Assembly (NCBI GenBank): GCA_027036735.1
Contig: JALWDU010000107.1
Location: forward strand, 1,037-65,036
Length of the DNA: 64,000 nucleotides
Direction: 5' to 3'
Source of the DNA: Aquificales bacterium
GTDB taxonomy: Bacteria; Aquificota; Aquificia; Aquificales; QOAS01
Part shown: in pieces, positions 1 to 64,000 of the stretch
Position numbering within the stretch: the stretch's first letter is position 1
Layout of the letters: every line of letters begins with the position of its first letter
Made by a program: the position numbers and the translations under genes
Notes under the pieces: generated by a model
Seen by the model: only the letters and a program-made list of their open reading frames with translations
Told to the model about the DNA's origin: nothing
Databases searched by the model: none

Positions 1-1049
1 TTGCCCTTATACTCGTAGGCGACGCATACCTTTATTTCGGGATAGCCGTCGAGAACGTCCAGCTTGGTGAGAATTATCCCGTCCAGGGCGTTCACATCGA
101 CGGCGTGCTTTAGGGCTACTAGGTCTAACCAACCCACGCGGCGGGGTCTGCCGGTTGTGGCGCCGTATTCGCCGCCCTTTTCGCGCAGTTTCTCAGCCTC
201 CTCACCGTGCAATTCGGTGGGGAAAGGTCCACCGCCGACCCTTGTCAGGTATGCCTTAGCCACCCCGTAAATCTTTGCATCCCTGAAGTATTTGGGCGAA
301 AGTCCGGTGCCGTTAGCCAGACCGAGAGCCGAAGAGTTCGAGGAAGTCACGTAGGGATAGGTTCCCATATCGATATCCAAAAGGGTGCCCTGCGCCCCCT
401 CGAAGATTACGCTCTTCCTATTCTCCCTCAGGAACTTGGCGGTGTCTATAACCCTATCCCTGAAAAATTCGAAGGGTTTGACAACCTCCTCCTCTATATA
501 ACGGGTATCTATCTCGAATCTCTCCCCGAAAACCTTTTCGGCTATATCCTTGACAAACTCGATATTCTCCTCGACCTTTTTCTCAAACACCGCGCGGTCG
601 AAGAGGTCGACCATACGGATGCCCTTTCTCATGAATTTGAACATGTAGGCGGGTCCTATACCCCTTAGGGTTGTCCCCACCCCGTTTTTCCTCTCCAGTA
701 GTTTGTCCAAAAGCTTGTGGTAGGGCATAACCACGTGCGCCCTATCGCTTATATAGAGCTTGTGGAGTATCTTGTTCCCCTTAGCCTCTATATCCCTAAC
801 CTCTTCCAATAAGGCTTTTAGGTCTACGACCATTCCCTGGGCTATTACGCCCACGTTGTGGGGGTGGAGTATACCGGTGGGAAGCAGGTGCATAATATAC
901 TTAACGCCGTTGATAACCACGGTGTGACCGGCGTTGGAACCCCCCTGATAGCGAACCGAGACGTCGAAGTGTTCCGATAGGAGGTCGACTATCTTCCCCT
1001 TACCCTCGTCACCCCATTGGGCTCCGAGAATAACCAGCTTATTAGACAT
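1..1049 (-). CDS. purA: Adenylosuccinate synthetase, N-terminal ~349 codons (3' end lies beyond the window edge)
   Basis: Own minus-strand translation from ATG (CAT at 1047-1049): MSNKLVILGAQWGDEGKGKIVDLLSEHFDVSVRYQGGSNAGHTV... The GDEGKGK P-loop and TGRPRRVGWLD are typical of PurA. It is not in the ORF track because there is no stop in the window. Confidence 0.9.
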   Translation of the reverse strand, partial: MSNKLVILGAQWGDEGKGKIVDLLSEHFDVSVRYQGGSNAGHTVVINGVKYIMHLLPTGILHPHNVGVIAQGMVVDLKALLEEVRDIEAKGNKILHKLYISDRAHVVMPYHKLLDKLLERKNGVGTTLRGIGPAYMFKFMRKGIRMVDLFDRAVFEKKVEENIEFVKDIAEKVFGERFEIDTRYIEEEVVKPFEFFRDRVIDTAKFLRENRKSVIFEGAQGTLLDIDMGTYPYVTSSNSSALGLANGTGLSPKYFRDAKIYGVAKAYLTRVGGGPFPTELHGEEAEKLREKGGEYGATTGRPRRVGWLDLVALKHAVDVNALDGIILTKLDVLDGYPEIKVCVAYEYKG

Positions 1050-1177
1050 ACCAAAAGGTTTTTATTATCTCATATATCCCGTTTTGGTAAAAAATCGAAA
1101 CCGTTAGCGGTTATTTTCCAAAAAAGCCGAAAAAGTTCCCATAATACTCCTTAAAAATACCTTTGGAGGTTTGAAAA

Positions 1178-1603
1178 ATGGTTTCTTCCGGCGCTTTGGT
1201 GGCTTTTAGCAACGATAAGAATATCCTTATAATCCTCAAAGCCTGCGAAAATGCCGATAAACTTCTAGACCCCAAAAATGTAAAAGATTTCGTGAAATTT
1301 TCAAACGAACTGCTCGAGCATATAGAGAAACCTACCGACGTTCTCGACTACTACACCCACGCAAAAATGCTCTACCGCCTTATAAAGGAGCGCTTGGGAA
1401 CCGATAAGGTGGGTTTTTACGTTTACGACCTCGAGGTCTCCTATCCCATCAGGGGAAACAGCCCGGAGGAACTCGAACAGGCTATCGAAAATGAGGCGAT
1501 GATAGACAAACCCATCTTGGCATACTCCAGGTGTTTCGAAGACGTTCCCATACTTTTAATCGCCGACCTGGACAGCTACAAGACCTACGAGGTCAAGCGT
1601 TAA
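1178..1603 (+). CDS. Hypothetical protein (141 aa), no family recognised
   Basis: ORF track. GGAGG lies about 9 nt upstream of the ATG and a hairpin terminator follows directly downstream. Confidence 0.5.
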   Translation: MVSSGALVAFSNDKNILIILKACENADKLLDPKNVKDFVKFSNELLEHIEKPTDVLDYYTHAKMLYRLIKERLGTDKVGFYVYDLEVSYPIRGNSPEELEQAIENEAMIDKPILAYSRCFEDVPILLIADLDSYKTYEVKR

Positions 1604-1610
1604 CTTTTAT

Positions 1611-1637
1611 CCCCGCCTTCGGCGGGCTTCTTTTTTT
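1611..1637 (+). terminator. Rho-independent terminator
   Basis: CCCGCC-TTC-GGCGGG stem-loop (1612-1626) followed by a T-run (1628-1637), just after the stop at 1603. Confidence 0.7.
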
Positions 1638-1652
1638 GAGAATATTCAATTT

Positions 1653-3728
1653 ATGAACTTTTTGCTGGAGATAGGAACGGAAGAGCTTCCCGCCGCCTCC
1701 ATTTTGCCGGCTCTCGAATACTTGAAAAATTCCATAAAGGGGTTTCTGGAGGAGAGGGAAATCCCGTTCGGGGAAATAGAGGTTTTCGGAACCCCCCGCA
1801 GGTTGGTGGTTCATATAAAAAACCTCTCGGAGGAGGAACCCACAAAGAGGGAACTCGTTTGGGGACCCCCGAAAAATGTAGCCTTCGGTAGTGAGGGAAA
1901 ACCTACCAAAGCCCTCGAAGGGTTTTTGAAAAAAAATAACGCCTCGCCCGAAGAGGTAAAAATTCTCCCCAAAGGTAAGGGGGAGTATGTGGCTATAGAG
2001 CGCCTCGTCGGGGGCAGGAAGACCGAAGAACTGCTGGCGGAGAAAATTCCCGAAATACTCGACAACGTTCCCTTTCCCAAATACATGCGTTGGGATAGCT
2101 CGGGTAAGCTCTTTTTGAGACCGGTGCGCTGGATTTTGGCGCTCGCCAACGACAGGGTTGTTCCCTTCAGGTGGGGTGGTATAGAGAGCTCAAACACCAC
2201 CTACGGGCATAGGTTTGTAAATAACGGGGGAAACTTCAGGGGCAAACCCCTCCAAGTTAAGGATACGGTCGATTACTTCAAACTCCTAAGGGAGCATTAC
2301 GTAATTCTCGACCACCGCGAGAGGAGGGAACTTATCGAGAAAACCCTTTCGGAGTATGAGGGCGAATTCGGTGCAAAAGTCCCCCTAAGGGAGGATTTGG
2401 TGGAGGAAAACACCTTTTTGGTCGAATACGTTCACCCAATCCTCGGAGGGTTTGACGAAAAATATCTGGAACTCCCGCCGTTGGTTATCATTACGGTTGC
2501 GGCGCACCACCAGAGGTTTTTCTGTTTCCAAAAACCCACCGGTGAGGTGGTTAACAAATTCCTCGCCATATCCAACAACGTGCCGAAAAACGACAACGTC
2601 GTCCGCGAGGGTTTTGAGAAGGTTTTAAAAGCCCGCCTCGAGGATGCCCTATTCTTCTACAGGGAAGACCTAAAGAGGAGGCTCGAAGACCTCGTTCCCA
2701 AACTTAGGGGAATTCTCCAACACCCCAAATTGGGAACCCTTTACGACAAAACCCTTAGGTTGGTCGATATATCGGTGGAGCTCGCCTCTTGGCTCTATCC
2801 CGAGAAGGTTAAAAAAGCCGAGAGGGCGGCATATCTGTCCAAAGCCGACCTGCTAACCGAAATGGTTAAAGAGCTCGACGAACTTCAAGGTTATATGGGC
2901 TATATCTACGCCAAAGCCCAAGGGGAGGACGAGGAGGTCGCCAAAGCCCTCTGGGAGCAGTACAAACCCAAAGGAGCCGACGACGAGGTTCCCCAAACCG
3001 ATGTGGGAACCGTTCTATCGATAACCGATAAGGTTCACGACTTGGTGGGCTACTTCGGTATAGGGGAAAAACCCCGCTCCACCGCCGACCCCTACGGACT
3101 GCGCCGCGCCGCCCTCGGAATTATCCGCATAGTTGACAAAAAACGGTTAAACATCGACCTCGAAAGGTTGATAGAAATTACCTACGACCGCTTTGAGGAA
3201 TTGGAACTCTCCAAAGGAAAACTTCTAAGGGAGTTAGACGAATTCCTTAAGGGGAGGTTGCTCAACTACCTTGCCCCCACCTACGGGAGGGAATTGGTTT
3301 CGGCGGTTCTCGAGACCAAGAGCGGTTTCGACATTCTGGAGGTTATCGAAACCGTCGAAAAACTCCACTCCTTGCTCGAAAGCGAACTCCTCGCCGAAAT
3401 TAGAGAGGCTTACCGCCGCGTTCGCAAGATTATCGCCAAGGTGAAGGAGGAATACGGCTTAAATCCCGACCTCCTAAAACTCCCCGAGGAGGAGGAGCTT
3501 TATAAGGCACTCCTCGAAGTGGAGGAGATTTTCGAAAACCTACCCTTGGAGGAAAAACTCCAAAGACTTCACTCCCTCAAAGGGGTTATAGACAAATTCT
3601 TCGACAACGTTATGGTCATGGCTAAGGAGGAGGATATAAGGAAAAACCGCATAGCGCTCCTCCAACGGCTCAAAAAACTCTTCGAGAGGGTTGCAAACTT
3701 CGAAAAAGTCCCCGTAAAGGGAGAATGA
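1653..3728 (+). CDS. glyS: Glycine--tRNA ligase beta subunit
   Basis: 691-aa ORF. The N-terminus MNFLLEIGTEELPA and the overall length and sequence are typical of the GlyS beta chain. Confidence 0.9.
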   Translation: MNFLLEIGTEELPAASILPALEYLKNSIKGFLEEREIPFGEIEVFGTPRRLVVHIKNLSEEEPTKRELVWGPPKNVAFGSEGKPTKALEGFLKKNNASPEEVKILPKGKGEYVAIERLVGGRKTEELLAEKIPEILDNVPFPKYMRWDSSGKLFLRPVRWILALANDRVVPFRWGGIESSNTTYGHRFVNNGGNFRGKPLQVKDTVDYFKLLREHYVILDHRERRELIEKTLSEYEGEFGAKVPLREDLVEENTFLVEYVHPILGGFDEKYLELPPLVIITVAAHHQRFFCFQKPTGEVVNKFLAISNNVPKNDNVVREGFEKVLKARLEDALFFYREDLKRRLEDLVPKLRGILQHPKLGTLYDKTLRLVDISVELASWLYPEKVKKAERAAYLSKADLLTEMVKELDELQGYMGYIYAKAQGEDEEVAKALWEQYKPKGADDEVPQTDVGTVLSITDKVHDLVGYFGIGEKPRSTADPYGLRRAALGIIRIVDKKRLNIDLERLIEITYDRFEELELSKGKLLRELDEFLKGRLLNYLAPTYGRELVSAVLETKSGFDILEVIETVEKLHSLLESELLAEIREAYRRVRKIIAKVKEEYGLNPDLLKLPEEEELYKALLEVEEIFENLPLEEKLQRLHSLKGVIDKFFDNVMVMAKEEDIRKNRIALLQRLKKLFERVANFEKVPVKGE

Positions 3729-3791
3729 AGTTTTTCCAACTCTTTAGGGTTTCTTTTTTTTTCCAACCTCCCTTATAAGGAGGGGTAAACC

Positions 3792-3902
3792 GTGGAAAAA
3801 GGACTTATAGCTGCCCTCCTTCTCTCCTGGTTTGTCGGCATAACCGCCATTTTGCTGGCAAATTGGGAGCTGAAGAGGAGGAAAAAAGAGAAACACACCT
3901 AA
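3792..3902 (+). CDS. Small membrane peptide (36 aa), paralog of 50301..50411
   Basis: Not in the ORF track (<60 aa). GTG start with AAGGAGG 8 nt upstream. Translation: VEKGLIAALLLSWFVGITAILLANWELKRRKKEKHT, one TM helix plus a basic tail. About 53% identical, and identical in length, to the peptide at 50301. Confidence 0.55.
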   Translation: MEKGLIAALLLSWFVGITAILLANWELKRRKKEKHT

Positions 3903-3976
3903 AGGAGTTTTAAAAACTTCCCCTATTGCTAGCAAATACGGCATGGAATATTCCCAACGGGTTTTAAATTCCTCAC

Positions 3977-4909
3977 CTACCCCAACCGGTGAAAGTAAAG
4001 CTCCCCTATGGAGTCCAAGCTAAACTTTATAACCATCAGGCGGTCTAAGCCCAAAGAGACACCCGCGTATAGGGGCGGTAATTTTTTGTGGATTTCAACA
4101 AATTCCCTATCGAGGGGGAGGTTTAATTCCTCCGCCACCTTTTGGAGGCGTCTTTCGACCTCCGAGGGGTCGTTTATCTCGGTGTAACCGTTAGCCAGTT
4201 CTACGCCGAACATGTATAGCTCGAAGCGTTCGCACCAGCCGTTTTGACATCTCGCCAACGCGCCGAAGCGTTCGGGAAAGCCGTAAACGAAGGTGGGGCG
4301 CTCCCAACCGAGGTATTTTTCCAACTCCACATAGGTGTGGAAAAAGAGGGTCTCGGCGTCCTCGTCCGGTTCGAAGTGGATACCCCTCTCCTCCAATTGG
4401 CGCTTGAATGCCTCCCCATCCCTTAGGAGGAGTTCCAAATCCAATCCCAAATAGGTCTTGTAGGCTTCTTTTAGGGAGACCTTTAGGGGGTCGTTTTTTA
4501 TCTCCCTCCCCCTGTAGGTTATCCGCCCGCCAAAGAGCTCCTTTAGGAGGAGGGAGATTTCCTCCATCAAAAAGCGGTAATCGACCCCTATTTTGTAGTA
4601 TTCGAGCATGAGGAATTCAAAGTCGTGAAGCCGCCCCCCCTCGCGGTTTCTAAAGACGTGGCATATCTGAAAGATGTCCCTCCGGTAGCGGGCGAGGAGC
4701 TTTTTCATGGCGTATTCGGGAGAGGTGTGGAGGTAAAAAGCCCGCCTTCGGCGGGAAATATCCTCCACCTCGCAGGGTATGGGAAAGACATTCTCGTCCA
4801 AATTGGGGTAGGGGAGGAGGTGGGGGGTAACCACTTCGGTGTATCCCCTCTTTTTGAAAAATCCCCTAAGGGTGTCGAGGAATTTTTCGACCTCCAGAAG
4901 TTGGTTCAT
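3977..4909 (-). CDS. epmA: Elongation factor P--(R)-beta-lysine ligase (truncated class II LysRS paralog, PoxA/GenX)
   Basis: 310 aa. Class II aaRS catalytic core without an anticodon domain (HTSPEYAMK, FRNREGGRLHDFEFLMLEYY, GVSLGLDRL). Confidence 0.8.
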   Translation of the reverse strand: MNQLLEVEKFLDTLRGFFKKRGYTEVVTPHLLPYPNLDENVFPIPCEVEDISRRRRAFYLHTSPEYAMKKLLARYRRDIFQICHVFRNREGGRLHDFEFLMLEYYKIGVDYRFLMEEISLLLKELFGGRITYRGREIKNDPLKVSLKEAYKTYLGLDLELLLRDGEAFKRQLEERGIHFEPDEDAETLFFHTYVELEKYLGWERPTFVYGFPERFGALARCQNGWCERFELYMFGVELANGYTEINDPSEVERRLQKVAEELNLPLDREFVEIHKKLPPLYAGVSLGLDRLMVIKFSLDSIGELYFHRLG

Positions 4910-4920
4910 AGAAAAAAATA

Positions 4921-4964
4921 GTCGTTCGGAAACCCCCTATCTGTGATAGAGGGAGGCGAACGAC
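4921..4964 (+). repeat. Left-end imperfect palindrome of TnpB element 1
   Basis: GTCGTTCG (4921-4928) pairs with CGAACGAC (4957-4964). The inner stem CCCCCTATC / GATAGAGGG has a TGT loop and one mismatch. Subterminal imperfect hairpins are the hallmark of IS200/IS605 ends. Confidence 0.6.
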
Positions 4965-4976
4965 CACCGTAAAGTG

Positions 4977-5156
4977 TTATTTTCTCTTCCCTTCCTTGTG
5001 TTTAAGTTTCAACTCTCCGCTTAAAGCCTTTTCCATACACTCCATTACAAATTGGTGGAAACTTTTGTAATCGTTTTCAATCAGCCATTTCCTAAACTCC
5101 TTCCAAAGATGTTTTTCTATCCTTAGCGATGTTCTTACATATTCTTTTTTCTGCAT
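4977..5156 (-). CDS. Ribbon-helix-helix (CopG/Arc-like) DNA-binding protein, 59 aa, inside TnpB element 1
   Basis: Not in the ORF track (59 aa). Own translation: MQKKEYVRTSLRIEKHLWKEFRKWLIENDYKSFHQFVMECMEKALSGELKLKHKEGKRK. An N-terminal beta-strand (VRTSLRI) is followed by two helices, the RHH pattern. It is divergent from tnpB with a 39-bp spacer. Confidence 0.6.
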   Translation of the reverse strand: MQKKEYVRTSLRIEKHLWKEFRKWLIENDYKSFHQFVMECMEKALSGELKLKHKEGKRK

Positions 5157-5195
5157 AAAAGCATAATTATGTTATAATTTTTACTTAGGTAGGTA
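5157..5195. promoter_or_regulatory. Divergent control region between the RHH gene and tnpB-1
   Basis: 39-bp AT-rich spacer GCATAATTATGTTATAATTTTTACTTAGGTAGGTA. It has ATAATT boxes at 5163-5168 and 5174-5179 (11-bp spacing), TATAAT at 5173-5178 and an AGGT RBS-like site before the ATG at 5196. Confidence 0.4.
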
Positions 5196-6623
5196 ATGCT
5201 AAAACGGACGTTAAAAGTGAGGCTATACCCAACGGGGAAACAAAAACAGATACTTAGAGAAATTCAAATTAGATGTGCTAAACTTTGGAACAGGGCTAAC
5301 TACCTAATCCGTCAAGAATACTTTAAAAACGGGAAAATTCTTTCTTACAATCAAGTCTATAATTTCGTTAAAAACTCTCCTGAATACAAAGCATTACCTA
5401 CCGATATTTCCCAAGCAATTTTAAAGAAGTTATCCGAAAGTTGGAAATCTTTTAAAGAACTTAAGAAACTCAAAGAAAAAGGTAAACTTCCAGAACATAT
5501 TAAAAAAGTTTCTCCACCTAAATATTTCAAAAACAGAAAACTTAATCAAACTTTGCCTATGTCTATTATCCCTATCCTTGCTCCGAGAAGTTATAGTTTA
5601 GGAGATTTCTCTTTTTCTTTTACTGTTCCTAAAGATTTCAAAGAAAATTATGGTATTAAGAAACGCTTGGAGATTTTAGCAACTTACCGAATTCCTTACA
5701 AAAATTATAAACTCAAAAAAGCAGAAATTCTAAACAAAAACGGAAAGTGGTATGTCCATATTTCGGTAGAAATACCTAAAAAGGAATTAAAAGAAACTAA
5801 AAAAGTTAACTACGCAAGTATAGATTTAGGAATAAGAAATCTAATAACTTTAGCAATTTACGACGAGGAAAGAAAATTAATAAGAATTTATCAATTTAAA
5901 TCCAAAGAACTACTCAAAGAATGGAAATATTGGAATAGAAAAATAGCTAAATATCAATCAAAATTAGCTAAAAGTGGATATAAGGGAAGTTCTTTGAAAC
6001 TTAGAAAATACTACGAAAATAGAAACAAACGAATAAAAGTAGCAATTCAACAGATAATTAACAAAAACAAAATAATCCAAATTTTGGATAGATATGGAGT
6101 TAAGGAAATATTTATCGGTGATTTAACAGGTATAAGAAACGGAAAGGATTACGGAAAGGAGTTAAACAAACTTTTGCATAATTTCTGGATAAGAAAACAA
6201 TTTTTAAATATTTTGAAATACAAGTTAGAAGAAGTGGGAATAGGTTTAACCCCTATTCCCGAAGCCTATACTTCTAAAACCTGTTTTAATTGCAGTTTAG
6301 AAGTTAAAAGACCAAAGCAACACTTCGTAATTTGCTCCAATTGTGGGAAACTCCATTCTGATACAAATGGAGCAATAAATATCTTAAAAAGAGGATTAAA
6401 ACTGAAAAATTTGGAATGGAAGAAAATAGGGGAAGTTCACTTAATTTGGAAGTTTAAACAGACAAACAGATGGGTATTTAGGTATTTGAGAATATACAAA
6501 AAGGACAAAGATAAACCCCTTGTGAGGGGACAGGCTAACAACCCGCCAGTGGGGGTAGCTACTCCAAAAAGAAGTAGCTACTCTCCAAAGTCAAGCCCCG
6601 CATTTCTAATGCGCGGTGGTTGA
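5196..6623 (+). CDS. tnpB: TnpB (IS605 OrfB-family RNA-guided endonuclease homolog), 475 aa
   Basis: N-terminus LKVRLYPTGKQKQIL. RuvC-I Asp in ASIDLGIRNL. Zinc ribbon CFNC...CSNCG. RuvC-III in HSDTNGAINILK. The last ~60 codons overlap the structured GC-rich right end (presumed omega-RNA). Confidence 0.85.
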   Translation: MLKRTLKVRLYPTGKQKQILREIQIRCAKLWNRANYLIRQEYFKNGKILSYNQVYNFVKNSPEYKALPTDISQAILKKLSESWKSFKELKKLKEKGKLPEHIKKVSPPKYFKNRKLNQTLPMSIIPILAPRSYSLGDFSFSFTVPKDFKENYGIKKRLEILATYRIPYKNYKLKKAEILNKNGKWYVHISVEIPKKELKETKKVNYASIDLGIRNLITLAIYDEERKLIRIYQFKSKELLKEWKYWNRKIAKYQSKLAKSGYKGSSLKLRKYYENRNKRIKVAIQQIINKNKIIQILDRYGVKEIFIGDLTGIRNGKDYGKELNKLLHNFWIRKQFLNILKYKLEEVGIGLTPIPEAYTSKTCFNCSLEVKRPKQHFVICSNCGKLHSDTNGAINILKRGLKLKNLEWKKIGEVHLIWKFKQTNRWVFRYLRIYKKDKDKPLVRGQANNPPVGVATPKRSSYSPKSSPAFLMRGG

Positions 6624-6625
6624 CG
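6430..6625 (+). ncRNA. Putative omega-RNA (reRNA) scaffold of TnpB element 1; 5' limit uncertain
   Basis: Hairpins CCCCT-TGTG-AGGGG (6516-6529), GTAGCTACT/AGTAGCTAC (6555-6581) and CCCCGCAT/ATGCGCGG (6596-6616) at the 3' end of tnpB. Blocks are shared with the element 2 right end. The position fits the known TnpB omega-RNA architecture. Confidence 0.45.
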
Positions 6626-6703
6626 GCGAAAGTTAATAAACCTTAAAGGGTTTTCTGCGTTTTTTAATACCCCTTTGGGAGGTTTCGGCAAATTTCCCAT
6701 TCC

Positions 6704-6937
6704 ATGAAGAGGAAAGAGCTTTTGAAAACTATTCCGCTCGCGGGAACGGAAAGGGGTATTATCACCATTGCAAGGGTAGAGGAGCCTTACGGTGAGGGAA
6801 CTCCTCCGGTGGTAAGTATAGGGATTTCCCTAAAGGGTGACCCCGACAATCCCGATTGGAAGGTGCATATTCCCTACGATAACCTTCCCGAGGTTATCGA
6901 GGCGCTAAGGGAGGAATACGAACGCTTTAAAAAATAA
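6704..6937 (+). CDS. Hypothetical protein (77 aa)
   Basis: ORF track, with a terminator downstream. No good SD at the usual distance and no family recognised. Confidence 0.45.
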   Translation: MKRKELLKTIPLAGTERGIITIARVEEPYGEGTPPVVSIGISLKGDPDNPDWKVHIPYDNLPEVIEALREEYERFKK

Positions 6938-6940
6938 CCT

Positions 6941-6968
6941 CCCCGCGGAGCGGGCTTTATTTTTTATT
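6941..6968 (+). terminator. Rho-independent terminator
   Basis: CCCGC-GGA-GCGGG hairpin (6942-6954) followed by CTTTATTTTTTATT. Confidence 0.6.
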
Positions 6969-6973
6969 AAGAA

Positions 6974-7882
6974 ATGGCAAAGGAGCTAAAGCGCGGTATA
7001 GTTGTGGAACGTGCGGGACAGAAGATTGGGGTATACCTGCCCGAGGAGAGGAAAACCTACCGCGGTATCCCCATGGGTAAAGTCCGCAAAAAGACCCGCA
7101 TATACGCGGGGGACTACGTCAGGGGTAGGGTGGTAGACCAAAACACCTTTGCGATAGAGGAGGTCGAAGAGCGGAAAAACCTCTTGGTGCGCCCTCCGGT
7201 TGCGAATGTCGACCGCGTCGTGATAGTGGAGACGATAGAGCACCCCCCGTTTCAACACTTTTTGCTCGACAACCTCTTGGTGGTCTACGATTATCTTGGT
7301 CTCGACACCGTCATAGTCTTCAACAAGATAGACCTACTTTCGGAGGAGGGTAAAAGGCAACTCCAAAAGTGGGAAAAAATTTACACCGACGCCGGTTACG
7401 ACGTTTTGAAGGTTTCCGCCAAAACGGGTGAGGGTATAGAGGCTTTAAAGGACTACCTGAAGGGTCAGGTCTGCATTTTGGCGGGTCCCTCGGGGGTTGG
7501 TAAGAGTTCCATACTCTCGGCTCTAACCGGCTTGCAGCTGCGCACCCAGGAGGTTAGCGAAAAGACCGAAAGGGGAAGGCACACCACAACCGGCGTCCAC
7601 CTGATACCCTTCGGTGAGGGCTCCTTTATAGGCGACACGCCCGGCTTTTCAAAGGTCGAGGCGCTCCAGTTTATGCCGAAGGAGGAGGTTAGACTCCACT
7701 TCCCCGAGTTTCTGCGCTACCGGTGTAAGTTTTCCAACTGCATGCACCTAAACGAGGAGGGTTGCGAGGTTAGGGAAGCCCTAAAGAGGGGTGAGATTTC
7801 CTGCGAACGCTACAAGAGTTATCTGAAGATGATTAAGGAATACGTCGATTGGCTCAAGGATTATTGCCGGGAGGAGGATTGA
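6974..7882 (+). CDS. rsgA: Ribosome small subunit-dependent GTPase A
   Basis: Circularly permuted GTPase motifs NKIDLL, GPSGVGKSS and DTPGF, plus a C-terminal zinc site CKFSNCMHLNEEGC. Confidence 0.9.
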   Translation: MAKELKRGIVVERAGQKIGVYLPEERKTYRGIPMGKVRKKTRIYAGDYVRGRVVDQNTFAIEEVEERKNLLVRPPVANVDRVVIVETIEHPPFQHFLLDNLLVVYDYLGLDTVIVFNKIDLLSEEGKRQLQKWEKIYTDAGYDVLKVSAKTGEGIEALKDYLKGQVCILAGPSGVGKSSILSALTGLQLRTQEVSEKTERGRHTTTGVHLIPFGEGSFIGDTPGFSKVEALQFMPKEEVRLHFPEFLRYRCKFSNCMHLNEEGCEVREALKRGEISCERYKSYLKMIKEYVDWLKDYCREED

Positions 7883-7956
7883 TTTTCTTTCCCCCCTTTG
7901 GGTTTTCTCCGAAATTCAACCCCGAGGGTGGGATAATCTTTTTTCCTTAACCCGCC

Positions 7957-9219
7957 ATGGACAAGAATATGGAGAACTTCGAGTTTCCCCGCATCAGGAG
8001 GTTGCCCGAATACGTCTTCGAGCAGGTCAACAAGATTAAGTATCAACTCCGAAGGGAGGGAAAGGACATAGTTGACTTCGGTATGGGAAATCCCGACATT
8101 CCCCCTCCCAAGCATGTGGTGGAAAAGCTTTGCGAGGTCGCCAAAAGGAAAAACGTTCACGGCTATTCCTCTTCGAGGGGTATCCCGCGGCTTAGGAAGG
8201 CTTTGGCGAATTTCTACAAAAGGAGGTTTGGCGTAGAGCTCGACCCGGAGAGAGAGGTAATTCTCACCATAGGGGCTAAGGAAGGTTATTCCCACCTTAT
8301 GTTGGCTATGCTCTCGCCGGGCGACAGCGCCATAGTCCCCACCCCCACCTACCCGATACACTACTACGCCCCCATCATAGTCGGTGCGGAGGTTAGGGCG
8401 CTTCCCCTACCGATGGAGCTCGAGGGGGAGGAGTTTCAGGAAGAGTTTTTGAGGAGGCTCTACGATGTTTACAACTCGTCGATGCCCAGCCCCTCGGTGC
8501 TGGTTATAAGCTTTCCCCACAACCCCACCACCCTCACGGTAGAGCTCGACTTTTTTAAAGAAATCGTGAGGTTCGCCAAGAAAAACAACCTCTGGGTCGT
8601 CCACGACAACGCCTACGCCGACATCTATTTCGACGACTACGTTCCCCCCTCCCTACTGCAGGTCGAGGGGGCTAAGGATGTGGCGGTGGAGCTCTACTCT
8701 CTTTCCAAGAGCTTTTCCATGGCGGGTTGGAGGGTAGCCTTTGCGGTCGGCAACCCCGTTTTGGTCAGGAACCTGCAGAGGCTAAAGAGCTACCTCGATT
8801 ACGGGGTCTTTACCCCCATACAGGTGGCGGCTATCGTCGCCCTCGAGAGCGACTATTCGGTCGTGAGGGAGATAGCGAAGGTTTACGAAAAGCGGAGAAA
8901 CCACCTGGTTAACGGTCTAAACCGCATCGGTTGGAAGGTGAGAAAGCCCAAGGCGACCATGTTCGTCTGGGCGAAAATCCCCGAGTATTTCACCGAAGTG
9001 AAGGGTATGGGTTCCCTCGATTTCGCCAAGTTCCTCCTATACGAGGCGGGTGTCGCCGTTTCCCCGGGGATAGGTTTCGGTAAGCACGGCGAGGGGTGGG
9101 TGCGCTTCGCCCTTGTGGAGAACGAGATGAGAATTAAGCAGGCGGTGAGGGGTATAAAGCGAGCTTTCAAAAAGGCTGGGTTTTACGATTATCGGGAAAA
9201 GGGAAAGGTGAATGCTTAA
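7957..9219 (+). CDS. PLP-dependent aminotransferase, class I/II (Asp/Ala aminotransferase type)
   Basis: 420 aa, with [20 protein letters not shown] and the PLP-lysine block [15 protein letters not shown]. Confidence 0.8.
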
Positions 9220-9943
9220 GGCGGTAGAATTGACAAAAAATTACGGCGGTAGGGAGATACTCAAAGGGGTTGGTATTGAAGTGCCTAAAGGGAAAATAGT
9301 CGGTTTATTGGGTCCCAACGGGGCTGGGAAGACCACCACCTTTAGGTGCATCATAGGCTTCGAAATTCCCGACAGCGGGGAGGTTCTCCTCGACGGGGAG
9401 GACATAACCAATCTTCCACCCTACGAGAGGGCTCGGAGGGGATTGGCTTTCCTCCCGCAGGAACCCTCCATATTTCCCGACCTAACGGTGTTCGAGAATA
9501 TTCTGATGTTTGCCGAACTCCTCGCGGAGGATAGGGAGAAGGCGGAAGTCCAAACGGTGGAGATACTCAAAGACTTCAACCTCTACCACTTAAAGGACAG
9601 CAAAGCGGGTTCCCTTTCGGGTGGGGAGAGGAGACGGCTGGAGATAGCGCGCCTCTTTCTGAAGACCCCCAAATACCTACTTTTGGACGAACCTTTTGCC
9701 GGTGTAGACCCCAAACAGGTGGGCGAGATAAAGAGGCTCATAGGGGAGCTAAAGGAGCGCTACGCGGATATCCACCCCATAGGGATACTTATCACCGACC
9801 ACAACGTGTGGGAGACTATGAAGTTTGTCGAATGGGTCTATATCCTCGACGGGGGAAGGGTTATCTTCTCCGGTCTGCCCGAAGACGCCGCACGGCACCC
9901 CGAGGTGCGCCGCCGCTATCTGGGAGAGGACTTTAAACTTTAG
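9212..9943 (+). CDS. lptB: LPS export ABC transporter ATP-binding protein
   Basis: Walker [10 protein letters not shown], signature [13 protein letters not shown] and Walker [13 protein letters not shown]. The 243-aa length and sequence are typical of LptB. Confidence 0.8.
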
Positions 9944-9947
9944 CCTT

Positions 9948-10472
9948 ATGGAACACCTCTGGGCGTTTTGGCGGAGCCATTACATAGAAAATGTGGATAA
10001 GATTTCCTCCGACTGTTTCCTCTGCGAGGCTGTAAAACAACCTCCGGAAAAGCACCGCTCCTATCTGGTTTTGCATAAGGGGAAGACCGCCTTTGTGATA
10101 ATGAACCTCTACCCCTACAACGGGGGGCATCTGATGGTATGCCCCATAAGGCACACCGACGACTTTACCTCCCTCTCGGAGGAGGAGCTTCTCGAGATTA
10201 ACAAACTGGTTCAGGCGTCTATAAAGGCTTTGAAGTGGACGATTTCCCCCCACGGGTTCAATGTCGGGTGGAATTTGGGAAGGGTAGCCGGCGCGGGTCT
10301 CGAGAGCCACATTCACTGCCACATAGTCCCCCGATGGAACGGCGACACCAACTTTATGCCGGTATTGGGTGCGACGAAGGTAATCTCCCAACACTTTTTG
10401 GAGCTCTACGACAGGATAAAACCGAACCTCGACAAGGTAATAGAGGAGATGGGTCTCCCAAAGGGGGTGTAA
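9948..10472 (+). CDS. HIT family hydrolase (histidine triad protein)
   Basis: Histidine triad HIHCHIVPRW. Start set at ATG 9948 (MEHLWAFW...). The longer track ORF from 9825 overlaps lptB. Confidence 0.8.
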   Translation: MEHLWAFWRSHYIENVDKISSDCFLCEAVKQPPEKHRSYLVLHKGKTAFVIMNLYPYNGGHLMVCPIRHTDDFTSLSEEELLEINKLVQASIKALKWTISPHGFNVGWNLGRVAGAGLESHIHCHIVPRWNGDTNFMPVLGATKVISQHFLELYDRIKPNLDKVIEEMGLPKGV

Positions 10473-10476
10473 GGGT

Positions 10477-11406
10477 TTACCTTTCCCCCTTTGGAGGTTT
10501 CAGTTCTATCCGACCGGCATAGACGTAGCCCTTTGCCAAACCGAGTTGGGGATTTACGCTTACAACCCAAACCGTTGTGGGAACAACATAGACCTTCGCC
10601 TGACCCAAAACGGTGTATATCTGCTTTAGGTAATACCCCAAGTTGTTATAGGTCTTTTTTGGAATTTCCCCCAAATGGGCGTAGGTGTCCCTTTTCAACC
10701 TCTCGAGGAAATCCTCGAAGTTTTGCGCCGAAGAGTAGTAGGAGTTCAAAACGGCGTATAGCCCCTCATTTTGGGCTCTGTAGAGCAGGTATATGAGGGC
10801 GTAGAGGTTGTCTATCGGATAGTAGGGGTTGTGGTAGGGAATAAGTTTTATAGAAAGGTTTTCCCGCTTCGCGGTTTCCAAGAGTTCTTTCCACCTGTCG
10901 AAGCAGACCTTACAGAAGGGGCTCCACACAATGTAAACGGTTTTTTTGCCCTCCGTTAGCGTCAGGGGTAGGTTTCCCTCTATGGCTATGCGTTCGACGT
11001 CGAGTATCCAACCCACGTTTTCGAGGGGGTATTCCTTAGCCTCTTTGGGGATTATCGGATAGGCGGCGTTTCCCCTAACGAGGTATCCGTAGGTAAATAA
11101 AACCTTCCCGTCGGAGGTTAGCCATACGTATCGGTTGAACACCGCGTGGTCGATGGGTGAATAGACCTTTACGAGGTATTTGTTTAGGTATTTCTCCTCC
11201 GAAGGGGTCGCCTTATAAACGCCTACTATCTCCCACCCTTTGGGGAATACAGAATTTAAGACCTCCTTAAGGTGCTTCGCCTCTTCCCCCTTTAGGGGTT
11301 GGTAGGAGGTGCCGTTTTCGGCGGGTGGGGGCGGGGGCGTGCTTTCCGAACCGCAGGACGCCAGCAGAAAGACCCCCGCGCAAGCGGGCAACAGTTTCTT
11401 TAGCAT
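10477..11406 (-). CDS. Thioredoxin-fold lipoprotein (DsbC/DsbG-like), CxxC = CKVC
   Basis: Lipobox signal MLKKLLPACAGVFLLASCGS at the internal Met (CAT 11404-11406), and SPFCKVCFDRW. Confidence 0.6.
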   Translation of the reverse strand: MLKKLLPACAGVFLLASCGSESTPPPPPAENGTSYQPLKGEEAKHLKEVLNSVFPKGWEIVGVYKATPSEEKYLNKYLVKVYSPIDHAVFNRYVWLTSDGKVLFTYGYLVRGNAAYPIIPKEAKEYPLENVGWILDVERIAIEGNLPLTLTEGKKTVYIVWSPFCKVCFDRWKELLETAKRENLSIKLIPYHNPYYPIDNLYALIYLLYRAQNEGLYAVLNSYYSSAQNFEDFLERLKRDTYAHLGEIPKKTYNNLGYYLKQIYTVLGQAKVYVVPTTVWVVSVNPQLGLAKGYVYAGRIELKPPKGER

Positions 11407-11417
11407 AAGAAAAGACT

Positions 11418-12212
11418 TTAATCCCTCGGCGGGAACCCGTAAAACCAATCTTGGAGGAAAACTATAAACCTGTATCCCATGAGGATAAACACCGAAACGG
11501 TGTAAACCCATATTAGGAAGACCAAAATTCCCGCCAGGGGTGTGAGGATTATGTTTTTCAACAAAAAGTGGGTCGCATACCAGGTGAATAAAGACTTTAG
11601 GGGGTTTAGGGATAGGGCTACGAAGAAGGAGACCAAAAGAGTTATACGCTTTTTTATCCTAACCGGCGAGAGGAGCCAATAGACGATAAACAACCCTATG
11701 GGGAAGGCGAGGTAATCGAGGGCAACCTTAAAGGTGAAAAATACTTTAACCGCGAGGGGGTAAACGAATTTGACGTTTTCCAAGAGGTGGAGGACGACGC
11801 CTATCGCCATGTCGGTGAAGCCGTAAAAGAGCATCAGGAAGCCGAATACAAAGGGGAGGATGTAGTTAACCCAGGGTATCTGTCTCGGTTTTACCCCCGC
11901 TATGTGGGAAAAGGCTACCTCCAGGTTCCTCAAAAAGTTCCCTATGAAGAAGACCACCAGTAGGAGGGTGAGTATTTGAACCCTCACCGAAAGGTTTTCG
12001 ACCGAATTGAAGATTAGGTGAACCACATTTTGGGAGACGTTTGGAAAGACCTCGTAGAGTTTCTTGAGTATCCACTCCTTTGAGGGGATGTATTTGAGGA
12101 CGGTACCGAGAAATATCACCGACGCGTTGAGGGTCAAAAAGGCGGAAAAGGAGACCGCCGCCGCGTGGTAGCCGTAACCCTTTTCGAAGAAGTCGGTTAA
12201 AACCCTCCACAA
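11418..12212 (-). CDS. YihY/BrkB family inner membrane protein
   Basis: 264 aa, polytopic. The N-terminus GYHAAAVSFSAFLTL is typical of the YihY family. Confidence 0.7.
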   Translation of the reverse strand: MWRVLTDFFEKGYGYHAAAVSFSAFLTLNASVIFLGTVLKYIPSKEWILKKLYEVFPNVSQNVVHLIFNSVENLSVRVQILTLLLVVFFIGNFLRNLEVAFSHIAGVKPRQIPWVNYILPFVFGFLMLFYGFTDMAIGVVLHLLENVKFVYPLAVKVFFTFKVALDYLAFPIGLFIVYWLLSPVRIKKRITLLVSFFVALSLNPLKSLFTWYATHFLLKNIILTPLAGILVFLIWVYTVSVFILMGYRFIVFLQDWFYGFPPRD

Positions 12213-12248
12213 AAGTCGCAGAAAGGTTTTAAAAATAGCAACCCTCCC

Positions 12249-12587
12249 TTAAAAGTTGTATTTGTCGAATATCAAATCCAATATGAGGGGTTGTATCTCG
12301 ACCCTCCACTCGCGGATGGGCAGGTCGTTTTTACCCACTATCATTACCATACCGCTGTTTTCGAGGTAGAGCAGAACCTTAACCACATCTACGAAATCGC
12401 AGGGAAAGAGTTGGGAGAGCTCCTCTATATCGTAGGAGGGAAAGGGAATAGTCGCGTTTTTATACCTCTCGAGAAGCTCGTTTTTCAGGTCGTAGAGCAG
12501 GCTTTCGAAATCGCAGGGTTTCTTCTTCTCCTCCCTCTTTTTCTCCTTCAACCTGTTAAACTCCTTTCTTTCGAGGTATGCGTCCAT
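12249..12587 (-). CDS. Hypothetical protein (112 aa)
   Basis: ORF track only. Lys/Glu-rich N-terminus, no family recognised. Confidence 0.45.
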   Translation of the reverse strand: MDAYLERKEFNRLKEKKREEKKKPCDFESLLYDLKNELLERYKNATIPFPSYDIEELSQLFPCDFVDVVKVLLYLENSGMVMIVGKNDLPIREWRVEIQPLILDLIFDKYNF

Positions 12588-12628
12588 AACAGTTTAAAAC
12601 TTTAAGCGAAAGGAGACGGGCGGCTCTG

Positions 12629-13522
12629 TCAGCCGACAAAGAAGAGCAACAGGGCGAAAAAGGCTAGGATTATTCCCGCCACCTGGCGAAAGGTTAACCT
12701 CTCCCCCAAAAGCAGGTAGGAGAGTAATGCCCCTATAGGGGTGGAGGTCGAAAATATAGCCTCCACAACGGGGGTTTCCTCCGGGGGAACCCACTTAAAG
12801 GGGAGTATCGACAGAACAAACCCGAAGGAGGTTAAAAGTCCACCTATAGCCGCCCACTTTAGGACTTTCCCGTTCTTAAAAACCTTTTGGAGGAGCTTTG
12901 CGGAGGTTGACCCGTAAAGGGCTAAGAGTGCGGACAGGAATATCGCAAACATGTAGAGGGAAGTGTAAAAGGCGACCGCAAAGAGGTTCACGCGGTAGAC
13001 GTTTAGAAGCCTAAAAAGTTCCCATCCAAAGAGCGCCCACCCAAAGGCGGTTATTAGGGGTAGGAGGTAAACCCTTTTAGGGGTTTTTCTCCCCTTTTCC
13101 CCGTTGGAGGTTATCAGGTAGACCGAGAGGAGTATGAGAGCTATGGAAAACCCCTTTTGGGGTGGGGGAAGTTTTCCCTCGAAGAGGAACACCAAAAGCG
13201 TTAGGAAAACCGGCGATAGGTTGGCTAGTGTTATCGAAACCCCTACGGGGAGGTATTTGAAACTTTCGAACAGAGAGAGAATCGCGACGGCACCCACCGC
13301 CGAGAGGAAGACCAATTCCAACAGAGCGCCGGGCGAGGGGAGGGAGAAATCTCCAAATAGGGCGCATAGGGAGAAATCGATAACCGTCAGCAGGGCGTAA
13401 ACGAGGGTGAGCGCCGGAAGGGTTCCGACCGCCAGGACTACCCTCTTGTTGAATATCTGATTGAGGGAGTAAAAGAAAGCCGCGCCGAGCGCGGAGAGGT
13501 AGGCTAAAAGCCGTTTATCCAT
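12629..13522 (-). CDS. EamA/DMT family transporter
   Basis: 297 aa with about 10 hydrophobic segments in a duplicated EamA-like pattern. Confidence 0.7.
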   Translation of the reverse strand: MDKRLLAYLSALGAAFFYSLNQIFNKRVVLAVGTLPALTLVYALLTVIDFSLCALFGDFSLPSPGALLELVFLSAVGAVAILSLFESFKYLPVGVSITLANLSPVFLTLLVFLFEGKLPPPQKGFSIALILLSVYLITSNGEKGRKTPKRVYLLPLITAFGWALFGWELFRLLNVYRVNLFAVAFYTSLYMFAIFLSALLALYGSTSAKLLQKVFKNGKVLKWAAIGGLLTSFGFVLSILPFKWVPPEETPVVEAIFSTSTPIGALLSYLLLGERLTFRQVAGIILAFFALLLFFVG

Positions 13523-13530
13523 AAATTTTG

Positions 13531-14307
13531 TTATTTAGTTCCGTTATCCTCCAAACCCAATTCCTTCTTAAGCTGGGCTTCGGGAAGGGCGCCGACGACC
13601 TTTTTACCGCTTTCGGTTATCATAGTGGGGGTTCCGCTAACGCCTATCTTGTTTCCGAGCTGAATGGATTTCTCTATAAACTCCTTACCGCGTTCGCACT
13701 GCCACTCTTTTAGCTTCTTCATTCTCTCGGGAGTCCAATATTTGTTAAAGAGACCTTCCCAACCTATGTGTTGGCATACCATTGCGACCGCCTTTTCCTT
13801 GGCGTGGGGGTGGAACCACAGCGGGAAAAGGATAACCTTAACCTTTATCTTGCCCTCGTCGGCTAGCTTCTTGAGAGTCGGTTCCAACCTGTGGCAGAAG
13901 GGACATTCGGGGTCGGTAAAGAGGTAAACGGTTTTTCCCTTAGTGCCGTAGGTGAAGACCACATACTTTTCGAGCTCCTTAACCTGCTCGGGGGATAGTT
14001 TGTTAAGTTCCTCCAACTCCTTGCGGGTGATGTTTTCGAGGTTTTTGAGGTCGAAGATGTTTACGAAGGGACGGCTTCCGAGAAGTATGTATTTCCCGCT
14101 CTCGTCGGTGTAGAGGATATACTTCTGCCCTCCGAGGGCGACAACAGCCTCGCACAGACCCTTTATGGGTGCGGGTCTAACCTTCACAACCTTTAGGGGT
14201 GCCCTAAAGATTTTCTTAATGTCCTGCTGAACGATTTGGGGGTTGGGACAGGCGAGGGCAAAGGAGCCCAAACCGAGCGCAATTGCACCAAAAATCTTTT
14301 TAACCAT
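13531..14307 (-). CDS. Periplasmic thiol:disulfide interchange protein (DsbC/DsbG-like)
   Basis: Signal peptide from MVKKIFGAIALGLGSFALA (CAT 14305-14307). Thioredoxin motif TDPECPFCHRLEP and GTPTM cis-Pro loop. Confidence 0.7.
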   Translation of the reverse strand: MVKKIFGAIALGLGSFALACPNPQIVQQDIKKIFRAPLKVVKVRPAPIKGLCEAVVALGGQKYILYTDESGKYILLGSRPFVNIFDLKNLENITRKELEELNKLSPEQVKELEKYVVFTYGTKGKTVYLFTDPECPFCHRLEPTLKKLADEGKIKVKVILFPLWFHPHAKEKAVAMVCQHIGWEGLFNKYWTPERMKKLKEWQCERGKEFIEKSIQLGNKIGVSGTPTMITESGKKVVGALPEAQLKKELGLEDNGTK

Positions 14308-14387
14308 AGTTAATATATTCTCCGCCCACGCGGTGGTGGCTGTTCCTTTTAACATCCCATTAAGGGAGGGGGTTTAAATAACCCCCT

Positions 14388-15275
14388 ATGGGTTCGGTCG
14401 AACACTTCCCCGTCCTCTTGGAGGAGACGGTTAACCTCCTATCCCGCGAGGGGGAGGCGGTTTACGTAGACGCCACAATAGGGTTGGGGGGACACTCCTA
14501 CGAACTTTTGAGGAGAAATCCCAAAGCCTACCTAATAGGGATAGACAAAGACCCAAACGCCTTGGAGGTTGCCGAGAGACGCCTAAAGGAGTTCGAGGGT
14601 CGCTTTTCCCTCTACCAAGCCGACTACAGTGATATAGACGAGGTTCTTAAGGCTGAAGGGGTGGAGGCTGTCGACGGGATACTTATGGACTTGGGGGTTT
14701 CCATGCTCCAGCTGAAGACCCCCGAAAGGGGTTTCTCCTTTATGGAGGAGGCACCCCTCGATATGAGGATGGACCCCCGGCAGAGGCTAACCGCCTACGA
14801 TGTGGTAAACCGCTATTCGGAACGGGAGCTCGCCCGCATTATCAGAGAGTATGGGGAGGAGAGGTTTGCCCCGCGCATAGCGCGGGCTATAGTTCAATAC
14901 AGGAGAAAAAAACCGATAGAGACCACCCGAGAACTCGCCGAGATAGTCGAAAGAGCTGTTCCGAAGGGCTTTTACAGGAGGATACACCCGGCGACTAAAA
15001 CCTTTCAGGCTATCCGCATAGAGGTCAACAGGGAGTTGGAACACCTAAAGGAGGCGCTTTTAAAAATTCCCAACCTCCTAAAGGTGGGTGGAAGGGTGGC
15101 GGTTATCTCCTTCCACTCGTTGGAGGATAGAATCGTAAAGCACACCTTTAGGCACTTCGAGAAAGAGGGACTTTTAAAGGTGCTTACCAAAAAGCCGATA
15201 ACCCCCTCGGAGGAGGAGATAAGGAAAAATCCCCCCTCGAGGAGTGCAAAACTTAGAGCCGCCGAAAGGGTTTGA
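14388..15275 (+). CDS. rsmH: 16S rRNA (cytosine1402-N4)-methyltransferase
   Basis: HFPVLLEE N-terminus, [15 protein letters not shown] and [11 protein letters not shown], typical of RsmH/MraW. Confidence 0.9.
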
Positions 15276-15334
15276 TTTGCCTTTTTTCCTTACGGGGTCT
15301 AATTTGATTTTCAAAACCTTTGGGAGGTAGAGAA

Positions 15335-16198
15335 ATGTATTACATCGACCCCTTTAGCGCCCTGATGAATATGCTCTGGTGGCTCTTAATCCTCTTTATC
15401 TTCCTCCAGCCGTGGTTTTCCAAATACCAGCTTCAAAGGGCGAGGGAGACCCTAATCCGCCGACTCGAACGCAAGCGCGGGAGCCGTGTTATCACGATGA
15501 TACACCGCCAGGAGACGATGGGATTTCTCGGCATACCCCTCTTTAGGTTTATAACGATTGAGGACTCGGAGGAGGTTCTAAGGGCTATCCGCATGACCCC
15601 CGACGATATGCCCATAGACTTCATAATCCACACGCCCGGCGGTTTGGCTCTGGCGGCTACCCAGATAGCGAACGCCCTTGCCGACCACAAGGGTGAGGTC
15701 AGGGTTATAGTCCCCCACTACGCGATGAGCGGCGGAACGCTTATAGCCCTAGCGGCGGACAAGATTATTATGGACAAACACGCCGTTTTGGGACCCGTTG
15801 ACCCCCAATTGGGACAGATGCCGGCGGCTTCCATTAAGAAGGCTGTCGAAACCAAACCGGTGGAGAAGCTCGAAGACCAAACCCTAATTCTCGGAGACGT
15901 AGCCGAGAAAGCCCTAAAGCAGATGTACGACTACGTTTACAACCTACTCCTCAAGAAGGGTTATTCCGAAGAGGTCGCAAAGAGGGTTGCCGAAGACTTT
16001 TCCCAAGGTAAGTGGACTCACGATTACCCCTTGACCTACGACCTGCTTAAGGAATACGGGCTTAGGGTCTCCACCGATGTGCCGGAGGAGGTCTATGAGC
16101 TTATGGAACTCTACCCCCAACCGAAGCAAAACGCCGTCCCCTCGGTGCAATACATACCGGTTCCCTACAAAAAGGAAACCAAAGTGGGGAACGGTTAA
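15335..16198 (+). CDS. Membrane-anchored ClpP-fold serine protease (SDH/periplasmic serine protease family)
   Basis: Start at MYYID (GGGAGG upstream). N-terminal TM segment, and HTPGGLALAA ... AMSGGTLIALAADK is a ClpP-class pattern. Confidence 0.65.
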   Translation: MYYIDPFSALMNMLWWLLILFIFLQPWFSKYQLQRARETLIRRLERKRGSRVITMIHRQETMGFLGIPLFRFITIEDSEEVLRAIRMTPDDMPIDFIIHTPGGLALAATQIANALADHKGEVRVIVPHYAMSGGTLIALAADKIIMDKHAVLGPVDPQLGQMPAASIKKAVETKPVEKLEDQTLILGDVAEKALKQMYDYVYNLLLKKGYSEEVAKRVAEDFSQGKWTHDYPLTYDLLKEYGLRVSTDVPEEVYELMELYPQPKQNAVPSVQYIPVPYKKETKVGNG

Positions 16199-16219
16199 AA
16201 CTTCTCCCTTTAGGGGTCT

Positions 16220-17290
16220 CTACTTTACCCTTATCACCCTTTCGGTTTCGTCTATTTCGAAAACGTCCCCCAAAAAGTGTTTTACAACCTCTATATTCGT
16301 CCTTAGGTGGTCGGTAAATTCGGGAACCTTTATCTCCCCACCGGCGAGGGCGAGAATGGGGATTAGGTGGTCTGCCAGGTGGCGGTCAACCGTTGCGCCG
16401 CTCTCCCAATCTTCGACCAGTTTTTGCGCCGCTTCCCTCCCCACAATCTCGGCGAGTTTCCCCTTTTTTCCGAGCGAGTCGGCTCCCAAAATGTTGCCCC
16501 TATCGTCGGTAAGCCAGAGGGTAATAGAGGTGCCTATGCCGTCGGCATCGACGTAAAAGTTCATAACCGAAGCCTTTCGGTTCCACCGCTCCTTTAGGTA
16601 TTCAATAGCGCCGAGGCGCTGACGCTCGGCGACCTTCCTTTCCTGCAAAAACTTGTGGGCTACCGATATACCGCGAATCTTTTTTAAAGTCCCCTGTTCG
16701 GGTTTATTAAGCTTTAAATTACTCTTTACAAAGGTCTTAATCTCCTCCACCCCGAAAAGGTGGTATTGGAGTCTGCTCTCCACCTGGAGGGAGACGTATC
16801 CCCCCCCTTCGGGGTAAAAACCCCTCCTTATCACCCTAAAGGAGACCCTGTTTGCCAAAGGCTCCAAATGGGGTAGGAAGACATTTTGAACCCAGTCGGC
16901 GGTCGGCGCGTTCGGAACGTCCGTTCCACCCCTAACCGCTATTAGGAACCTCTTGGGGACGAAAAACGCCAGGGGCAACACCGTTTGGAAGAAGAGTGAA
17001 ACGCTCGCCGCCGTTTCGAGGTTTATCCTATAAGCCCCGCTTTTGAGGGTTTTCGGTTCGAAAATCAGGTGGGTAGAACCTTCATAAGCACCCTCCACAT
17101 AGGCGTTGGTTATGTATTGGAGGGCTTTAACCACACCGAGGTGCTGTTTTTTCAAACCCTTCGGGTCGCGCTTTGCGCGGATATTCTTTATCTCGATAGG
17201 AACGCCGAGGAGGGAACTCATAAAAAGGGCGGTTCTCACTATCTGCCCGCCACCCTCCCCAATAGAGCCGTCTATCACCAAGCGGGACAT
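16220..17290 (-). CDS. rtcA: RNA 3'-terminal phosphate cyclase
   Basis: IDGSIGEGGGQIVRTAL N-terminus, and 356 aa is typical of RtcA. Confidence 0.85.
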   Translation of the reverse strand: MSRLVIDGSIGEGGGQIVRTALFMSSLLGVPIEIKNIRAKRDPKGLKKQHLGVVKALQYITNAYVEGAYEGSTHLIFEPKTLKSGAYRINLETAASVSLFFQTVLPLAFFVPKRFLIAVRGGTDVPNAPTADWVQNVFLPHLEPLANRVSFRVIRRGFYPEGGGYVSLQVESRLQYHLFGVEEIKTFVKSNLKLNKPEQGTLKKIRGISVAHKFLQERKVAERQRLGAIEYLKERWNRKASVMNFYVDADGIGTSITLWLTDDRGNILGADSLGKKGKLAEIVGREAAQKLVEDWESGATVDRHLADHLIPILALAGGEIKVPEFTDHLRTNIEVVKHFLGDVFEIDETERVIRVK

Positions 17291-17540
17291 GGAAGTTTAT
17301 TATTCCCACCCATTTTTGAATTGTTTCTTTCACAAAGATTTAATAGCCCGCCTTCGGCGGGAACCATTCCACACCTCGGTAGGGGTGTCCGTAAAAACCC
17401 TTTGTTGGAACGTTTCCGCAATCTCCAATAAATGGATATGAAGCAACCTTAAAAAACCCATTAATGGAACGATAAGAAAGGTGTAAAACCTTCGGGAGGT
17501 TTGCAATCGAAGGATTAAACCGAAAGGGGGGGAAGTTCCT

Positions 17541-18797
17541 TTAAAGTTTCACCCTAACGATTTCACCCCTTTTGTGTTTCCCATCGTCGGGAAGGGTTAT
17601 GTAGTTTTCCGTTAGGAGCTGTCCGTTTCCCAAAACCAACGCGCGGAGGGTTTTACCTTTCATCTTCTCCCTAAATTGGGGTCTCTTCCTTTGGTCTAAC
17701 GCCTTTAGGAGTTTTACCCTCTCTTTGATAACCTGCGGGGGGACTTTGGGCTTTAGCTTCGAAGCCTTCGTAAAGGGGCGGTCGGAATAGGGAAAGATAT
17801 GCATATAGGCAAAGGGCATTTCCTCCGCGAAGCGGAGGGTTTCCTCAAAGTCTTTATCGCTCTCTGTGGGAAAGCCCGCAATAATGTCGGTGCCTATCGC
17901 CGTTTCGGGGCGGCGTCTAACGATTTCCAAAACCTTTTCGGCATACTCCTCCCGCGTGTAGCTCCGGCGCATCAGCTCCAAGATGCGGTTGCTCCCGCTC
18001 TGGAGCGATAGGTGAAAGTGGGGCGCTATTTTTGGAGAGGTAGTTATTAACTCCAATAGGTCTTTATCCATTTCCGCCACCGACATAGAGGAGAGGCGGA
18101 AGTATTCGATACCCTCTATTTGGAGAAGTCTTTCGAGCAACCCGAGGAGGTTTGTTCCGTCTCTCAAATCCCACCCGTATTGGGAAAGTTGGGTTCCCGT
18201 TAGGACTACCTCCTTGTAGCCGGCATCGGCGAGCCTCTTTACAGCCTCGACAACCCTATCGGGGGGAACGCTTCTAACCTTTCCCCTCGCGTAGGGAATG
18301 ACACAGAAGGTGCAAAAGGAGTTGCAACCCTCCTGAACCTTCAAAAAGGGTCGGGTGTGTTCGAATGACACAACGAGGTCGAAATTTTTAACCTCCCCTT
18401 CGCGGAATATTTCACCGACAAAAACCCTTCCGGGGTGTTTTCTCTCGAGGTACTCCTCCACCAGTTTGAGGATTTCGCCCTTATGGGTGTTTCCCACCAC
18501 GAGGTCAACCTCTTTGAGGGATGCGAGCTCTTGGGGACTGACCTGCGCGTAGCAACCGGTTGCGACCACCACGGCGCTTGGGTTTTGACGCTTTGCGCGG
18601 TAGATATATTTTCGGCTGTCGCGGTCTGCCCCCTTTGTAACGGTGCAGGTGTTTACCACGTATATATCCGCCCTCTCCCCGAAGGGGACTTCCCTATAAC
18701 CCTTTAGGAGAAACTGGGAGCGGATAAAGTCGGTGTCGAATTGGTTCATACGGCATCCGAGGGTTGCGAACGCCACAGACGGTTTTTCCCTTCCCAC
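17541..18797 (-). CDS. mtaB: tRNA t6A37 methylthiotransferase (MiaB-like radical SAM, MtaB type)
   Basis: TLGCRMNQ...VNTCTVT N-terminal cluster, radical-SAM CNSFCTFCVIP and a C-terminal TRAM-like region. Confidence 0.8.
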   Translation of the reverse strand: MGREKPSVAFATLGCRMNQFDTDFIRSQFLLKGYREVPFGERADIYVVNTCTVTKGADRDSRKYIYRAKRQNPSAVVVATGCYAQVSPQELASLKEVDLVVGNTHKGEILKLVEEYLERKHPGRVFVGEIFREGEVKNFDLVVSFEHTRPFLKVQEGCNSFCTFCVIPYARGKVRSVPPDRVVEAVKRLADAGYKEVVLTGTQLSQYGWDLRDGTNLLGLLERLLQIEGIEYFRLSSMSVAEMDKDLLELITTSPKIAPHFHLSLQSGSNRILELMRRSYTREEYAEKVLEIVRRRPETAIGTDIIAGFPTESDKDFEETLRFAEEMPFAYMHIFPYSDRPFTKASKLKPKVPPQVIKERVKLLKALDQRKRPQFREKMKGKTLRALVLGNGQLLTENYITLPDDGKHKRGEIVRVKL

Positions 18798-18851
18798 AAC
18801 TGGGTAAAAGTTAAGGTAGTTCCCAAAAAGGGTTTATGAATTGCATTCGGA

Positions 18852-18869
18852 AACCTTCGAAGGTTGACA
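18852..18869 (+). promoter_or_regulatory. Perfect 14-bp palindrome AACCTTCGAAGGTT overlapping a TTGACA -35-like box upstream of hsp20
   Basis: Palindrome at 18852-18865 and TTGACA at 18864-18869, about 60 nt upstream of the hsp20 ATG. No convincing -10 was found by eye. Confidence 0.35.
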
Positions 18870-18928
18870 AACCGATTATCAACCCAAGATTTGAAAAATA
18901 AGGAAAAACTCCCCAAGGAGGTCGGGAA

Positions 18929-19375
18929 ATGACCTTGAGGAGATACAACCCCTTTGAGGAAATCCTTAGATTGCAGAGGGAACTCGAAAGGTTGGCTAGG
19001 AGTGCAATAGTCCCCGTTCAGGAGGTCGAAAAGGAGATTGAGGAACGTCTGAAGTTCGTTATGCCGGTAGAGGTTTACGAAACCCCCAACGAGTTTGTCG
19101 TCAAGGTAGAACTTCCCGGGGTGAAGAAGGAGGACGTCGATATCGTCGTAAGGGACAACTACCTCGTTATAAAGGCGGAGAAAAAGGAAGAGGTTGAGGA
19201 GGAGCGTCAACACGTCCACCTTAGGGAGAGGGTATACGGAAAATTCGAAAGGGTCATTCCCCTACCGCCCGATTTGGATACCGACAACGCAAAGGCTTCC
19301 TTTAAGGACGGGGTGTTGGAAATCCGTATACCCAAAAAGGCGGCTACCAAGGAGAAGAAAATAAACATAGAGTGA
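18929..19375 (+). CDS. Small heat shock protein (Hsp20/alpha-crystallin family)
   Basis: 148 aa with an alpha-crystallin domain (VVKVELPGVKKEDVDI ... FERVIPLP ... GVLEIRIPK). Confidence 0.9.
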   Translation: MTLRRYNPFEEILRLQRELERLARSAIVPVQEVEKEIEERLKFVMPVEVYETPNEFVVKVELPGVKKEDVDIVVRDNYLVIKAEKKEEVEEERQHVHLRERVYGKFERVIPLPPDLDTDNAKASFKDGVLEIRIPKKAATKEKKINIE

Positions 19376-19444
19376 TTTTATACCCTCCCTCCGAGGTCTC
19401 TTCCTTGCAAATAACCCTTTCTTGGTATAAAACAATTTAAATTC

Positions 19445-21046
19445 ATGAACTTTGAGGGTTTAGACCTCCTCCCCCTCCCCCTGGCGGTTATAGACGGGGA
19501 TTTGAACGTGGTTTTTGCCAACAAGAGTGCTAAGGGATTGGGCGACCGAAAGGAGGTTCAAAAGTGTTACTCCCTCTTTTTCGGTTTCGACCGCCCGTGC
19601 TGGGAGGTGCCAGGTTACCGCTGTCCCCTGAAGGAGATTTTCGACGAGAAAAAGGACAAGTCTTTAACGGTCAACAATTACCCCTGCGGGGGGAAATTTA
19701 AGAAGTTCCTCGTCGAGACCTTTGCGCTGGGGAACAACCTTTACGCCGAAATGCTCCTGGACTTCGAGGAGATAGAATTCTACGAGGGGGAGGAAAATCC
19801 CCATCACCTCGACAAGGGAAAGATAGTCCGTTTGATACAGGAATACCTCGAGAGGGGGAAGGTCTTCACCCTCAGCCTGATAAATATCAAAAAACTGAAG
19901 GTTATAAACCAGTTTTTCGGCATAGAGGTGGGGGACGCCGTTATACAGGCGATAGAAAAGCTCCTCGACAAATACTCCCAAAAATACGGCTTCTACTTCG
20001 CCGAAATAGCGGGCGGGTATTTCGTCGTCGTCAACGATACACCGCAGGAGGCGGCGTATTCGATAGAGAAGGAGCTTTTCGCCGATATAGACAAACTGCA
20101 GAGGGTTTTTAACCTTCCGGTGAAGCCGAGGATTTCCATAGTTTCGGCGGAGATTACGCCAATCCTCACCGATAGGGCGGAAGATATCATCCGCATCATG
20201 CTCTACGCGGAGAAGATGAGAACCGACGAAGAGGTTCTATTTTTGGATACCGAGAAGTTGAACGAAATTCTGACCACTTTGGGGTTGAAGAGAAAGGTAA
20301 TAGCAACCCTCGAGAGGATTTTAAAGGAGAAGAGGGTCGACATATTCTTCCAGCCGATAGTGCGTTTGGACAGCGGTGAGATAGACTACATCGAGGAACT
20401 CTTAAGGGTAAAGCAGGGGGACGGCTATATACCAATAGGGAGATATATAGACCTCATATACGAGCTCAACCTAACGACGGAATTCAACTTTCAAGTCCTC
20501 GAAAAGTTGAGGGAATACCTCCCCCTCCTAGAGGGGATAAGGAAAACCGTTTTCCTAAACGTGGCGGCTGTAGACCTGAAAAATCAAAAGTTCCAAAAGA
20601 GGTTGCTCGAAACCATAGAACTCTTCAAGGAAAGGGGTATAAACCTATCGCTGGAGATAACGGAGCAAACCCTTTTGGAGGAGATAGACTTTCTTAAATT
20701 CCTCCACGAGACCAAAGATTTGAAGTTTGCAATAGACGACTTCGGAACCGGTTACTCCTCCCTTAAGTTGGTCATAGACCTAATCTCCCAAGGGGTGGTG
20801 GACATACTCAAATTGGACTGCTCCCTCGTCAGGAGCTATTTCGAAAATCCACGCGCGAGGGCTTTAATCCAATCGGTGGTTGGCTTTACCCGACTGCTCG
20901 GTTTGGAGACCGTTGCCGAGTGCGTCGAGACCAAGGAGCAGGCGGAGGCGCTAAAGGGGCTGGGCGTTACCCACGCGCAGGGTTGGTATTTCTACAAACC
21001 CATGCCGGTTGAGAGGTTGGTCGAAATCGTCCGCAAAGGGGGTTGA
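19445..21046 (+). CDS. c-di-GMP phosphodiesterase: Cys-rich N-terminal sensor + degenerate GGDEF + EAL domain
   Basis: EAL-domain residues FFQPIV, EELLR, LEITE, DDFGTGYSSL, KLD, ECVET and QGW. The GGDEF position reads AGGYF. Confidence 0.75.
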   Translation: MNFEGLDLLPLPLAVIDGDLNVVFANKSAKGLGDRKEVQKCYSLFFGFDRPCWEVPGYRCPLKEIFDEKKDKSLTVNNYPCGGKFKKFLVETFALGNNLYAEMLLDFEEIEFYEGEENPHHLDKGKIVRLIQEYLERGKVFTLSLINIKKLKVINQFFGIEVGDAVIQAIEKLLDKYSQKYGFYFAEIAGGYFVVVNDTPQEAAYSIEKELFADIDKLQRVFNLPVKPRISIVSAEITPILTDRAEDIIRIMLYAEKMRTDEEVLFLDTEKLNEILTTLGLKRKVIATLERILKEKRVDIFFQPIVRLDSGEIDYIEELLRVKQGDGYIPIGRYIDLIYELNLTTEFNFQVLEKLREYLPLLEGIRKTVFLNVAAVDLKNQKFQKRLLETIELFKERGINLSLEITEQTLLEEIDFLKFLHETKDLKFAIDDFGTGYSSLKLVIDLISQGVVDILKLDCSLVRSYFENPRARALIQSVVGFTRLLGLETVAECVETKEQAEALKGLGVTHAQGWYFYKPMPVERLVEIVRKGG

Positions 21047-21096
21047 TATTACCTTTTCCTTATATGTTTATCTACCCCCTATATTTCTAACCCATT

Positions 21097-21867
21097 ATGA
21101 GGAGGTTTTTCGGTTCCTTACTCCTAACGGTGGGTATGTCTTTCGCCCACTTTCTGGTCGTTAAACCGGACTCCGACATCGTGAGGAAGCCCGTTATAAA
21201 GGTGGAAAGCGAATTCACCCATCCCGCCGAGGGTTATCCGGCTATGCACTACCAAATCGAGAGGAGCGGGGTATTCGTAAACGGGCGTATATACCCGATA
21301 GAGTGGCAAAAGGGTTATATCCCGGCGGAGCCGGGGAGCGATTTAAAGGTTGAAAAATATACGGCTACCGTCCGCCTCCACGGTCCCGGCGTCTATCAGA
21401 TTTTCGTCGAGCAAAAACCCTACTTCGAACCGACGGAAGAGCAGTTTATCCAACAGATAGCCAAGGTCTATGTGAGCGCCTTCGGCTGGGAGGAGGGCTG
21501 GAGAAAACCGATAGGCTTGCCGGTCGAGATAGTTCCGCTAACGCGCCCCTTCGGTCTTTGGGAGGGTAACACCTTCGTAGGACAGGTGCTAAAGAACGGG
21601 AAACCGGTTCCCTACGCGAGGGTGGAAATCGAGTATTACAACTCAAAAGGCGTTAAATACCCGAATGAACTCCTCTACACGCAGGTTGTAAAGACCGACC
21701 AAAACGGGGTATTTATCTACACCGTTCCCTGGAGCGGTTGGTGGGGATTTGCCGCAATAACGCACAGTGGAGAAGTAAAAAACCCCTCCGACGGGAAGGA
21801 ATACCCCCTCGAATTGGATGCCGTCGTTTGGATATACGCCTATCCGAAACCTCAAGGGGTGAAGTGA
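21097..21867 (+). CDS. DUF4198-type periplasmic protein (Ni/Co uptake-associated)
   Basis: Signal peptide followed by AHFLVVKP, typical of DUF4198. Placed immediately upstream of cbiM. Confidence 0.55.
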   Translation: MRRFFGSLLLTVGMSFAHFLVVKPDSDIVRKPVIKVESEFTHPAEGYPAMHYQIERSGVFVNGRIYPIEWQKGYIPAEPGSDLKVEKYTATVRLHGPGVYQIFVEQKPYFEPTEEQFIQQIAKVYVSAFGWEEGWRKPIGLPVEIVPLTRPFGLWEGNTFVGQVLKNGKPVPYARVEIEYYNSKGVKYPNELLYTQVVKTDQNGVFIYTVPWSGWWGFAAITHSGEVKNPSDGKEYPLELDAVVWIYAYPKPQGVK

Positions 21868-21868
21868 T

Positions 21869-22489
21869 ATGCATATCTCCGAAGGTGTTTTGCCGACTTG
21901 GGAAATAGTCACCGGGTGGGCTCTGACCCTTCCGGCGGTAGCCTACGGCGTTAAAAAACTCGAAGGGGAAAAGCTCGTTTTAACCGCCCTCCTGACCGCC
22001 CTATTCTTCGTAGCCTCCTTGGTGCACGTGCCGGTCGGGGTGGGTAGCGCCCATCTGCTCTTTAACGGTCTTATCGGCTTGCTACTCTGCGAGGCTACCT
22101 TTCCCGCCCTATTTGTCGGGCTATTCCTCCAGGCGGTGCTGTTTCAATTCGGAGGATTGGGTGTTTTGGGGGTGAATACTTTCAACATGGCTTTTCCGGC
22201 AATCGTGGCTTGTCTGCTCTTTAGGAGGTGGATACTCTCCGATGGGTGGAAATTTTACGCGGGGGCTTTTTTGAGCGCCTTTGTCGCGATATTGGGGGCG
22301 GGGCTTTTGGTCGCGCTGGAGCTTGCCCTCGCCGGCGAGAGATTTCTAACCGACGCGAAGCTAATATTTTTGATGCACATACCGATAGCAACCGTCGAGG
22401 GTATCGTTTACATCTTCGCCCTGAAGTTTATTAGGAGGGTATACCCCCAATTGCTGGAGGATATCGGAAACCGCGGGGGTAGCCTTTAA
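21869..22489 (+). CDS. cbiM: Cobalt/nickel ECF-type transporter substrate component CbiM/NikM
   Basis: N-terminus MHISEGVLP (metal-binding Met-His N-terminus), 206-aa polytopic protein. Confidence 0.7.
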   Translation: MHISEGVLPTWEIVTGWALTLPAVAYGVKKLEGEKLVLTALLTALFFVASLVHVPVGVGSAHLLFNGLIGLLLCEATFPALFVGLFLQAVLFQFGGLGVLGVNTFNMAFPAIVACLLFRRWILSDGWKFYAGAFLSAFVAILGAGLLVALELALAGERFLTDAKLIFLMHIPIATVEGIVYIFALKFIRRVYPQLLEDIGNRGGSL

Positions 22490-22494
22490 TCCCT

Positions 22495-23937
22495 ATGAGA
22501 CCCCTTTTGGTCTATAAAGTCGTTTCAACCCTACTTTTGGCGCTCTCGTTATCCCTTTTACTCCCCTTGGGGTATTCGCTCTATATAGGCGACGGCTGTT
22601 GGAGGGACTTCCTCCTCCCCCTTTTGGCGGTGGTTCTTATAACCCTTCCCTCTTTAAGGATACCCTTCGAAGACCTAAACCTGAAGGAGGCTCTCCTTTC
22701 GGTAACCCTCGTGTGGTTTCTCTTTCCCGCCGTGGTGGCTTCGGTCTACATTCTCGGCGCCCACATAAAAGACCCCGTAAACGCCTATTTCGAATCGGTT
22801 TCCGGTTTCACCACCACGGGGGCGACCATTCTCAACAATATAGAGGCTCTCCCTTCCTCGGTTTTGCTTTGGCGCTCCCTCACGCAGTGGCTGGGCGGTC
22901 TGGGGTTTATAGTCTTCTCCTTTTCCGTTTTGCCCTTCATTAGAGTCTCCTACCACCTGATAAAGTTCGAGTCCTCGAAGCTGGTTGAGGAAAGGGTTTC
23001 CCCCAACATAGGCGAGGTTGTAAGGACGGTATTGCTCGTTTACCTACTCCTGACGGTAGCCGAAACGGTCTTACTCCGCCTTGCGGGTATGGACTGGTAT
23101 CAGGCACTGAACCACACCTTTGCAACTATTTCAACCGGCGGTTTTTCTCCCAAAAACGAGAGCGTTGCCGCCTTTCACTCCTTCGCCGTCGAACTGGTTA
23201 TAGCCACCTTTATGCTCCTGGGTTCGCTAAACCTCGCCGTATACTACCGCTCCTTTAAAGAGAGAAACCCCCTAAAGGTCTTGACCTACTTCGAGACGAA
23301 ATCGCTCCTGGCTCTAACCCTTATAGGGGTTTTGGCAATTACCTACGACCTTTGGAGGAACCACCTATATCCAAACCTCTTTGAGGATTTCAGATACGCG
23401 CTCTTCCAAACGGTGAGTGCGGTAACCACAACCGGCTTTGCGAGTGACGATTTCAACAAATATCCACCCTTTGCGGTTGCGGTGATGTTTTTCCTAACCC
23501 TCATAGGCGGTTCCGCCGGTTCGACCGCGGGTGGGATAAAGCAGATTAGATTTATTCTCCTCCTAAAGGTGCTGAAGGGAGAGATAAAGAAAACCCTCCA
23601 CCCGCGGTTGGTTTTGAGGTATTCCCTCGGCGGGAAGGTGGTCGATATAAATTTCCTCTACGGGGTTTTGGCATTCGGATTTATCTATATGACCACTTTG
23701 GCGGTGTTCGGAATACTTCTGACCATCGGCGGGCACGATTTGGTGACCTCCTTTTCCGCCTCAATAGCCTGCCTCACCTCCTTCGGACCCGGCTTGGGAG
23801 AGGTGGGACCCATGGATAACTTCAACGTCTTCGCCGACTGGCAAAAACTCCTGCTCTCCCTGGAGATGATTATGGGGAGGCTCGAAATCCTCCCCGTGGT
23901 GGCCGTCGTCTACGCCCTGCTATTCGATAGGTTTTAA
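22495..23937 (+). CDS. trkH: TrkH family potassium uptake protein
   Basis: 480 aa, polytopic, with repeated selectivity-filter-like TTTG/STGG motifs (GFTTTGAT, ISTGGFS, TTTGFAS, GSTAGG). Confidence 0.85.
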   Translation: MRPLLVYKVVSTLLLALSLSLLLPLGYSLYIGDGCWRDFLLPLLAVVLITLPSLRIPFEDLNLKEALLSVTLVWFLFPAVVASVYILGAHIKDPVNAYFESVSGFTTTGATILNNIEALPSSVLLWRSLTQWLGGLGFIVFSFSVLPFIRVSYHLIKFESSKLVEERVSPNIGEVVRTVLLVYLLLTVAETVLLRLAGMDWYQALNHTFATISTGGFSPKNESVAAFHSFAVELVIATFMLLGSLNLAVYYRSFKERNPLKVLTYFETKSLLALTLIGVLAITYDLWRNHLYPNLFEDFRYALFQTVSAVTTTGFASDDFNKYPPFAVAVMFFLTLIGGSAGSTAGGIKQIRFILLLKVLKGEIKKTLHPRLVLRYSLGGKVVDINFLYGVLAFGFIYMTTLAVFGILLTIGGHDLVTSFSASIACLTSFGPGLGEVGPMDNFNVFADWQKLLLSLEMIMGRLEILPVVAVVYALLFDRF

Positions 23938-25157
23938 AAATTGCCCCCTTCGGGGGTTTTCCCATACCCCAAAGCCAAAGATGCGAATAGAGCGCTCCCT
24001 AAGGGAAGAATATCCTCGTCCACGTCGAAGTGGGCGCTGTGGAGGGGATAGACCAAACCCTTTTCCTCGTTTCTCGTTCCGAGTCTTATGTAACTTCCGG
24101 GAACCTTTTTGAGGTAATAGGCGAAATCCTCACCTCCCATACTCGGTTCGGTCAGTTCTATTAACCTATCCTCTCCGAGGAGTTTTTTAACCACCTCCCT
24201 CACGTAGCGGGTTGCATTTTTATCGTTTATCACCGGCGGGTAGCCGTGTATGTATTCGAAGCGGTATTCGCCCCCGTAGACCTCCGCTATACCCTTTAAC
24301 GCCCTCTCCATCCAATCGGCTATCTTGTCGCGCACAGCCTCGTTGAAGGTTCTAACCGTCCCCTCCATTTTGACCTCGTCCGGTATCTGGTTGGGGGCGT
24401 ATCCGCCCTCAATCTTTCCTATAGTGACGACCGCCGGGTGGAGGGGGTTGACCTTGCGGCTGACGATGTGGTGTATGGAGTTGATAGCCTGCGCCGCCAT
24501 TAAGATGGGGTCAACGCCCATGTGGGGCTTGGAGGCGTGAGCCGATTTGCCGATAAGCTCAACTTTGAAGAAGTCCGCCGCCGCCATCATAGCCCCTTCC
24601 TTTACCCCCACGGTGCCGGACGGGATTTCGGGATAGACGTGCATACCGAAAATTACCCCGAGGTCGTCGCAAACCCCCGCCTCCACCAAGGCACGTGCCC
24701 CGCTACAGGGGGGGTATTCTTCGCACGATTGGAATATGAGCTTCACATCGCGGGGTAGTTTGTCTCGCAATTGGTTCAAAATTTTCGCCGCACCCAAAAG
24801 CATCGCCGTGTGGGCGTCGTGTCCGCAGGCGTGCATAACCCCGGGAACGCGCGATTTGTAGGGAACGTCGTTTTTCTCCTCTATGGGGAGGGCGTCTATA
24901 TCGGCGCGCAAGCCTACAGCCTTTCCGTCGGAGGGGTTTTCAGCCCTTATGTAGGCGACCACCGAGGTAGTCCCGCCGAAGGCGGGGTATATCTCCTCTA
25001 TACCGAACTCTTTTAATCTCTCGACGATAAACTCGGCGGTCTTATACTCCTTTCCCGAAAGTTCGGGATACATATGGATATGCTTTCTCCAGGCGATAAT
25101 CTCCTCTTTGAATTCCTCCGCAAGGAATTTAACCTCTTCAAAACCGCTTTGGGTCAT
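23934..25157 (-). CDS. M20D family amidohydrolase (N-acyl-L-amino acid amidohydrolase type)
   Basis: MHACGHDAH metal-binding block, and the 407-aa length fits the family. Confidence 0.8.
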   Translation of the reverse strand: MTQSGFEEVKFLAEEFKEEIIAWRKHIHMYPELSGKEYKTAEFIVERLKEFGIEEIYPAFGGTTSVVAYIRAENPSDGKAVGLRADIDALPIEEKNDVPYKSRVPGVMHACGHDAHTAMLLGAAKILNQLRDKLPRDVKLIFQSCEEYPPCSGARALVEAGVCDDLGVIFGMHVYPEIPSGTVGVKEGAMMAAADFFKVELIGKSAHASKPHMGVDPILMAAQAINSIHHIVSRKVNPLHPAVVTIGKIEGGYAPNQIPDEVKMEGTVRTFNEAVRDKIADWMERALKGIAEVYGGEYRFEYIHGYPPVINDKNATRYVREVVKKLLGEDRLIELTEPSMGGEDFAYYLKKVPGSYIRLGTRNEEKGLVYPLHSAHFDVDEDILPLGSALFASLALGYGKTPEGGNF

Positions 25158-25217
25158 AAGTTAATTAGAAAACCCTTAAAGGATTGGGGAGCTTATGAGA
25201 ATTACCCCAAAGGAGTC

Positions 25218-25689
25218 CTATTTATCCCTTAAAAGTTTCTCTTCCTTGAGCCACTTTTTAACCTTTTCGGGGGAAACCTTTAAAATCTCCGCTATTTTTT
25301 CGGGAGACTAGCGGGTGGCTTTGTAGAGGTTTATAACGTCTTCACGGGCTTTTTTTTCCATTCCTTGCAGAAATAAGGGGTCTTTTTCGAGGTCGATGGT
25401 AATAGGCATTTTTTGAACCTCCCTATGGGGGATATTTAAGCGCTCGGTGTGGAATTTTTCTGTAGTTTTCCAAAATAAGGAGGTGGTGATAAAGCATTCT
25501 TAGACCCATTTTGAGGTCGTCGGTCGCTTGCAACTCCAAGTGGTAAATCTCTCCCTTATGTTCCGCAATAAGGTCGGCTTCCCTTTCGAACAACTTGGGG
25601 AGTTTTACGTCCAAAAACCTTGCCTCTTTGGGGTCTAAGGTTTGGTTAAATACTACCCCTAAAAAGTTAACTGGAATATCTTTTATCAA
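25218..25689 (-). pseudogene. Remnant of an Rpn/YhgA-like PD-(D/E)XK nuclease ('putative transposase') gene
   Basis: The 88-aa fragment (25423-25689) has the READLIAEHKGEIYHLELQATDD...RMLYH nuclease core. A second fragment from CAT 25407-25409 (MPITIDLEKDPLFLQGMEKKAREDVINLYKATR*SPEKIAEILKVSPEKVKKWL) carries an in-frame TAG at 25308-25310. The total is far shorter than the usual ~300 aa. Confidence 0.6.
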
Positions 25690-25694
25690 CCTCC

Positions 25695-26654
25695 TTAAGG
25701 GAAATGTCCATTTTCCAAGTGGTCGAAACCTTCGATATCCAACCTCCTCCCGTCGGCGGTGTATATCTCTCCTCTCCCCTCGGAGGTTATCCTTCCCACC
25801 TCGGTAAACCCGTAAGGGGTTAGGTCTATATCGGACGCCACGAGGAGCTGATAATCCTCCCCACCCCTTAGGGCGTATTCAATTGGGTCTTTTCCTCTTT
25901 CGGCGCAATACTTTTTCAGTTCCTCCGAGAGGGGTATCCTTTCCAAATCGACCACCACGGTGAAATTTTTGACCATCTTCCCCAGGTCGGCTAAAAAGCC
26001 GTCGCTTATATCCATGGAGGCGTTGGCGTATTTTTCCACCACGGAGGACAAATCCAAGCGCGCCACCGGTCGGAGGTGTCTCTCTATCAGTCTCCACTCG
26101 TGGGGTTTGTAGTCCCTTTTGTCCTCCAGGAGGAGTTCCAAACCCGCCCTGCTATCGCCTAAAGTGCCGCTTACAAATATTTTGTTCCCCACCTTTGGGG
26201 TATCCCTAAAGATAACCCTTTTAGCCTCACCCACGAGGGGGAAATCCAAACAGATTTTCTCCCCCTTTGTGGTGTTTCCGCCTACGAGGGCAAACCGGTA
26301 GCGGTTTAGGGCTTCGTTTATACCCCTGTAGAGGTCTCTAACGTATTCGACCTCCAAGTCGGTTGGAAGGGAGAGGGTGATAAGCCCCCACAGGGGTTTT
26401 CCGCCTTTTGCGGCTATGTCGCTCACATTCACCGAAACGAGCTTCCAGCCGACCGCATCGGGGGGATAGCGGCGCAGGAAATGGACATTCTCGACCAGGG
26501 TATCCACCGTAAGGAGCAGTATCTTTTCTCCAGACCTTACGAAGGCGGTATCGTCCCCGAAGTCCCTAATTAGGGAAGGGTCGTTATTTTTAATCTCCCT
26601 CGTGAGGAGCGCTATAAGACCGAACTCTCCAAGGTCGGAAACCCTTTTTCCCAT
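25695..26654 (-). CDS. thiL: Thiamine-monophosphate kinase
   Basis: LGEFGLI, GDDTAF and LLLTVDTLVENVHF N-terminal motifs. 319 aa. Confidence 0.85.
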   Translation of the reverse strand: MGKRVSDLGEFGLIALLTREIKNNDPSLIRDFGDDTAFVRSGEKILLLTVDTLVENVHFLRRYPPDAVGWKLVSVNVSDIAAKGGKPLWGLITLSLPTDLEVEYVRDLYRGINEALNRYRFALVGGNTTKGEKICLDFPLVGEAKRVIFRDTPKVGNKIFVSGTLGDSRAGLELLLEDKRDYKPHEWRLIERHLRPVARLDLSSVVEKYANASMDISDGFLADLGKMVKNFTVVVDLERIPLSEELKKYCAERGKDPIEYALRGGEDYQLLVASDIDLTPYGFTEVGRITSEGRGEIYTADGRRLDIEGFDHLENGHFP

Positions 26655-26689
26655 TTAGGGGTGATGATAAGGGAGAGACCGCAAAGGGG

Positions 26690-26938
26690 TTACAGTCTGT
26701 AAATTATCCTTCCCCTCGTCAGGTCGTAGGGGGTGAGTTCCACCTTCACGCGGTCGCCGGGAACAATTCTTATGAAGTGAACCCTCATCTTTCCCGAGAG
26801 GTGCGCCAAAACCTCGTGACCGGTATCCAGCTTTACCCTAAAGAGACCGTTGGGGAGCGCTTCGGTAACCTCGCCCTCCATAACGATACCGGTTTCCTTT
26901 TTGTGTTCGTCCTGTTTTTTCTTTTTCCTACCCATCAA
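26690..26938 (-). CDS. infA: Translation initiation factor IF-1 (with short Lys-rich N-terminal extension)
   Basis: [63 protein letters not shown] is a canonical IF-1 S1 domain. Confidence 0.9.
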
Positions 26939-26980
26939 GGTTTAATTAAGTTTAAAGGAGTTTTCTTGACAAGGGAAATC

Positions 26981-27017
26981 CCCGCGCGAAGCGCGGGCTT
27001 TAAACTTTGTTTTTTTA
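26981..27017 (+). promoter_or_regulatory. GC hairpin + T-run in the gltX 5' region (terminator-like leader element)
   Basis: CCCGCGC-GAA-GCGCGGG (26981-26997) followed by CTTTAAACTTTGTTTTTTTAT. It lies between divergent infA and gltX, so there is no upstream + strand gene for it to terminate. Confidence 0.3.
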
Positions 27018-27084
27018 TAAACGCGCTTAGGTACCTGTATTTAAGCGGTTCTCCACGGTGGAAGGATAATAAAAAATCTCCGAG

Positions 27085-28581
27085 ATGGGAAAGGAAGTTA
27101 GAACACGCTTTGCGCCTTCGCCCACCGGGTGGCTTCACTTGGGGAATGCGAGGACGGCGATATTCAACTACCTCTTTGCCCGCCACCACGGGGGAGACCT
27201 CATTTTGAGAATCGAGGACACCGACAGGGAGAGGTCTAAAAGGGAATACGAAGAGGCTATTATCGAAGACCTCAAGTGGCTCGGTATAGAGTGGGACGAG
27301 GGACCCGATATAGGAGGCGAGCATGCCCCCTACAGGCAGAGCGAGAGGTTCGACATTTACAAGAAATACGTTGACGAACTGCTCGAAAAGGGCTACGCCT
27401 ACAGGTGCTTTTGCACCCCCGAGGAGCTGGAGGCGGAAAGGGAAAAAGCCAAAAAGGAGGGAAGACCCTACCGCTACAGCGGAAAGTGTAGGAATTTAAC
27501 CCCCGAGCAGGTTGAGGAATACATAAAACAGGGAAAACCCTATGTGGTGAGGTTCAGGGTTCCCGACGGAAGGGAGATAGTTTTCAACGACCTCATAAAG
27601 GGTGAGGTTAAGTTTAACGTCAACGATTTTGGGGATTTTGTTATCGTCCGTTCCGACGGAAGTCCCGTTTACAACTTCGTTGTGGTGGTCGATGACGCCC
27701 TAATGGAAATAACCCATGTCATCAGGGGGGAAGACCACCTTTCGAACACCCCCAAGCAGATACTGATATACGAGGCGTTGGGCTTCCCCATTCCGAAGTT
27801 CGCGCACCTTCCGATAATCCTCGGTGAGGATAGGAGTAAGCTATCCAAAAGGCACGGGGCTGTATCGGTAAGGCAATACCGCTTCGACGGGTATCTGCCC
27901 GAGGCACTGCTGAACTTCCTCTCGCTCCTCGGTTGGTATCCCAAGGACGGAAAGGAAATCCTATCCAAAGAGGAACTTATCGAACGCTTCGACATATCCG
28001 ACATACACAACGCGCCGGCGGTCTTCAATAAGGAAAAGCTCTACTGGATGAACGGCGTCTATATTAGGGAGGTTTTAGACCTCGACGACCTCACAAGGAG
28101 GGTTCTCGACTACCTGAAACAATATAGGGAATATTTAGACAAAAAAGACCAAAAAGTGGCTGAAATTATCCTCTCCAAACCCTACGAGTTTGTCAGAGAT
28201 GTGGTTTCCAAGGTGAGGGATAGTTTCTTCACCCTAAAGGAGTTTCCCAAAAGGGCTAAACCCTTCTTTGTGGAGGAGTTCGAACTTACCCCCGACGCGG
28301 AAAAGCACATTCAAAAGGTTACCCCCGAGGTTGCAAAACAGATAGTTTCCCTCTACCTGGAAAAGGTTAAATCTATGGAGACCTTCGGGGGTGAGGATTT
28401 CAAAAAGGTCGCAAAAGAGGTTGCCAAGGAACTAAAACTCAAACCGGGTATGGTATTCAAAACCTTGAGGGTAGCCCTTACGGGTGAAACCCAAGGGGTT
28501 AGCCTCGACCTACTCGTCGACGCCATAGGGAAGGAGGCGGTCGAAAGGCGTTTAGAGCGCTTCCTAAGCCTCTTAAAATAA
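27085..28581 (+). CDS. gltX: Glutamate--tRNA ligase
   Basis: Class I motifs: HLGNARTA for HIGH (PSPTGWLHLGNARTA) and KLSKRHG for KMSKS. Confidence 0.9.
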   Translation: MGKEVRTRFAPSPTGWLHLGNARTAIFNYLFARHHGGDLILRIEDTDRERSKREYEEAIIEDLKWLGIEWDEGPDIGGEHAPYRQSERFDIYKKYVDELLEKGYAYRCFCTPEELEAEREKAKKEGRPYRYSGKCRNLTPEQVEEYIKQGKPYVVRFRVPDGREIVFNDLIKGEVKFNVNDFGDFVIVRSDGSPVYNFVVVVDDALMEITHVIRGEDHLSNTPKQILIYEALGFPIPKFAHLPIILGEDRSKLSKRHGAVSVRQYRFDGYLPEALLNFLSLLGWYPKDGKEILSKEELIERFDISDIHNAPAVFNKEKLYWMNGVYIREVLDLDDLTRRVLDYLKQYREYLDKKDQKVAEIILSKPYEFVRDVVSKVRDSFFTLKEFPKRAKPFFVEEFELTPDAEKHIQKVTPEVAKQIVSLYLEKVKSMETFGGEDFKKVAKEVAKELKLKPGMVFKTLRVALTGETQGVSLDLLVDAIGKEAVERRLERFLSLLK

Positions 28582-28591
28582 AACTTCCGCC

Positions 28592-29464
28592 ATGAAGAGA
28601 ATTCTTTTCGGTCTCTCCCTTTTCGCCCTTTCGGGAGCCTTTGCCGCACCCCCGTTGGGTCCCGCCGACGAGAGCGCCTACTGGGTTTTGCACTTCCACG
28701 GGGATTTGAAACCCGTTGCGGTGATATCGACCGATAGCCTCAACTTTGGCGAAATCGAAGTGGGGAACGCCGAGAGGGAGACTGTAAAAATCCTAAACAA
28801 GGGTTACGGAGACCTCGTTATTAAAAAGGTCTACCTAAAGGGCGGGGTTGAGTTCGGAATAAAGAAGACCACCTGCACCAAACCCCTTTCCTTCGGTCAG
28901 AGCTGCGAGATAACGGTCGAGTTCAAACCCGATATGCCGGGAGATTTTTCGGACACCCTTGTGGTGGAGACAAACGACCCGCAAAATCCCACCTTTGAGG
29001 TAAATCTGCGGGGAACCGCCTTGGGTGCCGTTATAGAACTCCCCCAAGAGGAGGAAAATCAAACGCTCCCCGCGGTGGAGAATAAAACCGAAAACCTCCA
29101 ACCGGCGGAGGTAAATAATTCTACCCTCCAAAAGGTGGCGGAGGAAAAGACCAAACCCAAAGAGGTCAGAAAGAAAAAGAACCTAAAAAGGGAAAAGGAA
29201 ACGACCAAATACACCTATTGGGTTGTAAAACCCTGCGACACCCTTTGGGACATATCCGCCGAGGTTTACGGAACCCCCCTGCTTTGGGCGGCTATATACG
29301 AGGCTAACCGGGACAAAATTCGCGACCCCTGGTTTATATCGGTGGGCGAAAAACTGAAAATACCCAAACTCACCCCCGCGGAGCGGGAAAGGTATGAAAA
29401 GGAAAGTATAAAGCTTATGGAGGAGATGGCAGACCGCCCGCTGGGACCCAAATGCCCCTATTAG
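28592..29464 (+). CDS. Secreted LysM domain protein with N-terminal beta-sandwich (DUF1573/ASH-like) domain
   Basis: Signal peptide MKRILFGLSLFALSGAFA. C-terminal LysM YWVVKPCDTLWDISAEVYG...GEKLKIP. Confidence 0.65.
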   Translation: MKRILFGLSLFALSGAFAAPPLGPADESAYWVLHFHGDLKPVAVISTDSLNFGEIEVGNAERETVKILNKGYGDLVIKKVYLKGGVEFGIKKTTCTKPLSFGQSCEITVEFKPDMPGDFSDTLVVETNDPQNPTFEVNLRGTALGAVIELPQEEENQTLPAVENKTENLQPAEVNNSTLQKVAEEKTKPKEVRKKKNLKREKETTKYTYWVVKPCDTLWDISAEVYGTPLLWAAIYEANRDKIRDPWFISVGEKLKIPKLTPAERERYEKESIKLMEEMADRPLGPKCPY

Positions 29465-30306
29465 AGTTCGTCGCTGAAAATCTTCTCCGGAATGGGGACT
29501 TTTATTATTCCCCTTTCGTATCCCAACCTTAGGAGGAGTCTGACCGCTTCCCTTCCGTCCTCCCCGTAGTCGACCGTTCTCTCGTTTACATACATGGAGA
29601 CAAACCTCTCGCTCCGCTCTTTGTCGTCCTCGAGACCCCTTGCAAAGCGTCTCGCGTATTCGAGGGCTTCCTCCTTGTGGGTGAGGGAATAGACGATGCT
29701 CTCCCTCATGAGGTGGGCTATTTTGTCTATAAGTTCCTTTCCAAGGTCTCTCCTAACTATATTGCACCCCAAGGGTAGGGGGAGGTTGTATTTCTCCTTC
29801 CACCACTCGCCGAGGTCGACAAATTTCTTCAGTCCGAAATCCTTGTAGGTCAGTTGTCCCTCGTGAATGACCAGACCGGCGTCGACTTTACCCTCTAACA
29901 CCGCGGGGATTATATCCTCGAAATAGACCTCAACCGGTTCGAAATCGGGTTCGAACAACTTTAGGGTTAGGTATGCGGTAGTCCACTTTCCAGGAATGGC
30001 GATTTTCTTTCCCCTTAGGGTGTCCAAGGGTTCTTTCGATACCACTATGGGACCGTATCCCTCCCCAACGCTTCCCCCCGAGGGTAGAACGACATATTTG
30101 TCCGCCACGTAGGGGTAGGCGTGGAAGGATATGGCGGAGACCTCCCATTTTCCCTCTTTGGCGTCGCGGTTTAGGCTTTCGATATCCTTTAGGACGTGTT
30201 CGAATTTGAGACCTCCGGTGTCTATTTTCTCCGCCACGAGGGGGTAGAACATAAAGGCGTCGTCGCTGTCGGGCGAGTGGGCGACGTGGATAACTCTTCT
30301 CTCCAT
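29461..30306 (-). CDS. MqnA/MqnD family protein (futalosine-pathway menaquinone biosynthesis, SBP-like fold)
   Basis: HSPDSDDAFMFY ... ISFHAYPYVADKY ... GEGYGPIVVS resembles the MqnD (1,4-dihydroxy-6-naphthoate synthase) pattern. Confidence 0.6.
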   Translation of the reverse strand: MERRVIHVAHSPDSDDAFMFYPLVAEKIDTGGLKFEHVLKDIESLNRDAKEGKWEVSAISFHAYPYVADKYVVLPSGGSVGEGYGPIVVSKEPLDTLRGKKIAIPGKWTTAYLTLKLFEPDFEPVEVYFEDIIPAVLEGKVDAGLVIHEGQLTYKDFGLKKFVDLGEWWKEKYNLPLPLGCNIVRRDLGKELIDKIAHLMRESIVYSLTHKEEALEYARRFARGLEDDKERSERFVSMYVNERTVDYGEDGREAVRLLLRLGYERGIIKVPIPEKIFSDEL

Positions 30307-30318
30307 AAGGGGTGGATT

Positions 30319-31356
30319 TTAAGAAAGCCATCTTTTCAATTTCGCTGCGAAATCTTCCTGCAAATATTTTTGCGGTTCGCTGGTCGGCTTACCGATTAAC
30401 CACCCTTGAACCAAATCGGCGTCCAACTCTTTAACCACGCGCAGTTCTTCCTCTTGCTCGATTCCTTCGACCACAACGAGCATATTGTTTGCGTGAGATA
30501 GATTTATTAGATAGCGAGTTATATCCTTCTTAACTTTGTTTTTATGAATATCCCTTATAAAGACCATATCAATTTTGACAATATCCGGGGTTATCTCCAG
30601 AAATCTAAATAGAGAGTCCTCTCCCCTGCCGACGTCGTCCAGCGCAATCTGTATGCCGAGGGAGCGCCAGCGCTTGACCGCCTTCTTCAGCTGTTCCATG
30701 TCGAAACCGGAGTATTCGGTTATTTCGACCACTATTTCGTGGGGGGCTACCCCGTATTTGTCCAGCAGTTCGAAAAGTCGATGGGATGCCTTATCCACAT
30801 CCTGAAGGGAGTCGGGAAAGAAGTTTAAAAAGAGCTTTATGTCGGGGGGAATGCCCGATTCCTTTTTCTTCCTTATGGCGTCCTCTCTGCAAATCCAATC
30901 TATAGTTTCCAAAAGAGGTTTTGCGAAATCTACAAGATAGGAAATGGATATTTTCCCCCTACAAAGGGCTTCAAAACCGTATAGGGAACCTTTTTTAAGG
31001 TCAACTATAGGTTGAAAGACCGTATGAAGACTTTCTATTATTGATTCCTTCTGTAGAAGTAAAAGCTCTTCCAACTCTTTTTCAAAACTTTGCATGCGTG
31101 CCAAACTACGGATTAAGAAATTTTGGTCGTCCAAAAGTTCCGATTTAGGTACATATGAAAGTTTTATTTTTTTTAGGGATGTCTTTGGAAGAGAGGACAA
31201 TTTATCTAAAATATAATATCTATCATCGCTTACCCCCTTGGGGCTTTGGAGGATAAAAACCCCTCCTCCTAGGAAGTCGATAATTACTCCCTTTTTCTTT
31301 AATTCTTCAATAAAGGTATTTCCGTGTAAACCTCCATAATACAACAAAAAGGGCAT
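30319..31356 (-). CDS. EAL domain c-di-GMP phosphodiesterase with unrecognised N-terminal domain
   Basis: FQPIVDL...GFEALCRG, VVEITE, DDVGRG, KID, EGIE and QGW. Confidence 0.75.
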   Translation of the reverse strand: MPFLLYYGGLHGNTFIEELKKKGVIIDFLGGGVFILQSPKGVSDDRYYILDKLSSLPKTSLKKIKLSYVPKSELLDDQNFLIRSLARMQSFEKELEELLLLQKESIIESLHTVFQPIVDLKKGSLYGFEALCRGKISISYLVDFAKPLLETIDWICREDAIRKKKESGIPPDIKLFLNFFPDSLQDVDKASHRLFELLDKYGVAPHEIVVEITEYSGFDMEQLKKAVKRWRSLGIQIALDDVGRGEDSLFRFLEITPDIVKIDMVFIRDIHKNKVKKDITRYLINLSHANNMLVVVEGIEQEEELRVVKELDADLVQGWLIGKPTSEPQKYLQEDFAAKLKRWLS

Positions 31357-31424
31357 TTTTCCTTTCTAATATTTTATTTGAAATGTTGCAAAGTTGCTTT
31401 TTTTGCAAATTTTTTTCACTATTT

Positions 31425-32315
31425 TTAACTTTTTACTTCCGAGGCTATCAACACCCTCGGATTCCCCGCAAAGTCCTCAACAAATCTCACTTTCCACCCC
31501 TCGCGGGTGAAGACCTCCTCCAGCCTCTCCCTCTGGAAGGGTTCGAACTCCAGGGCGATAAACCCCTCGGGGTGGAGGATTTTTTTGCAACTCCGCGCAA
31601 AGTATTCGTGGAATTTCGTTCCGAATTCCCCACCGTAGAGGGCGACCGGATTTTCGTATTTCACCTCCGGTGGGAGCTTTTCCCTATCCCTCTCGGCGAT
31701 ATAGGGCGGATTTGACACCAGAAAGTGGAACTTTTCCCCTTCTTCCACCATTTGGGGGCAGAGTTCGAAGATATCCCCTTGGAGGACTTTCAGCCTGTCG
31801 GCTACCCCGTGGAGGAGGGCGTTTTCGAGGGTATTTTCGACCGCGACGGGGTCTATTTCCACCCCAACCATCTCGAGGTTGGGAAATTCCAACAAAAGAT
31901 TTATAGATATGCACCCGGTTCCAGTCCCGACCTCCAACCCCCGAAGGGGCTTGTCTCCAAACCTCTCACCTATTAGGTCTATAACTGTTTCGACCAGAAG
32001 CTCGGTCGCTCCGCGGGGCGCCAGAACGCGGGGAAAGACCTTAAAAGTCCTCCCCAGACAATCCCACTCCCCTATGAGGTGTTGAACGGGAATGCGCTCC
32101 TCGCAGCGTTTCTTTACGAATTCCTCCAGTTCCCCCAAGAGGTCAAATGGTTTTTCCTCCTCCAAGGGGAGCAGAGAGGGGTGAATTCCCAAAAGGTGGG
32201 CTATGTAAAATATGCAGTCGCTTTTGTAGGTCTCTATACCGCAGTTTTTAAGCCTCTCCTCGCAGAGGTTTAAAGCCTTTTTTACCCTCACTTTGAGTGG
32301 ATAAAGTTTAAACAA
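31425..32315 (-). CDS. prmC: Release factor glutamine-N5 methyltransferase
   Basis: SAM fold GTGTGCI and catalytic NPPY (VSNPPYI). 296 aa. Confidence 0.85.
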   Translation of the reverse strand: MFKLYPLKVRVKKALNLCEERLKNCGIETYKSDCIFYIAHLLGIHPSLLPLEEEKPFDLLGELEEFVKKRCEERIPVQHLIGEWDCLGRTFKVFPRVLAPRGATELLVETVIDLIGERFGDKPLRGLEVGTGTGCISINLLLEFPNLEMVGVEIDPVAVENTLENALLHGVADRLKVLQGDIFELCPQMVEEGEKFHFLVSNPPYIAERDREKLPPEVKYENPVALYGGEFGTKFHEYFARSCKKILHPEGFIALEFEPFQRERLEEVFTREGWKVRFVEDFAGNPRVLIASEVKS

Positions 32316-32524
32316 AACCCGAAAAGGGGAGCGCCGTTTTCCAAACCTTTATTGGTTAACAAATTCTGCAAACCATTTTATGGAAATTCCTCAAAAGTTC
32401 ACAAAACCGGTGGCGGCTTTACAATAACCCTCCCATACCTAAGTTTGGATTAATAACACGAAACCTTTAAAGGGTCGCAGGAAAAAACGACACAATAGGA
32501 GTGGATTGCGGAAAAGGTAAAACT

Positions 32525-33277
32525 TTAAATGGAGCCCTTCCAAGCCTCGTATAACCTCTTAAAGTCTTCCAAATTCAGTTCCTCAACCCTCTTGGTGGGG
32601 TCGACGTTTGCCCTCTCCAAAACCTCTTGGGGGAGTTTCTTGCGGAGCATCTTCCTCCTATCGGAAAAGAGTTTTTCCAAAAACCTCTTGTAGTCGCTTA
32701 GGTCGTAGTCGGGGGCGTCCCCCTTGGGGGTCATTCTTATAACGGCGGAAACCACCTTCGGGGGCGGGTCGAAGAAGCGGGGCGGAACGCTCATAAGATA
32801 CTCGGTGTCGAAAAAGGTGTTTAGGAAAATCCCCAGCCAGGAGGGTTTTCTATGCCGTAGGGTCAGCCTCTCGGCGACCTCCTTTTGGAGCATATAGACC
32901 GCCCTATCGACGCAATCCTTTGAGAGGACGGTATTCAAAACTATCAGAGACCCGACGTTGTAGGGTAAATTTCCGACCAGCTTTAGGTTTTTTCCAAATT
33001 TACAGAAGTCCACCTTGGAGGCGTCGGCGTTTATCACCTCTAATTGGGGATAAACCTTGAATTTCTCCTCCAAGAGGGGTATTAACTCCCTGTCCAATTC
33101 GAGGGTGATAAGTTTTTTCGGTTCCCTCTTTAGGAGCTCTTCGGTCAAGACACCGGTTCCGGGACCTATCTCTATAACTGTGTCTTCGGGGGTTATTTCG
33201 AGCGCGTCGGCTATCCTTTCGACCACCCCCTTGGACTTTAGGAAGTGCTGTCCGAAACGCTTTTTGGGAACGACCAT
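32525..33277 (-). CDS. rsmA: 16S rRNA (adenine1518/1519-N6)-dimethyltransferase
   Basis: KKRFGQHFL N-terminus, EIGPGTGVLT and GNLPYNV, typical of KsgA/RsmA. Confidence 0.9.
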   Translation of the reverse strand: MVVPKKRFGQHFLKSKGVVERIADALEITPEDTVIEIGPGTGVLTEELLKREPKKLITLELDRELIPLLEEKFKVYPQLEVINADASKVDFCKFGKNLKLVGNLPYNVGSLIVLNTVLSKDCVDRAVYMLQKEVAERLTLRHRKPSWLGIFLNTFFDTEYLMSVPPRFFDPPPKVVSAVIRMTPKGDAPDYDLSDYKRFLEKLFSDRRKMLRKKLPQEVLERANVDPTKRVEELNLEDFKRLYEAWKGSI

Positions 33278-33307
33278 CGGCTTAAAAAATTGTGCGAAAG
33301 GGGGAAA

Positions 33308-34747
33308 TTAGCGACCGATACCGTGGAAGGCGGCAATCGCGGCGGCAATTGCGAGCACCTTGTCCTCGAGCGGTTTTTCCTCCTCCAGCTTGAAGGTGGG
33401 GAGCTTCTGCTCGAGGTATTTGGTGGTGAACTTGCCCGCCCTGAAGTCGGGGTCTTGAACTATCGCCTTGTGGAGGGGGATATTTGTCGGGACACCCCTC
33501 ACTATAAACTCGTCGAGCGCCCTTTTTGCCCTGCGAACCGCCTTGTCCCAAGTCCTACCGCGGACTATGAGCTTGGCGACCATAGAGTCGTAATAAGGGG
33601 GGATGATGTAGCCTTTATAGACTGCACCGTCTATACGGACGCCGGGACCCCCGGGGGAGTAGTAGGCGGTTATCTTACCGGGGGAAGGCGCGAAATTCCT
33701 CTTGGGGTCTTCGGCGTTGATACGGAACTCTATCGCGTATCCGCGGAAGAGTATCTCGTGCTGGAGGAAGGGAAGGGGTTTGCCCTCCGCTATCTCTATC
33801 ATCAGCTCGACTATATCCACGCCGGTAATCTCCTCGGTAATGGTGTGTTCGACCTGCAGACGGGTATTCATCTCGATGAAGTAGAAGTTTCCGTGCTTGT
33901 CAACCAGATATTCGATGGTTCCCACGTTTTCGTAGCCGATTTTCTGAATAGCCTTGACCGAAAGACCGAGGAGCTTCTGCCTCACATCGTGGGGCAGATT
34001 GGGAGAGGGCGCGACCTCCACGATTTTTTGGTGCCTCCTCTGTATGGAGCAATCCCTCTCGCCGAGGTGTATAACGTTCCCGTATTTGTCGGCGACTATC
34101 TGAACCTCTATGTGTTTGGGATCTTCGATGAACTTCTCGATAAAGAGGTCTCCCTTACCGAAGAAGGTCTCCGCCTCCTTGTAAGCTTGGGGAAACTGCT
34201 CCACCAATTCCTTTTCGTTCCAGCAGACCCTTACACCCCTACCGCCTCCGCCGTAGGCGGCTTTGAGTATTACCGGATAACCTATCTCCTTTGCTATTTG
34301 GCGGGCGGTATCCACGTCGTGAATCGGTTCCGCCACACCGGGAACGACCGGCAGACCGGCTTCCTCCATAGCCCTCTTAGCCTGCACCTTGTCCCCGAAG
34401 AGGCGGATATGCTCCGGCTTGGGACCTACGAATATGAGCCCTTGCCTTATGACGTATTCGGCAAAGTCGGCGTTTTCCGCCAAAAAGCCATAACCGGGGT
34501 GTATGGCGTCCGCCCGCGCTATCTTCGCTATATCGACAATTTTGTGGTAGTCCAAATACGCCCTTATCGGGTCTCCCGGTATCAGGTAAGCCTCGTCCGC
34601 CTTTTTAACGTGGAGGGAGTTGGCGTCCGCCTCCGAATAAATAGCCACCGTCTCTATACCGAGTTCTTTGCAAGCCCTTATTATCCTCGTTGCCACCTCA
34701 CCGCGGTTGGCTATCAGCAGTTTTTTTATCTTTTTCTCCTTCACCAT
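33308..34747 (-). CDS. Biotin carboxylase subunit (AccC-type; the length suggests the pyruvate/2-oxoglutarate carboxylase small-subunit type)
   Basis: KLLIANRGEVATRIIRA, the ATP-grasp GGGGRG loop and EMNTRLQVEH. At 479 aa it has a C-terminal extension relative to the typical ~450-aa AccC. Confidence 0.85.
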   Translation of the reverse strand: MVKEKKIKKLLIANRGEVATRIIRACKELGIETVAIYSEADANSLHVKKADEAYLIPGDPIRAYLDYHKIVDIAKIARADAIHPGYGFLAENADFAEYVIRQGLIFVGPKPEHIRLFGDKVQAKRAMEEAGLPVVPGVAEPIHDVDTARQIAKEIGYPVILKAAYGGGGRGVRVCWNEKELVEQFPQAYKEAETFFGKGDLFIEKFIEDPKHIEVQIVADKYGNVIHLGERDCSIQRRHQKIVEVAPSPNLPHDVRQKLLGLSVKAIQKIGYENVGTIEYLVDKHGNFYFIEMNTRLQVEHTITEEITGVDIVELMIEIAEGKPLPFLQHEILFRGYAIEFRINAEDPKRNFAPSPGKITAYYSPGGPGVRIDGAVYKGYIIPPYYDSMVAKLIVRGRTWDKAVRRAKRALDEFIVRGVPTNIPLHKAIVQDPDFRAGKFTTKYLEQKLPTFKLEEEKPLEDKVLAIAAAIAAFHGIGR

Positions 34748-34817
34748 TCAAAGAACCTCCGTATGTTGACAATTTTCGTTTGCCACCTAGGGCGCGGATT
34801 TTCTCCTATTTTACCCC

Positions 34818-35531
34818 TTAGGGTTTTTCCACTTTAAAGGGCTCCCCCGAGAGGTCGACCTTTACCTCCCTTAGCCCCAAAAGGGAGTTTGAAATAAAAA
34901 ACCTCTCGCACCCCTTTAGGTCTTCAAGTGTTAGAGGCCTCTCGACGGCTTTTCCCCCTTCGATAAGAACCCTTCGGAGGATACCGGGTAAAAGCCCATC
35001 CTCCACCGGTGGGGTTAGGAGAATTCCCCCTTTTTGGCAGTAGAAGTTCGCCGAAGAGGTTTCGGTTATACGCCCCCTTTCGTTGAGAATGAGGGCGTCG
35101 TAATAACCCCGCGAAGCGGCTTCCCTCTTTACAGAAATATTAAATAGGAAGTTGGTCGTCTTAAAGCGCCACAGGGGGTTTGCCGAGTGCCTCCTAAAGG
35201 GCGAAATTGTCAAAACCAATTCCCCCTTCGGGGGGCTATAGGGTTTTACGACGGCCTCGAGGCGGTAGCCCTTAGCTTCCCCGCCGAAATAACCCTCCCC
35301 CAGGGAGAGGAGTAAAACCTTCACGTAGAGCGTTCCCCCTTTTCCCTCCACCGAACGGAATAGAAACTCTTCAAATTTCCCGTAAGTGGGATAGGGAATT
35401 TTGAAGAATTCCGCCCCTTGCGAGAGCCTTTCGTAATGATACCTCAGGGGGGTTTGAAAATTCCCGTTTTCCCACCTAAGGGTTTCGAAAAGTCCCTCCC
35501 CGAAGTGTTTGAACCTCTCGACCAACCCCAT
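34818..35531 (-). CDS. Class IV aminotransferase-fold protein (aminodeoxychorismate lyase-like)
   Basis: 237 aa with a fold-type IV pattern (GLFETLR, ...ILNERGRITETSSANF..., PGILR). Confidence 0.6.
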   Translation of the reverse strand: MGLVERFKHFGEGLFETLRWENGNFQTPLRYHYERLSQGAEFFKIPYPTYGKFEEFLFRSVEGKGGTLYVKVLLLSLGEGYFGGEAKGYRLEAVVKPYSPPKGELVLTISPFRRHSANPLWRFKTTNFLFNISVKREAASRGYYDALILNERGRITETSSANFYCQKGGILLTPPVEDGLLPGILRRVLIEGGKAVERPLTLEDLKGCERFFISNSLLGLREVKVDLSGEPFKVEKP

Positions 35532-35628
35532 TTGGGGAAAGATTAACCCCTATCCCCCAAGGGGGCGCAAAATTTACATCGCTCCTATCAAAGTCTTTAT
35601 AGTAAGCTTGTTAAATTAATAGTTAGGT

Positions 35629-36783
35629 ATGGCGGTCAAGAAGGACTATTACGAGATATTGGGCGTCCCCAGAAACGCCACGCAGGAAGAGATAAAGAGG
35701 GCATACAGAAAATTGGCGCGGAAATACCACCCCGACATCTGCAAAAAACCGGAGTGCGAGGAGAAGTTTAAGGAGATTAACGAAGCCTATCAGGTGCTCT
35801 CCGACCCGGAAAAGCGTAAGCTCTACGACCGATACGGACACGCCGCCTTTGAGACCGCCACCCCTCCCCAGGGGGGCGCCTCGGAGGGGGAATTCGCCGC
35901 CTTCGGCGGGTTTGAAGACCTCTTTAGGGAGATTTTGGGCGGAAATATCTTTGAAAGGATTTTCGAGGAAGCCGCCTTCGGCGGAAGGAGGAGGTCGCGC
36001 CGCCGCGCCTACCGCCAGCCCGAAAGGGGGGAGGACATCTACCACACCGTAACGATATCCCTCGAGGACGCCTATAAGGGAACGGTGCTAAATATCCCGG
36101 TTGACCGTAGGGTTCGCTGTCCCAAATGCGGCGGCAGGGGAACGGCGAACGAGCGCACCTGTCCCCAGTGCGGCGGAAGTGGTAGGGTGGTTTACCAAAC
36201 CCCCTTTATGGTTGTGGAGGAAACCTGTCCCACCTGTAGGGGAGCGGGGGTTATAGCGGAAGCCTGTCCCGAGTGCGGGGGTTCCGGCTTCGTTATAAAG
36301 CACGAAGAGGTTAAGGTGAGGATTCCCCCCGGTGTCGATAACGGGACAAAGCTCAAAGTGGAGGGCAAGGGACACGAGGGGAGATTCGGGGGTGAGCCGG
36401 GAGACCTCTACATAATAACAAAGGTGGAACCCCACCCGATATTCGAAAGGAGGGGGGACAACCTCTACGTGGATGTGAATATCACCTATCCTGAAGCGGT
36501 TTTGGGCGGAGAGGTAGAGGTTCCCACCCTCGACGGGGATAAGGTGAAGGTTAAAATCCCCGAGGGGACTAAGGAGAACGACACCGTAAGGGTTGAGGGA
36601 AAGGGAATGCCCCGTTTGAGGGGGGGAGGAAAAGGCGACCTCGTGGTGAGGTTTCACATAGATGTTCCCTCCTTCGGTTGGCTTGCAAAACTTACCGGTA
36701 AGGAGAGAAGGATAAGGGAGCTCCTCGAGGAGCTTCAGAAGGAGCTTCCCAAACCGGAGAGGGTTAGGAGGAGGGAGGTTTAA
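35629..36783 (+). CDS. dnaJ: Molecular chaperone DnaJ
   Basis: J domain DYYEILGV...YHPD, a G/F-rich region and four CxxCxGxG zinc motifs. Confidence 0.9.
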
Positions 36784-36786
36784 ACC

Positions 36787-37188
36787 ATGGTGAGGAAGAG
36801 AAAGGGTTTCTACACGATTGGTATGGTTGCCCGTATGTATAACATCCACCCCCAAACCCTTAGACTTTACGAGAGGGAGGGGCTTATAAAGCCTCAGAGG
36901 ACTGCGGGCAACAACCGCCTTTACACCGACGAAGACCTCGAGAGACTCGAATTTATCCTAACCCTTACGAGGGAATTGGGTGTAAACCTGGCGGGGGTGG
37001 AGATAATTCTCCGTATGAAGGAGCAGATGGAGGAGATGCAAAAGCAGATAGAACAGCTGTTGGAGTTTATAGAAAAACAGCTTCAAAACCTCCCGCAGGA
37101 GGAGAGGGGTCTCGTTAAGGTTCCAAAGGCGGTTTCGGTCGTAAAGATTACCGAAATCATTAAAGGGGAAAAGAAAGAGGGGGAATAA
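36787..37188 (+). CDS. hspR: MerR family heat-shock transcriptional regulator (HspR-like)
   Basis: MerR HTH YTIGMVARMYNIHPQTLRLYEREGL. It lies directly downstream of dnaJ, as in hspR operons. Confidence 0.7.
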   Translation: MVRKRKGFYTIGMVARMYNIHPQTLRLYEREGLIKPQRTAGNNRLYTDEDLERLEFILTLTRELGVNLAGVEIILRMKEQMEEMQKQIEQLLEFIEKQLQNLPQEERGLVKVPKAVSVVKITEIIKGEKKEGE

Positions 37189-37242
37189 CCCTTTATTGGG
37201 AAAAGAGGTCTTTTCCTCCCTTCGGTGGAATAATTCTTTTTT

Positions 37243-38061
37243 ATGTCGTCCCTCGAAAAGTTTTTGAGCGCCGTCAGGGAAAGGGTCGATAAGAAAATCG
37301 ACGAGCTGCTAAAGCCCTTCGAGCCGCAAATCCTCTACGAGGCTATGGTCTATTATCTGAAAAACGGGGGAAAGAGGATTCGCCCCGCCTTGGTGGCGAT
37401 GGGCGCTTACATAACGGGGGGGCACCCCGAAGACGCCATTACGGTTGGAACGGCTATCGAGTTTATACACAACTACTCCCTGATACACGACGACCTCCCG
37501 GCTATGGATAACGACGACTTCAGACGGGGGCAGCCCTCTTGCCACAAAAAATTTGGCGAAGACCTGGCTATTTTGGCGGGTGACGCCCTGCTCACCTACG
37601 CCTTTCAGATATTGAGCAAGAGGGAACTCTACAGAAACGTTTCCGCCGACCGCCTGCTCGATATTTCGAACTTAATAGCCCGCAAAGCGGGAATAGAGGG
37701 TATGGTCAAGGGGCAAGTTATGGATATCCGAAAGATTGGCGACCTGGAGGAGATAGCGAAATACAAAACGGCGGCGCTGATAGAGGCTTCCCTCGTATCG
37801 GGTGCCCTACTCGGTGAGGTTTCCGACGAAGAACTCTACCTCCTTTCGGAGATAGGTGAAAAGATAGGCATTCTCTTCCAGATAGTGGACGATATCTTGG
37901 ACAGGGAGGGCTTTTACACCCAATTTGGCGAAGAGGGTGCGAGGGAAATCGCCAAAACCTTCGCCTCTATGGCGGTTCAGCAGATAAGGGCTCTCGGAAA
38001 GCCGGAGAAGACCAAGCTCCTCGAGGAGTTCGTCTACTACCTGCTAAAGCGCGAAAAGTAA
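37243..38061 (+). CDS. Polyprenyl diphosphate synthase (FPP/GGPP synthase type)
   Basis: First and second Asp-rich motifs (HDDLPAMDNDDFRRG and QIVDDILD). Confidence 0.85.
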   Translation: MSSLEKFLSAVRERVDKKIDELLKPFEPQILYEAMVYYLKNGGKRIRPALVAMGAYITGGHPEDAITVGTAIEFIHNYSLIHDDLPAMDNDDFRRGQPSCHKKFGEDLAILAGDALLTYAFQILSKRELYRNVSADRLLDISNLIARKAGIEGMVKGQVMDIRKIGDLEEIAKYKTAALIEASLVSGALLGEVSDEELYLLSEIGEKIGILFQIVDDILDREGFYTQFGEEGAREIAKTFASMAVQQIRALGKPEKTKLLEEFVYYLLKREK

Positions 38062-38088
38062 CCCCCCGAAGGGGGCTTCTTCTTTCCC
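38062..38088 (+). terminator. Probable terminator hairpin
   Basis: CCCCC-GAA-GGGGG followed by a T/C-rich tail, directly after the stop at 38061. Confidence 0.45.
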
Positions 38089-38106
38089 CTTAAAATAGCA
38101 AATTTG

Positions 38107-39090
38107 ATGTTAAAGAAACCCAAAATTTCCGTTATCGGTAGCGGTAAAGTCGGGGAGAACGTAGCATACTACGCCGCCATAAAGGGTTTGGGGGATATAT
38201 ACCTCTTCGGGAGGGCTAAGGAGGGCATACACAAGGCTAAGGGTATAGCCTACGACATCAACGAAATGGTTTACCTCCTCGGGCACGACATAAAGGTGGA
38301 GGGGGTATCCTACAACGAGGAGGGTTGGGAGAAGCTATCGGACAGCGATATAGTTGTGATTACCGCCGGGGTTCCCCGCCGTCCCGGTATGAGCAGGGAA
38401 GACCTCCTTAAGGTTAACCTCGACCTGATAAAGTACTTTTCGGAGCAGATAAAACTTTACGCGCCCAACGCGATTGTTATAGTCGTCTCCAACCCCGTCG
38501 ATGTTTTGACCTACATGACCCTGAAGTTTACCGAATTTCCCAAGGAACGGGTTATGGGAATGGCGGGGGTCCTCGATACCGCCCGCATGAAGGAAGTCCT
38601 CTACAAAAAGGCGGAAAACGAGCTTAACAAGGTTTCAATTAAGGATATCAAAGCCCTCGTTTTGGGAACCCACGGCGACACCATGGTGCCGGTTCTCTCC
38701 AAGACCTTTATAGGGAACACCAATATACGTTTCCTCTTCGGTAGGAGGGATATAGAGGATATCGTCGAGAAGACCAAAAAGGGTGGCGGGATTATCGTCT
38801 CCTATATGGGGACGAGCGCCTATTCCGCCCCCGCCGCATCGGTTGTCGTAATGCTCGAGAGTATCGTTAAAGACCTGCACCGAATCTTACCCGCCTCCGT
38901 TTACGTGGAGGGTGAGGTCGCCGACTGGTTCGGTTTCGAGGACGTCTGCGTGGGTCTTCCGGTAATGTTGGGAAGAAAGGGGATAGAGGACTACGAGCTC
39001 GTCACCCTAAACGCCCGCGAGCTTAGGGAGCTCCAAAAGTCCGCCGCTCACGTCAAAAAGATGATAGAGTTGGCGAAGACATTGGTTTAG
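38107..39090 (+). CDS. mdh: Malate dehydrogenase (LDH-like MDH)
   Basis: ISVIGSGKVG Rossmann motif. GVPRRPGMSREDLL has Arg at the specificity position (MDH, not LDH). Start taken at ATG 38107; the track starts at TTG 38104. Confidence 0.85.
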   Translation: MLKKPKISVIGSGKVGENVAYYAAIKGLGDIYLFGRAKEGIHKAKGIAYDINEMVYLLGHDIKVEGVSYNEEGWEKLSDSDIVVITAGVPRRPGMSREDLLKVNLDLIKYFSEQIKLYAPNAIVIVVSNPVDVLTYMTLKFTEFPKERVMGMAGVLDTARMKEVLYKKAENELNKVSIKDIKALVLGTHGDTMVPVLSKTFIGNTNIRFLFGRRDIEDIVEKTKKGGGIIVSYMGTSAYSAPAASVVVMLESIVKDLHRILPASVYVEGEVADWFGFEDVCVGLPVMLGRKGIEDYELVTLNARELRELQKSAAHVKKMIELAKTLV

Positions 39091-39998
39091 AGTTTCGCCC
39101 AGCGGGTGCCCTCTTTGTCCGCCTCCAAAATCTCGTAGCGGGCGGGGATACCCATTTTCTTATACATCTCCACGCCGAAGCGCCCAATCTCGTCGGCATT
39201 TTTACGGGTGAATACCCCTATCGTCGAACCGCTACCGCTTATAAAAACGGCGTCGGCTCCCATCTTGTAAGCCTCTTCCTTAAAGGGTTCAAAACCGTGG
39301 AGCAATTTCCCCCTAAAGGGTTGGTGGAGTTTGTCCTCAACCGCAACGCGGAGGAGGTCGAAATCCTTCCTAACGAGGGCGGCTACCAGCAGCGAAGCCC
39401 TCTGAATGTTGAACACGGCATCCTTTAGCGAAACCATAGCGGGTAGGACAGCCCTCGCCTCCTCGGTGAGTATCTCAAATTCCGGAATCAAGACCAATAT
39501 TTGGAGCTCCTCGGGAAATTCCAACTTCTCGAAGTGGACTTCCTTACTTCCCTCCTCCGTTGCGGATATGGTAAATCCGCCCACCAAAGCGGGAACCAGG
39601 TTGTCGGCGTGACTTTCGAAGATAAAGGCTATTTCCAAAACCTCTTTGGGGGACAGGTTTAAGCCGTTTAGTTCCGCGGCGGTCAGTATTCCGCCCAGTA
39701 TGGCGGTTGCCGAACTTCCCAACCCCCTACCGAGGGGTATGCCGTTTTTCTGAACTACCCTTATCGGCCTATCCTCGACCCCCAGCTCCTGGCAAGCCCT
39801 TATGTAGGTTCGCAAGAAGAGGTTGTTTATATCGGTGGGGAGTTTGTCAGCTCCCTCCCCATAGACTTCTACCTCGAAGGCGTCGCTCTCCTCGATTTCA
39901 AAGGTGTTGTAGAGGGTAAGAGCCAAGCCGAAGGTATCGAACCCCGCCCCGAGGTTTGAGGTTGAGGCGGGAACTACAAGTTTTAACCTTTCGCCCAT
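39087..39998 (-). CDS. thrB: Homoserine kinase
   Basis: GHMP kinase motifs VPASTSNLGAGFD and GRGLGSSATA. 303 aa. Confidence 0.85.
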   Translation of the reverse strand: MGERLKLVVPASTSNLGAGFDTFGLALTLYNTFEIEESDAFEVEVYGEGADKLPTDINNLFLRTYIRACQELGVEDRPIRVVQKNGIPLGRGLGSSATAILGGILTAAELNGLNLSPKEVLEIAFIFESHADNLVPALVGGFTISATEEGSKEVHFEKLEFPEELQILVLIPEFEILTEEARAVLPAMVSLKDAVFNIQRASLLVAALVRKDFDLLRVAVEDKLHQPFRGKLLHGFEPFKEEAYKMGADAVFISGSGSTIGVFTRKNADEIGRFGVEMYKKMGIPARYEILEADKEGTRWAKL

Positions 39999-40028
39999 GG
40001 GTCATTAATTTATCCCCGAAGGGGGTTT

Positions 40029-40050
40029 GCTTAACAATTTCTTAACAATT
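40029..40050. repeat. Tandem 11-bp repeat CTTAACAATT(T/C) x2 in the thrB/ppsA divergent spacer
   Basis: CTTAACAATT at 40029-40038 and 40040-49, one helical turn apart. Confidence 0.5.
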
Positions 40051-40184
40051 CGGTTAAAATCTTTCCGCTAAAAGGCTATGGAGCTGTTTATCCCCACCCC
40101 TTTTGGGGCTTTTGAAGTGCGCTTAGCAAGCGGTCTCTTATACCTTCCCACCTTTAAAATTGAAACCCTTGGCGGAGGTTTGTA

Positions 40185-42758
40185 ATGGCTACCGTGGATA
40201 AATCCAAGGCTTACGTCCTCTGGTTTAAGGATGTCGGTATAGAGGACATCCCCCTCGTCGGCGGTAAGGCGGCGTCCCTCGGAGAGATGATAAAGGCTCT
40301 CACCCCCTTGGGGGTTCAGATACCCGACGGCTTCGCCATAACGGCAAACGCCTATTGGTATTACATCGACTACAACAACTTGAGGGAGAAAATAGAAGAG
40401 GAACTTAAAGGTTTGAATATAGACGATATAGAAGACCTCGAGAGGAGGGCTTTCAGAATAAGGGAACTCATAAAGAGCGGGGAGTTTCCCGAAGACCTCG
40501 AAGAGGAAATTAGAAAGTTTTACTACGAATTGGGTCAAAAATACGGAATGGAGAATGTCGATGTGGCGGTTCGCTCCTCTTCCACCGCCGAAGACCTCCC
40601 CGACGCCTCCTTCGCCGGTCAGCAGGAGACCTATCTAAACGTGGTCGGCGCATCCTCCCTGCTTGTCCACGTCAAAAAGGCTTTCGCCTCCCTCTTTACG
40701 GCGAGGGCTATAGCCTACAGGGAAAAGTTTGGCTTCGACCACTTTAAGGTGGCTCTCGCTATAGCGGTTCAGAAGATGGTGCGCTCCGACCTGGGCGCGT
40801 CGGGCGTTATGTTTACCCTCGACACCGAAAGCGGATTTAGGGATGTGGTTCTCATAAACGCCATTTACGGTCTCGGCGAAATGATTGTCGGCGGGCACGT
40901 CATTCCCGACGAGTATCTGGTATTCAAACCCACCTTCAAACAGGGCTATCAGGCTATCATCGAGAAGAAGCTCGGCAAAAAAGACCTGAAAATGGTCTAT
41001 GGAGCGGGCGAGGAGAGGGTAAAAATAGTTCCCGTTCCCCTAGAGGAGCAAAAGCAGTTCGCCCTAACCGACGAGGAGATTCTCACCCTCGCCGATTGGG
41101 CTATAAAGATAGAGGAGTATTACACCAAGAAGAGGGGTCAGTACACCCCTATGGATATAGAGTGGGCTAAGGACGGTCAGCTCAATCAGCTCTTCGTAGT
41201 CCAAGCCCGCCCAGAAACGGTAGTTTCGAGGAGAAACCCCAACATCGTTAAGGTTTACAGGATTAAAACCCCCGAAGAGGAGAGGAGGAAGAGAGTCCTC
41301 GTTAAGGGTATAGCGGTAGGCGACAAGATAGGTGCGGGTAAGGTGAGGGTTCTCCACTCCCTAGAGGAGGCTAAGGACTTCCAGCCGGGTGAGATTTTGG
41401 TTACCGACATCACCGACCCCGACTGGGAACCGGTAATGAAGAAGGCGGCGGCAATCGTAACCAACAGGGGTGGAAGGACTGCCCACGCCGCCATAGTCGC
41501 GAGGGAGCTCGGCATTCCCGCGGTGGTGGGAACCGGCAACGCCACCGAAGTGCTAAAGACCGGTCAGGAGGTAACCGTCTCCTGCGCGGAGGGAGAGGTC
41601 GGCTACGTTTACGACGGCATTCTCGACTTCGAGGTTGAGGAGGTCGACCTAACCAAGATAGAGAAACCTAAGAGGACTAAAATATTGGTCAATGTAGCAA
41701 ACCCCAACACCGTTTTCAGATACGCCTACCTGCCGGTCGACGGCGTCGGTCTGGCGAGGGAGGAGTTCATTATCAACAACTACATCAAAATTCACCCGCT
41801 GGCGCTCCTGCACTTCGAAGACATCAAAGAGCTTTACAGAAAGTTAAAGGAAGCCGGTCTGGTCGACCCCAAAGGTTGGGTTCAGTTTAGGGCAATCTAC
41901 GCCTTTGCAAACGGCAAACTCAAGGATAAGCTCGCTCTGGGTAAGGACAGCAGAAGGATAAACCTAAAGAGGTTGATAGAGCAAATCGAAGAGCTAACCT
42001 TCGGATACGAGGATAAGATAGCCTATTACGTTAAAAAGCTCTCCTACGGCGTGGCAAAAATAGCCGCCGCGTTCTACCCCAACCCGGTAATTGTGAGGTT
42101 CTCCGACTTCAAATCGAACGAATACGCCAACCTGATAGGCGGACAGCTCTTCGAACCGGAAGAGGAAAACCCGATGCTCGGCTTCAGGGGTGCGTCGAGG
42201 TATTACTCCAGGATATTCAAGGAAGCCTTCGGAATGGAGATTAAGGCTATGCTCCGTGTCCGCAACAAGATGGGTCTGAAAAACGCCATTGTGATGATAC
42301 CCTTCTGCCGCACCCCCGAGGAGGGTAAGAGAGTCCTCGAGGTTATGAAGGAATACGGAATGGAAAAGGGTAAGGACGACTTGCAGGTCTACGTAATGGC
42401 GGAACTACCTTCCAACGTGTTCCTGGCAGACCAATACGCCCAGGTTTTCGACGGCTTTTCGATAGGTTCCAACGACCTCACCCAGCTAACCCTCGGTCTC
42501 GACAGGGATAGCGGATTGGTCGCATACCTTTACGACGAGAGAAACGAGGCGGTAAAGAGGGCTATCCACCACATCATAAAGACCGCCAAGGAATACGGAA
42601 AGAAGGTGGGCATTTGCGGTCAGGCACCCTCCGACTTCCCCGAATTCGCCGCATGGCTGGTCGAGGAGGGTATCGATACCATTTCGATAAACCCCGACGC
42701 CGTTTTGAAGGTCATCCAAACGGTGGTTAACAAGGAAAAAGAGATGGGTATTCACTAA
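40185..42758 (+). CDS. ppsA: Phosphoenolpyruvate synthase (pyruvate, water dikinase)
   Basis: 857 aa. Has an ATP-grasp N-domain, a phospho-His swivel domain (GGRTAHAAIVARELGIPAVVG) and a C-terminal PEP-utilising domain (GSNDLTQ). Confidence 0.9.
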   Translation: MATVDKSKAYVLWFKDVGIEDIPLVGGKAASLGEMIKALTPLGVQIPDGFAITANAYWYYIDYNNLREKIEEELKGLNIDDIEDLERRAFRIRELIKSGEFPEDLEEEIRKFYYELGQKYGMENVDVAVRSSSTAEDLPDASFAGQQETYLNVVGASSLLVHVKKAFASLFTARAIAYREKFGFDHFKVALAIAVQKMVRSDLGASGVMFTLDTESGFRDVVLINAIYGLGEMIVGGHVIPDEYLVFKPTFKQGYQAIIEKKLGKKDLKMVYGAGEERVKIVPVPLEEQKQFALTDEEILTLADWAIKIEEYYTKKRGQYTPMDIEWAKDGQLNQLFVVQARPETVVSRRNPNIVKVYRIKTPEEERRKRVLVKGIAVGDKIGAGKVRVLHSLEEAKDFQPGEILVTDITDPDWEPVMKKAAAIVTNRGGRTAHAAIVARELGIPAVVGTGNATEVLKTGQEVTVSCAEGEVGYVYDGILDFEVEEVDLTKIEKPKRTKILVNVANPNTVFRYAYLPVDGVGLAREEFIINNYIKIHPLALLHFEDIKELYRKLKEAGLVDPKGWVQFRAIYAFANGKLKDKLALGKDSRRINLKRLIEQIEELTFGYEDKIAYYVKKLSYGVAKIAAAFYPNPVIVRFSDFKSNEYANLIGGQLFEPEEENPMLGFRGASRYYSRIFKEAFGMEIKAMLRVRNKMGLKNAIVMIPFCRTPEEGKRVLEVMKEYGMEKGKDDLQVYVMAELPSNVFLADQYAQVFDGFSIGSNDLTQLTLGLDRDSGLVAYLYDERNEAVKRAIHHIIKTAKEYGKKVGICGQAPSDFPEFAAWLVEEGIDTISINPDAVLKVIQTVVNKEKEMGIH

Positions 42759-42765
42759 AACCTAT

Positions 42766-42796
42766 CCCCCGCCTTCGGCGGGGACAATTTTATTTT
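42766..42796 (+). terminator. Rho-independent terminator after ppsA
   Basis: CCCCCGCC-TTC-GGCGGGG hairpin followed by ACAATTTTATTTTTAT. Confidence 0.65.
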
Positions 42797-42797
42797 T

Positions 42798-43898
42798 ATG
42801 CAACTCTTAAGTTCTCAACTCCTCAAGAAGCTGGACGCGGTCGAAAAGAAATATACGGAGCTCCAGTTCAAACTATCCCAACCGGAGGTCTTTCAAAATC
42901 CTAAGGAGTTTCAAAAGCTCTCGAAGGAACTAAACGCTTTGGAAGAACTTTATAAAACCTATCAGGAGTATAAAAAGGCTTTGGAACGCTACGGGGAGGC
43001 TAAGGAGATACTCCAATCGGGGGACGAGGAACTCAAAGACCTCGCAAAGGAGGAGATTAGGGAACTCGAACCGCTTTTGGAGGAGTTGGCTCAAAGGCTT
43101 AAGGTTTTGCTCCTACCCAAGGACAAGAGGGACAGCAAGAACGTTATTCTCGAGATAAGGGCGGGTGTCGGCGGGGAGGAGGCGGCTCTCTTTGCGGCGG
43201 ATTTGCTCCGCATGTATCAGCGCTACGCCGAGGAAAAGGGCTGGAAGTTCCAAATTCTCGACTCCAACAAGACCGGTTTGGGCGGCTACAAGGAGGTTAT
43301 AGTCCTCATAGAGGGTAAAGATGTCTATTCCCACCTGAAGTATGAGAGCGGAGTCCACCGCGTTCAGAGGGTACCGGTGACCGAGTCGGGGGGTAGAATC
43401 CACACCTCGACGGCTACCGTTGCGGTTCTCCCCGAGGTCGAGGAAGCGGAGGTCGAGATTAACCCCTCCGACCTGCGTATAGAGACCTTTAGGGCGAGTG
43501 GTGCGGGCGGTCAATATGTAAATACCACCGAGACCGCCGTTAGGATAACCCATATTCCTACCGGCATAGTGGTGCAGTGTCAGGACGAGCGCTCCCAATT
43601 TCAGAACAAACAAAAGGCGCTAAAAATTTTGAGGGCTAAGCTTAAGCAGTTTTACGAACAGCAGCAACTCGAGGAGATAACAAAGGAACGCCGCGAGCAG
43701 GTGGGTCACGGAGACCGCTCGGAGAAGATAAGGACTTACAACTTCCCCCAAAACAGGGTGACCGACCACAGGATAAACCTTACCCTCCACAAGCTCGACC
43801 AAATAATGGAGGGTAAGCTGGATGAACTGATAGAGGCGCTGCAGCAATACGAACAACAGCAAAAGTTGAGAGAATTGGAGGAGAGCCTAACCGGTTGA
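42798..43898 (+). CDS. prfA: Peptide chain release factor 1
   Basis: GGQ motif ([19 protein letters not shown]) and a PVT tripeptide (RVPVTES) specific for RF1. Confidence 0.9.
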
Positions 43899-44723
43899 GG
43901 CTACATTAAAGTCTATTAAACCGGTTGAGGTATCCATAACGGTTTCCAACAATATGGCTTTTTCCACCCCTATCTTTTCGAGGTAGGATTTAACGAAATA
44001 CCGTCCTTTCATGGGAAAATTCAAAAATACATCTACGCTCCGGGGAATATACTTAAAAATTTCTGCAAACTCCACCTGGTAAATATTTAGCGCGTCGAAA
44101 ATATAAACGTAATCGGGAATTACTAAGGGAACATCCTCCAATGCGGCAGATAGTTGCATAATATCCTCATAGAGCTCCTTCTGTATGGCTAACCCGTTTT
44201 TGTGCTTGAGCATGTATGCCAGGGGATTTTCAACGGTCAGAATAACCTTTCCGCCCTTTTCGAGGATGTAGTTAAAGATTTCACCTATGAGGGTGGCGTT
44301 TACGAACCAATCCTCGCCGTGGACGACGTATATTTTTCCCTTTTCGTGGTAGATAACTTCGGCAAGCTTTTCGAATTTAGTTGGATTCTGAAAAAATTCT
44401 TCCGGAGGCGGGGGATTAAACGGCACCCTTAGCAGGGAAAGGTAATAGGCATTTCTCTGCATTCCGTAGATAACCCTTATTCTTCCCATATCTCTATAGG
44501 CGAATGTAAAAACTCCCCTCTTTCCGAGTGCGCCCACTTTACCGGCTAATTCCCTAAGATATATCAATACCCCTTTGACTTCATCAGGTGTGGTGGGTTT
44601 ATCCCTTAAAGGGATGAGACCTTCCTTTGTTCTAACCTTCGGAGGCGCCCCGGGAACGATGAGAACCTCAATAAAGTAATTCTCCTCCGTGAGGAAATCC
44701 AATAGAAACTTTGCCAAGCTCAT
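43887..44723 (-). CDS. PilT-like protein with degenerate ATPase motifs
   Basis: N-terminal PilT-like block ([17 protein letters not shown] ... [22 protein letters not shown]). The Walker A position reads GEDWFVNAT, the Asp box reads TVENPLA and the Walker B region reads YIFDALN. Confidence 0.5.
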
Positions 44724-44767
44724 AACCTATCTATTTTTCCAGCGGAGGTTCTAAATATAAACTCCCT

Positions 44768-45580
44768 ATGCGGTTTCTTATCGTCGGAGACATCATCGGA
44801 AACCCCGGAAGGAGGGCTTTGAAGAAATTTCTCTCCACCGAAGGTGAGGATTTGAAATACGACTTTTTGATAGTAAACGGCGAAAATGCCGCCGGCGGAT
44901 TTGGGATAACGAAAAAGGTCTATCAAACTTTAAAAGACCTCGGTGTGGATGTGATAACGACGGGAAACCACGTTTGGGATAAGAAGGAAACTTTTACCTT
45001 TATAGGTGAAACGAAAGACCTCCTCCGTCCGGCGAACTTCCCCGAAGGTGTCCCCGGCTTGGGTTGGAACATCTTCGACCGAAAGGGGTTAAAGATAGCG
45101 GTTATAAACCTCATGGGATTAACCTTTATGAACCCCTACCTGGAAAACCCCTTTTTGACCTTCGACAGGATATACGAGGAGATAAAACCGAGGGTGGACA
45201 TAGCGGTGGTCGACTTCCACGCCGAGGCTACCAGCGAAAAGCAGGCTTTCGGACTCTACGCCAAGGGGAGGGCGCAAATAGTCTTCGGCACCCACACCCA
45301 CGTGCCGACTGCGGATGAGTGGATTATCGAGGGTGAAACCGCCTATATCACCGATGTGGGAATGAGCGGGGTGAGGGATACCGTCATAGGGATGAACTTC
45401 AAGGAGTCCATAAGCCTCTACCTTACGGGGATAAAAAAGAAGTTCCACGTCCCCGACAAGGGAGATACCGTTTTCAACGCCCTCGTGGTGGATATCGACG
45501 AAAGTTCCCTAAAACCGGTAAAGGTGGAAAGAGTGCAGAGGTTTTACCCCTGGGAGGAGCTTAGGGGTTTGAGCGTTTAA
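44768..45580 (+). CDS. YmdB-like metallophosphoesterase (TIGR00282 family)
   Basis: MRFLIVGDIIGNPGR ... VNGENAAGGFGIT ... TGNHVWD is typical of YmdB. Confidence 0.8.
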   Translation: MRFLIVGDIIGNPGRRALKKFLSTEGEDLKYDFLIVNGENAAGGFGITKKVYQTLKDLGVDVITTGNHVWDKKETFTFIGETKDLLRPANFPEGVPGLGWNIFDRKGLKIAVINLMGLTFMNPYLENPFLTFDRIYEEIKPRVDIAVVDFHAEATSEKQAFGLYAKGRAQIVFGTHTHVPTADEWIIEGETAYITDVGMSGVRDTVIGMNFKESISLYLTGIKKKFHVPDKGDTVFNALVVDIDESSLKPVKVERVQRFYPWEELRGLSV

Positions 45581-46866
45581 CCCTTTAAGGAAAGCCCCTT
45601 CTCTATACACTTCGCGAGAGAACTGCCTCCCAAAAAGTTCGACAGAATTTCCAAATTGGTTTCCCTCCTCTTTAGCTCCTCGTAGAGTTTGTAAAACCTT
45701 CCGTACCCTACGGTGTATTGGGGAATCGACCTTTTCCACAACTTGAGTTTTTGAAATTTAATCTCCCCGATTTGGGGAAAGACCTTTCTTATCTCCCCTA
45801 CGGCGGTCTTTAGGACTTCCTCCTCCGATTGGTGGCAGACCTCCTTTTGGGTATCCCCGCAGAGGAAAACGCTTAAACAGTCCTCACCCGCGGGGCATCT
45901 GTTGGGAAAGAGTGAACTCACGTAGATGGCTCCCAAAATTTTTAAGCCCTCCACCTTGGGGACTAAAAAGCCAAATCCGTCCAAACCTATTTTGGGAAAC
46001 GCCAGGGATACGACCGCAACGGGTGGGTAGTGGATTTCTTTAAACGCCTCCGCGGGTGGGAAGACTTTTCTCAAAAGCTTCGCCGTTTCCCCTGCGGGGG
46101 TTGTAATTATTACCCTCTTACCCAAAAAGGTGCCCCTGTCGGTTAAGACCCTGTAAAGGTCTCCCTCCCTCTCTATCACCTCTGCGGAGGTGTTTAGTTC
46201 CTTGTTGGGAATTTTTTCCGCCAAGAGTTCTATTAAGGTTTTCAGACCCCCCTCAAAGGAGATAAGTTCCCCCTTGGGGGCTACCCTTTTTTCCTTTATA
46301 AAGGCTTTTAGGAGCGAACCGTAGCGCCTTTGTATCTCCCAGAGTTTGGGAAAGGCGTAGCGGAGGCTTAGCTTCTCGGCATCGCCGGCGTATATACCCG
46401 AAACGAAGGGTTGGACGAAATAGGTGAGAAATTCCTCACCAAAATGCTCCCTCACAAAGTTTGCTACACTTATATCCTCCACATCGAGGGGTTTTTTGAA
46501 GAGTTCCCCAAATAGGAGTAGTTTCGACTTTATACCCACCAGAGGTGTGGTTAAAAATTCCTGCGGCTTTAGGGGGATTGGTATCAAACTGCCACCTTTG
46601 TAGATATAGCGCTTTTGGGAGGAGGGCGAAGCCTTTTCGACGGGGGCTTTCAGTTCCTCTATAAGCTCCCAGACGGCGGGGTTGTTTGCCAAAATGGTTT
46701 GGGGTCCCTCTTCGAAGATGTATCCCGCTTCGCGGAGGGTCGAGATATTCCCGCCGAGGCGGGGACTTTTCTCTATTAGGAGAACCCTTTTCCCCTCCCG
46801 GGTCAGGCGGTAAGCCGCGACAAGCCCGGTTATTCCCCCGCCAATTACTATAACGTCGAAGGTCAT
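45577..46866 (-). CDS. hemY: Protoporphyrinogen/coproporphyrinogen oxidase (FAD-dependent, HemY type)
   Basis: FAD-binding DVIVIGGGITGLVAAYRL. Start taken at ATG (CAT 46864-46866); the track ORF begins at an upstream GTG (46908). Confidence 0.7.
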   Translation of the reverse strand: MTFDVIVIGGGITGLVAAYRLTREGKRVLLIEKSPRLGGNISTLREAGYIFEEGPQTILANNPAVWELIEELKAPVEKASPSSQKRYIYKGGSLIPIPLKPQEFLTTPLVGIKSKLLLFGELFKKPLDVEDISVANFVREHFGEEFLTYFVQPFVSGIYAGDAEKLSLRYAFPKLWEIQRRYGSLLKAFIKEKRVAPKGELISFEGGLKTLIELLAEKIPNKELNTSAEVIEREGDLYRVLTDRGTFLGKRVIITTPAGETAKLLRKVFPPAEAFKEIHYPPVAVVSLAFPKIGLDGFGFLVPKVEGLKILGAIYVSSLFPNRCPAGEDCLSVFLCGDTQKEVCHQSEEEVLKTAVGEIRKVFPQIGEIKFQKLKLWKRSIPQYTVGYGRFYKLYEELKRRETNLEILSNFLGGSSLAKCIEKGLSLKG

Positions 46867-46936
46867 AGGAGAGAATTGTCCTTTAAAAACGGTGAATTTC
46901 TCCCCCACCGTATTGGAGGTAACCTTTATCCCTTTA

Positions 46937-47707
46937 ATGGGTAAAGTGTTGGTTTTCGACGTCGACGGGGTAATAATCGATGTATCCCAAACCTATCACG
47001 TCGCGATTAAGGAGACCGCCGAGAGGTATATAGGTAAAGAAATCCCCCTGGAGGAGGTAAAGAGGTTGAAGTTCCGCTTTGGGATAAACAACGACTACTA
47101 CGCCACCTATGCGGTTATAGCGAATAAAAAATTCCGCGTGCCGGAGGAGGAAATCGTTAAACTCTCCAAGGAGTGCAAAAATGCGGTTGCCGAATGTATA
47201 AGGAAGAAGTTCAATATTCCCCTAAGTGTGGAGGAGGTAACCAATACCTTTATAGGAATCTTTGAAAAACTGAAAGACCGCGAGAGGCTCTTAATAGAAC
47301 CTTTCGTCTTCGAGTGGTTGAGGAAAAAGGGTTACAAGCTGGGGATTTTAACGGGAAGACCGGAAAGCGACCTCCTATACTCGTTTGAAAAATACAATCT
47401 CCTCGACAAGTTCGATGCGATAGTCCACGACGACACCTTAAGCGATATAACTCTAAAAAAACCGAACCCCTACGCGCTCAAATACACGTTGGAACTCCTC
47501 GGGGCGGATAAAGATACCGAAAAATACTATATAGGGGATACCGTTTCCGACCTCCGAATGGCGGAGGGTTACAAGGAGCAATACAACGATAGGAACCTCA
47601 CCTATGTCCACTGCAACTTTTCGGAAGACCACAAAAGGGAAAACCTCCGGGGGGATATAACCTTTTACGACCCCGAGGAGTTGAAAAATTTTCTGTTGGA
47701 ACTTTAA
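46937..47707 (+). CDS. HAD superfamily hydrolase
   Basis: Motif I VFDVDGVIID and a later GDTVSD motif. Start at MGKVLV (ATG 46937). Confidence 0.7.
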   Translation: MGKVLVFDVDGVIIDVSQTYHVAIKETAERYIGKEIPLEEVKRLKFRFGINNDYYATYAVIANKKFRVPEEEIVKLSKECKNAVAECIRKKFNIPLSVEEVTNTFIGIFEKLKDRERLLIEPFVFEWLRKKGYKLGILTGRPESDLLYSFEKYNLLDKFDAIVHDDTLSDITLKKPNPYALKYTLELLGADKDTEKYYIGDTVSDLRMAEGYKEQYNDRNLTYVHCNFSEDHKRENLRGDITFYDPEELKNFLLEL

Positions 47708-47714
47708 TTCCCCT

Positions 47715-48662
47715 TTGATGCGCTTTCTCGTTTACGGACTGGGCGCCATAGGTTCCGCCTTCGCCGCCTTCCTAAAGAGGGCGGGACACGAGGTCTACGC
47801 CGTAGGGAGGGAGAGAATAGTTAAACCGGTAAGGGAAAGGGGCTTAAGGGTAACCGGCATATGGGGGGACTTTACGGTCAACCTCGACGGGGTGGAAACC
47901 TCTTTGGACAGACTCCCCATTAGGGACTTCGATTTGGTTATCCTCTCCGTTAAGAGTTATGACACCGAAAGGGCTCTCGAAGACCTTTAAAGGGTAAATT
48001 TCAAATACCTCCTTTTAGCCCAAAACGGGTATGGGAATTACGAAAAAGCCGTTAAGAGGTTTGGAAAGGAAAAGGTTATCCTCTCGAGGGTGATATTTGG
48101 GGCGGAAATTCCCGAGCCGGGAACGGTGAAAATAACGGTTATAGCCGCACCGGTGGTAATAGGAAACCCCGACGGGGCTATCCCCGAAGGGGAGCTTATA
48201 AAAATAGCCGAGACCATAAATAGGGCTGGCATTCCGACCGAATACTCCCCCGATGTCTATAAATACCTGTGGGACAAGATACTCTACAACAGCGCCCTAA
48301 ACCCGCTTGGGGCACTGCTGGAGACCAATTACGGAACGCTGGCGCAAATTCCCGAAACAAGGGAACTTATGAACTCGATAATCCGCGAGATTTTCGCCGT
48401 TGCGAAGGCTAAGGGCATAGACCTCTTTTGGAACGACGCCGAGGAGTATATCGAACACTTTTACAAAAATCTAATCCCGCCTACGGCGGGGCATTACCCC
48501 TCGATGCTCCAAGATATAAGGGCTGGGAAGAGAACAGAGATAGACGCCCTGAACGGCGCCATAGTGAGGCTGGGGAGGGAGGTAAACGTCCCCACACCGG
48601 TCAACGAAACTATAACCAAACTGGTAAAGGCGAAGGAAAAAATCGTCTCAAAGGAGGGATAG
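47715..48662 (+). pseudogene. panE: 2-dehydropantoate 2-reductase (PanE/ApbA) reading frame interrupted by one in-frame TAA (47988-47990)
   Basis: Track ORFs 47715..47990 (GLGAIGSAFAAFL Rossmann) and 48090..48662 are in the same frame. The 99 nt between them also translate as PanE-like sequence (RVNFKYLLLAQNGYGNYEKA...). Confidence 0.7.
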
Positions 48663-49973
48663 GAGTTTGTCGATTTCCCCTTTGGTGCGCTTTTCGGTAA
48701 CCGCCACCAAAAGGGTGTTTTTAAGCTCGGGATAGAACCTCTCGAGGGGAATACCGAACATAAACTCCTCCTTGAAGAGTTTTTTCCTCTTATCCCCCGC
48801 CTCGGGGTGGGAAATGGGGAATTCCCACAGGAAGCGGTCGTTTTTGAAGGGATTTTTCCACCCCTTTTGGAGTAAGTTTTTGTAGAGGTATCTGGCTTTG
48901 GAGATGGAGAGTTTCGCAACCTCCCTTAGACCCTCTTTGCCCAAGAGGGCTATGTAGAGCAGGGCGCGGAGGGCGATAAGGTTTTGGTTGGAGCATATAT
49001 TCGAGGTAGCGCGCTCGCGGCGGATATGCTGTTCCCTCGTCTGCAATACGAGGGTAAAGGCACGTCTGCCCTCTACATCCTCCGCCATGCCGACCAGCCT
49101 ACCGGGCATTTTGCGGACATATTTCTGTCGGGTGGCGAAAAATCCGAGATAGGGACCCCCGAAGTAGAGGGGTGTGCCGAGTTGCTGTCCCTCACCGACG
49201 ACTATATCGGCGCCAAACTCGGCGGGCGGTTTCAACACCGCAAGGGCTACCGGGTCGGCTACCACCACGAGGGGAACGCCGTATCTTTGGGCTAGCTCTC
49301 CAATCTCCTCAAGCGGTTCCACAAAACCGAAGAAGTTGGTATATTGCACCGCCAGGGCGTGGACTTCGTCATTTTTTAAAACTTCCTCAAGGCGGTTTAG
49401 GTCTGTTATTCCCCCTTCCGTGTAGGGGATTTCCTCGATTTTGTCCCTATACCCGTAGAGGTAGGTTTTTACCACTTCCCTATATAAGGGGTGAATGGTG
49501 CCTGTCAAAACGACCGTGTTCCCTTTACCCTTTATGGCGCGTGCCATTAAGACCGCCTCGGCTAGGGCGCTTGCGCCGTCATACATCGAGGCGTTTGCCA
49601 CATCCATACCGGTCAGTTCCGCAACAACGGTCTGATACTCGAAAATCGCCGTCAGCGTTCCCTGGGAAACCTCCGGCTGATAGGGGGTATAGGAGGTTAA
49701 AAATTCCCCCCTTCCCACTATGTGGTCTATGGCGGCGGGTATGTAGCGGTCGTATGCCCCCGCACCCGCAAATATCTTGAGCTGTCGGTTCTTATTTGCC
49801 AAACCTTTAAAGGTCTCCGATATTTCCAATTCCGACTTGGGTTCGGGAAGGTTTAGTTCTCCCTCGAAGAGGAGGGTTTTATCTATGTGCGAATAGAGGT
49901 CTTCAAAATTTTTAGCACCTACGGAGGAAAGCATTTCCCTCTCTTCGTCCGACGAGTGGGGGATGTATGCCAT
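48648..49973 (-). CDS. gcvPA: Glycine dehydrogenase (aminomethyl-transferring) subunit 1
   Basis: MAYIPHSSDEEREMLSSVG ... SYTPYQPEVSQGTL is typical of GcvPA. Start set at the internal Met (CAT 49971-49973). Confidence 0.85.
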   Translation of the reverse strand: MAYIPHSSDEEREMLSSVGAKNFEDLYSHIDKTLLFEGELNLPEPKSELEISETFKGLANKNRQLKIFAGAGAYDRYIPAAIDHIVGRGEFLTSYTPYQPEVSQGTLTAIFEYQTVVAELTGMDVANASMYDGASALAEAVLMARAIKGKGNTVVLTGTIHPLYREVVKTYLYGYRDKIEEIPYTEGGITDLNRLEEVLKNDEVHALAVQYTNFFGFVEPLEEIGELAQRYGVPLVVVADPVALAVLKPPAEFGADIVVGEGQQLGTPLYFGGPYLGFFATRQKYVRKMPGRLVGMAEDVEGRRAFTLVLQTREQHIRRERATSNICSNQNLIALRALLYIALLGKEGLREVAKLSISKARYLYKNLLQKGWKNPFKNDRFLWEFPISHPEAGDKRKKLFKEEFMFGIPLERFYPELKNTLLVAVTEKRTKGEIDKLLSLL

Positions 49974-50084
49974 AAGGCTACCTATTTTAGGTCTCTCTTT
50001 AGGGAAACAAGATGGGGTTTTGGAAATAATAGCCCTATCTTTTAGGGGTATTACTAACCTAAAATTGGTGGGAGGAGCGTTAAA

Positions 50085-50297
50085 GTGCAAAAGTTTTTTG
50101 AGGAATTTGGCAAACATATGCTAAATTTTGCGTTAGCCCTTATCGTTGCCTTGGTTTTTCAACCTGTAGTAAACGGACATTTCAACTTTAAATTTGCCCT
50201 TTGGGCTATCATCGGTTATGTAAGCCTGATAGCGGGGAGTTTAGCATTCTTTTGGTTAAGCGATAGATTAGAAAATAGAAAGGGCAGGGAGGATTAA
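50085..50297 (+). CDS. Small membrane protein (70 aa, two hydrophobic segments)
   Basis: GTG start with GGGAGGAG 7 nt upstream. AT-rich. Followed 3 nt later by the 36-aa peptide gene. Confidence 0.5.
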   Translation: MQKFFEEFGKHMLNFALALIVALVFQPVVNGHFNFKFALWAIIGYVSLIAGSLAFFWLSDRLENRKGRED

Positions 50298-50300
50298 GTT

Positions 50301-50411
50301 ATGGAAAAGGGTCTTATTTATGCGCTTGTCCTTATTTGGTCTGTAGCGGTGTTTCTATTTATATTGGGAGTTTTGGAATTAAAACGGAAAGCCAAAGAAA
50401 GGCATACCTAA
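50301..50411 (+). CDS. Small membrane peptide (36 aa), paralog of 3792..3902
   Basis: Not in the ORF track. ATG with AGGGAGG upstream. Translation: MEKGLIYALVLIWSVAVFLFILGVLELKRKAKERHT. Confidence 0.55.
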   Translation: MEKGLIYALVLIWSVAVFLFILGVLELKRKAKERHT

Positions 50412-50507
50412 TAACAAATCGTTACTGGTTGCGTACCGAAAAATAAAGGTTTTCTCTGCGCAAAGCCCTTTGTCGCGCGTGAGGTCTTTTTTATCCTTAA
50501 GAGCTAA

Positions 50508-51002
50508 ATGGGTAAATACCGTTACGAGATTACAAAGGTCTACCGTTTCGAGGCGGGGCACAGAGTTTGGAACCAAAATCTGGCGGAGGGTAGGGGTTCG
50601 CAACTGAGCGGAAACGCCTGCCCTCCCGAAAACAAGTGCCGCCACCTTCACGGACACAGCTACGTTGTCGAGATAACCATAGGTTCCGATACCTTGGACG
50701 CCGATATGGTGATGGATTTTTACCACCTCAAAAGTGCGGTAAAGGAGCTTATCGACTACAGACTCGACCACTCGTTTATAGTGGACAGAAACGACCCCCT
50801 ATTTCCCCAACTAAAGGCTATGGCGGATGAGTTCGGTTTAAAACTCTTTGTGGTCGATTTCGTTCCCACCGCGGAGCGGCTCGCCGAATTTATCTACAAA
50901 TATCTAAAGAGGAAATTCGAAGAGGCGGGCGTCAAAGAGGTTGATGTGGTTAAGGTAGCCGTCTGGGAAACCGCCACCTCCAAGGCTGAATATTCGGAAT
51001 AA
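50508..51002 (+). CDS. queD: 6-carboxy-5,6,7,8-tetrahydropterin synthase (PTPS family)
   Basis: FEAGHRV ... CRHLHGHSY zinc/catalytic motif pattern. 164 aa. Confidence 0.75.
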   Translation: MGKYRYEITKVYRFEAGHRVWNQNLAEGRGSQLSGNACPPENKCRHLHGHSYVVEITIGSDTLDADMVMDFYHLKSAVKELIDYRLDHSFIVDRNDPLFPQLKAMADEFGLKLFVVDFVPTAERLAEFIYKYLKRKFEEAGVKEVDVVKVAVWETATSKAEYSE

Positions 51003-51126
51003 CCTCCAAAGGGATATGAATAAAAAAGTCCGCCTCAAGGATGGGGAAATAGAAACCATTAAAGGGGTCATCCTCTCCTTCGACCCTGATGCGGAAATAA
51101 TTCTCTTCGGTAGCCGCACCGATTTG

Positions 51127-51295
51127 GGTGACATCCTCCCCTCATCGAAGATGAGGGGCTTCCCGCTTCATCGTGGAGAGTATCCCCACTCCACGGGCGT
51201 TACTTTCCCGCAGTCCACGGGTAGGGCAGACTTTAGGCGGTCTGCCAGCGCCTTATTCTTCTTCGCCAACTGCTTTAGTCCAATCTTTAATATGT
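51127..51295 (-). ncRNA. Putative omega-RNA scaffold of TnpB element 2; 5' limit uncertain
   Basis: GC-rich structured segment covering the last ~40 codons of tnpB-2 plus the right end. Hairpins GTGGAG..CTCCAC and CCCCTCATC/GATGAGGGG. Shares blocks with the element 1 right end. Confidence 0.45.
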
Positions 51296-52421
51296 TCCAA
51301 GCTCCATTTAAATCTCTGTCAATTTCTAAACCGCATTTCGAGCATCTATAAGTCCTCTCGTTTAATTCAACTTTTTGCTTAAAACCACATCTACAACAAG
51401 TTTTCGTTGTTGCTTCATATTTCGGCACAAATTCTACAGGGATAAGGGTCGCAAGGTATTTCAGCCTTGCAGTTATTCCCCCTATCCCCGTGTTTTGAAT
51501 TTCTTTCCCAAACAATCCTTTGTGCCAACCTTTTATGTCATCTCTTTGAACCGCTATAAACGGAAACTTCTTTAAGTAGCTTATTACCTTGTTTTGAATG
51601 TCTTTTCTTTTGTTCTTAATATATTCCCATTCCTTTTGTATTAACTTTTTAACCTTTTGATAGTTTTTGCTCCCTTTCCTCTTTCTTGCCAAAATCTTTT
51701 GCAACCTTTTAAGCCTCTTCGTTTCGGGAATATACCACTTAAACCTCTCTCCCGTTGTTAAGGTTAGCTGGTATTTAATACCTAAATCTATACCTACTGG
51801 AATTGAGGTCTGCTTTTGCTTAATTTCCCTTAAAACTTCCTCTTTCCAAAGATAGCAAACTACATATAGATAAAAGCCCGAAGGCTTTTTAACCAGAAAA
51901 GCGTTTGCAATCTCTGAATTTTTAGGTATCTGGTGCAATCCCAAAACTCTAAACCACTTTTTAATGCCTTGAACTTTAACTCTGTTTCTTTTAAAGTCTA
52001 TTTTGTAGGTGATTCCGAACTGCTTTAGGGGAATGCTTTTAAAATCGGATTTAAATTGTAGTTTTCCTACCTTATGGCCTTGTCCCTTTAGTTTTTTCAA
52101 AGTTTTAAGGCTATTTTTAATCCTTTCAATAATGTCTTGTTTGACTTGAGAGCCTAAGAGTTTTAGCTCTCTTTTCTCAAAACCATTAAGAGTTTTAATT
52201 TCTACCACTTTAAGTTTTTCGGATAGTTTGTTTAATCGGCTGTCAATATCCGCGATGAGGTAGTTATAGAACCATTTAGCCTCTAAGAAAAGTCTTTCTA
52301 AGGTTTTTATGTCGGATTTAGAAAGGTTTTGGAGTTTTAGCTGAAAGACTTTGGGAGTTTGGAGTTTTCTTTTTTCTTTAGTTAGTTTAAGAGATTGTTT
52401 GATTTTATCGGCTTTAGTCAT
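51168..52421 (-). CDS. tnpB: TnpB (IS605 OrfB-family RNA-guided endonuclease homolog), 417 aa
   Basis: RuvC-I VGIDLGIKYQ, zinc ribbon CCRCG...CSKCG and RuvC-III DRDLNGAWNILK. Confidence 0.85.
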   Translation of the reverse strand: MTKADKIKQSLKLTKEKRKLQTPKVFQLKLQNLSKSDIKTLERLFLEAKWFYNYLIADIDSRLNKLSEKLKVVEIKTLNGFEKRELKLLGSQVKQDIIERIKNSLKTLKKLKGQGHKVGKLQFKSDFKSIPLKQFGITYKIDFKRNRVKVQGIKKWFRVLGLHQIPKNSEIANAFLVKKPSGFYLYVVCYLWKEEVLREIKQKQTSIPVGIDLGIKYQLTLTTGERFKWYIPETKRLKRLQKILARKRKGSKNYQKVKKLIQKEWEYIKNKRKDIQNKVISYLKKFPFIAVQRDDIKGWHKGLFGKEIQNTGIGGITARLKYLATLIPVEFVPKYEATTKTCCRCGFKQKVELNERTYRCSKCGLEIDRDLNGAWNILKIGLKQLAKKNKALADRLKSALPVDCGKVTPVEWGYSPR

Positions 52422-52694
52422 CGCTCCAAACGCCCTTAGATAGGGATTTTAAAACCTATCGGACGCCATTCATCCCTCCATCACAGAGGAGGAGCTTTCT
52501 AACGTGGAGTTTTGTAAAAAGGGAGGTGACATAGACCTCCTCGTGGTTTCTAAAAAAATAGGTTACCGCGAGAGGAGAAGGATAAGGGTCGAACTCCTAA
52601 AGCGGTTGGGCGACAGAAAAATAGACCTTTTGGTGGTTGGAGACCCCAAAGAAACCGTTTTTAGAAAATTAGCCTACAAATACGGGGTGAGGCT

Positions 52695-53171
52695 ATGACC
52701 TTTGAGGAGCGTCTTAGCCTCTTTTGCGAAAATTTGCGTTTATACCTCAAGAGTGTGGAGTGGTTAAAGGTTTCCATCGAAAGGTGCAAAAGTTTAGACC
52801 CCAAAGCGGAATGGAGTTTGGAAGACTACGAGAGGATAGAAACCTTGTTTTCCCGTTTTAGTAGGGCTGTTGATATTCTCCTTAATAAGGTTTTACGTTC
52901 GCTCGATATCCTCGAATTGGAGGAACCCCTGAGAAAACTGGATGTCGTTAATCGAGCCGAAAAGAGGGGTATAGTGGAGGATTACAACATCCTAATAGAG
53001 CTTAAGGATTTAAGGAACGAACTCGCCCGCGAATATATAGAGGAGGCTTTAAAGAACCGTTTGGAAGAGGTTATGGAAAAGAGTCTCCTCCTCTTGGAGA
53101 TAACCAAAAATTTAAAGGAATACGCCCAAAGGATGGAGTATTTGGAGGGTTGTCCCGAAATGGGGAATTGA
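52695..53171 (+). CDS. HEPN-like partner of the MNT gene (toxin-type component) with non-canonical RNxxxR motif
   Basis: ATGA start/stop overlap with the MNT C-fragment. All-helical 158-aa protein. LRNELAREY (53013-53036) sits where HEPN/DUF86 proteins carry RNxxxHxY. Confidence 0.55.
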   Translation: MTFEERLSLFCENLRLYLKSVEWLKVSIERCKSLDPKAEWSLEDYERIETLFSRFSRAVDILLNKVLRSLDILELEEPLRKLDVVNRAEKRGIVEDYNILIELKDLRNELAREYIEEALKNRLEEVMEKSLLLLEITKNLKEYAQRMEYLEGCPEMGN

Positions 53172-53184
53172 AATTTTCACCTTT

Positions 53185-53856
53185 ATGGGAAACGGTTTTA
53201 AAAACCTCCTCGTAGAGGTTTACAAAAAACTATTGGAGCATTTTGGAAAGCAAAACTGGTGGCCGGTGGATTGGGAATACCACCTAAGGGAGAGGACAAA
53301 CCCCTTCGACGAGGTCGTTATAGGTGCGATTCTTACACAAAACACCTCTTGGAGGAATGTGGAAAAAGCCCTCGAAAGGTTAAAGGCGAAGGGAAAACTA
53401 TCCTTGGTCTGGATTGAAAAGACTCCCTTGGAAGTTTTGGAAGAATTGGTTAAACCTGCCGGGTTCTACAGACAAAAGGCGCAACGTCTAAAGGAGATTG
53501 CCAAATTTATCCGTTCTGCCAAAGGGGGAGTGCCGCGGAGGGAAGACCTTTTAAAGGTTAAAGGGATAGGAAATGAAACCGCCGATGTGATACTCCTATA
53601 CGGATACCACCGACCGGAGTTTGTTATCGATAGGTACACCTTGAGGTGGCTAAAGAGGTTTCTCGGGGTGGAATGGGATTATTTAACCGCAAAGGGATTT
53701 TTTGAGGAAAACCTCCCGCCGAATGTGCCGGTTTACAAGGAGTTTCACGCCCTAATAGACGAATTGGCAAAAAATTACTGCAAGGCAAAAAAGGTGGAAT
53801 GCAAAAGATGCCCGCTAGCGCGGGAATGTGGGTTTAGAAGGGAAGGAGTTGGGTGA
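53185..53856 (+). CDS. Endonuclease III-related HhH-GPD family protein
   Basis: HhH motif LKVKGIGNETADVILLY and a C-terminal Cys cluster CKAKKVECKRCPLARECG. Confidence 0.75.
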   Translation: MGNGFKNLLVEVYKKLLEHFGKQNWWPVDWEYHLRERTNPFDEVVIGAILTQNTSWRNVEKALERLKAKGKLSLVWIEKTPLEVLEELVKPAGFYRQKAQRLKEIAKFIRSAKGGVPRREDLLKVKGIGNETADVILLYGYHRPEFVIDRYTLRWLKRFLGVEWDYLTAKGFFEENLPPNVPVYKEFHALIDELAKNYCKAKKVECKRCPLARECGFRREGVG

Positions 53857-55264
53857 AGGCGAGGGAGGCGTTTACAATGGGGGTTACCCATATTCCGAAT
53901 ACCACGCTCAGAAGGGCGAGCAAACCTATTGCCACGGTGGGTATTAGGAAAGAGGTATCCTTCGGTCTTTCAACCCCCTTGGGCTCCTCGAGATACATCT
54001 CCTTAATAATCCATAAGTAGTAGGCTACGGCGAAGGCGGAGTTTAGCAGTCCAACGAATGCCAACCACGCCATATTGGCGTCAACCGCCGCCTGGAAGAG
54101 GTAAACCTTTGCAATAAATCCGGCTGTGGGGGGAACTCCCGCCAGCGATAGAAGTAAAACGGTGAAAACAAATGCCATAAAGGGATTGACCTTTCCGAAA
54201 CCCCTCAGCTCCTCACGGGTTTTTATACCGTAGTAGTAAATCAGTAAGGTAACTATAAGGAACGCCCCCGCCTTCATAAGGATATAGGCAACCGCTTGGT
54301 AAACGATACCGGTCACGGCGAGTCCGGAGGCGGCGGCGGCAAAACCCACCAGTATATAGCCGGCGTGCGCTATGGAGGAATAAGCGAGTATCCTCGCAAC
54401 GCTCTGCTGGGCGAGGGCGAGGAGGTTACCTATCGTCATGGTTAAAACGGCAAGTACCGCGAAGAGGATAGCCCAATCTTCTTTCTGGAAGCTCAGCGCC
54501 TCGAAAAAGAGTCTGATAACGGGTATGGCAACGGCACTCTTGGTTATCCCCGCCAGGTATGCAGCAACGGATGCGGGGGCTCCGGTGTAAACGTCAGGTG
54601 CGTAGAAGTGGTAGGGGGCAAAGGACATTTTGAAACCTATAGCCGAGAGAATCGCAATAAAACCGAAGGCGAAGAAGAGCATACCGAAGGTATCGGTGGC
54701 GTGGAAAATCTTGTTAATCGCGGCAAACTGAAGGTCTCCGGTTATCGCGTAGACCACAAGTATACCGAACAGGAAAAATCCGGTCGCCAACGCGCCGTTG
54801 AAGAAATACTTGGTGGCGGCTTCGACCGTAATGGCGTTTAGCCTAGCCATTATCAGGTAGTAGGAGGGAATCGTCATAAGCTCCATGGCGACCAGCAGGG
54901 AGACGAAGTTATTCGCGTAAAGGGTCATTATTGCACCGGCGAGGGATATGGCGTAAACGCCCAAAATCTCGGGAAGGTTTTCAACCTCTTTAAGGGTGTT
55001 GTAAATGGTTACGAGAACCACCGCACCGGTAAACCATACGAAAACGGTCAGCAGTAAACTTGCGGCATCGGTGGTGAATAGATTGGGGTAGAGGGGATGT
55101 CCGTGGGTAAACCCGTAAATAAAGAGGACACCCGCTATTAGAAATACGACCATAAAGAGGTTTAAAAGCCACTCCCTGGACAACCTAAAGAGGTTTGCAA
55201 TTATGGGGACCAAAAGCCCCCCGAAGGCGAGGGTCAGTATTCCGCTAAATACCACGCAGTTCAT
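53834..55264 (-). CDS. nuoN: NADH-quinone oxidoreductase subunit N
   Basis: 476-aa antiporter-like polytopic protein, last gene of the nuo operon. Confidence 0.8.
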   Translation of the reverse strand: MNCVVFSGILTLAFGGLLVPIIANLFRLSREWLLNLFMVVFLIAGVLFIYGFTHGHPLYPNLFTTDAASLLLTVFVWFTGAVVLVTIYNTLKEVENLPEILGVYAISLAGAIMTLYANNFVSLLVAMELMTIPSYYLIMARLNAITVEAATKYFFNGALATGFFLFGILVVYAITGDLQFAAINKIFHATDTFGMLFFAFGFIAILSAIGFKMSFAPYHFYAPDVYTGAPASVAAYLAGITKSAVAIPVIRLFFEALSFQKEDWAILFAVLAVLTMTIGNLLALAQQSVARILAYSSIAHAGYILVGFAAAASGLAVTGIVYQAVAYILMKAGAFLIVTLLIYYYGIKTREELRGFGKVNPFMAFVFTVLLLSLAGVPPTAGFIAKVYLFQAAVDANMAWLAFVGLLNSAFAVAYYLWIIKEMYLEEPKGVERPKDTSFLIPTVAIGLLALLSVVFGIWVTPIVNASLAFTQLLPF

Positions 55265-55267
55265 CGC

Positions 55268-56701
55268 TTAACCTCCCAATATCTTTCCGAGGGTTTGGGC
55301 GTAACCGTTTACGAAGCTGAAGAGAATCGAAGGGACTATACCGAGGAGAACAAACAACGCCACATAAGCCATAAGGGGTATTCTTTCCACGAGGGGTAAG
55401 GGATGGGGGTGTAATTTTGCAACCAAGCCGGAAATTTCCCCGTGAAGCATCCTTCTGATAGCCCAGAAGAAGAAACCGGCGGTAAGCACAGCGGAGAAAG
55501 GTAAAGCCAACGCTATCCAACCGAATTTGTCGAAGGCGGCGTAAATGGCGGTAACCTCACCTATGAAGCCGGCGGTTCCGGGAAAACCTAGAGCCCCTAA
55601 AGCGCCGAGCATATAGAGAACGCCTATGAATGGGAACCTGCGGAGAAATCCGCCACCGATTTCGGAGATATACCAGGTGCCGGTAATGTGATGGATATAT
55701 CCGGCAATCATAAACATTAGGGAAATTATCAAGGCGTGGGCTACCATTTCGTAAATCGCGGCGCTGATACCCGCGGCGGTTAGCGTGGCTATGGCAACCA
55801 ATACCAATCCCATGTGGTTTATGGAGGAGTATGCGACCATCCTCTTAACGTGGTCCTCGTAAAGGGCTTTAAACGCCGCGTGGAAAACGGTCAGCAAACC
55901 TATACCCAACATTAGGTAGATGAAGTGTTTGGACGCCTGGGGGAAAAGCTCGATATTCCACCTCAAGAGTCCGTAAGCCCCCATTTTTAGGAGTAGACCC
56001 GCCAGGATTACCGAAATGGGGGAGGGAGCTTGAACGTGGGCGTCGGGAAGCCAGGTGTGGAAGGGAACGACGGGCATTTTAACGATAAAGCCGATAAACG
56101 CCAACGCCCAAATAACCTTTTGCAAGTCGATGGGAATATTAGCCTGCTTTATCGCGACGAAATCGAAGTGTCCGGTCTTGATGTAGATGATAAGCATTGC
56201 GAGGAAGATAAATATCGACGCCAGGTGGGTGTAGAGGAAAAACTTTACGGCGGCGTAAATCCTGTTCTCAGCCCCCCAAATACCTATATGGAAGAACATG
56301 GGAACGAGGGTAAATTCCCAAAAGATGAAGAACCAAAGGTAGTTAAGGGAGGCGAAAACGCCCACCATGGCGCCTAGGAATACCAAAATTAGGAAGAAGT
56401 AGGCACCCGGACGCTCAACATTCCAAGAGGACAGGGTTACAAGTATCGCAATTATTCCGGTAAGCGTTATCAAGGCTATCGCCAAAGCGTCCACACCCAA
56501 GTGGAGGTTGAAATCCCACTGCGGCAGAATCGGAATGTTTTGTTCGAAGGCAAATCCGTGCCCGGGATAGTTTAACCACATTACCGCCCCTATAAGGGTG
56601 ACGAAAATACCCGCCGCCAAAGAGAAGTACTTCGCCTGCCTATCGAAAAAGTAGGCAAAGGGGGCGAGAATTACCGGTAAAAGTATGGCACTCAGCAGCA
56701 T
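55268..56701 (-). CDS. nuoM: NADH-quinone oxidoreductase subunit M
   Basis: 477-aa antiporter-like subunit (WLPDAHVQAPSP block), placed between nuoL and nuoN. Confidence 0.8.
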   Translation of the reverse strand: MLLSAILLPVILAPFAYFFDRQAKYFSLAAGIFVTLIGAVMWLNYPGHGFAFEQNIPILPQWDFNLHLGVDALAIALITLTGIIAILVTLSSWNVERPGAYFFLILVFLGAMVGVFASLNYLWFFIFWEFTLVPMFFHIGIWGAENRIYAAVKFFLYTHLASIFIFLAMLIIYIKTGHFDFVAIKQANIPIDLQKVIWALAFIGFIVKMPVVPFHTWLPDAHVQAPSPISVILAGLLLKMGAYGLLRWNIELFPQASKHFIYLMLGIGLLTVFHAAFKALYEDHVKRMVAYSSINHMGLVLVAIATLTAAGISAAIYEMVAHALIISLMFMIAGYIHHITGTWYISEIGGGFLRRFPFIGVLYMLGALGALGFPGTAGFIGEVTAIYAAFDKFGWIALALPFSAVLTAGFFFWAIRRMLHGEISGLVAKLHPHPLPLVERIPLMAYVALFVLLGIVPSILFSFVNGYAQTLGKILGG

Positions 56702-56713
56702 CTCTTCGCCTCC

Positions 56714-58546
56714 TTAGAGTATTACCAAATAGAGGTAGTAGAGAATTAGCGCTCCGCTCACAAATATGGTTAGGTAATGGATGAGATTACCGGTTTGGAT
56801 AACCCTAACTTTTTCCCAAGTCCAAAGCGCAGTTCTCGCAACCCCGTTAACGATGTAGTCGTAAACGTTTCTATCAATCCAGTGAGCCAACCACGCGAGG
56901 AATTCGACGATAAAGTTCTTCGACAGCCAGCGGATGAGGTGGTCTATAAAGAAAGCATTGTAAAAGGTCTTATTCAACATCGCCATTATGGGGTCTTTAA
57001 GGAACACGGTGGTATCAATAGCCCGTTTGTAATAAATAAGCCACGAAAGAATAAACGCTACCGCCATCAGGGAGAAGACGAGAACGGTCAAAGCCCAATC
57101 GTGGGGGATGTGGGCGTGCTCCTCGATTAGGTGAATAATGGGTTGGTGGAATATTCCAACCAGAAAGGTTAATGCCGCGAGGACGAAGAGGGGTATCAGC
57201 ATAACGGGATAGGCTTCCCTAGCCTTTTTCGCAACTTCGTTGGGTTCCCCGGTAAACAGCTGGAACCACAGGCGGAAACCGTAATAGATTGTGAGAACGG
57301 CGGCGGTTAAAACGAATGCGAATGCTATGGGGTCGCCCGCTTCTTTAGCCTCGTGAACTATCCACTCTTTGGAGAAGAAACCGCTTAGAGGGGGTATACC
57401 GGCTAGCGACAGCACGGCTATGAGGAAAAGAATAGCGGTATAGGGCATAACCTTCATCAATCCGCGGATTTTGAAGGCATCCTTTTCGTGGGTGAAGTGT
57501 ATAACGTTACCCGCCGATAGGAACATAAGCGCCTTAAAGGTCGCGTGGGACACGAGGTGGAATATACCCGCCGCCAGCGAGCCCGCCCCGAGACCGACAA
57601 ACATCAATCCGAGGTTCTCCATAGTGGAGAAGGCGATGATTTTTTTGATTTCGCGGTGAACCATTGCGCCGAGGACGGCTATCAGCGCGGTAACGGCACC
57701 TATTGCGAGGATTACGTATAGCACCTTGGAATAGAGGTAAAAGTCGAACAACCTTCCGACGAGGAATACACCGGCGTTAACCATGGTTGCGGCGTGAATC
57801 AATGCGGAAACGGGGGTGGGACCTTCCATAGCGTCGAGCAACCAGGGAAATAGGGGGAACTGAGCGGATTTACCCACTGCACCGCCAAACATCAGCAGTG
57901 CGGCGGCGGCGGCAACCAAAACCGGTATAGCGTGGATTTCCGCCAGATGGTTAATTTCGTTTACATTTAGGGTTCCGGCGTACCACCACAGCAAAACAAT
58001 TCCGGCGAGGAAGAAACCGTCGGCAAATTTGGTCATTAAAAAGGCTTTGAGTCCCGCATCGGCGGCGCTATTTTTGTAATACCAGTAGGCGATGAGAAGA
58101 TAGGAAGCCAATCCCATGAACTCCCAGAAGATGAACATGGCTAGTAGGTTGTCGGAAACCGTTAAACCGAGCATGGAGCCGATGAAAAAGGTTACCTTCA
58201 TGAAGAAGCGGTGGGGACTTTCGTCGTGTTCCATGTAACCGCGGGAGTACATTACGATTAGGAATCCGAGGAGTGCCGCCATCGCGTAAACTACGGCGGA
58301 CAGCCCGTCTACGTATATCCCGAAGGGCACCTTTATATCACCGAATTGGAACCATACGAAGGAATGCTCGTAGTGGTGCCCTGTTGCGACTCCGGCTAAG
58401 GTCGTCAGGGCGATAACCGCGGACAGTCCGGTAACAGCCAAAGATAGATACCAAGAAATCCACCGGTCGGTGTAATGACTAACCAACCAAATTAGGGGTG
58501 CTCCAAATACCGGCAAGAACACCGATAGGTATATCAGCCACTCCAT
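56714..58546 (-). CDS. nuoL: NADH-quinone oxidoreductase subunit L
   Basis: 610 aa, antiporter-like with a C-terminal extension (lateral helix), downstream of nuoK. Confidence 0.85.
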   Translation of the reverse strand: MEWLIYLSVFLPVFGAPLIWLVSHYTDRWISWYLSLAVTGLSAVIALTTLAGVATGHHYEHSFVWFQFGDIKVPFGIYVDGLSAVVYAMAALLGFLIVMYSRGYMEHDESPHRFFMKVTFFIGSMLGLTVSDNLLAMFIFWEFMGLASYLLIAYWYYKNSAADAGLKAFLMTKFADGFFLAGIVLLWWYAGTLNVNEINHLAEIHAIPVLVAAAAALLMFGGAVGKSAQFPLFPWLLDAMEGPTPVSALIHAATMVNAGVFLVGRLFDFYLYSKVLYVILAIGAVTALIAVLGAMVHREIKKIIAFSTMENLGLMFVGLGAGSLAAGIFHLVSHATFKALMFLSAGNVIHFTHEKDAFKIRGLMKVMPYTAILFLIAVLSLAGIPPLSGFFSKEWIVHEAKEAGDPIAFAFVLTAAVLTIYYGFRLWFQLFTGEPNEVAKKAREAYPVMLIPLFVLAALTFLVGIFHQPIIHLIEEHAHIPHDWALTVLVFSLMAVAFILSWLIYYKRAIDTTVFLKDPIMAMLNKTFYNAFFIDHLIRWLSKNFIVEFLAWLAHWIDRNVYDYIVNGVARTALWTWEKVRVIQTGNLIHYLTIFVSGALILYYLYLVIL

Positions 58547-58549
58547 CCC

Positions 58550-58861
58550 TCACCACCTCAAGTTGTTTAATTTTTCGGGGAAAGTAATACCATATTTACG
58601 GGCGAGAATTATTAGCAATGTCAAACCGACCGCAACCTCTAAGGCGGCTAAGGCTATAGCAAAAAACGCCAGTATTACGCCATCCGCTCCGTGCTGGGTG
58701 GCAAAAGCCGCCAGACCCACATTAGCCCCGTTAACGATAATCTCGATAGAAATAATCATCTTCAGTATGGATTTCTTAGAGAGTAGCCCGTAAATACCTA
58801 TGGCTAGCAGGGATATCGCCACCAGCAAAAACCAGAACATCGGCTCGTTGGTGAAAGTCAT
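58550..58861 (-). CDS. nuoK: NADH-quinone oxidoreductase subunit K
   Basis: 103 aa with three TM segments. Position in the operon. Confidence 0.8.
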   Translation of the reverse strand: MTFTNEPMFWFLLVAISLLAIGIYGLLSKKSILKMIISIEIIVNGANVGLAAFATQHGADGVILAFFAIALAALEVAVGLTLLIILARKYGITFPEKLNNLRW

Positions 58862-58863
58862 CT

Positions 58864-59340
58864 CTACTCCTCCCTCTGGAGTTTTTTGGAAAGTATGTAA
58901 TAGGCTCCGTAAATTATGCCAACCGCGGTAAATCCGAGGGGGATTATCAATATCGCGTATTTATCGACAAATACCTTTCCGAGTTCCTCCAGGGATATGT
59001 TTAGGTAGGGCTTGGTGTGGAGTCCGGTCCATATGGAGGCTATCAGCCCGGTTATAAATGTGGCTACCGCCACACCTGCCGCCAATTTGCTTTCCCTCTT
59101 CTCCTCTTCCCTCTCACCTATGGTGAGAATTGCAAACAGCACCAAAATTGCCACACCACCGGCGTAAATCGCCAGCTGGAAGGCGCCCAGTAACGGAAAT
59201 CCCAGCGAGAAATAAAAGAGCGCTATCTCGGTGAGTAAAACCGCGAAAGCAACCAAAACCCATATAAAGTTTGTCAGCTCTATCGCGGCTATGGCGGTTG
59301 CAACCACGACCGCAAATAGGATAAAGAAGTAGAGAAGCAT
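58864..59340 (-). CDS. nuoJ: NADH-quinone oxidoreductase subunit J
   Basis: 158-aa membrane protein. Position between nuoI and nuoK. Confidence 0.75.
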   Translation of the reverse strand: MLLYFFILFAVVVATAIAAIELTNFIWVLVAFAVLLTEIALFYFSLGFPLLGAFQLAIYAGGVAILVLFAILTIGEREEEKRESKLAAGVAVATFITGLIASIWTGLHTKPYLNISLEELGKVFVDKYAILIIPLGFTAVGIIYGAYYILSKKLQREE

Positions 59341-59801
59341 TACTTACCCTCCTTCTTTTGTTTCTGCTTTTGGAGGTCCTTCACAACCAGCGGATTTTTG
59401 GTTATATCCCCTACGGGTTTCGCCCAAAGCTCGTCCAATAGGGGTGTCAGTTCGACCTCTTCCACCATAATGTCGTAGTCTTCGGTTAGATATATCGACT
59501 TTTCCTTGGTGGGGCAGGAATCTTCGCACAAACCGCAATAGCAACACCTTCCCAGATTGACAACGGGCATAGCCCTGGGACGCTTCAAACCGGTGGGAAC
59601 CATTATTATGGCGCCTATCGGGCAAGCCCTCTCGCAGGCGTAGCAGCCGATACAGGTTTCGGCATTTATAAAGTGCCTACCCCTAAACCTTTCCGGTTTT
59701 TTACGCACATCCGGATTTTTCTCCGGGTAGTAATGGGTATCCTTTGGCTTTACAGCCCTGGAGGCTACCAGAACAATTTTTTCCAATATAACGCCCAACA
59801 T
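59340..59801 (-). CDS. nuoI: NADH-quinone oxidoreductase subunit I (2x[4Fe-4S])
   Basis: CIGCYACERACP and CCYCGLCEDSCP ferredoxin motifs. Confidence 0.85.
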   Translation of the reverse strand: MLGVILEKIVLVASRAVKPKDTHYYPEKNPDVRKKPERFRGRHFINAETCIGCYACERACPIGAIIMVPTGLKRPRAMPVVNLGRCCYCGLCEDSCPTKEKSIYLTEDYDIMVEEVELTPLLDELWAKPVGDITKNPLVVKDLQKQKQKKEGK

Positions 59802-59815
59802 AACTTTCCCTCCCC

Positions 59816-60763
59816 TTAAAGCGCTTTAACCGCCAAAACGAGCAGTATATTTAGCAGCGAAAGGGGCACCAATACCGTCCACGTAAACCTGATAAGTTGG
59901 TCCAACCTTATCCTGGGAGTGGACGCCCTTATCGCAAAGGCGAGGTAATAAATTGCGAAAACTTTTATAAAGAACCAAACCCATCCGGGTAGGAAAGGTC
60001 CCTTAAAACCTCCCAAAAAGAGGGTTACGGTCATAGCCGCCAAAACGAAAACTTCGAGAAATTTGGCGCCCGCCAATAGGAGGTAGCCGACTCCGGTATA
60101 CTCGGTGAGAAATCCGTATACGATTTCCTGTTCCGCCTCCGGTATATCGAAGGGGGGTCTATCGGCAACTATTAGAATAGCCACCAGAAAGATTAAAAAT
60201 CCGACGATGTTAACGAGAAATCCTATAATGTCGAACTTCTCCACTATTTCGACGTAATTGAAGGTTCCATACCAGAGGGCTACCGACAAGCCCGCCAACC
60301 AAAGGGGTATCTCGCCGGAAATAAGCTGGTTTATAACCCTTACACCACCTATAAAGGGATATTTACTTTTCGAAACCCAACCGGCGAACAGGAATATTGC
60401 GGGCAGGGAGGTTAGCAAAGCCAGGGAAATAACCAGGTCGTAAGGGGTTGAAACTATCCAAAGGTTTTTGTCGTAGGGAATAAACGCCGCAACGAGGGAA
60501 ACCATTATGAAGGCTACCGCCGGAACTATTAGAAATAGGAACTTATCCGCTTCACGGTGAATAATTACCTCCTTTTGGAGGATTTTGAAAATATCCGCCA
60601 CCGTTTGCAGAATACCGTAAGGTCCCACATAGTAAGGTCCCGTCCTACCGTGCATGTCGGCCACCAGTTTCCTCTCCAGGTAAAAGGTGGCAAAGATTAC
60701 CAACAGCAAAAAGGTAACGCCGGGAAATACCAACGTTTTAAACAAAATCCACGCCAAATCCAT
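59816..60763 (-). CDS. nuoH: NADH-quinone oxidoreductase subunit H
   Basis: 315-aa polytopic protein with an FDIPEAEQE(I)V block typical of NuoH/ND1. Confidence 0.85.
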   Translation of the reverse strand: MDLAWILFKTLVFPGVTFLLLVIFATFYLERKLVADMHGRTGPYYVGPYGILQTVADIFKILQKEVIIHREADKFLFLIVPAVAFIMVSLVAAFIPYDKNLWIVSTPYDLVISLALLTSLPAIFLFAGWVSKSKYPFIGGVRVINQLISGEIPLWLAGLSVALWYGTFNYVEIVEKFDIIGFLVNIVGFLIFLVAILIVADRPPFDIPEAEQEIVYGFLTEYTGVGYLLLAGAKFLEVFVLAAMTVTLFLGGFKGPFLPGWVWFFIKVFAIYYLAFAIRASTPRIRLDQLIRFTWTVLVPLSLLNILLVLAVKAL

Positions 60764-60775
60764 AGCTCTCCCCCC

Positions 60776-61903
60776 TTATCTGTCCAAATCTCCGTGGCAG
60801 ATGTAGAGGCTTGCAAAAATGGTTGCCAGGTCGGCGAGCTTGTGCCCGGGTGCTATGTATTCCAAAGCCCAAATGTTCATAAAGGAAGGCGCCGAAATTT
60901 TCGCCCTGTAAGCCCCCGTTCCGCCGTCGCTGACAACGTGGTATTCGATGCCTCCCCTCGCCCATTCGACGGCGGAATAGGCTTCGCCCGCCTTAATCTT
61001 TTTGGGCATACGAATCTTCCACTTGTCCCCTTCGGGCATTCCTTCCAACGCCTGCTTGATAATTTTTACCGATTCCTCTATCTCCTCGAGAACGACGAGA
61101 AAACGGGCGTAGGCGTCTCCCTCTTCTTTCACGACCACTTTGAAGTCGAAATCCTCATAGGAGCTATAGGGATAACGCTTTCTCAGGTCGTAATCAACGC
61201 CGGAAGCCCTCGCAACGGGACCCCTCAATCCCAGTTCGAAAACCAGCTCCTTCGGAATAATCCCGATACCCTTATACCTCTCCACAAGGGTCGGGTTATC
61301 GATAAAGACCTCTTTGTAGTCGTCCCATCTCCTCTCCGTTTCCTCTACAGCTTTCCTAAGCAGGTCGAAATCCTCTTTTTTGGGCTCAAAGCGGACACCT
61401 CCGGGAACAATAGCCGCCGTGGAAATCCTATATCCGGAATAGTGTTCGAGGAAGTCGAGATAGTACTCCCTCAGGGCGAGAACCCACATCATGGGGGTCG
61501 CAACGCCGAGGGCTCCGAACATACCGCCAATACCTATGAGGTGGGAAACAATTCTTCCGACCTCGGCGAGGATTACTCTAAAGTATTGGACATTTTTGGG
61601 AACTTCGACATCCGCCAATTTTTCAACGGCGAGCGCCCAGTTCAGTATGGTTCCCAGGTCGTCGATGAAGCAAATCCTTTCGACGTTGACAACGGCATTT
61701 TCCCAGGTGCGGTACTCGAGCATCTTCTCCAGATTCCGGGTAACGTAGCCGGGGTCGTTTTCCACCTTTACAATCTTTTCGCCGTCGAGCCAAACCTTTA
61801 TCCGCATAGGTCCCGAAGCCGGGTGCTGAACACCCCAGTTCAGGACCATTAGGTCGCCCTCTTTACCGACTGGTTGGGTAATTATTTGAGCTCCCTTATA
61901 CAT
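60776..61903 (-). CDS. nuoD: NADH-quinone oxidoreductase subunit D (49-kDa subunit)
   Basis: 375 aa, ending ...ICHGDLDR, which is the NuoD counterpart of the hydrogenase DPCxxCxxR end. Followed directly by nuoH. Confidence 0.85.
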   Translation of the reverse strand: MYKGAQIITQPVGKEGDLMVLNWGVQHPASGPMRIKVWLDGEKIVKVENDPGYVTRNLEKMLEYRTWENAVVNVERICFIDDLGTILNWALAVEKLADVEVPKNVQYFRVILAEVGRIVSHLIGIGGMFGALGVATPMMWVLALREYYLDFLEHYSGYRISTAAIVPGGVRFEPKKEDFDLLRKAVEETERRWDDYKEVFIDNPTLVERYKGIGIIPKELVFELGLRGPVARASGVDYDLRKRYPYSSYEDFDFKVVVKEEGDAYARFLVVLEEIEESVKIIKQALEGMPEGDKWKIRMPKKIKAGEAYSAVEWARGGIEYHVVSDGGTGAYRAKISAPSFMNIWALEYIAPGHKLADLATIFASLYICHGDLDR

Positions 61904-61915
61904 ACGGCAACCTCC

Positions 61916-62380
61916 TTACTTTCGATGGGGTTCGGGTATATAGGACTTCCTCTGAACCCATTTCCCCTGAAGGGTATCGTCGAGCAAAAGAGGTTTGAGC
62001 CTCGGATGTCCCTTGAAGTTAATTCCGAATTTCTCCCACTCCTCCCTCTCGCAAGCCTCCAAGGCGGGGAATATATCGTGAATCGAATCTATTTCCGGAT
62101 TCTCCAAAGGTATTTCCGTCCTGATTAAAACCCATATTCTTTCCTCTATACTTTCGAAGAAGTAATTGAGCTCTAATCCTCTACCTTTGGGGGAGTAGTC
62201 CACCGGCGACAGAGTGTGGAAAAAATTAAAACCCTCCTCCTTGAGGAGTTTGGCAACCTCCCTTATGTGGTGGGGTTGTATTTTAAACATATAGGTTTTT
62301 GCCACCCTGTTTTGGGGGTATTCCTCGGCTTTCACGCCGAAGTACATTTCCATCTTTTTGGCAAAGCTCTCAAAGCCCAT
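61916..62380 (-). CDS. nuoC: NADH-quinone oxidoreductase subunit C (30-kDa subunit)
   Basis: EREEWEKFGINFKGHP block. Start set at MGFESF (CAT 62378-62380, GGGAGG upstream). Confidence 0.8.
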   Translation of the reverse strand: MGFESFAKKMEMYFGVKAEEYPQNRVAKTYMFKIQPHHIREVAKLLKEEGFNFFHTLSPVDYSPKGRGLELNYFFESIEERIWVLIRTEIPLENPEIDSIHDIFPALEACEREEWEKFGINFKGHPRLKPLLLDDTLQGKWVQRKSYIPEPHRK

Positions 62381-62445
62381 AAGCGTCCTCCCGCCGAAAA
62401 AAATTGAGAATAAGTTAAAAAAGAACCCAAAGCCGTTGTCAAGAT

Positions 62446-62976
62446 TTAACCGCCAACAAAGAAGGGCTGTTGCGATAGAAGGGGATTTTTCTCCAATTCC
62501 CGTTTGAGGATTTCCCTCCAAGTCCCCTCCCTTTCGGCGCGGGCTTCCCTTTTCTCCCTAATAATCTTTTTCATCTCAAGCAAGCCGTCGAGGATAGCCT
62601 CCGGTGTGGGCGGACAACCGGCAACGAAAACGTCGGGAGGGAGTATTTCGGGTATATTTGTCACGACCGAAGTCGAATCGTAATAGGGTCCCCCATCGAA
62701 GGCGCAAGCCCCTATGGCGAATACGTAACGGGGTTTGGGCATTTGGTCATAGGTCATCAGAAGGACGGGTAAAACCTTTCTGGAAACCAAACCGGTAATA
62801 ACGATAAAGTCGGCTTGCCTCGGGGAGGGAACGGGCAAAAATCCGTACCTCTCCCAGTCGAAGCGGGGACCCATTAGAGCCAATATCTCCAAGGAACAGC
62901 ACCCCGAACAGTAGTGAACCATCCAGGGGCTGTTCGCCCTAGCCCAACCGAAAAAATCAAGAAACTTGGTCAACAT
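62446..62976 (-). CDS. nuoB: NADH-quinone oxidoreductase subunit B (20-kDa, N2 cluster)
   Basis: The Cys pattern CSGCCSLE ... GACAFDGGPY ... GCPP is typical of NuoB. Confidence 0.85.
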   Translation of the reverse strand: MLTKFLDFFGWARANSPWMVHYCSGCCSLEILALMGPRFDWERYGFLPVPSPRQADFIVITGLVSRKVLPVLLMTYDQMPKPRYVFAIGACAFDGGPYYDSTSVVTNIPEILPPDVFVAGCPPTPEAILDGLLEMKKIIREKREARAEREGTWREILKRELEKNPLLSQQPFFVGG

Positions 62977-63298
62977 AACGCTTCCCTCCTATGATGTGCC
63001 AGATGGCGAGAAGTAGAGGTATAACAAAGAGTAAGTAAATCCAAAAGCCTTTTCCATTAGTTATCGCTTCCAAAGCCACGAACATTCCCACCATATCCAT
63101 CGTCAGGAACAGTATTCCGAAGAAGTAGTAACGGAAATTGGACTTCTTGGGTAGGGGTCCCTCGGGGGGAACGGCACACTCGTAGGGAACGTGTTTTGCA
63201 ACCGACTCCCCTTTGGGTGCGTAAATAAGCGCTATTAACCAAAATAGGAGAACCGTTGCGACGATTCCCACCACAAAGAGGATAAAAGCCACCAACAT
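62957..63298 (-). CDS. nuoA: NADH-quinone oxidoreductase subunit A
   Basis: 113 aa with three TM segments, YECA-like block PYECAVPP. First gene of the nuo cluster. Confidence 0.8.
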   Translation of the reverse strand: MLVAFILFVVGIVATVLLFWLIALIYAPKGESVAKHVPYECAVPPEGPLPKKSNFRYYFFGILFLTMDMVGMFVALEAITNGKGFWIYLLFVIPLLLAIWHIIGGKRYVDQVS

Positions 63299-63408
63299 CT
63301 CTTTACCTCCGAAGGTGCTAACTATTTTCTTATATTGCTATATCCCAAAGAGCGAGGGAAAAAAGGAAGGTCATTGAAATCTGGAGGTAAAAGGGAGACG
63401 GAAGAAGG

Positions 63409-63819
63409 TTATTTGGAACGTCTCTTCCTTCTAGCCTCCTGCCAAACCTTTTTACTCCTTACCGCTTCCAATTCGACTTCAAACCAGAGGTCGTTGGGTT
63501 TATCCTCCGCCGTGGCGGGGGGAGCGGTTTCCTCAACCTGAACCAGGGTTCCCGGTTTGGGACACGCCCTCACACACTCGCCGCAGTATATACATAAATA
63601 AGGGTTATAGTGGAACTTAAGTTTTTTGGAACCGTCTTCGGGATAGGTGAAGATAATAGCCCCCGGAGGGCAAACCATTTCGCACTTTTTGCAATAAATG
63701 CAAGTCTCTTCGAAGTATTTGATTAATCCCCTGTAATTCTTCGGCTTGGGCGTCCCCTCCGGACGGGTGGCTGGCTTCGAAAAGAGATTTTTTAAAGAGT
63801 ATAAAAACATCTTCAGCAT
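63409..63819 (-). CDS. 2x[4Fe-4S] ferredoxin-type subunit (EchF/HycF/NuoI-like)
   Basis: CIYCKKCEMVCP and CIYCGECVRACP. Directly downstream of a hydrogenase large-subunit gene. Confidence 0.65.
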   Translation of the reverse strand: MLKMFLYSLKNLFSKPATRPEGTPKPKNYRGLIKYFEETCIYCKKCEMVCPPGAIIFTYPEDGSKKLKFHYNPYLCIYCGECVRACPKPGTLVQVEETAPPATAEDKPNDLWFEVELEAVRSKKVWQEARRKRRSK

Positions 63820-63830
63820 TTCAAACCCTC

Positions 63831-64000
63831 CTATCGGGCTGTGCAGGAGAGACAGGGGTCAAAGCTTATGGTTATGTCGGGAACAAAGGCGTAGGGTTGG
63901 TCGTAGTAGAGTTCCTTCATAACCGGTATAACGCTAAACGTCGGGGTTTTAATTCTTAGCCTTTCCAAAACCGGTTTCCCATTTCCCTTTACGTAGTAGA
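63831..64000 (-). CDS. [NiFe]-hydrogenase large subunit, group 4 (Ech/Mbh/Hyc-type), C-terminal 55 codons only
   Basis: Own translation: ...YYVKGNGKPVLERLRIKTPTFSVIPVMKELYYDQPYAFVPDITISFDPCLSCTAR*. DPCxxCxxR is the C-terminal Ni-binding motif of energy-converting hydrogenases. The 5' part lies beyond the window. Confidence 0.7.
   Translation of the reverse strand, partial: YYVKGNGKPVLERLRIKTPTFSVIPVMKELYYDQPYAFVPDITISFDPCLSCTAR

Follow-up and report, generated by a model that had tools for sequence, protein, structure and literature searches.

Zedaveinyte et al. (bioRxiv 10.1101/2023.11.20.567912; Science 2024) described Arc-like ribbon-helix-helix (RHH) genes within TnpB elements. According to the available text of a preprint by Moon, Zedaveinyte, Wiegand and Sternberg (bioRxiv, September 2026; 10.64898/2026.09.24.754181), Arc binds the intergenic promoter in ChIP-seq experiments and represses the tnpB promoter in reporter assays, elements consisting of arc and tnpB only included. 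As far as these sources describe it, Arc of the IS605 elements is a protein of about 50-60 aa which is often unannotated. Its gene is located inside the insertion sequence opposite to tnpB, the short spacer between both genes contains divergent promoter elements and dyads, and repression of tnpB together with autoregulation has been proposed. In addition, an archaeal RHH/MazE-TnpB pair was described by Altae-Tran et al. 2023 (PMC10691335).

Here we analyzed a window of 64,000 nucleotides from a contig of an Aquificales bacterium. With a probability of about 0.7, a non-autonomous tnpB-only IS200/IS605 element in this window carries its own small Arc-like RHH transcriptional repressor. The locus resembles the IS605 Arc genes in the size, the missing annotation and the orientation of the small gene inside the element, with a predicted RHH fold and with candidate divergent promoter elements and dyads in the short spacer. 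It differs from the described elements as follows: the hosts are Aquificota from hot environments, whereas the tested cases came from Clostridia; the TnpB has a rearranged RuvC-II motif; and the block consisting of RHH gene and operator was apparently exchanged. In contrast to the published Arc, the protein family found here shows no significant Pfam match. Its likeness to the Arc clade (seeds WP_003367503.1 and WP_094548610.1) is one of gene arrangement and predicted fold, and the predicted DNA-reading strand is RTSLRI compared with Asn5/Asn7/Thr9 in Arc of P. xylanilyticum. Because the arrangement was noted in 2023-24 and tested in the 2026 preprint, it is a further example and not a new kind. 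A preliminary description of this DNA, which knew of no TnpB-RHH module, is refuted in this point by the available text of the three sources.

The coordinates of all features are listed in Table 1.

Table 1. Features of the TnpB element and of related sites in the window
Feature	Position	Strand	Sequence, basis or remark
TnpA-less IS200/IS605-family (IS1341-type) element	4910-6624		AT-rich, about 1.7 kb; left-end hairpin, 59-aa gene, 39-bp spacer, tnpB, omega-RNA region
Probable target site/TAM	4905-4909	+	TTCAT, directly 5' of the left end
Left end (LE)	4910-4976	+	contains the 44-nt imperfect hairpin 4921-4964
Parts of the LE hairpin			outer stem GTCGTTCG/CGAACGAC; apical stem-loop includes TCTGTGATAGAGGGA
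arc-like gene, 59-aa predicted RHH protein	4977-5156	-	family homology, purifying selection, profiles, AF2 model
Predicted secondary structure of the 59-aa protein			extended strand around TSLRI; helices 15-27 and 33-46, joined by the turn DYKS; then a basic tail
Candidate operator with overlapping divergent promoters	5153-5178	.	read directly from the sequence
Candidate operator half-site GCATAA	5153-5158		spans the RHH start codon
Candidate operator half-site GCATAA	5161-5166
Candidate operator half-site TTATGT	5167-5172
Palindrome in the spacer	5162-5171		CATAATTATG
Putative extended -10 of tnpB	5170-5178		TGTTATAAT
Putative -10 of the RHH gene	5171-5166	-	CATAAT, 9 nt before the RHH ATG
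tnpB, 475 aa	5196-6623	+	Pfam and NCBIfam matches, ISDra2 TnpB alignment, invariant columns
omega-RNA (reRNA) scaffold and right end	6425-6624	+	5' limit approximate; 3' end ...GGTGGTTGAC (6624), i.e. ...GGTTGAC
Right-end terminal hairpin	about 6596-6616	+
Flank as inferred omega-RNA guide	6625-6642	+	GGCGAAAGTTAATAAACC; known TnpB homing mechanism; defines the vacant-site target together with TTCAT
Second tnpB	51168-52421	-	unrelated clade, about 28% identical to the first; its element without RHH gene
Copy of the left-end loop motif, 14/15	52473-52487	-	upstream of the second tnpB

The AT-rich block pointed out before is clearly visible: from about 4950 to about 6500, the GC content is 0.25-0.33, down from about 0.50. 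Its previous limits of 4919-6625 were corrected to those in the table, with TTCAT in front of the left end. Of the 11 copies with an aligned left junction, 8 have TTCAT(AG) directly in front of the element (window, L001, L002, L004, L007, L009, L025 and L028), and in this alignment the sequences beyond TTCAT are unrelated between copies. Homology of the left end starts at TTCAT/AGAAAAA, outside the small gene, in copies with unrelated flanks; at the right side it ends exactly after GTTGAC in 5 copies, again with unrelated flanks. From the sequence we infer a boundary between the target TTCAT and the element proper. At this site, the epmA start codon (ATGAA) lies on the strand complementary to TTCAT.

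The element has room for just two ORFs (ORF listing), neither of which encodes a Y1 (HUH) or serine transposase, and its termini are subterminal hairpins, among them the terminal hairpin of the right end, and not terminal inverted repeats. A direct repeat or target duplication around the element was not found. These properties are shared with IS1341-type members, which likewise contain a single tnpB without tnpA, are inserted 3' of a short conserved sequence without visible target duplication, and have the omega-RNA at the 3' end with the guide taken from the flank. What sets the element apart from these members is its second gene, for a predicted RHH regulator, which separates tnpB from the left end. 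The 44-nt hairpin of the left end, proposed earlier, is real: folded as DNA it shows z = -3.4 for the plus and -4.9 for the minus strand, and none of 200 shuffles folds as well. It is retained by 9 copies, and the changes in its stem are compensatory (GTCGTTCG..CGAACGAC compared with GTCGCTCG..GAGCGAC). Because the hairpin is followed by T7 on the minus strand, it may also terminate transcription of the RHH gene; a simple promoter/terminator scan did not flag it as a terminator.

Copies of the element are present in at least 14 distinct genomic contexts, and judged from these sequences it is a mobile kind of element, although a non-autonomous one. In agreement with the reported absence of tnpA, tblastn revealed no Y1 transposase in the window or in the related loci (best E = 0.28; queries were approximate sequences of TnpA from IS608 and ISDra2), and there was no Y1_Tnp among the annotated neighbours of the related loci. 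Because no TnpA was seen, current mobility is putative. An exact-protein look-up of the 77-aa neighbour identified the same insertion in a second metagenome, on a contig that is interrupted within the right end. This look-up gave only the same insertion, and a vacant epmA/rsgA site was not found.

The 59-aa ORF is present on the minus strand with the sequence quoted in the preliminary description. We identified 32 close homologs of its product and 104 members of a wider family. Across eight copies the dN/dS values were 0.02-0.11 with near-saturated synonymous sites, and the sequence data argue that the ORF is a genuine, conserved coding gene under strong purifying selection. The close relatives have neither accession nor name in public records, so that annotation misses the gene.

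A relative of the small gene is divergent from a tnpB of the same clade at 14 of 18 distinct related loci (L001, L002/8, L003, L004, L005, L006, L007, L016, L020/21, L022, L023/24, L025-27, L028 and the window). Among the remaining loci, L009 ends before the position of the small gene, and the three distant relatives at L010-12, L013 and L014/15 occur without tnpB. Their settings comprise a Tn7-like element, a pAgo island and a further locus. Locus L016 of D. thermolithotrophum was at one stage taken as a clade tnpB without RHH gene; this was withdrawn when tblastn uncovered an unannotated RHH ORF at 2784-2954 on the minus strand. Wherever both genes occur in a copy, they are divergent, and the small gene holds its position and orientation while tnpB diverges down to about 48% identity. 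Because copies at many unrelated sites have it between tnpB and the conserved hairpin of the left end, the alignments identify it as cargo inside the element and not as a chromosomal gene; its previous assignment to the element is also borne out by homology that begins outside the gene and by flanks that differ between copies. Searches of plasmid and phage collections with the window protein (tblastn) gave no relative of the RHH protein.

The spacer between both genes contains the dyad GCATAATTATGT, which overlaps the putative extended -10 of tnpB and the putative -10 of the RHH gene. Because the CATAAT box lies so close to the ATG, the RHH mRNA is probably leaderless. A generic sigma-70 consensus scan detected no full -35/-10 promoter in the spacer. 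Like the -10-like boxes that it overlaps, the dyad is conserved in position; dyads at the same position were found in other copies, namely TTGCATAAT-N6-ATTATGCTA in L006, TTGCATAATTA-aa-TAATTATGCTA in L003 and TTGTATAATTATACAA in L007. Within one type of RHH protein, a residue of the predicted DNA-reading strand, located two positions ahead of the invariant TSLR, follows the operator variant: it is R (IRT, VRT or ART) in combination with GCATAA..TTATGC, and T (ATT) in combination with TTGTATAATTATACAA. The spacer dyad fits the repressor model as a candidate operator. A kinship of this operator with the right-end hairpin, both with GCAT..ATGC arms, was considered and judged a coincidence, because L006 alters the right-end stem with the operator unchanged.

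Comparison of closely related elements pointed to an unusual pattern of divergence. In elements whose left ends are about 92% and whose tnpB genes are 75-95% identical, identity is only 42-65% in the DNA of RHH gene and operator, and about 41% in the RHH protein. This applies to the window and L028: the left end stays 92% identical, the RHH protein drops to about 41%. Judged from these identities, the block of RHH gene and operator appears to have been swapped between otherwise near-identical elements.

Ribbon-helix-helix, the fold suggested before, is the best-supported fold for the 59-aa protein, with moderate support overall; the single-sequence Pfam match turned out to be marginal (RHH_4, E = 0.039). 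RHH_4 was matched in 7 of 23 family members with E of at least 0.023, and the Pfam E-values of 0.02-0.04 are under the gathering score. A search of the PDB with the family profile yielded the RHH domain of NikR (E = 0.033) and Arc and SvtR (0.4), all in register. Using hhalign, P22 Arc and NikR were aligned with P of about 0.002 and reported probabilities of only 13-15%; CopG was not matched (probability 0.2%). The in-register profile matches, all of them weak, comprise NikR, Arc, SvtR, RHH_4, ParG and BrnA. An AF2 model of the monomer from a more diverse alignment shows an extended-helix-helix shape with a pLDDT of 86.5. It superseded a two-helix hairpin (one long helix and a second helix) obtained by AF2 from a shallow alignment of 32 sequences, for which Foldseek gave no PDB match. 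The best Foldseek matches were NikR, ParD, a phage repressor and NikA, all non-significant (E > 1). Most relatives contain a G-x-x-S turn (NGYRS/KGYKS), and helix 2 is followed by a short, variable Lys/Glu tail. Every line of evidence is statistically weak alone, yet the profile and structure matches all converge on one fold in a common register.

With the fold evidence being marginal and distant relatives occurring without TnpB, the ORF might be seen as a passenger or relic without a role, or as something other than an RHH protein, linked to tnpB by common descent only. We consider this unlikely, as selection on the ORF is strong, its position and orientation persist down to the most diverged tnpB and through an apparent cassette replacement, and the profile and structure matches, though weak, agree with each other.

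The 475-aa ORF reported as TnpB is one according to Pfam (OrfB_IS605, 3.9e-19; Cas12f1-like_TNB, 7.9e-16; HTH_OrfB_IS605) and NCBIfam (guided_TnpB, 2.4e-48). Alignment with an approximate sequence of ISDra2 TnpB assigned D210 to RuvC-I, C363, C366, C380 and C383 to the zinc ribbon and D389 (HSDTNGA) to RuvC-III. The position of the RuvC-II glutamate is occupied by G308 (IGDL), and E356 (PEAYTS) is an alternative invariant glutamate; the glycine was absent from the preliminary description. Among 26 clade members with identities down to 29%, D210, G308, E356, D389, C363, C366 and C380 are invariant and C383 nearly so. The catalytic set is, in the alignment, invariant though rearranged in RuvC-II, and a nuclease activity is predicted. 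Because the RuvC-II glutamate is missing, this prediction leans on the argument made for rearranged sites in PMC10691335. The exchange of Glu for Gly in RuvC-II with a conserved alternative Glu resembles the RIIr-5 clade of TnpB (Altae-Tran et al. 2023), a comparison of the motif pattern alone. In contrast to the nuclease-dead, domesticated TnpB repressors of the TldR type, D210, E356 and D389 are invariant here and the genomic contexts are many. Together with the intact ends, this argues against the domesticated RNA-guided regulatory system that had been offered as a possible role.

The omega-RNA scaffold overlaps the C-terminal ~75 codons of tnpB. In the structure predicted by RNAalifold from 5 copies, 11 of 50 pairs show compensatory changes. 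No omega-RNA family was matched in Rfam, and a sub-threshold Rfam match to CRISPR-DR45 at 6379-6402 (E = 0.041) was taken as chance. The assignment of the guide follows the homing mechanism of TnpB (Karvelis 2021; Meers 2023; both cited by 10.64898/2026.09.24.754181).

On this basis we propose the following model. Both genes would be transcribed back to back from the 39-bp spacer, in which an RHH dimer, or a dimer of dimers, would bind the dyad GCATAA..TTATG(C/T). Because the dyad overlaps the extended -10 of tnpB/omega-RNA as well as the -10 and the start codon of the RHH gene itself, binding would repress the RHH gene and hold the TnpB-omega-RNA nuclease at a low level. After excision, TnpB and the omega-RNA of the right end would cut the vacant site consisting of TTCAT and flank, and the element would be restored by recombination. 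For movement, a Y1 TnpA provided in trans would have to act on the hairpins of the left and the right end. DNA binding and repression by the 59-aa protein and mobilization in trans are thus predicted steps, and a repressor of tnpB/omega-RNA expression, a role named already in the preliminary description, is the most likely function.

The 59-aa protein might instead act as in a toxin-antitoxin pair, neutralizing TnpB by protein contact that blocks binding of guide or target, possibly in addition to autoregulation. RHH proteins are common as type II antitoxins, the weak matches to BrnA_antitoxin (Pfam) and to the antitoxin ParD (Foldseek) point in the same direction, an interaction of Arc with TnpB is an open possibility in the available text of Moon et al. 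(10.64898/2026.09.24.754181), and Altae-Tran et al. (PMC10691335) proposed such a function for the archaeal pair. That pair resembles the element described here in the linkage of a small RHH protein, predicted as such here, to a TnpB with a rearranged catalytic site and predicted nuclease activity. However, in the archaeal pair the small gene is located upstream on the same strand in a putative operon, whereas the genes here are divergent, and toxin-antitoxin operons are co-transcribed. The archaeal TnpB (RIIIr-4) has an Asp-to-His exchange in RuvC-III and no zinc finger, whereas here the Asp and the zinc ribbon are present and RuvC-II is rearranged. Unlike the mobile elements analyzed here, the archaeal pair belongs to clades described as non-mobile. 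Moreover, a conserved toxin-binding extension past helix 2 is missing, and near-identical TnpBs accompanied by RHH proteins of only about 41% identity are hard to square with a co-adapted interface. We therefore regard contact-based neutralization as improbable and prefer the transcriptional repressor.

An accessory factor of transposition, which binds the ends or hairpins and, like an excisionase or directionality factor, modulates excision or integration by a trans-acting TnpA and not transcription, is very unlikely: the small gene adjoins the left-end hairpin, NikA/TraY-type relaxosome RHH proteins bind DNA ends (NikA is among the weak Foldseek matches) and regulation of transposition is one possibility according to the available text of Zedaveinyte et al. 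(10.1101/2023.11.20.567912), but the conserved dyads sit in the spacer and not at the ends, the RHH protein does not co-vary with the left end, which remains constant between window and L028 while the protein changes, and in L006 the right-end hairpin is altered with operator and RHH protein unchanged.

The window contains a second tnpB, and the 15-mer TCTGTGATAGAGGGA (4940-4954) recurs upstream of it with one mismatch, as stated before. Two matches were found compared with 0.11 expected in the window, and the sharing of the 15-mer by both tnpB elements is non-random. At the second site, the 15-mer is not within a significant hairpin (z about +0.7). The L028 element has exactly the variant TCTGTGATGGAGGGA as the motif of its left end. 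A common trans-acting TnpA behind the shared 15-mer is possible but unsupported.

The exchange of RHH gene and operator is the sole part of these results that goes beyond the published work we found, and the available text of Zedaveinyte et al. and Moon et al. contains no description of it. Tentatively, and with more doubt than confidence, both parts may be regarded as an exchangeable 'immunity' cassette. If the exchange is adaptive, TnpB elements residing together would, like heteroimmune phages, evade repression by one another, and such regulatory individuality would be a previously unrecognised layer for IS elements; the RHH family would also be common to Tn7-like and pAgo-linked loci of Aquificota. 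For the annotation of genomes, the locus indicates that 'tnpB-only' elements may contain a second gene. For the development of TnpB tools, it offers a compact, thermophile-derived predicted nuclease together with its probable natural off-switch, for which a candidate operator is defined. Taken together, the Arc layer of IS605 regulation would extend outside the Firmicutes to elements of thermophilic Aquificota whose TnpB has a rearranged RuvC-II motif.

Related loci (designated by L and a number) were gathered using two queries, the small protein and TnpB, and their ends were then aligned. Homology at the left starts with TTCAT followed by AGAAAAA, placing the beginning of the element proper at 4910, and the sequence left of TTCAT is unrelated from copy to copy. 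The pentamer itself precedes 8 of 11 copies with an aligned left junction and, on this alignment, is most simply read as insertion target and TAM. At the right, all copies end in ...GGTGGTTGAC, which corresponds to 6624, and diverge completely beyond it. Since homology is confined between these limits, the small gene is well within the element, flanked by the left-end hairpin and tnpB. The aligned ends thus support the proposal of the preliminary description that this gene is cargo; its coordinates and sequences for the features of the element were all correct, including the small open reading frame itself. Across roughly 4950-6500 the GC content is 0.25-0.33, down from about 0.50.

Features of the TnpB element and its small divergent gene
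Feature	Position	Strand	Basis or remark
TTCAT	4905-4909		directly 5' of the element; left junction alignment
Left-end hairpin	4921-4964		fold against shuffled sequence, z = -3.4 and -4.9
59-aa ORF	4977-5156	-	sequence as in the preliminary description
Additional GCATAA half-site	5153-5158		over the RHH start codon
Palindrome CATAATTATG	5162-5171		read from sequence
CATAAT	5171-5166	-	9 nt before the RHH ATG, no Shine-Dalgarno
Putative extended -10 box TGTTATAAT	5170-5178		about 18 nt before the tnpB ATG; then Shine-Dalgarno AGGTAGGT
tnpB	5196-6623	+	Pfam OrfB_IS605 3.9e-19, Cas12f1-like_TNB 7.9e-16, HTH_OrfB_IS605; NCBIfam guided_TnpB 2.4e-48
Omega-RNA scaffold region (predicted)	about 6425-6624 (last 200 nt)		conserved fold, 50 predicted pairs, 11 with compensatory changes

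The hairpin noted earlier at the left end folds far better than shuffled sequence, and from copy to copy its outer stem differs by compensatory changes (GTCGTTCG/CGAACGAC versus GTCGCTCG/GAGCGAC). The predicted structure of the last 200 nt is as expected of an omega-RNA scaffold; an Rfam search of this region matched no family. A Y1 transposase was found neither in the window nor in any related locus, Pfam annotations of the loci included. The presence of TnpB, the sharp ends, the structured 3' end and the absence of a Y1 transposase therefore place the element among the tnpB-only (IS1341-type) members of the IS200/IS605 family. A sub-threshold Rfam match to CRISPR-DR45 inside tnpB (6379-6402, minus strand; E = 0.041; 27.5 bits, gathering score 37) was discounted as chance. 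Three copies carry hairpin-forming insertions of about 40 nt (e.g. ATAAGCCCCTGAAAGGGGCTAATTCCGTCCTTCGGACTTC; L005 about 1000-1260, L006 about 126-365, L025 about 2640-2760), located at different places within the omega-RNA region in two copies and at the left end in the third; they resemble miniature mobile hairpin elements.

The TnpB call is backed by the Pfam and NCBIfam matches. A feature missing from the preliminary description is G308 (IGDL), which occupies the position of the RuvC-II glutamate of ISDra2 TnpB. Across 26 relatives with identities down to 29%, there is no or hardly any variation at G308, E356 (PEAYTS), D210, D389 and the zinc-ribbon cysteines. The RIIr-5 clade of Altae-Tran et al. 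(PMC10691335), predicted there to be active, has the same RuvC-II pattern; compared by motif pattern alone, the window TnpB shares with it the replacement of Glu by Gly together with an invariant E356.

The 59-aa protein has 32 close homologs (P0001-P0032; 66-91% identical, 55-76 aa) within a wider family of 104 proteins. Over its core, dN/dS is 0.02-0.11 in eight copies, with synonymous sites near saturation, and by this sequence evidence the ORF is a true gene. None of the close homologs carries an accession or a name in NCBI-derived sources; public records thus appear to lack an annotation of this gene.

The earlier assignment of this protein to the ribbon-helix-helix (RHH) repressors was examined by profile and structure comparison. 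Pfam RHH_4 matches the window protein with E = 0.039 and is found in 7 of 23 family members, besides weak ParG and BrnA matches. Using the family profile against PDB sequences, the best match was the RHH domain of NikR (E = 0.033), with an alignment covering the entire domain, followed by Arc and SvtR at 0.4. In hhalign, P22 Arc and the NikR N-domain both aligned in register with P about 0.002, at reported probabilities of only 13-15%, and CopG gave no match. AlphaFold2 with a diverse alignment predicted an extended N-terminal segment, a helix (15-27), a turn and a second helix (33-46) at a pLDDT of 86.5; an earlier run with a shallow alignment had yielded a two-helix hairpin. The best Foldseek hits were NikR and ParD in the PDB (rmsd about 2 Å over 43-44 residues) and a phage repressor, NikA and an archaeal-virus regulator in BFVD, all non-significant. 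A G-x-x-S turn is typical of RHH proteins; it is present in most relatives (NGYRS/KGYKS) and reads DYKS in the window type. All lines point to RHH, although each is weak, and the fold is likely but not proven.

Linkage to tnpB was surveyed at 18 distinct loci. In 14 of these (the window, L001, L002/8, L003, L004, L005, L006, L007, L016, L020/21, L022, L023/24, L025-27 and L028) a tnpB of this clade has a family member as its divergently oriented neighbour, so that co-occurrence outside the window is strong; the sequence of L009 stops short of the small-gene position. The tnpB genes of the linked loci are 48% to 86% identical, and the flanking genes differ at each locus: epmA/rsgA in the window, elsewhere, for example, ornithine decarboxylase/relB, ABC transporter/pqqD, a split SIR2 gene, or surroundings of plasmid-like or phage-like type. 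Neither epmA nor rsgA of the window occurs at any other linked locus examined. The D. thermolithotrophum locus L016, a supposed counter-example with tnpB and no RHH gene, was dropped after an unannotated RHH copy had been found there. Three distant relatives (35-45% identical) lie away from tnpB (L010 4001-4216; L013 4001-4183; L014 4001-4177): one in Desulfurobacterium pacificum between a DUF2283 gene, which follows a pAgo/Piwi gene, and an AAA ATPase gene, one in a Phorcysia assembly within a Tn7-like element, flanked by its tniQ and tniB genes, and the third at a locus with a sigma-70-like gene. Three variants of the regulator around tnpB of this clade were observed. At L020 (818-4195) there are two adjacent TnpB elements, and one of them has a divergent ORF of 106 aa without Pfam match; at L023 (4001-4500) an HTH_3 gene comes after the RHH gene; and at L017 (2623-4434), where no RHH gene was detected, an HTH_3 gene precedes a 50%-identical tnpB by 39 bp in the same orientation.

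Only 39 bp (5157-5195) separate the RHH gene from tnpB. The close spacing of CATAAT to the RHH ATG and the missing Shine-Dalgarno suggest a leaderless RHH mRNA. A generic promoter scan of the spacer called no promoter. Dyads are located at the same place in other copies (TTGCATAAT-N6-ATTATGCTA in L006, TTGCATAATTA-aa-TAATTATGCTA in L003, TTGTATAATTATACAA in L007). Copies with the strand (I/V/A)-R-T-S-L-R have the GCATAA..TTATGC operator type and those with A-T-T-S-L-R the GTATAA|TTATAC type; this suggestive correspondence between strand residue and candidate operator is based on two related groups. By analogy with published Arc proteins, the RHH protein would bind the spacer dyad and, bound there, would repress its own gene and tnpB/omega-RNA. 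The repressor role proposed before is probable, and the earlier interpretation is right in substance; the alternative of a domesticated regulator is unsupported.

The element abuts the start codon of epmA, TTCAT being the complement of ATGAA. The gene has lost its native upstream region and shows no visible Shine-Dalgarno; it now shares a strand with the RHH gene and lies 67 nt downstream of it, beyond the left-end hairpin and a T7 run (region 3977-4976). Expression of epmA may rely on transcription reading through from the RHH promoter. The identical insertion on the epmA/rsgA side also occurs in a second metagenome assembly (L029, 1-22); there the contig breaks off within the element's right end, a break to be expected in a repeated sequence. 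An unoccupied insertion site, with or without the small gene, was not found.

The reported recurrence of the left-end 15-mer TCTGTGATAGAGGGA beside the second tnpB (51168-52421, minus strand) was reproduced with one mismatch at 52473-52487 (minus strand), giving two matches against 0.11 expected. The two TnpB proteins share only about 28% identity, and a fold test revealed no significant hairpin around this copy of the 15-mer. The left-end region of the second element shares the 15-mer with the first element and, in exactly matching form, with the left end of L028. The second element (region 51016-52698) splits an MNT-type nucleotidyltransferase ORF, which after rejoining scores 28.1 bits in NTP_transf_2 with the junction between GATTTG and GAGTTT versus 22.3 bits with the junction at the 8-nt repeat GGTGACAT. 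The second element probably extends from about 51121 to 52504.

The preliminary description had regarded a TnpB-RHH module as undescribed, a claim that fails. Zedaveinyte et al. (bioRxiv 10.1101/2023.11.20.567912) report hundreds of Arc-like homologs associated with TnpB. Moon, Zedaveinyte, Wiegand and Sternberg (bioRxiv 10.64898/2026.09.24.754181, 28 Sep 2026) describe many elements with tnpB on one strand and arc, together with tnpA, on the other, Arc bound to the intergenic promoter in ChIP-seq, repression of the tnpB promoter by Arc in reporter assays, and arc genes often absent from annotations. Altae-Tran et al. (PMC10691335) describe an archaeal RHH/MazE-TnpB pair, which they interpret as a toxin-antitoxin system. 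That pair is encoded on the same strand, has the RuvC-III Asp changed to His, lacks a zinc finger and is non-mobile; the element studied here has none of these defining features. To a module that was first noted in 2023-24 and put to experimental test in the 2026 preprint, the present element probably adds a new, unannotated lineage from thermophiles.

The TnpB proteins of L025 and L028 are 77-82% identical to the window TnpB, and those of L006 and L025 are 86% identical. The RHH proteins of L025/L028 are 39-45% identical to the window type and thus closer, at 53-61% identity, to the RHH proteins of distant elements. Between the window and L028 elements, a sliding comparison yielded 92% identity at the left end, 42-65% at about 4965-5186 and 67-95% in tnpB, where most values reach 75% or more. 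The replaced spacers have another layout with TTGACA-type -35 boxes. On these comparisons the RHH gene and its candidate operator behave as a cassette. Cassette exchange is the sole aspect that we did not find described for IS605-family Arc elements in the literature consulted; it merits follow-up and leaves the category of the element unaffected.

What the first reader, a model, noticed from the sequence alone, without database searches (positions are those of the whole stretch)
51016..53171. MNT antitoxin gene destroyed by a TnpB element while its HEPN partner carries His-to-Arg at the catalytic motif
The 5' piece (51016-51126: ...AEIILFGSRTDL) and the 3' piece (~52507-52698: EFCKKGGDIDLLVVS...) reconstitute a ~100-aa minimal nucleotidyltransferase with the GS-x10-DxD motif once the 1.38-kb insert is removed. 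The downstream gene overlaps the MNT stop in the usual ATGA toxin-antitoxin fashion. It is an all-helical 158-aa protein with LRNELAREY at the position where HEPN/DUF86 (HepT-type) toxins have RNxxxHxY. The Arg codon CGC (53028-53030) is one transition away from His CAC. In characterised MntA/HepT pairs the nucleotidyltransferase neutralises the HEPN RNase, so losing the antitoxin should only be tolerated if the toxin is inactive. This locus may record that order of events, or the reverse: toxin decay first, then neutral IS insertion.
Basis: partly seen in the sequence, partly recalled or inferred. Interest (0 to 1): 0.65.

Follow-up and report, generated by a model that had tools for sequence, protein, structure and literature searches.

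The report
IS-split antitoxin gene, mutated HEPN toxin
A small toxin-antitoxin gene pair in a hot-vent bacterium (order Aquificales) has had its antitoxin gene cut in two by a TnpB mobile element, and related strains indicate that the toxin then picked up changes at its most conserved residues; this is a tidy natural example of a known kind of gene decay, not a new system.

Summary

- **Insertion.** A 1,386-bp TnpB-only IS200/IS605-type element (window 51128-52513, tnpB on the minus strand) sits inside a 98-aa minimal nucleotidyltransferase (MNT) gene. It lies immediately 3' of a TTTAC target, and no target duplication is present.
- **Downstream gene.** The 158-aa gene (52695-53171) overlaps the MNT stop by ATGA. 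It belongs to an uncharacterised MNT-linked HEPN family with the motif DLRNELxHEY.
- **The His-to-Arg change.** In 110 family sequences that cover the motif, His is present 106 times, Tyr 3 times, and Arg once. The one Arg is this window.
- **Orthologous loci.** Syntenic loci with an empty site (L005, L092, L173) have an intact MNT and His.
- **Order of events.** A sister haplotype (L004, 98.9% identical) carries the same insertion but still has His112 and Ile86. The insertion therefore most likely came first, and a split MNT can coexist with the wild-type motif.
- **Parallel case.** A second lineage with the insertion (L088) carries N108K and R68C instead. All five replacements private to insertion-bearing lineages hit positions at least 93% conserved in the family. 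Only 1 of 12 does so on empty-site lineages.

Best reading: antitoxin knockout, then selected toxin inactivation.

Caveats: the role of His is untested in this family. In the closest structural match (Legionella HEPN), the equivalent His-to-Ala mutant stays toxic. All sequences are metagenome assemblies.

The parts
51016..51127 (+). 5' fragment of the MNT (MntA-like minimal nucleotidyltransferase) gene: codons 1-37 plus one base. It carries the Gly-Ser of the GS..DxD motif. It now runs on into element-derived sequence as a 111-aa chimeric ORF (51016-51351).
   Evidence: Colinear with the intact 98-aa genes L005:2208-2504 and L092:955-1251.
51128..52513 (-). 1,386-bp TnpB-only IS200/IS605-family element with no tnpA and no target duplication. 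Its left end abuts TTTAC, and its right end finishes ...GGAGGATGTCAC.
   Evidence: The empty-site alleles define the insert. Related copies at other sites share the TTTAC|left-end and ...GGAGGWGGTCAC|flank boundaries.
51168..52421 (-). tnpB, 417 aa.
   Evidence: Pfam OrfB_IS605 (45.4 bits) and Cas12f1-like_TNB (57 bits). NCBIfam guided_TnpB 149.6 bits against a cut-off of 100. Matches ISDra2 TnpB in the PDB at E=1e-18.
51128..51229 (-). Right-end structured region, the likely 3' part of the omega-RNA scaffold. It overlaps the end of tnpB.
   Evidence: Conserved in relatives whose TnpB is 61-81% identical. 26 predicted pairs, of which 4 show compensatory changes across 4 sequences. A sub-threshold Rfam RAGATH-18 hit lies at 51160-51197.
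51108..51127 (-). Flank immediately 3' of the right end (CCAAATCGGTGCGGCTACCG on the minus strand). This is the position from which a TnpB guide would be transcribed. Together with TTTAC it matches the intact MNT allele.
   Evidence: Sequence. The guide role is inferred from how characterised TnpB elements work (from my own knowledge) and was not tested here.
52514..52518 (-). TTTAC target (TAM-like) next to the left end (GTAAA on the + strand).
   Evidence: TTTAC sits at the left-end junction in the window, L094, L095 and L096; L097 and L098 show at least TTAC.
52514..52698 (+). 3' fragment of the MNT gene (the rest of codon 38 through codon 98, plus the stop). It contains the DxD. ORF callers extend it upstream to GTG 52504 inside the element, giving a 64-aa ORF.
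   Evidence: Two window-specific replacements (Ser to Arg, Ile to Leu) at 52653-52669.
52695..53171 (+). HEPN (HepT-like) partner gene, 158 aa. The motif reads LRNELAREY. Arg112 is codon 53028-53030 (ancestral CAC, His). Asn86 is codon 52950-52952 (ancestral ATT, Ile).

Best explanation
This is a chromosomal two-gene MNT-HEPN module of the HepT/MntA (type VII toxin-antitoxin) kind. It sits between queD and an nth-like gene in an uncultured Aquificales bacterium.

Proposed sequence of events:
1. A non-autonomous TnpB element inserted 3' of a TTTAC inside codon 38 of the MNT gene. This separated the Gly-Ser from the DxD of the nucleotidyltransferase active site, so the antitoxin can no longer be made. 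This step is shown.
2. The insertion is old enough to be shared by at least three haplotypes of one clade (window, L004, L093). It also occupies the same site in a second clade (L088). Empty-site alleles with an intact MNT coexist in the population. This step is shown.
3. The HEPN gene was left without its neutraliser but was tolerated, as in L004. Why it was tolerated is unknown. One guess is that a 1.4-kb antisense insert cuts the gene off from its upstream transcription. This step is inferred.
4. The HEPN gene then acquired loss-of-function replacements independently in two lineages: I86N plus H112R in the window lineage, and R68C plus N108K in the L088 clade. Two of these four hit the Arg-Asn-x3-His motif, which is needed for toxicity in Shewanella HepT. 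Their concentration on conserved residues is more than neutral decay predicts, so residual toxicity probably selected for them. This step is inferred.
5. If the TnpB is active, its guide would match the restored MNT allele (TTTAC plus CCAAATCGG...). That would work against reversion by precise excision. This step is inferred.
For: **Split MNT and exact empty site:**

**Element identity and ends:**

**HEPN membership**
- The best PDB fold matches are HEPN toxins of HEPN-MNT pairs: 8xeh, 8yuf, 8xdj, 7ae6/7ae8, 6m6w/7bxo, 5yep, 1jog, 1ylm. TM-scores normalised to the target are 0.54-0.81 at probability 0.99-1.00.
- Weak Pfam hits to NTase_sub_bind and HepT-like occur in most family members.
- HI0074 aligns over the motif.

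**His is ancestral:**

**Same insertion with His:** L004 is colinear with window 49922-55421 with 60 mismatches and no gaps. Its TnpB protein is identical to the window's, and its HEPN has Ile86 and His112.

**Age of the insertion:** in L093 the element is 97.7% identical to the window's and the flank is 97.4% identical.

**Second lineage:** L088 carries the element at the same junction, with HEPN R68C and N108K.

**Where the replacements fall**
- All 5 replacements private to insertion-bearing lineages fall on positions at least 93% conserved in 102 outside family members.
- Only 1 of 12 does so on empty-site lineages.
- About 20% of positions (32 of 158) are that conserved.

**Mutagenesis in a relative:** R97G and H102A abolish the toxicity of Shewanella HepT, and N98 is also critical (PMC4621449). 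MntA neutralises HepT by adding AMP to the Tyr of RX4HXY (PMC7641770).
Against: - **The effect of H112R is untested.** In L. pneumophila HEPN, the best structural match, R98A and H103A remain toxic, and the active site is a Mg2+ site elsewhere (PMC11586414).
- **All haplotypes are metagenome assemblies.** The linkage between the insertion junction and codon 112 (about 515 bp apart) in L004 could be a strain chimera. The Arg allele is seen in one contig only.
- **Vertical inheritance is not the whole story.** The window and L004 elements differ at 2 of 1,386 bases, while the flanks differ by about 1-3.6%. The element-bearing tract may have been exchanged recently, which would leave the order of events in the window lineage itself open.
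- **The statistics are weak.** The counts are small, and the enrichment test was devised after seeing the data. Pairwise dN/dS for window against L004 is low (0.16, from 3 synonymous and 2 non-synonymous differences) and has no power.
- **His loss does not require antitoxin loss.** A His-to-Tyr variant exists next to an intact MNT in Persephonella (L089).
Confidence: 0.62

Rival explanations
1. Neutral decay of a silenced gene. The insertion switched HEPN expression off through a polar effect, the gene became a pseudogene-in-waiting, and H112R, I86N, R68C and N108K are unselected drift.
For: L004 keeps a wild-type HEPN with a split MNT, which suggests no strong toxicity. No sigma-70-like promoter was found anywhere in 50300-53300. 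There are no frameshifts or stops yet, and pairwise dN/dS is not elevated.
Against: Under neutrality, about 20% of replacements should hit conserved positions. On insertion-bearing lineages 5 of 5 do, including two in the three-residue RN..H core in two independent lineages. The promoter scan covers only an E. coli-type consensus.
Confidence: 0.22
2. Toxin change first (or independent of the insertion). H112R arose on an intact module, and the element-bearing tract arrived later by recombination or guide-directed homing from an L004-like donor.
For: The tract 50954-52652 (the element plus 174 and 139 bp of flank) has 2 mismatches in 1,699 bp between window and L004, against 58 in the remaining 3,801 bp. 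The same site is occupied in non-sister clades. A His-to-Tyr variant exists with an intact MNT in Persephonella.
Against: No Arg112 allele with an intact MNT was found among 5 empty-site haplotypes or in the wider family. L093 shows that the element has been resident in this clade for as long as its flanks have diverged.
Confidence: 0.1
3. H112R is functionally harmless. In this subfamily the RNxxxHxY loop serves as the AMP acceptor and ATP-contact surface for MNT rather than as the RNase site (as proposed for Legionella HEPN). Once MNT is lost, the loop is simply freed from constraint while the protein keeps its activity.
For: The best Foldseek matches are the Legionella HEPN structures. In that protein R98A and H103A had negligible effect on RNase activity and toxicity (PMC11586414). 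The short 98-aa MNT may resemble the Legionella type (that paper describes its MNT as lacking the long C-terminal helix); this similarity was not tested here.
Against: There is no detectable sequence similarity to the Legionella protein. An active toxin with no neutraliser would need another explanation for cell survival. The accompanying hits R68C and I86N lie outside the loop.
Confidence: 0.06

Closest known systems
HepT/MntA type VII toxin-antitoxin of Shewanella oneidensis (SO_3166/SO_3165; PDB 5yep, 6m6w, 7bxo)
   Same: Gene order is MNT first, then HEPN. The HEPN is a small all-helical protein with RNxxxHxY, and the MNT has a GS..DxD motif. The folds match. The residues changed here (His, and in L088 the Asn after Arg) are the ones whose mutation abolished toxicity there (PMC4621449).
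   Different: No significant sequence similarity. Pfam HepT-like and NCBIfam MntA models score below their cut-offs. The MNT is 98 aa with GS-x9-DxD. AMP transfer and RNase activity are untested.
Legionella pneumophila HEPN-MNT (PDB 8xeh, 8xdj, 8yuf)
   Same: Best structural match to the model (TM-score to target 0.77-0.81). It is an MNT-HEPN pair with an RX4HXY loop.
   Different: No sequence-level match. In that protein the motif Arg and His are dispensable for toxicity, and a Mg2+ site (Q44/E47) is catalytic (PMC11586414). Whether that applies here is unknown.
HI0073/HI0074 of Haemophilus influenzae (PDB 1jog; Pfam NTase_sub_bind)
   Same: The only solved structure found by sequence profile (E=0.038), aligned across DxRNxxxHxY. 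It is the most frequent weak Pfam hit in the family (34 of 38 members).
   Different: Scores lie below the Pfam gathering threshold (best member E=2.3e-5; the window protein scores 13.6 bits against a cut-off of 31.8).
TnpB-only IS200/IS605-family elements (for example the ISDra2 TnpB/omega-RNA system)
   Same: TnpB domains are present. Insertion is 3' of a short conserved target with no duplication. A structured RNA region lies at the right end and is followed by flank.
   Different: No tnpA. The target is TTTAC. The residue that aligns with the RuvC-II catalytic Glu is Gln in this element and in all 78 relatives examined. Nuclease activity is therefore not assured.

Membership tests
HEPN superfamily, MNT-associated HepT-like toxins | All-alpha helical-bundle fold of HEPN toxins | tested here: met
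   The AlphaFold2 model has mean pLDDT 90.5 and five helices. The top Foldseek PDB hits are HEPN toxins of HEPN-MNT pairs at probability 0.99-1.00.
HEPN superfamily, MNT-associated HepT-like toxins | Rx4-6H motif, here RNxxxHxY | tested here: not met
   The family has it (R 109/110, N 108/110, H 106/110, Y 108/110). The window protein reads RNELAREY, so His is replaced. It is a member by descent that carries a broken motif.
HEPN superfamily, MNT-associated HepT-like toxins | Curated profile match (Pfam HepT-like PF01934 or NTase_sub_bind PF08780) above the gathering score | tested here: not met
   The window protein scores 13.6 bits on NTase_sub_bind against a cut-off of 31.8, and has no HepT-like hit. 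Family members give only weak hits (best E=2e-5 and 6e-5).
HEPN superfamily, MNT-associated HepT-like toxins | Adjacent, overlapping MNT gene upstream | tested here: met
   An MNT of about 93-110 aa (three longer ORFs) with GSR..KKGGDID lies directly upstream in 52 of 55 His-bearing genome loci; the other three have no MNT in the fetched sequence, and at least two of them (L016, L024) start within about 20 bases of a contig end. In the window the partner is present but split.
HEPN superfamily, MNT-associated HepT-like toxins | RNase activity, toxicity, and neutralisation by AMP addition to the motif Tyr | not testable with these tools
   Tyr114 is retained. No biochemical data exist for this family.
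Minimal nucleotidyltransferase (MNT / MntA-like antitoxin) | NTP_transf_2 / Pol-beta-type domain | tested here: met
   The joined fragments score 28.1 bits on PF01909 against a cut-off of 21. The intact orthologues carry PF01909.
Minimal nucleotidyltransferase (MNT / MntA-like antitoxin) | Contiguous GS-x(9-13)-DxD active-site motif | tested here: not met
   In the window, Gly-Ser (5' piece) and DID (3' piece) are separated by 1,386 bp. Orthologues have GSRTDLGKKGGDID, which is x9.
Minimal nucleotidyltransferase (MNT / MntA-like antitoxin) | NCBIfam MntA_antitoxin equivalog score | tested here: not met
   21.7 bits against a cut-off of 60. It is related to, but not a member of, the curated MntA family.
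IS200/IS605 family, TnpB-only element | TnpB with OrfB_IS605 and zinc-ribbon (TNB) domains | tested here: met
IS200/IS605 family, TnpB-only element | Insertion 3' of a conserved short target without target-site duplication | tested here: met
   The empty sites show a seamless joint. TTTAC lies at the left-end junction of copies at independent sites.
IS200/IS605 family, TnpB-only element | Structured omega-RNA at the right end | tested here: inconclusive
   A conserved 102-nt structure has 4 compensatory pairs, but only 4 sequences were compared. The Rfam hit is below threshold.
IS200/IS605 family, TnpB-only element | Intact RuvC Asp-Glu-Asp triad | tested here: inconclusive
   Asp212 and Asp370 are present. 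Gln292 aligns with the catalytic Glu, but it does so in all 78 relatives examined. In the nine closest relatives whose sequence was printed, an Asp follows two residues later.
IS200/IS605 family, TnpB-only element | Y1 transposase TnpA | tested here: not met
   The only long ORF in the 1,386 bp is tnpB. The element is non-autonomous.

The most novel reading that the evidence does not exclude
The locus is a natural record of a TnpB element acting as a self-maintaining knockout of an antitoxin gene.

- The element's guide matches the intact MNT allele.
- The same site is occupied in non-sister haplotypes.
- Between the window and L004, the element-bearing tract is about ten times less diverged than its surroundings.

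This pattern is what guide-directed homing or recombinational spread through a wild population would leave. Each time the antitoxin is lost, the orphaned HEPN toxin is then inactivated by positively selected hits on its RN..H motif. That in turn would be in-vivo evidence that this motif is what makes this uncharacterised HEPN family toxic.
Probability: 0.2. Interest if true: 0.65.

Novelty: new member of a known kind. Interest (0 to 1): 0.4.

Why it matters
MNT-HEPN pairs are described as probably the most abundant toxin-antitoxin modules in prokaryotes (PMC7641770), yet few have been tested. The two tested systems most relevant here also disagree on whether the RX4H motif is the toxic site.

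This population offers ready-made natural alleles of one uncharacterised family:
- wild type with an intact MNT;
- wild type with a split MNT;
- H112R plus I86N;
- N108K plus R68C.

These alleles can be synthesised and compared directly. They give a field example of the order 'antitoxin lost, then toxin disabled'. They also provide a defined TTTAC-targeting TnpB element with known empty and filled sites in the same metagenome.

Tried and rejected
- **TnpB as a decayed, nuclease-dead copy.** HMMER aligns Gln292 with the catalytic Glu of ISDra2 TnpB. Rejected as a sign of local decay, because all 78 relatives down to 37% identity have Gln there and the family is visibly mobile.
- **A naturally Arg-bearing HEPN subfamily.** Rejected by alignment.
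- **A second MNT or HEPN copy in the window that could cross-neutralise.** tblastn found none. The rest of the genome is not visible.
- **An outward-reading or upstream promoter for the HEPN gene.** The consensus scan found nothing on either strand. This is uninformative for Aquificales.
- **Sequence link to the Legionella HEPN structures.** A family profile and a Legionella-MAG family member both failed to hit them.
- **The window's own HEPN protein in the gene-position index.** It is not on record.
- **Pairwise dN/dS as a test of relaxed or positive selection.** Too few differences to be informative.
- **Fold of the left end as single-stranded DNA and of the right end as RNA, from the single sequence.** Neither was better than shuffled sequence. 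Only the comparative analysis was informative.
- **Contigs L085-L087 (the N108K/R68C allele).** They end inside the MNT 3' piece before the junction, so their insertion state is unknown.
Full report
**1. What is in the sequence**

Between queD (50508-51002; Pfam PTPS) and an nth-like gene (53185-53856; HhH-GPD), the + strand carries three things:
- an ORF that starts MNKKVRLKDGEIETIKGVILSFDPDAEIILFGSRTDL (from 51016);
- 1.4 kb later...KKGGDIDLLVVSKKIGYRERRRIRVELLKRLGDRKIDLLVVGDPKETVFRKLAYKYGVRL*;
- a 158-aa ORF (52695-53171) whose ATG overlaps that stop as ATGA.

Between the two pieces, on the minus strand, lies a 417-aa ORF (51168-52421). It has the Pfam domains OrfB_IS605 and Cas12f1-like_TNB. 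It scores 149.6 bits on NCBIfam guided_TnpB (cut-off 100) and matches ISDra2 TnpB in the PDB.

**2. Exact anatomy of the insertion**

A genome-collection scan found a syntenic locus in another Aquificales MAG: L005 (JALVTI010000074.1), with the order gcvPA-queD-MNT-HEPN-nth-nuoN. It has no TnpB, an intact 98-aa MNT (...LFGSRTDLGKKGGDIDLLVVS...), and a HEPN that is 94% identical to the window's.
- Four empty-site alleles (L005, L092, L091, L172) read cgcaccgatttgg|gtaaaaagg.
- The insert is therefore 1,386 bp, window 51128-52513, give or take a shared 'gt'. There is no target duplication.
- Related elements at other sites were found in JGI metagenomes (TnpB 61-83% identical). They have the same boundaries: TTTAC|left end, and right end ...GGAGGWGGTCAC|flank.
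- The last 102 nt of the right end form a conserved structure with four compensatory pairs among four sequences. A sub-threshold RAGATH-18 hit lies there too. This fits an omega-RNA scaffold.
- The flank that would supply the guide (CCAAATCGGTGCGGCT...) together with TTTAC is exactly the intact MNT allele.
- There is no tnpA.

**3. What the 158-aa protein is**

- Pfam gives only a weak NTase_sub_bind hit for the window protein (E=0.067). NCBIfam gives nothing.
- The protein has 103 homologues, mostly from Aquificota, Desulfurobacteriaceae and Persephonella. Relatives occur in many other phyla.
- Of 38 aligned members, 34 hit NTase_sub_bind weakly and 27 hit HepT-like weakly.
- A family profile finds HI0074 (1jog) in the PDB, aligned across DxRNxxxHxY.
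- An AlphaFold2 model (pLDDT 90.5, five helices) has as its best PDB matches the HEPN toxins of HEPN-MNT pairs: Legionella 8xeh/8yuf/8xdj, Aphanizomenon 7ae6/7ae8, Shewanella 6m6w/7bxo/5yep, HI0074 and YutE.
- In 52 of 55 His-bearing genome loci where my motif search worked, an MNT with GSR..KKGGDID lies immediately upstream. The other three have no MNT in the fetched sequence, and at least two of them (L016, L024) begin within about 20 bases of a contig end.

This is an uncharacterised, stereotyped MNT-HEPN family of the HepT/MntA kind.

**4. Is His ancestral?**

Yes. Across 110 family sequences that cover the motif:

| Position | Residue counts |
|---|---|
| 107 | R 109, K 1 |
| 108 | N 108, K 2 |
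| 112 | H 106, Y 3, R 1 |
| 114 | Y 108, F 2 |

The single Arg at position 112 is this window. All ten orthologous haplotypes at this locus have CAC where the window has CGC.

**5. Population picture at this locus**

| Haplotype(s) | Insertion state | HEPN state |
|---|---|---|
| L005, L092, L173, L172 | Empty site (L172's contig starts inside the MNT) | R107, N108 and H112 intact |
| L091 | Empty site, but with an A8 run where the others have A7 | R107, N108 and H112 intact |
| Window | Element present | I86N + H112R |
| L004 (ENA ERZ23491132) | Same element; colinear over 5,500 bp with 60 mismatches and no gap; TnpB protein identical | Ile86 and His112, no private change |
| L093 (JGI Ga0256831) | Right-end junction plus MNT 5' piece and queD; element 97.7% and flank 97.4% identical to the window | Not on the contig |
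| L088 (GCA_026996015.1) | Same junction; contig ends inside the element; element part 7.7% diverged | R68C + N108K (+L24I) |
| L085-L087 | Unknown: contigs break inside the MNT 3' piece | R68C + N108K |

The JGI metagenome that yielded L093 also holds an empty-site allele (L173). The site is therefore polymorphic within a single sample.

**6. Order of events**

- The element is shared by the window, L004 and L093. In L093 it has diverged about as much as its flanks. His112 is retained in L004 and in every outgroup.
- Parsimony therefore puts the insertion before H112R. It also shows that a split MNT can coexist with the wild-type motif.
- Caveat: between the window and L004, the tract 50954-52652 has 2 mismatches in 1,699 bp, against 58 in the other 3,801 bp.
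- In gene trees, the two insertion-bearing clades are not sisters.
- Recombination or homing of the element-bearing tract has therefore probably occurred, and the order within the window lineage itself is not proven.

**7. Selection or drift?**

- Replacements private to insertion-bearing lineages are I86N and H112R (window), R68C and N108K (L085-L088), and L24I (L088).
- All five fall on positions at least 93% conserved in 102 family members outside this population.
- Of the 12 replacements private to empty-site haplotypes, only L106F does.
- About 20% of positions (32 of 158) are that conserved. Five of five is therefore unlikely under simple relaxation (0.2^5 = 3e-4).
- This test was devised after seeing the data, and the numbers are small.
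- Two of the hits are the His and the Asn of RNxxxH. In Shewanella HepT, H102A and R97G abolished toxicity and N98 was also critical (PMC4621449).
- I therefore favour selected inactivation of an orphaned, mildly harmful toxin over neutral decay.

**8. Why this is not certain**

- In L. pneumophila HEPN, my best structural match, R98A and H103A stay toxic and the active site is a Mg2+ site (PMC11586414). I found no sequence link to that protein, so either precedent could apply.
- A His-to-Tyr variant sits next to an intact MNT in Persephonella, so motif loss does not need antitoxin loss.
- Every sequence is a metagenome assembly, and the Arg allele is seen only once.

**9. Verdict**

The new information is:
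- the exact empty site;
- the TTTAC target;
- the direction of change (His to Arg, derived);
- a sister haplotype that has the insertion but keeps His;
- an independent parallel case (N108K/R68C).

The system is an ordinary kind, an IS-disrupted toxin-antitoxin module, in an uncharacterised family. The population-level detail makes it a usable natural experiment.

Noticed in passing
window 5196-6623 (+): A second, unrelated TnpB-like ORF (475 aa; HTH_OrfB_IS605, OrfB_IS605 and TNB domains) lies between an ORF at 3977-4909 on the minus strand (by eye a lysyl-tRNA-synthetase/EpmA-like protein) and one at 6974-7882 (by eye an RsgA-like GTPase); neither neighbour was searched against any family library. 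No tnpA is nearby. Its only DNA similarity to the MNT-inserted element is a 39-nt stretch at 74%.
   Followed up: partly
window 51546-51548 (TnpB codon 292, minus strand): The residue that aligns with the RuvC-II catalytic Glu of ISDra2 TnpB is Gln, in this element and in all 78 relatives down to 37% identity. In the nine closest relatives whose sequence was printed, an Asp follows two residues later. This could be a shifted catalytic residue or a nuclease-impaired clade. The clade is still mobile.
   Followed up: partly
window 50954-52652 compared with L004: The element plus 174 and 139 bp of flank differs at only 2 of 1,699 bases between the window and L004. The surrounding 3.8 kb differs at 58 bases. 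Window-specific clusters of changes lie just outside the tract, at 50939-50953 and 52653-52669. This looks like a recent recombination or conversion tract.
   Followed up: partly
L093 and L173 (JGI metagenome 3300028030, Ga0256831): Filled (L093) and empty (L173) alleles of the same MNT site occur in one metagenome, so the insertion is polymorphic within a single sample.
   Followed up: partly
L091:45-60 (ENA ERZ23486359): This empty-site allele has a run of eight A where all the others have seven, inside the MNT 3' half. It is either a frameshifted antitoxin next to a wild-type HEPN or a homopolymer assembly error.
   Followed up: no
L065:1738-2944 (Legionella sp. MAG JAACPN010000077.1): A three-gene arrangement: a second, different HEPN-like gene (159 aa, LRSLRNTLAHEY; weak HepT-like and NTase_sub_bind hits), then the MNT (94 aa), then the HEPN of this family (149 aa).
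   Followed up: partly
L089:2702-3456 (Persephonella sp., GCA_027023985.1): A family member with Tyr in place of the motif His (RNELVYEY) sits next to an apparently intact 100-aa MNT. A second MNT-like gene lies 2 kb downstream. Two other homologues with Tyr (P0088, P0091) are on contigs of 980 and 565 bases, probably too short to show the neighbouring genes, and were not looked up.
   Followed up: partly
window 52486-52506 (+): The left-end hairpin of the element supplies a GAGGAGGAG stretch about 10 nt upstream of GTG 52504. Gene callers therefore predict a 64-aa ORF that fuses three element codons to the MNT C-terminal half. Whether it is translated is unknown.
   Followed up: no
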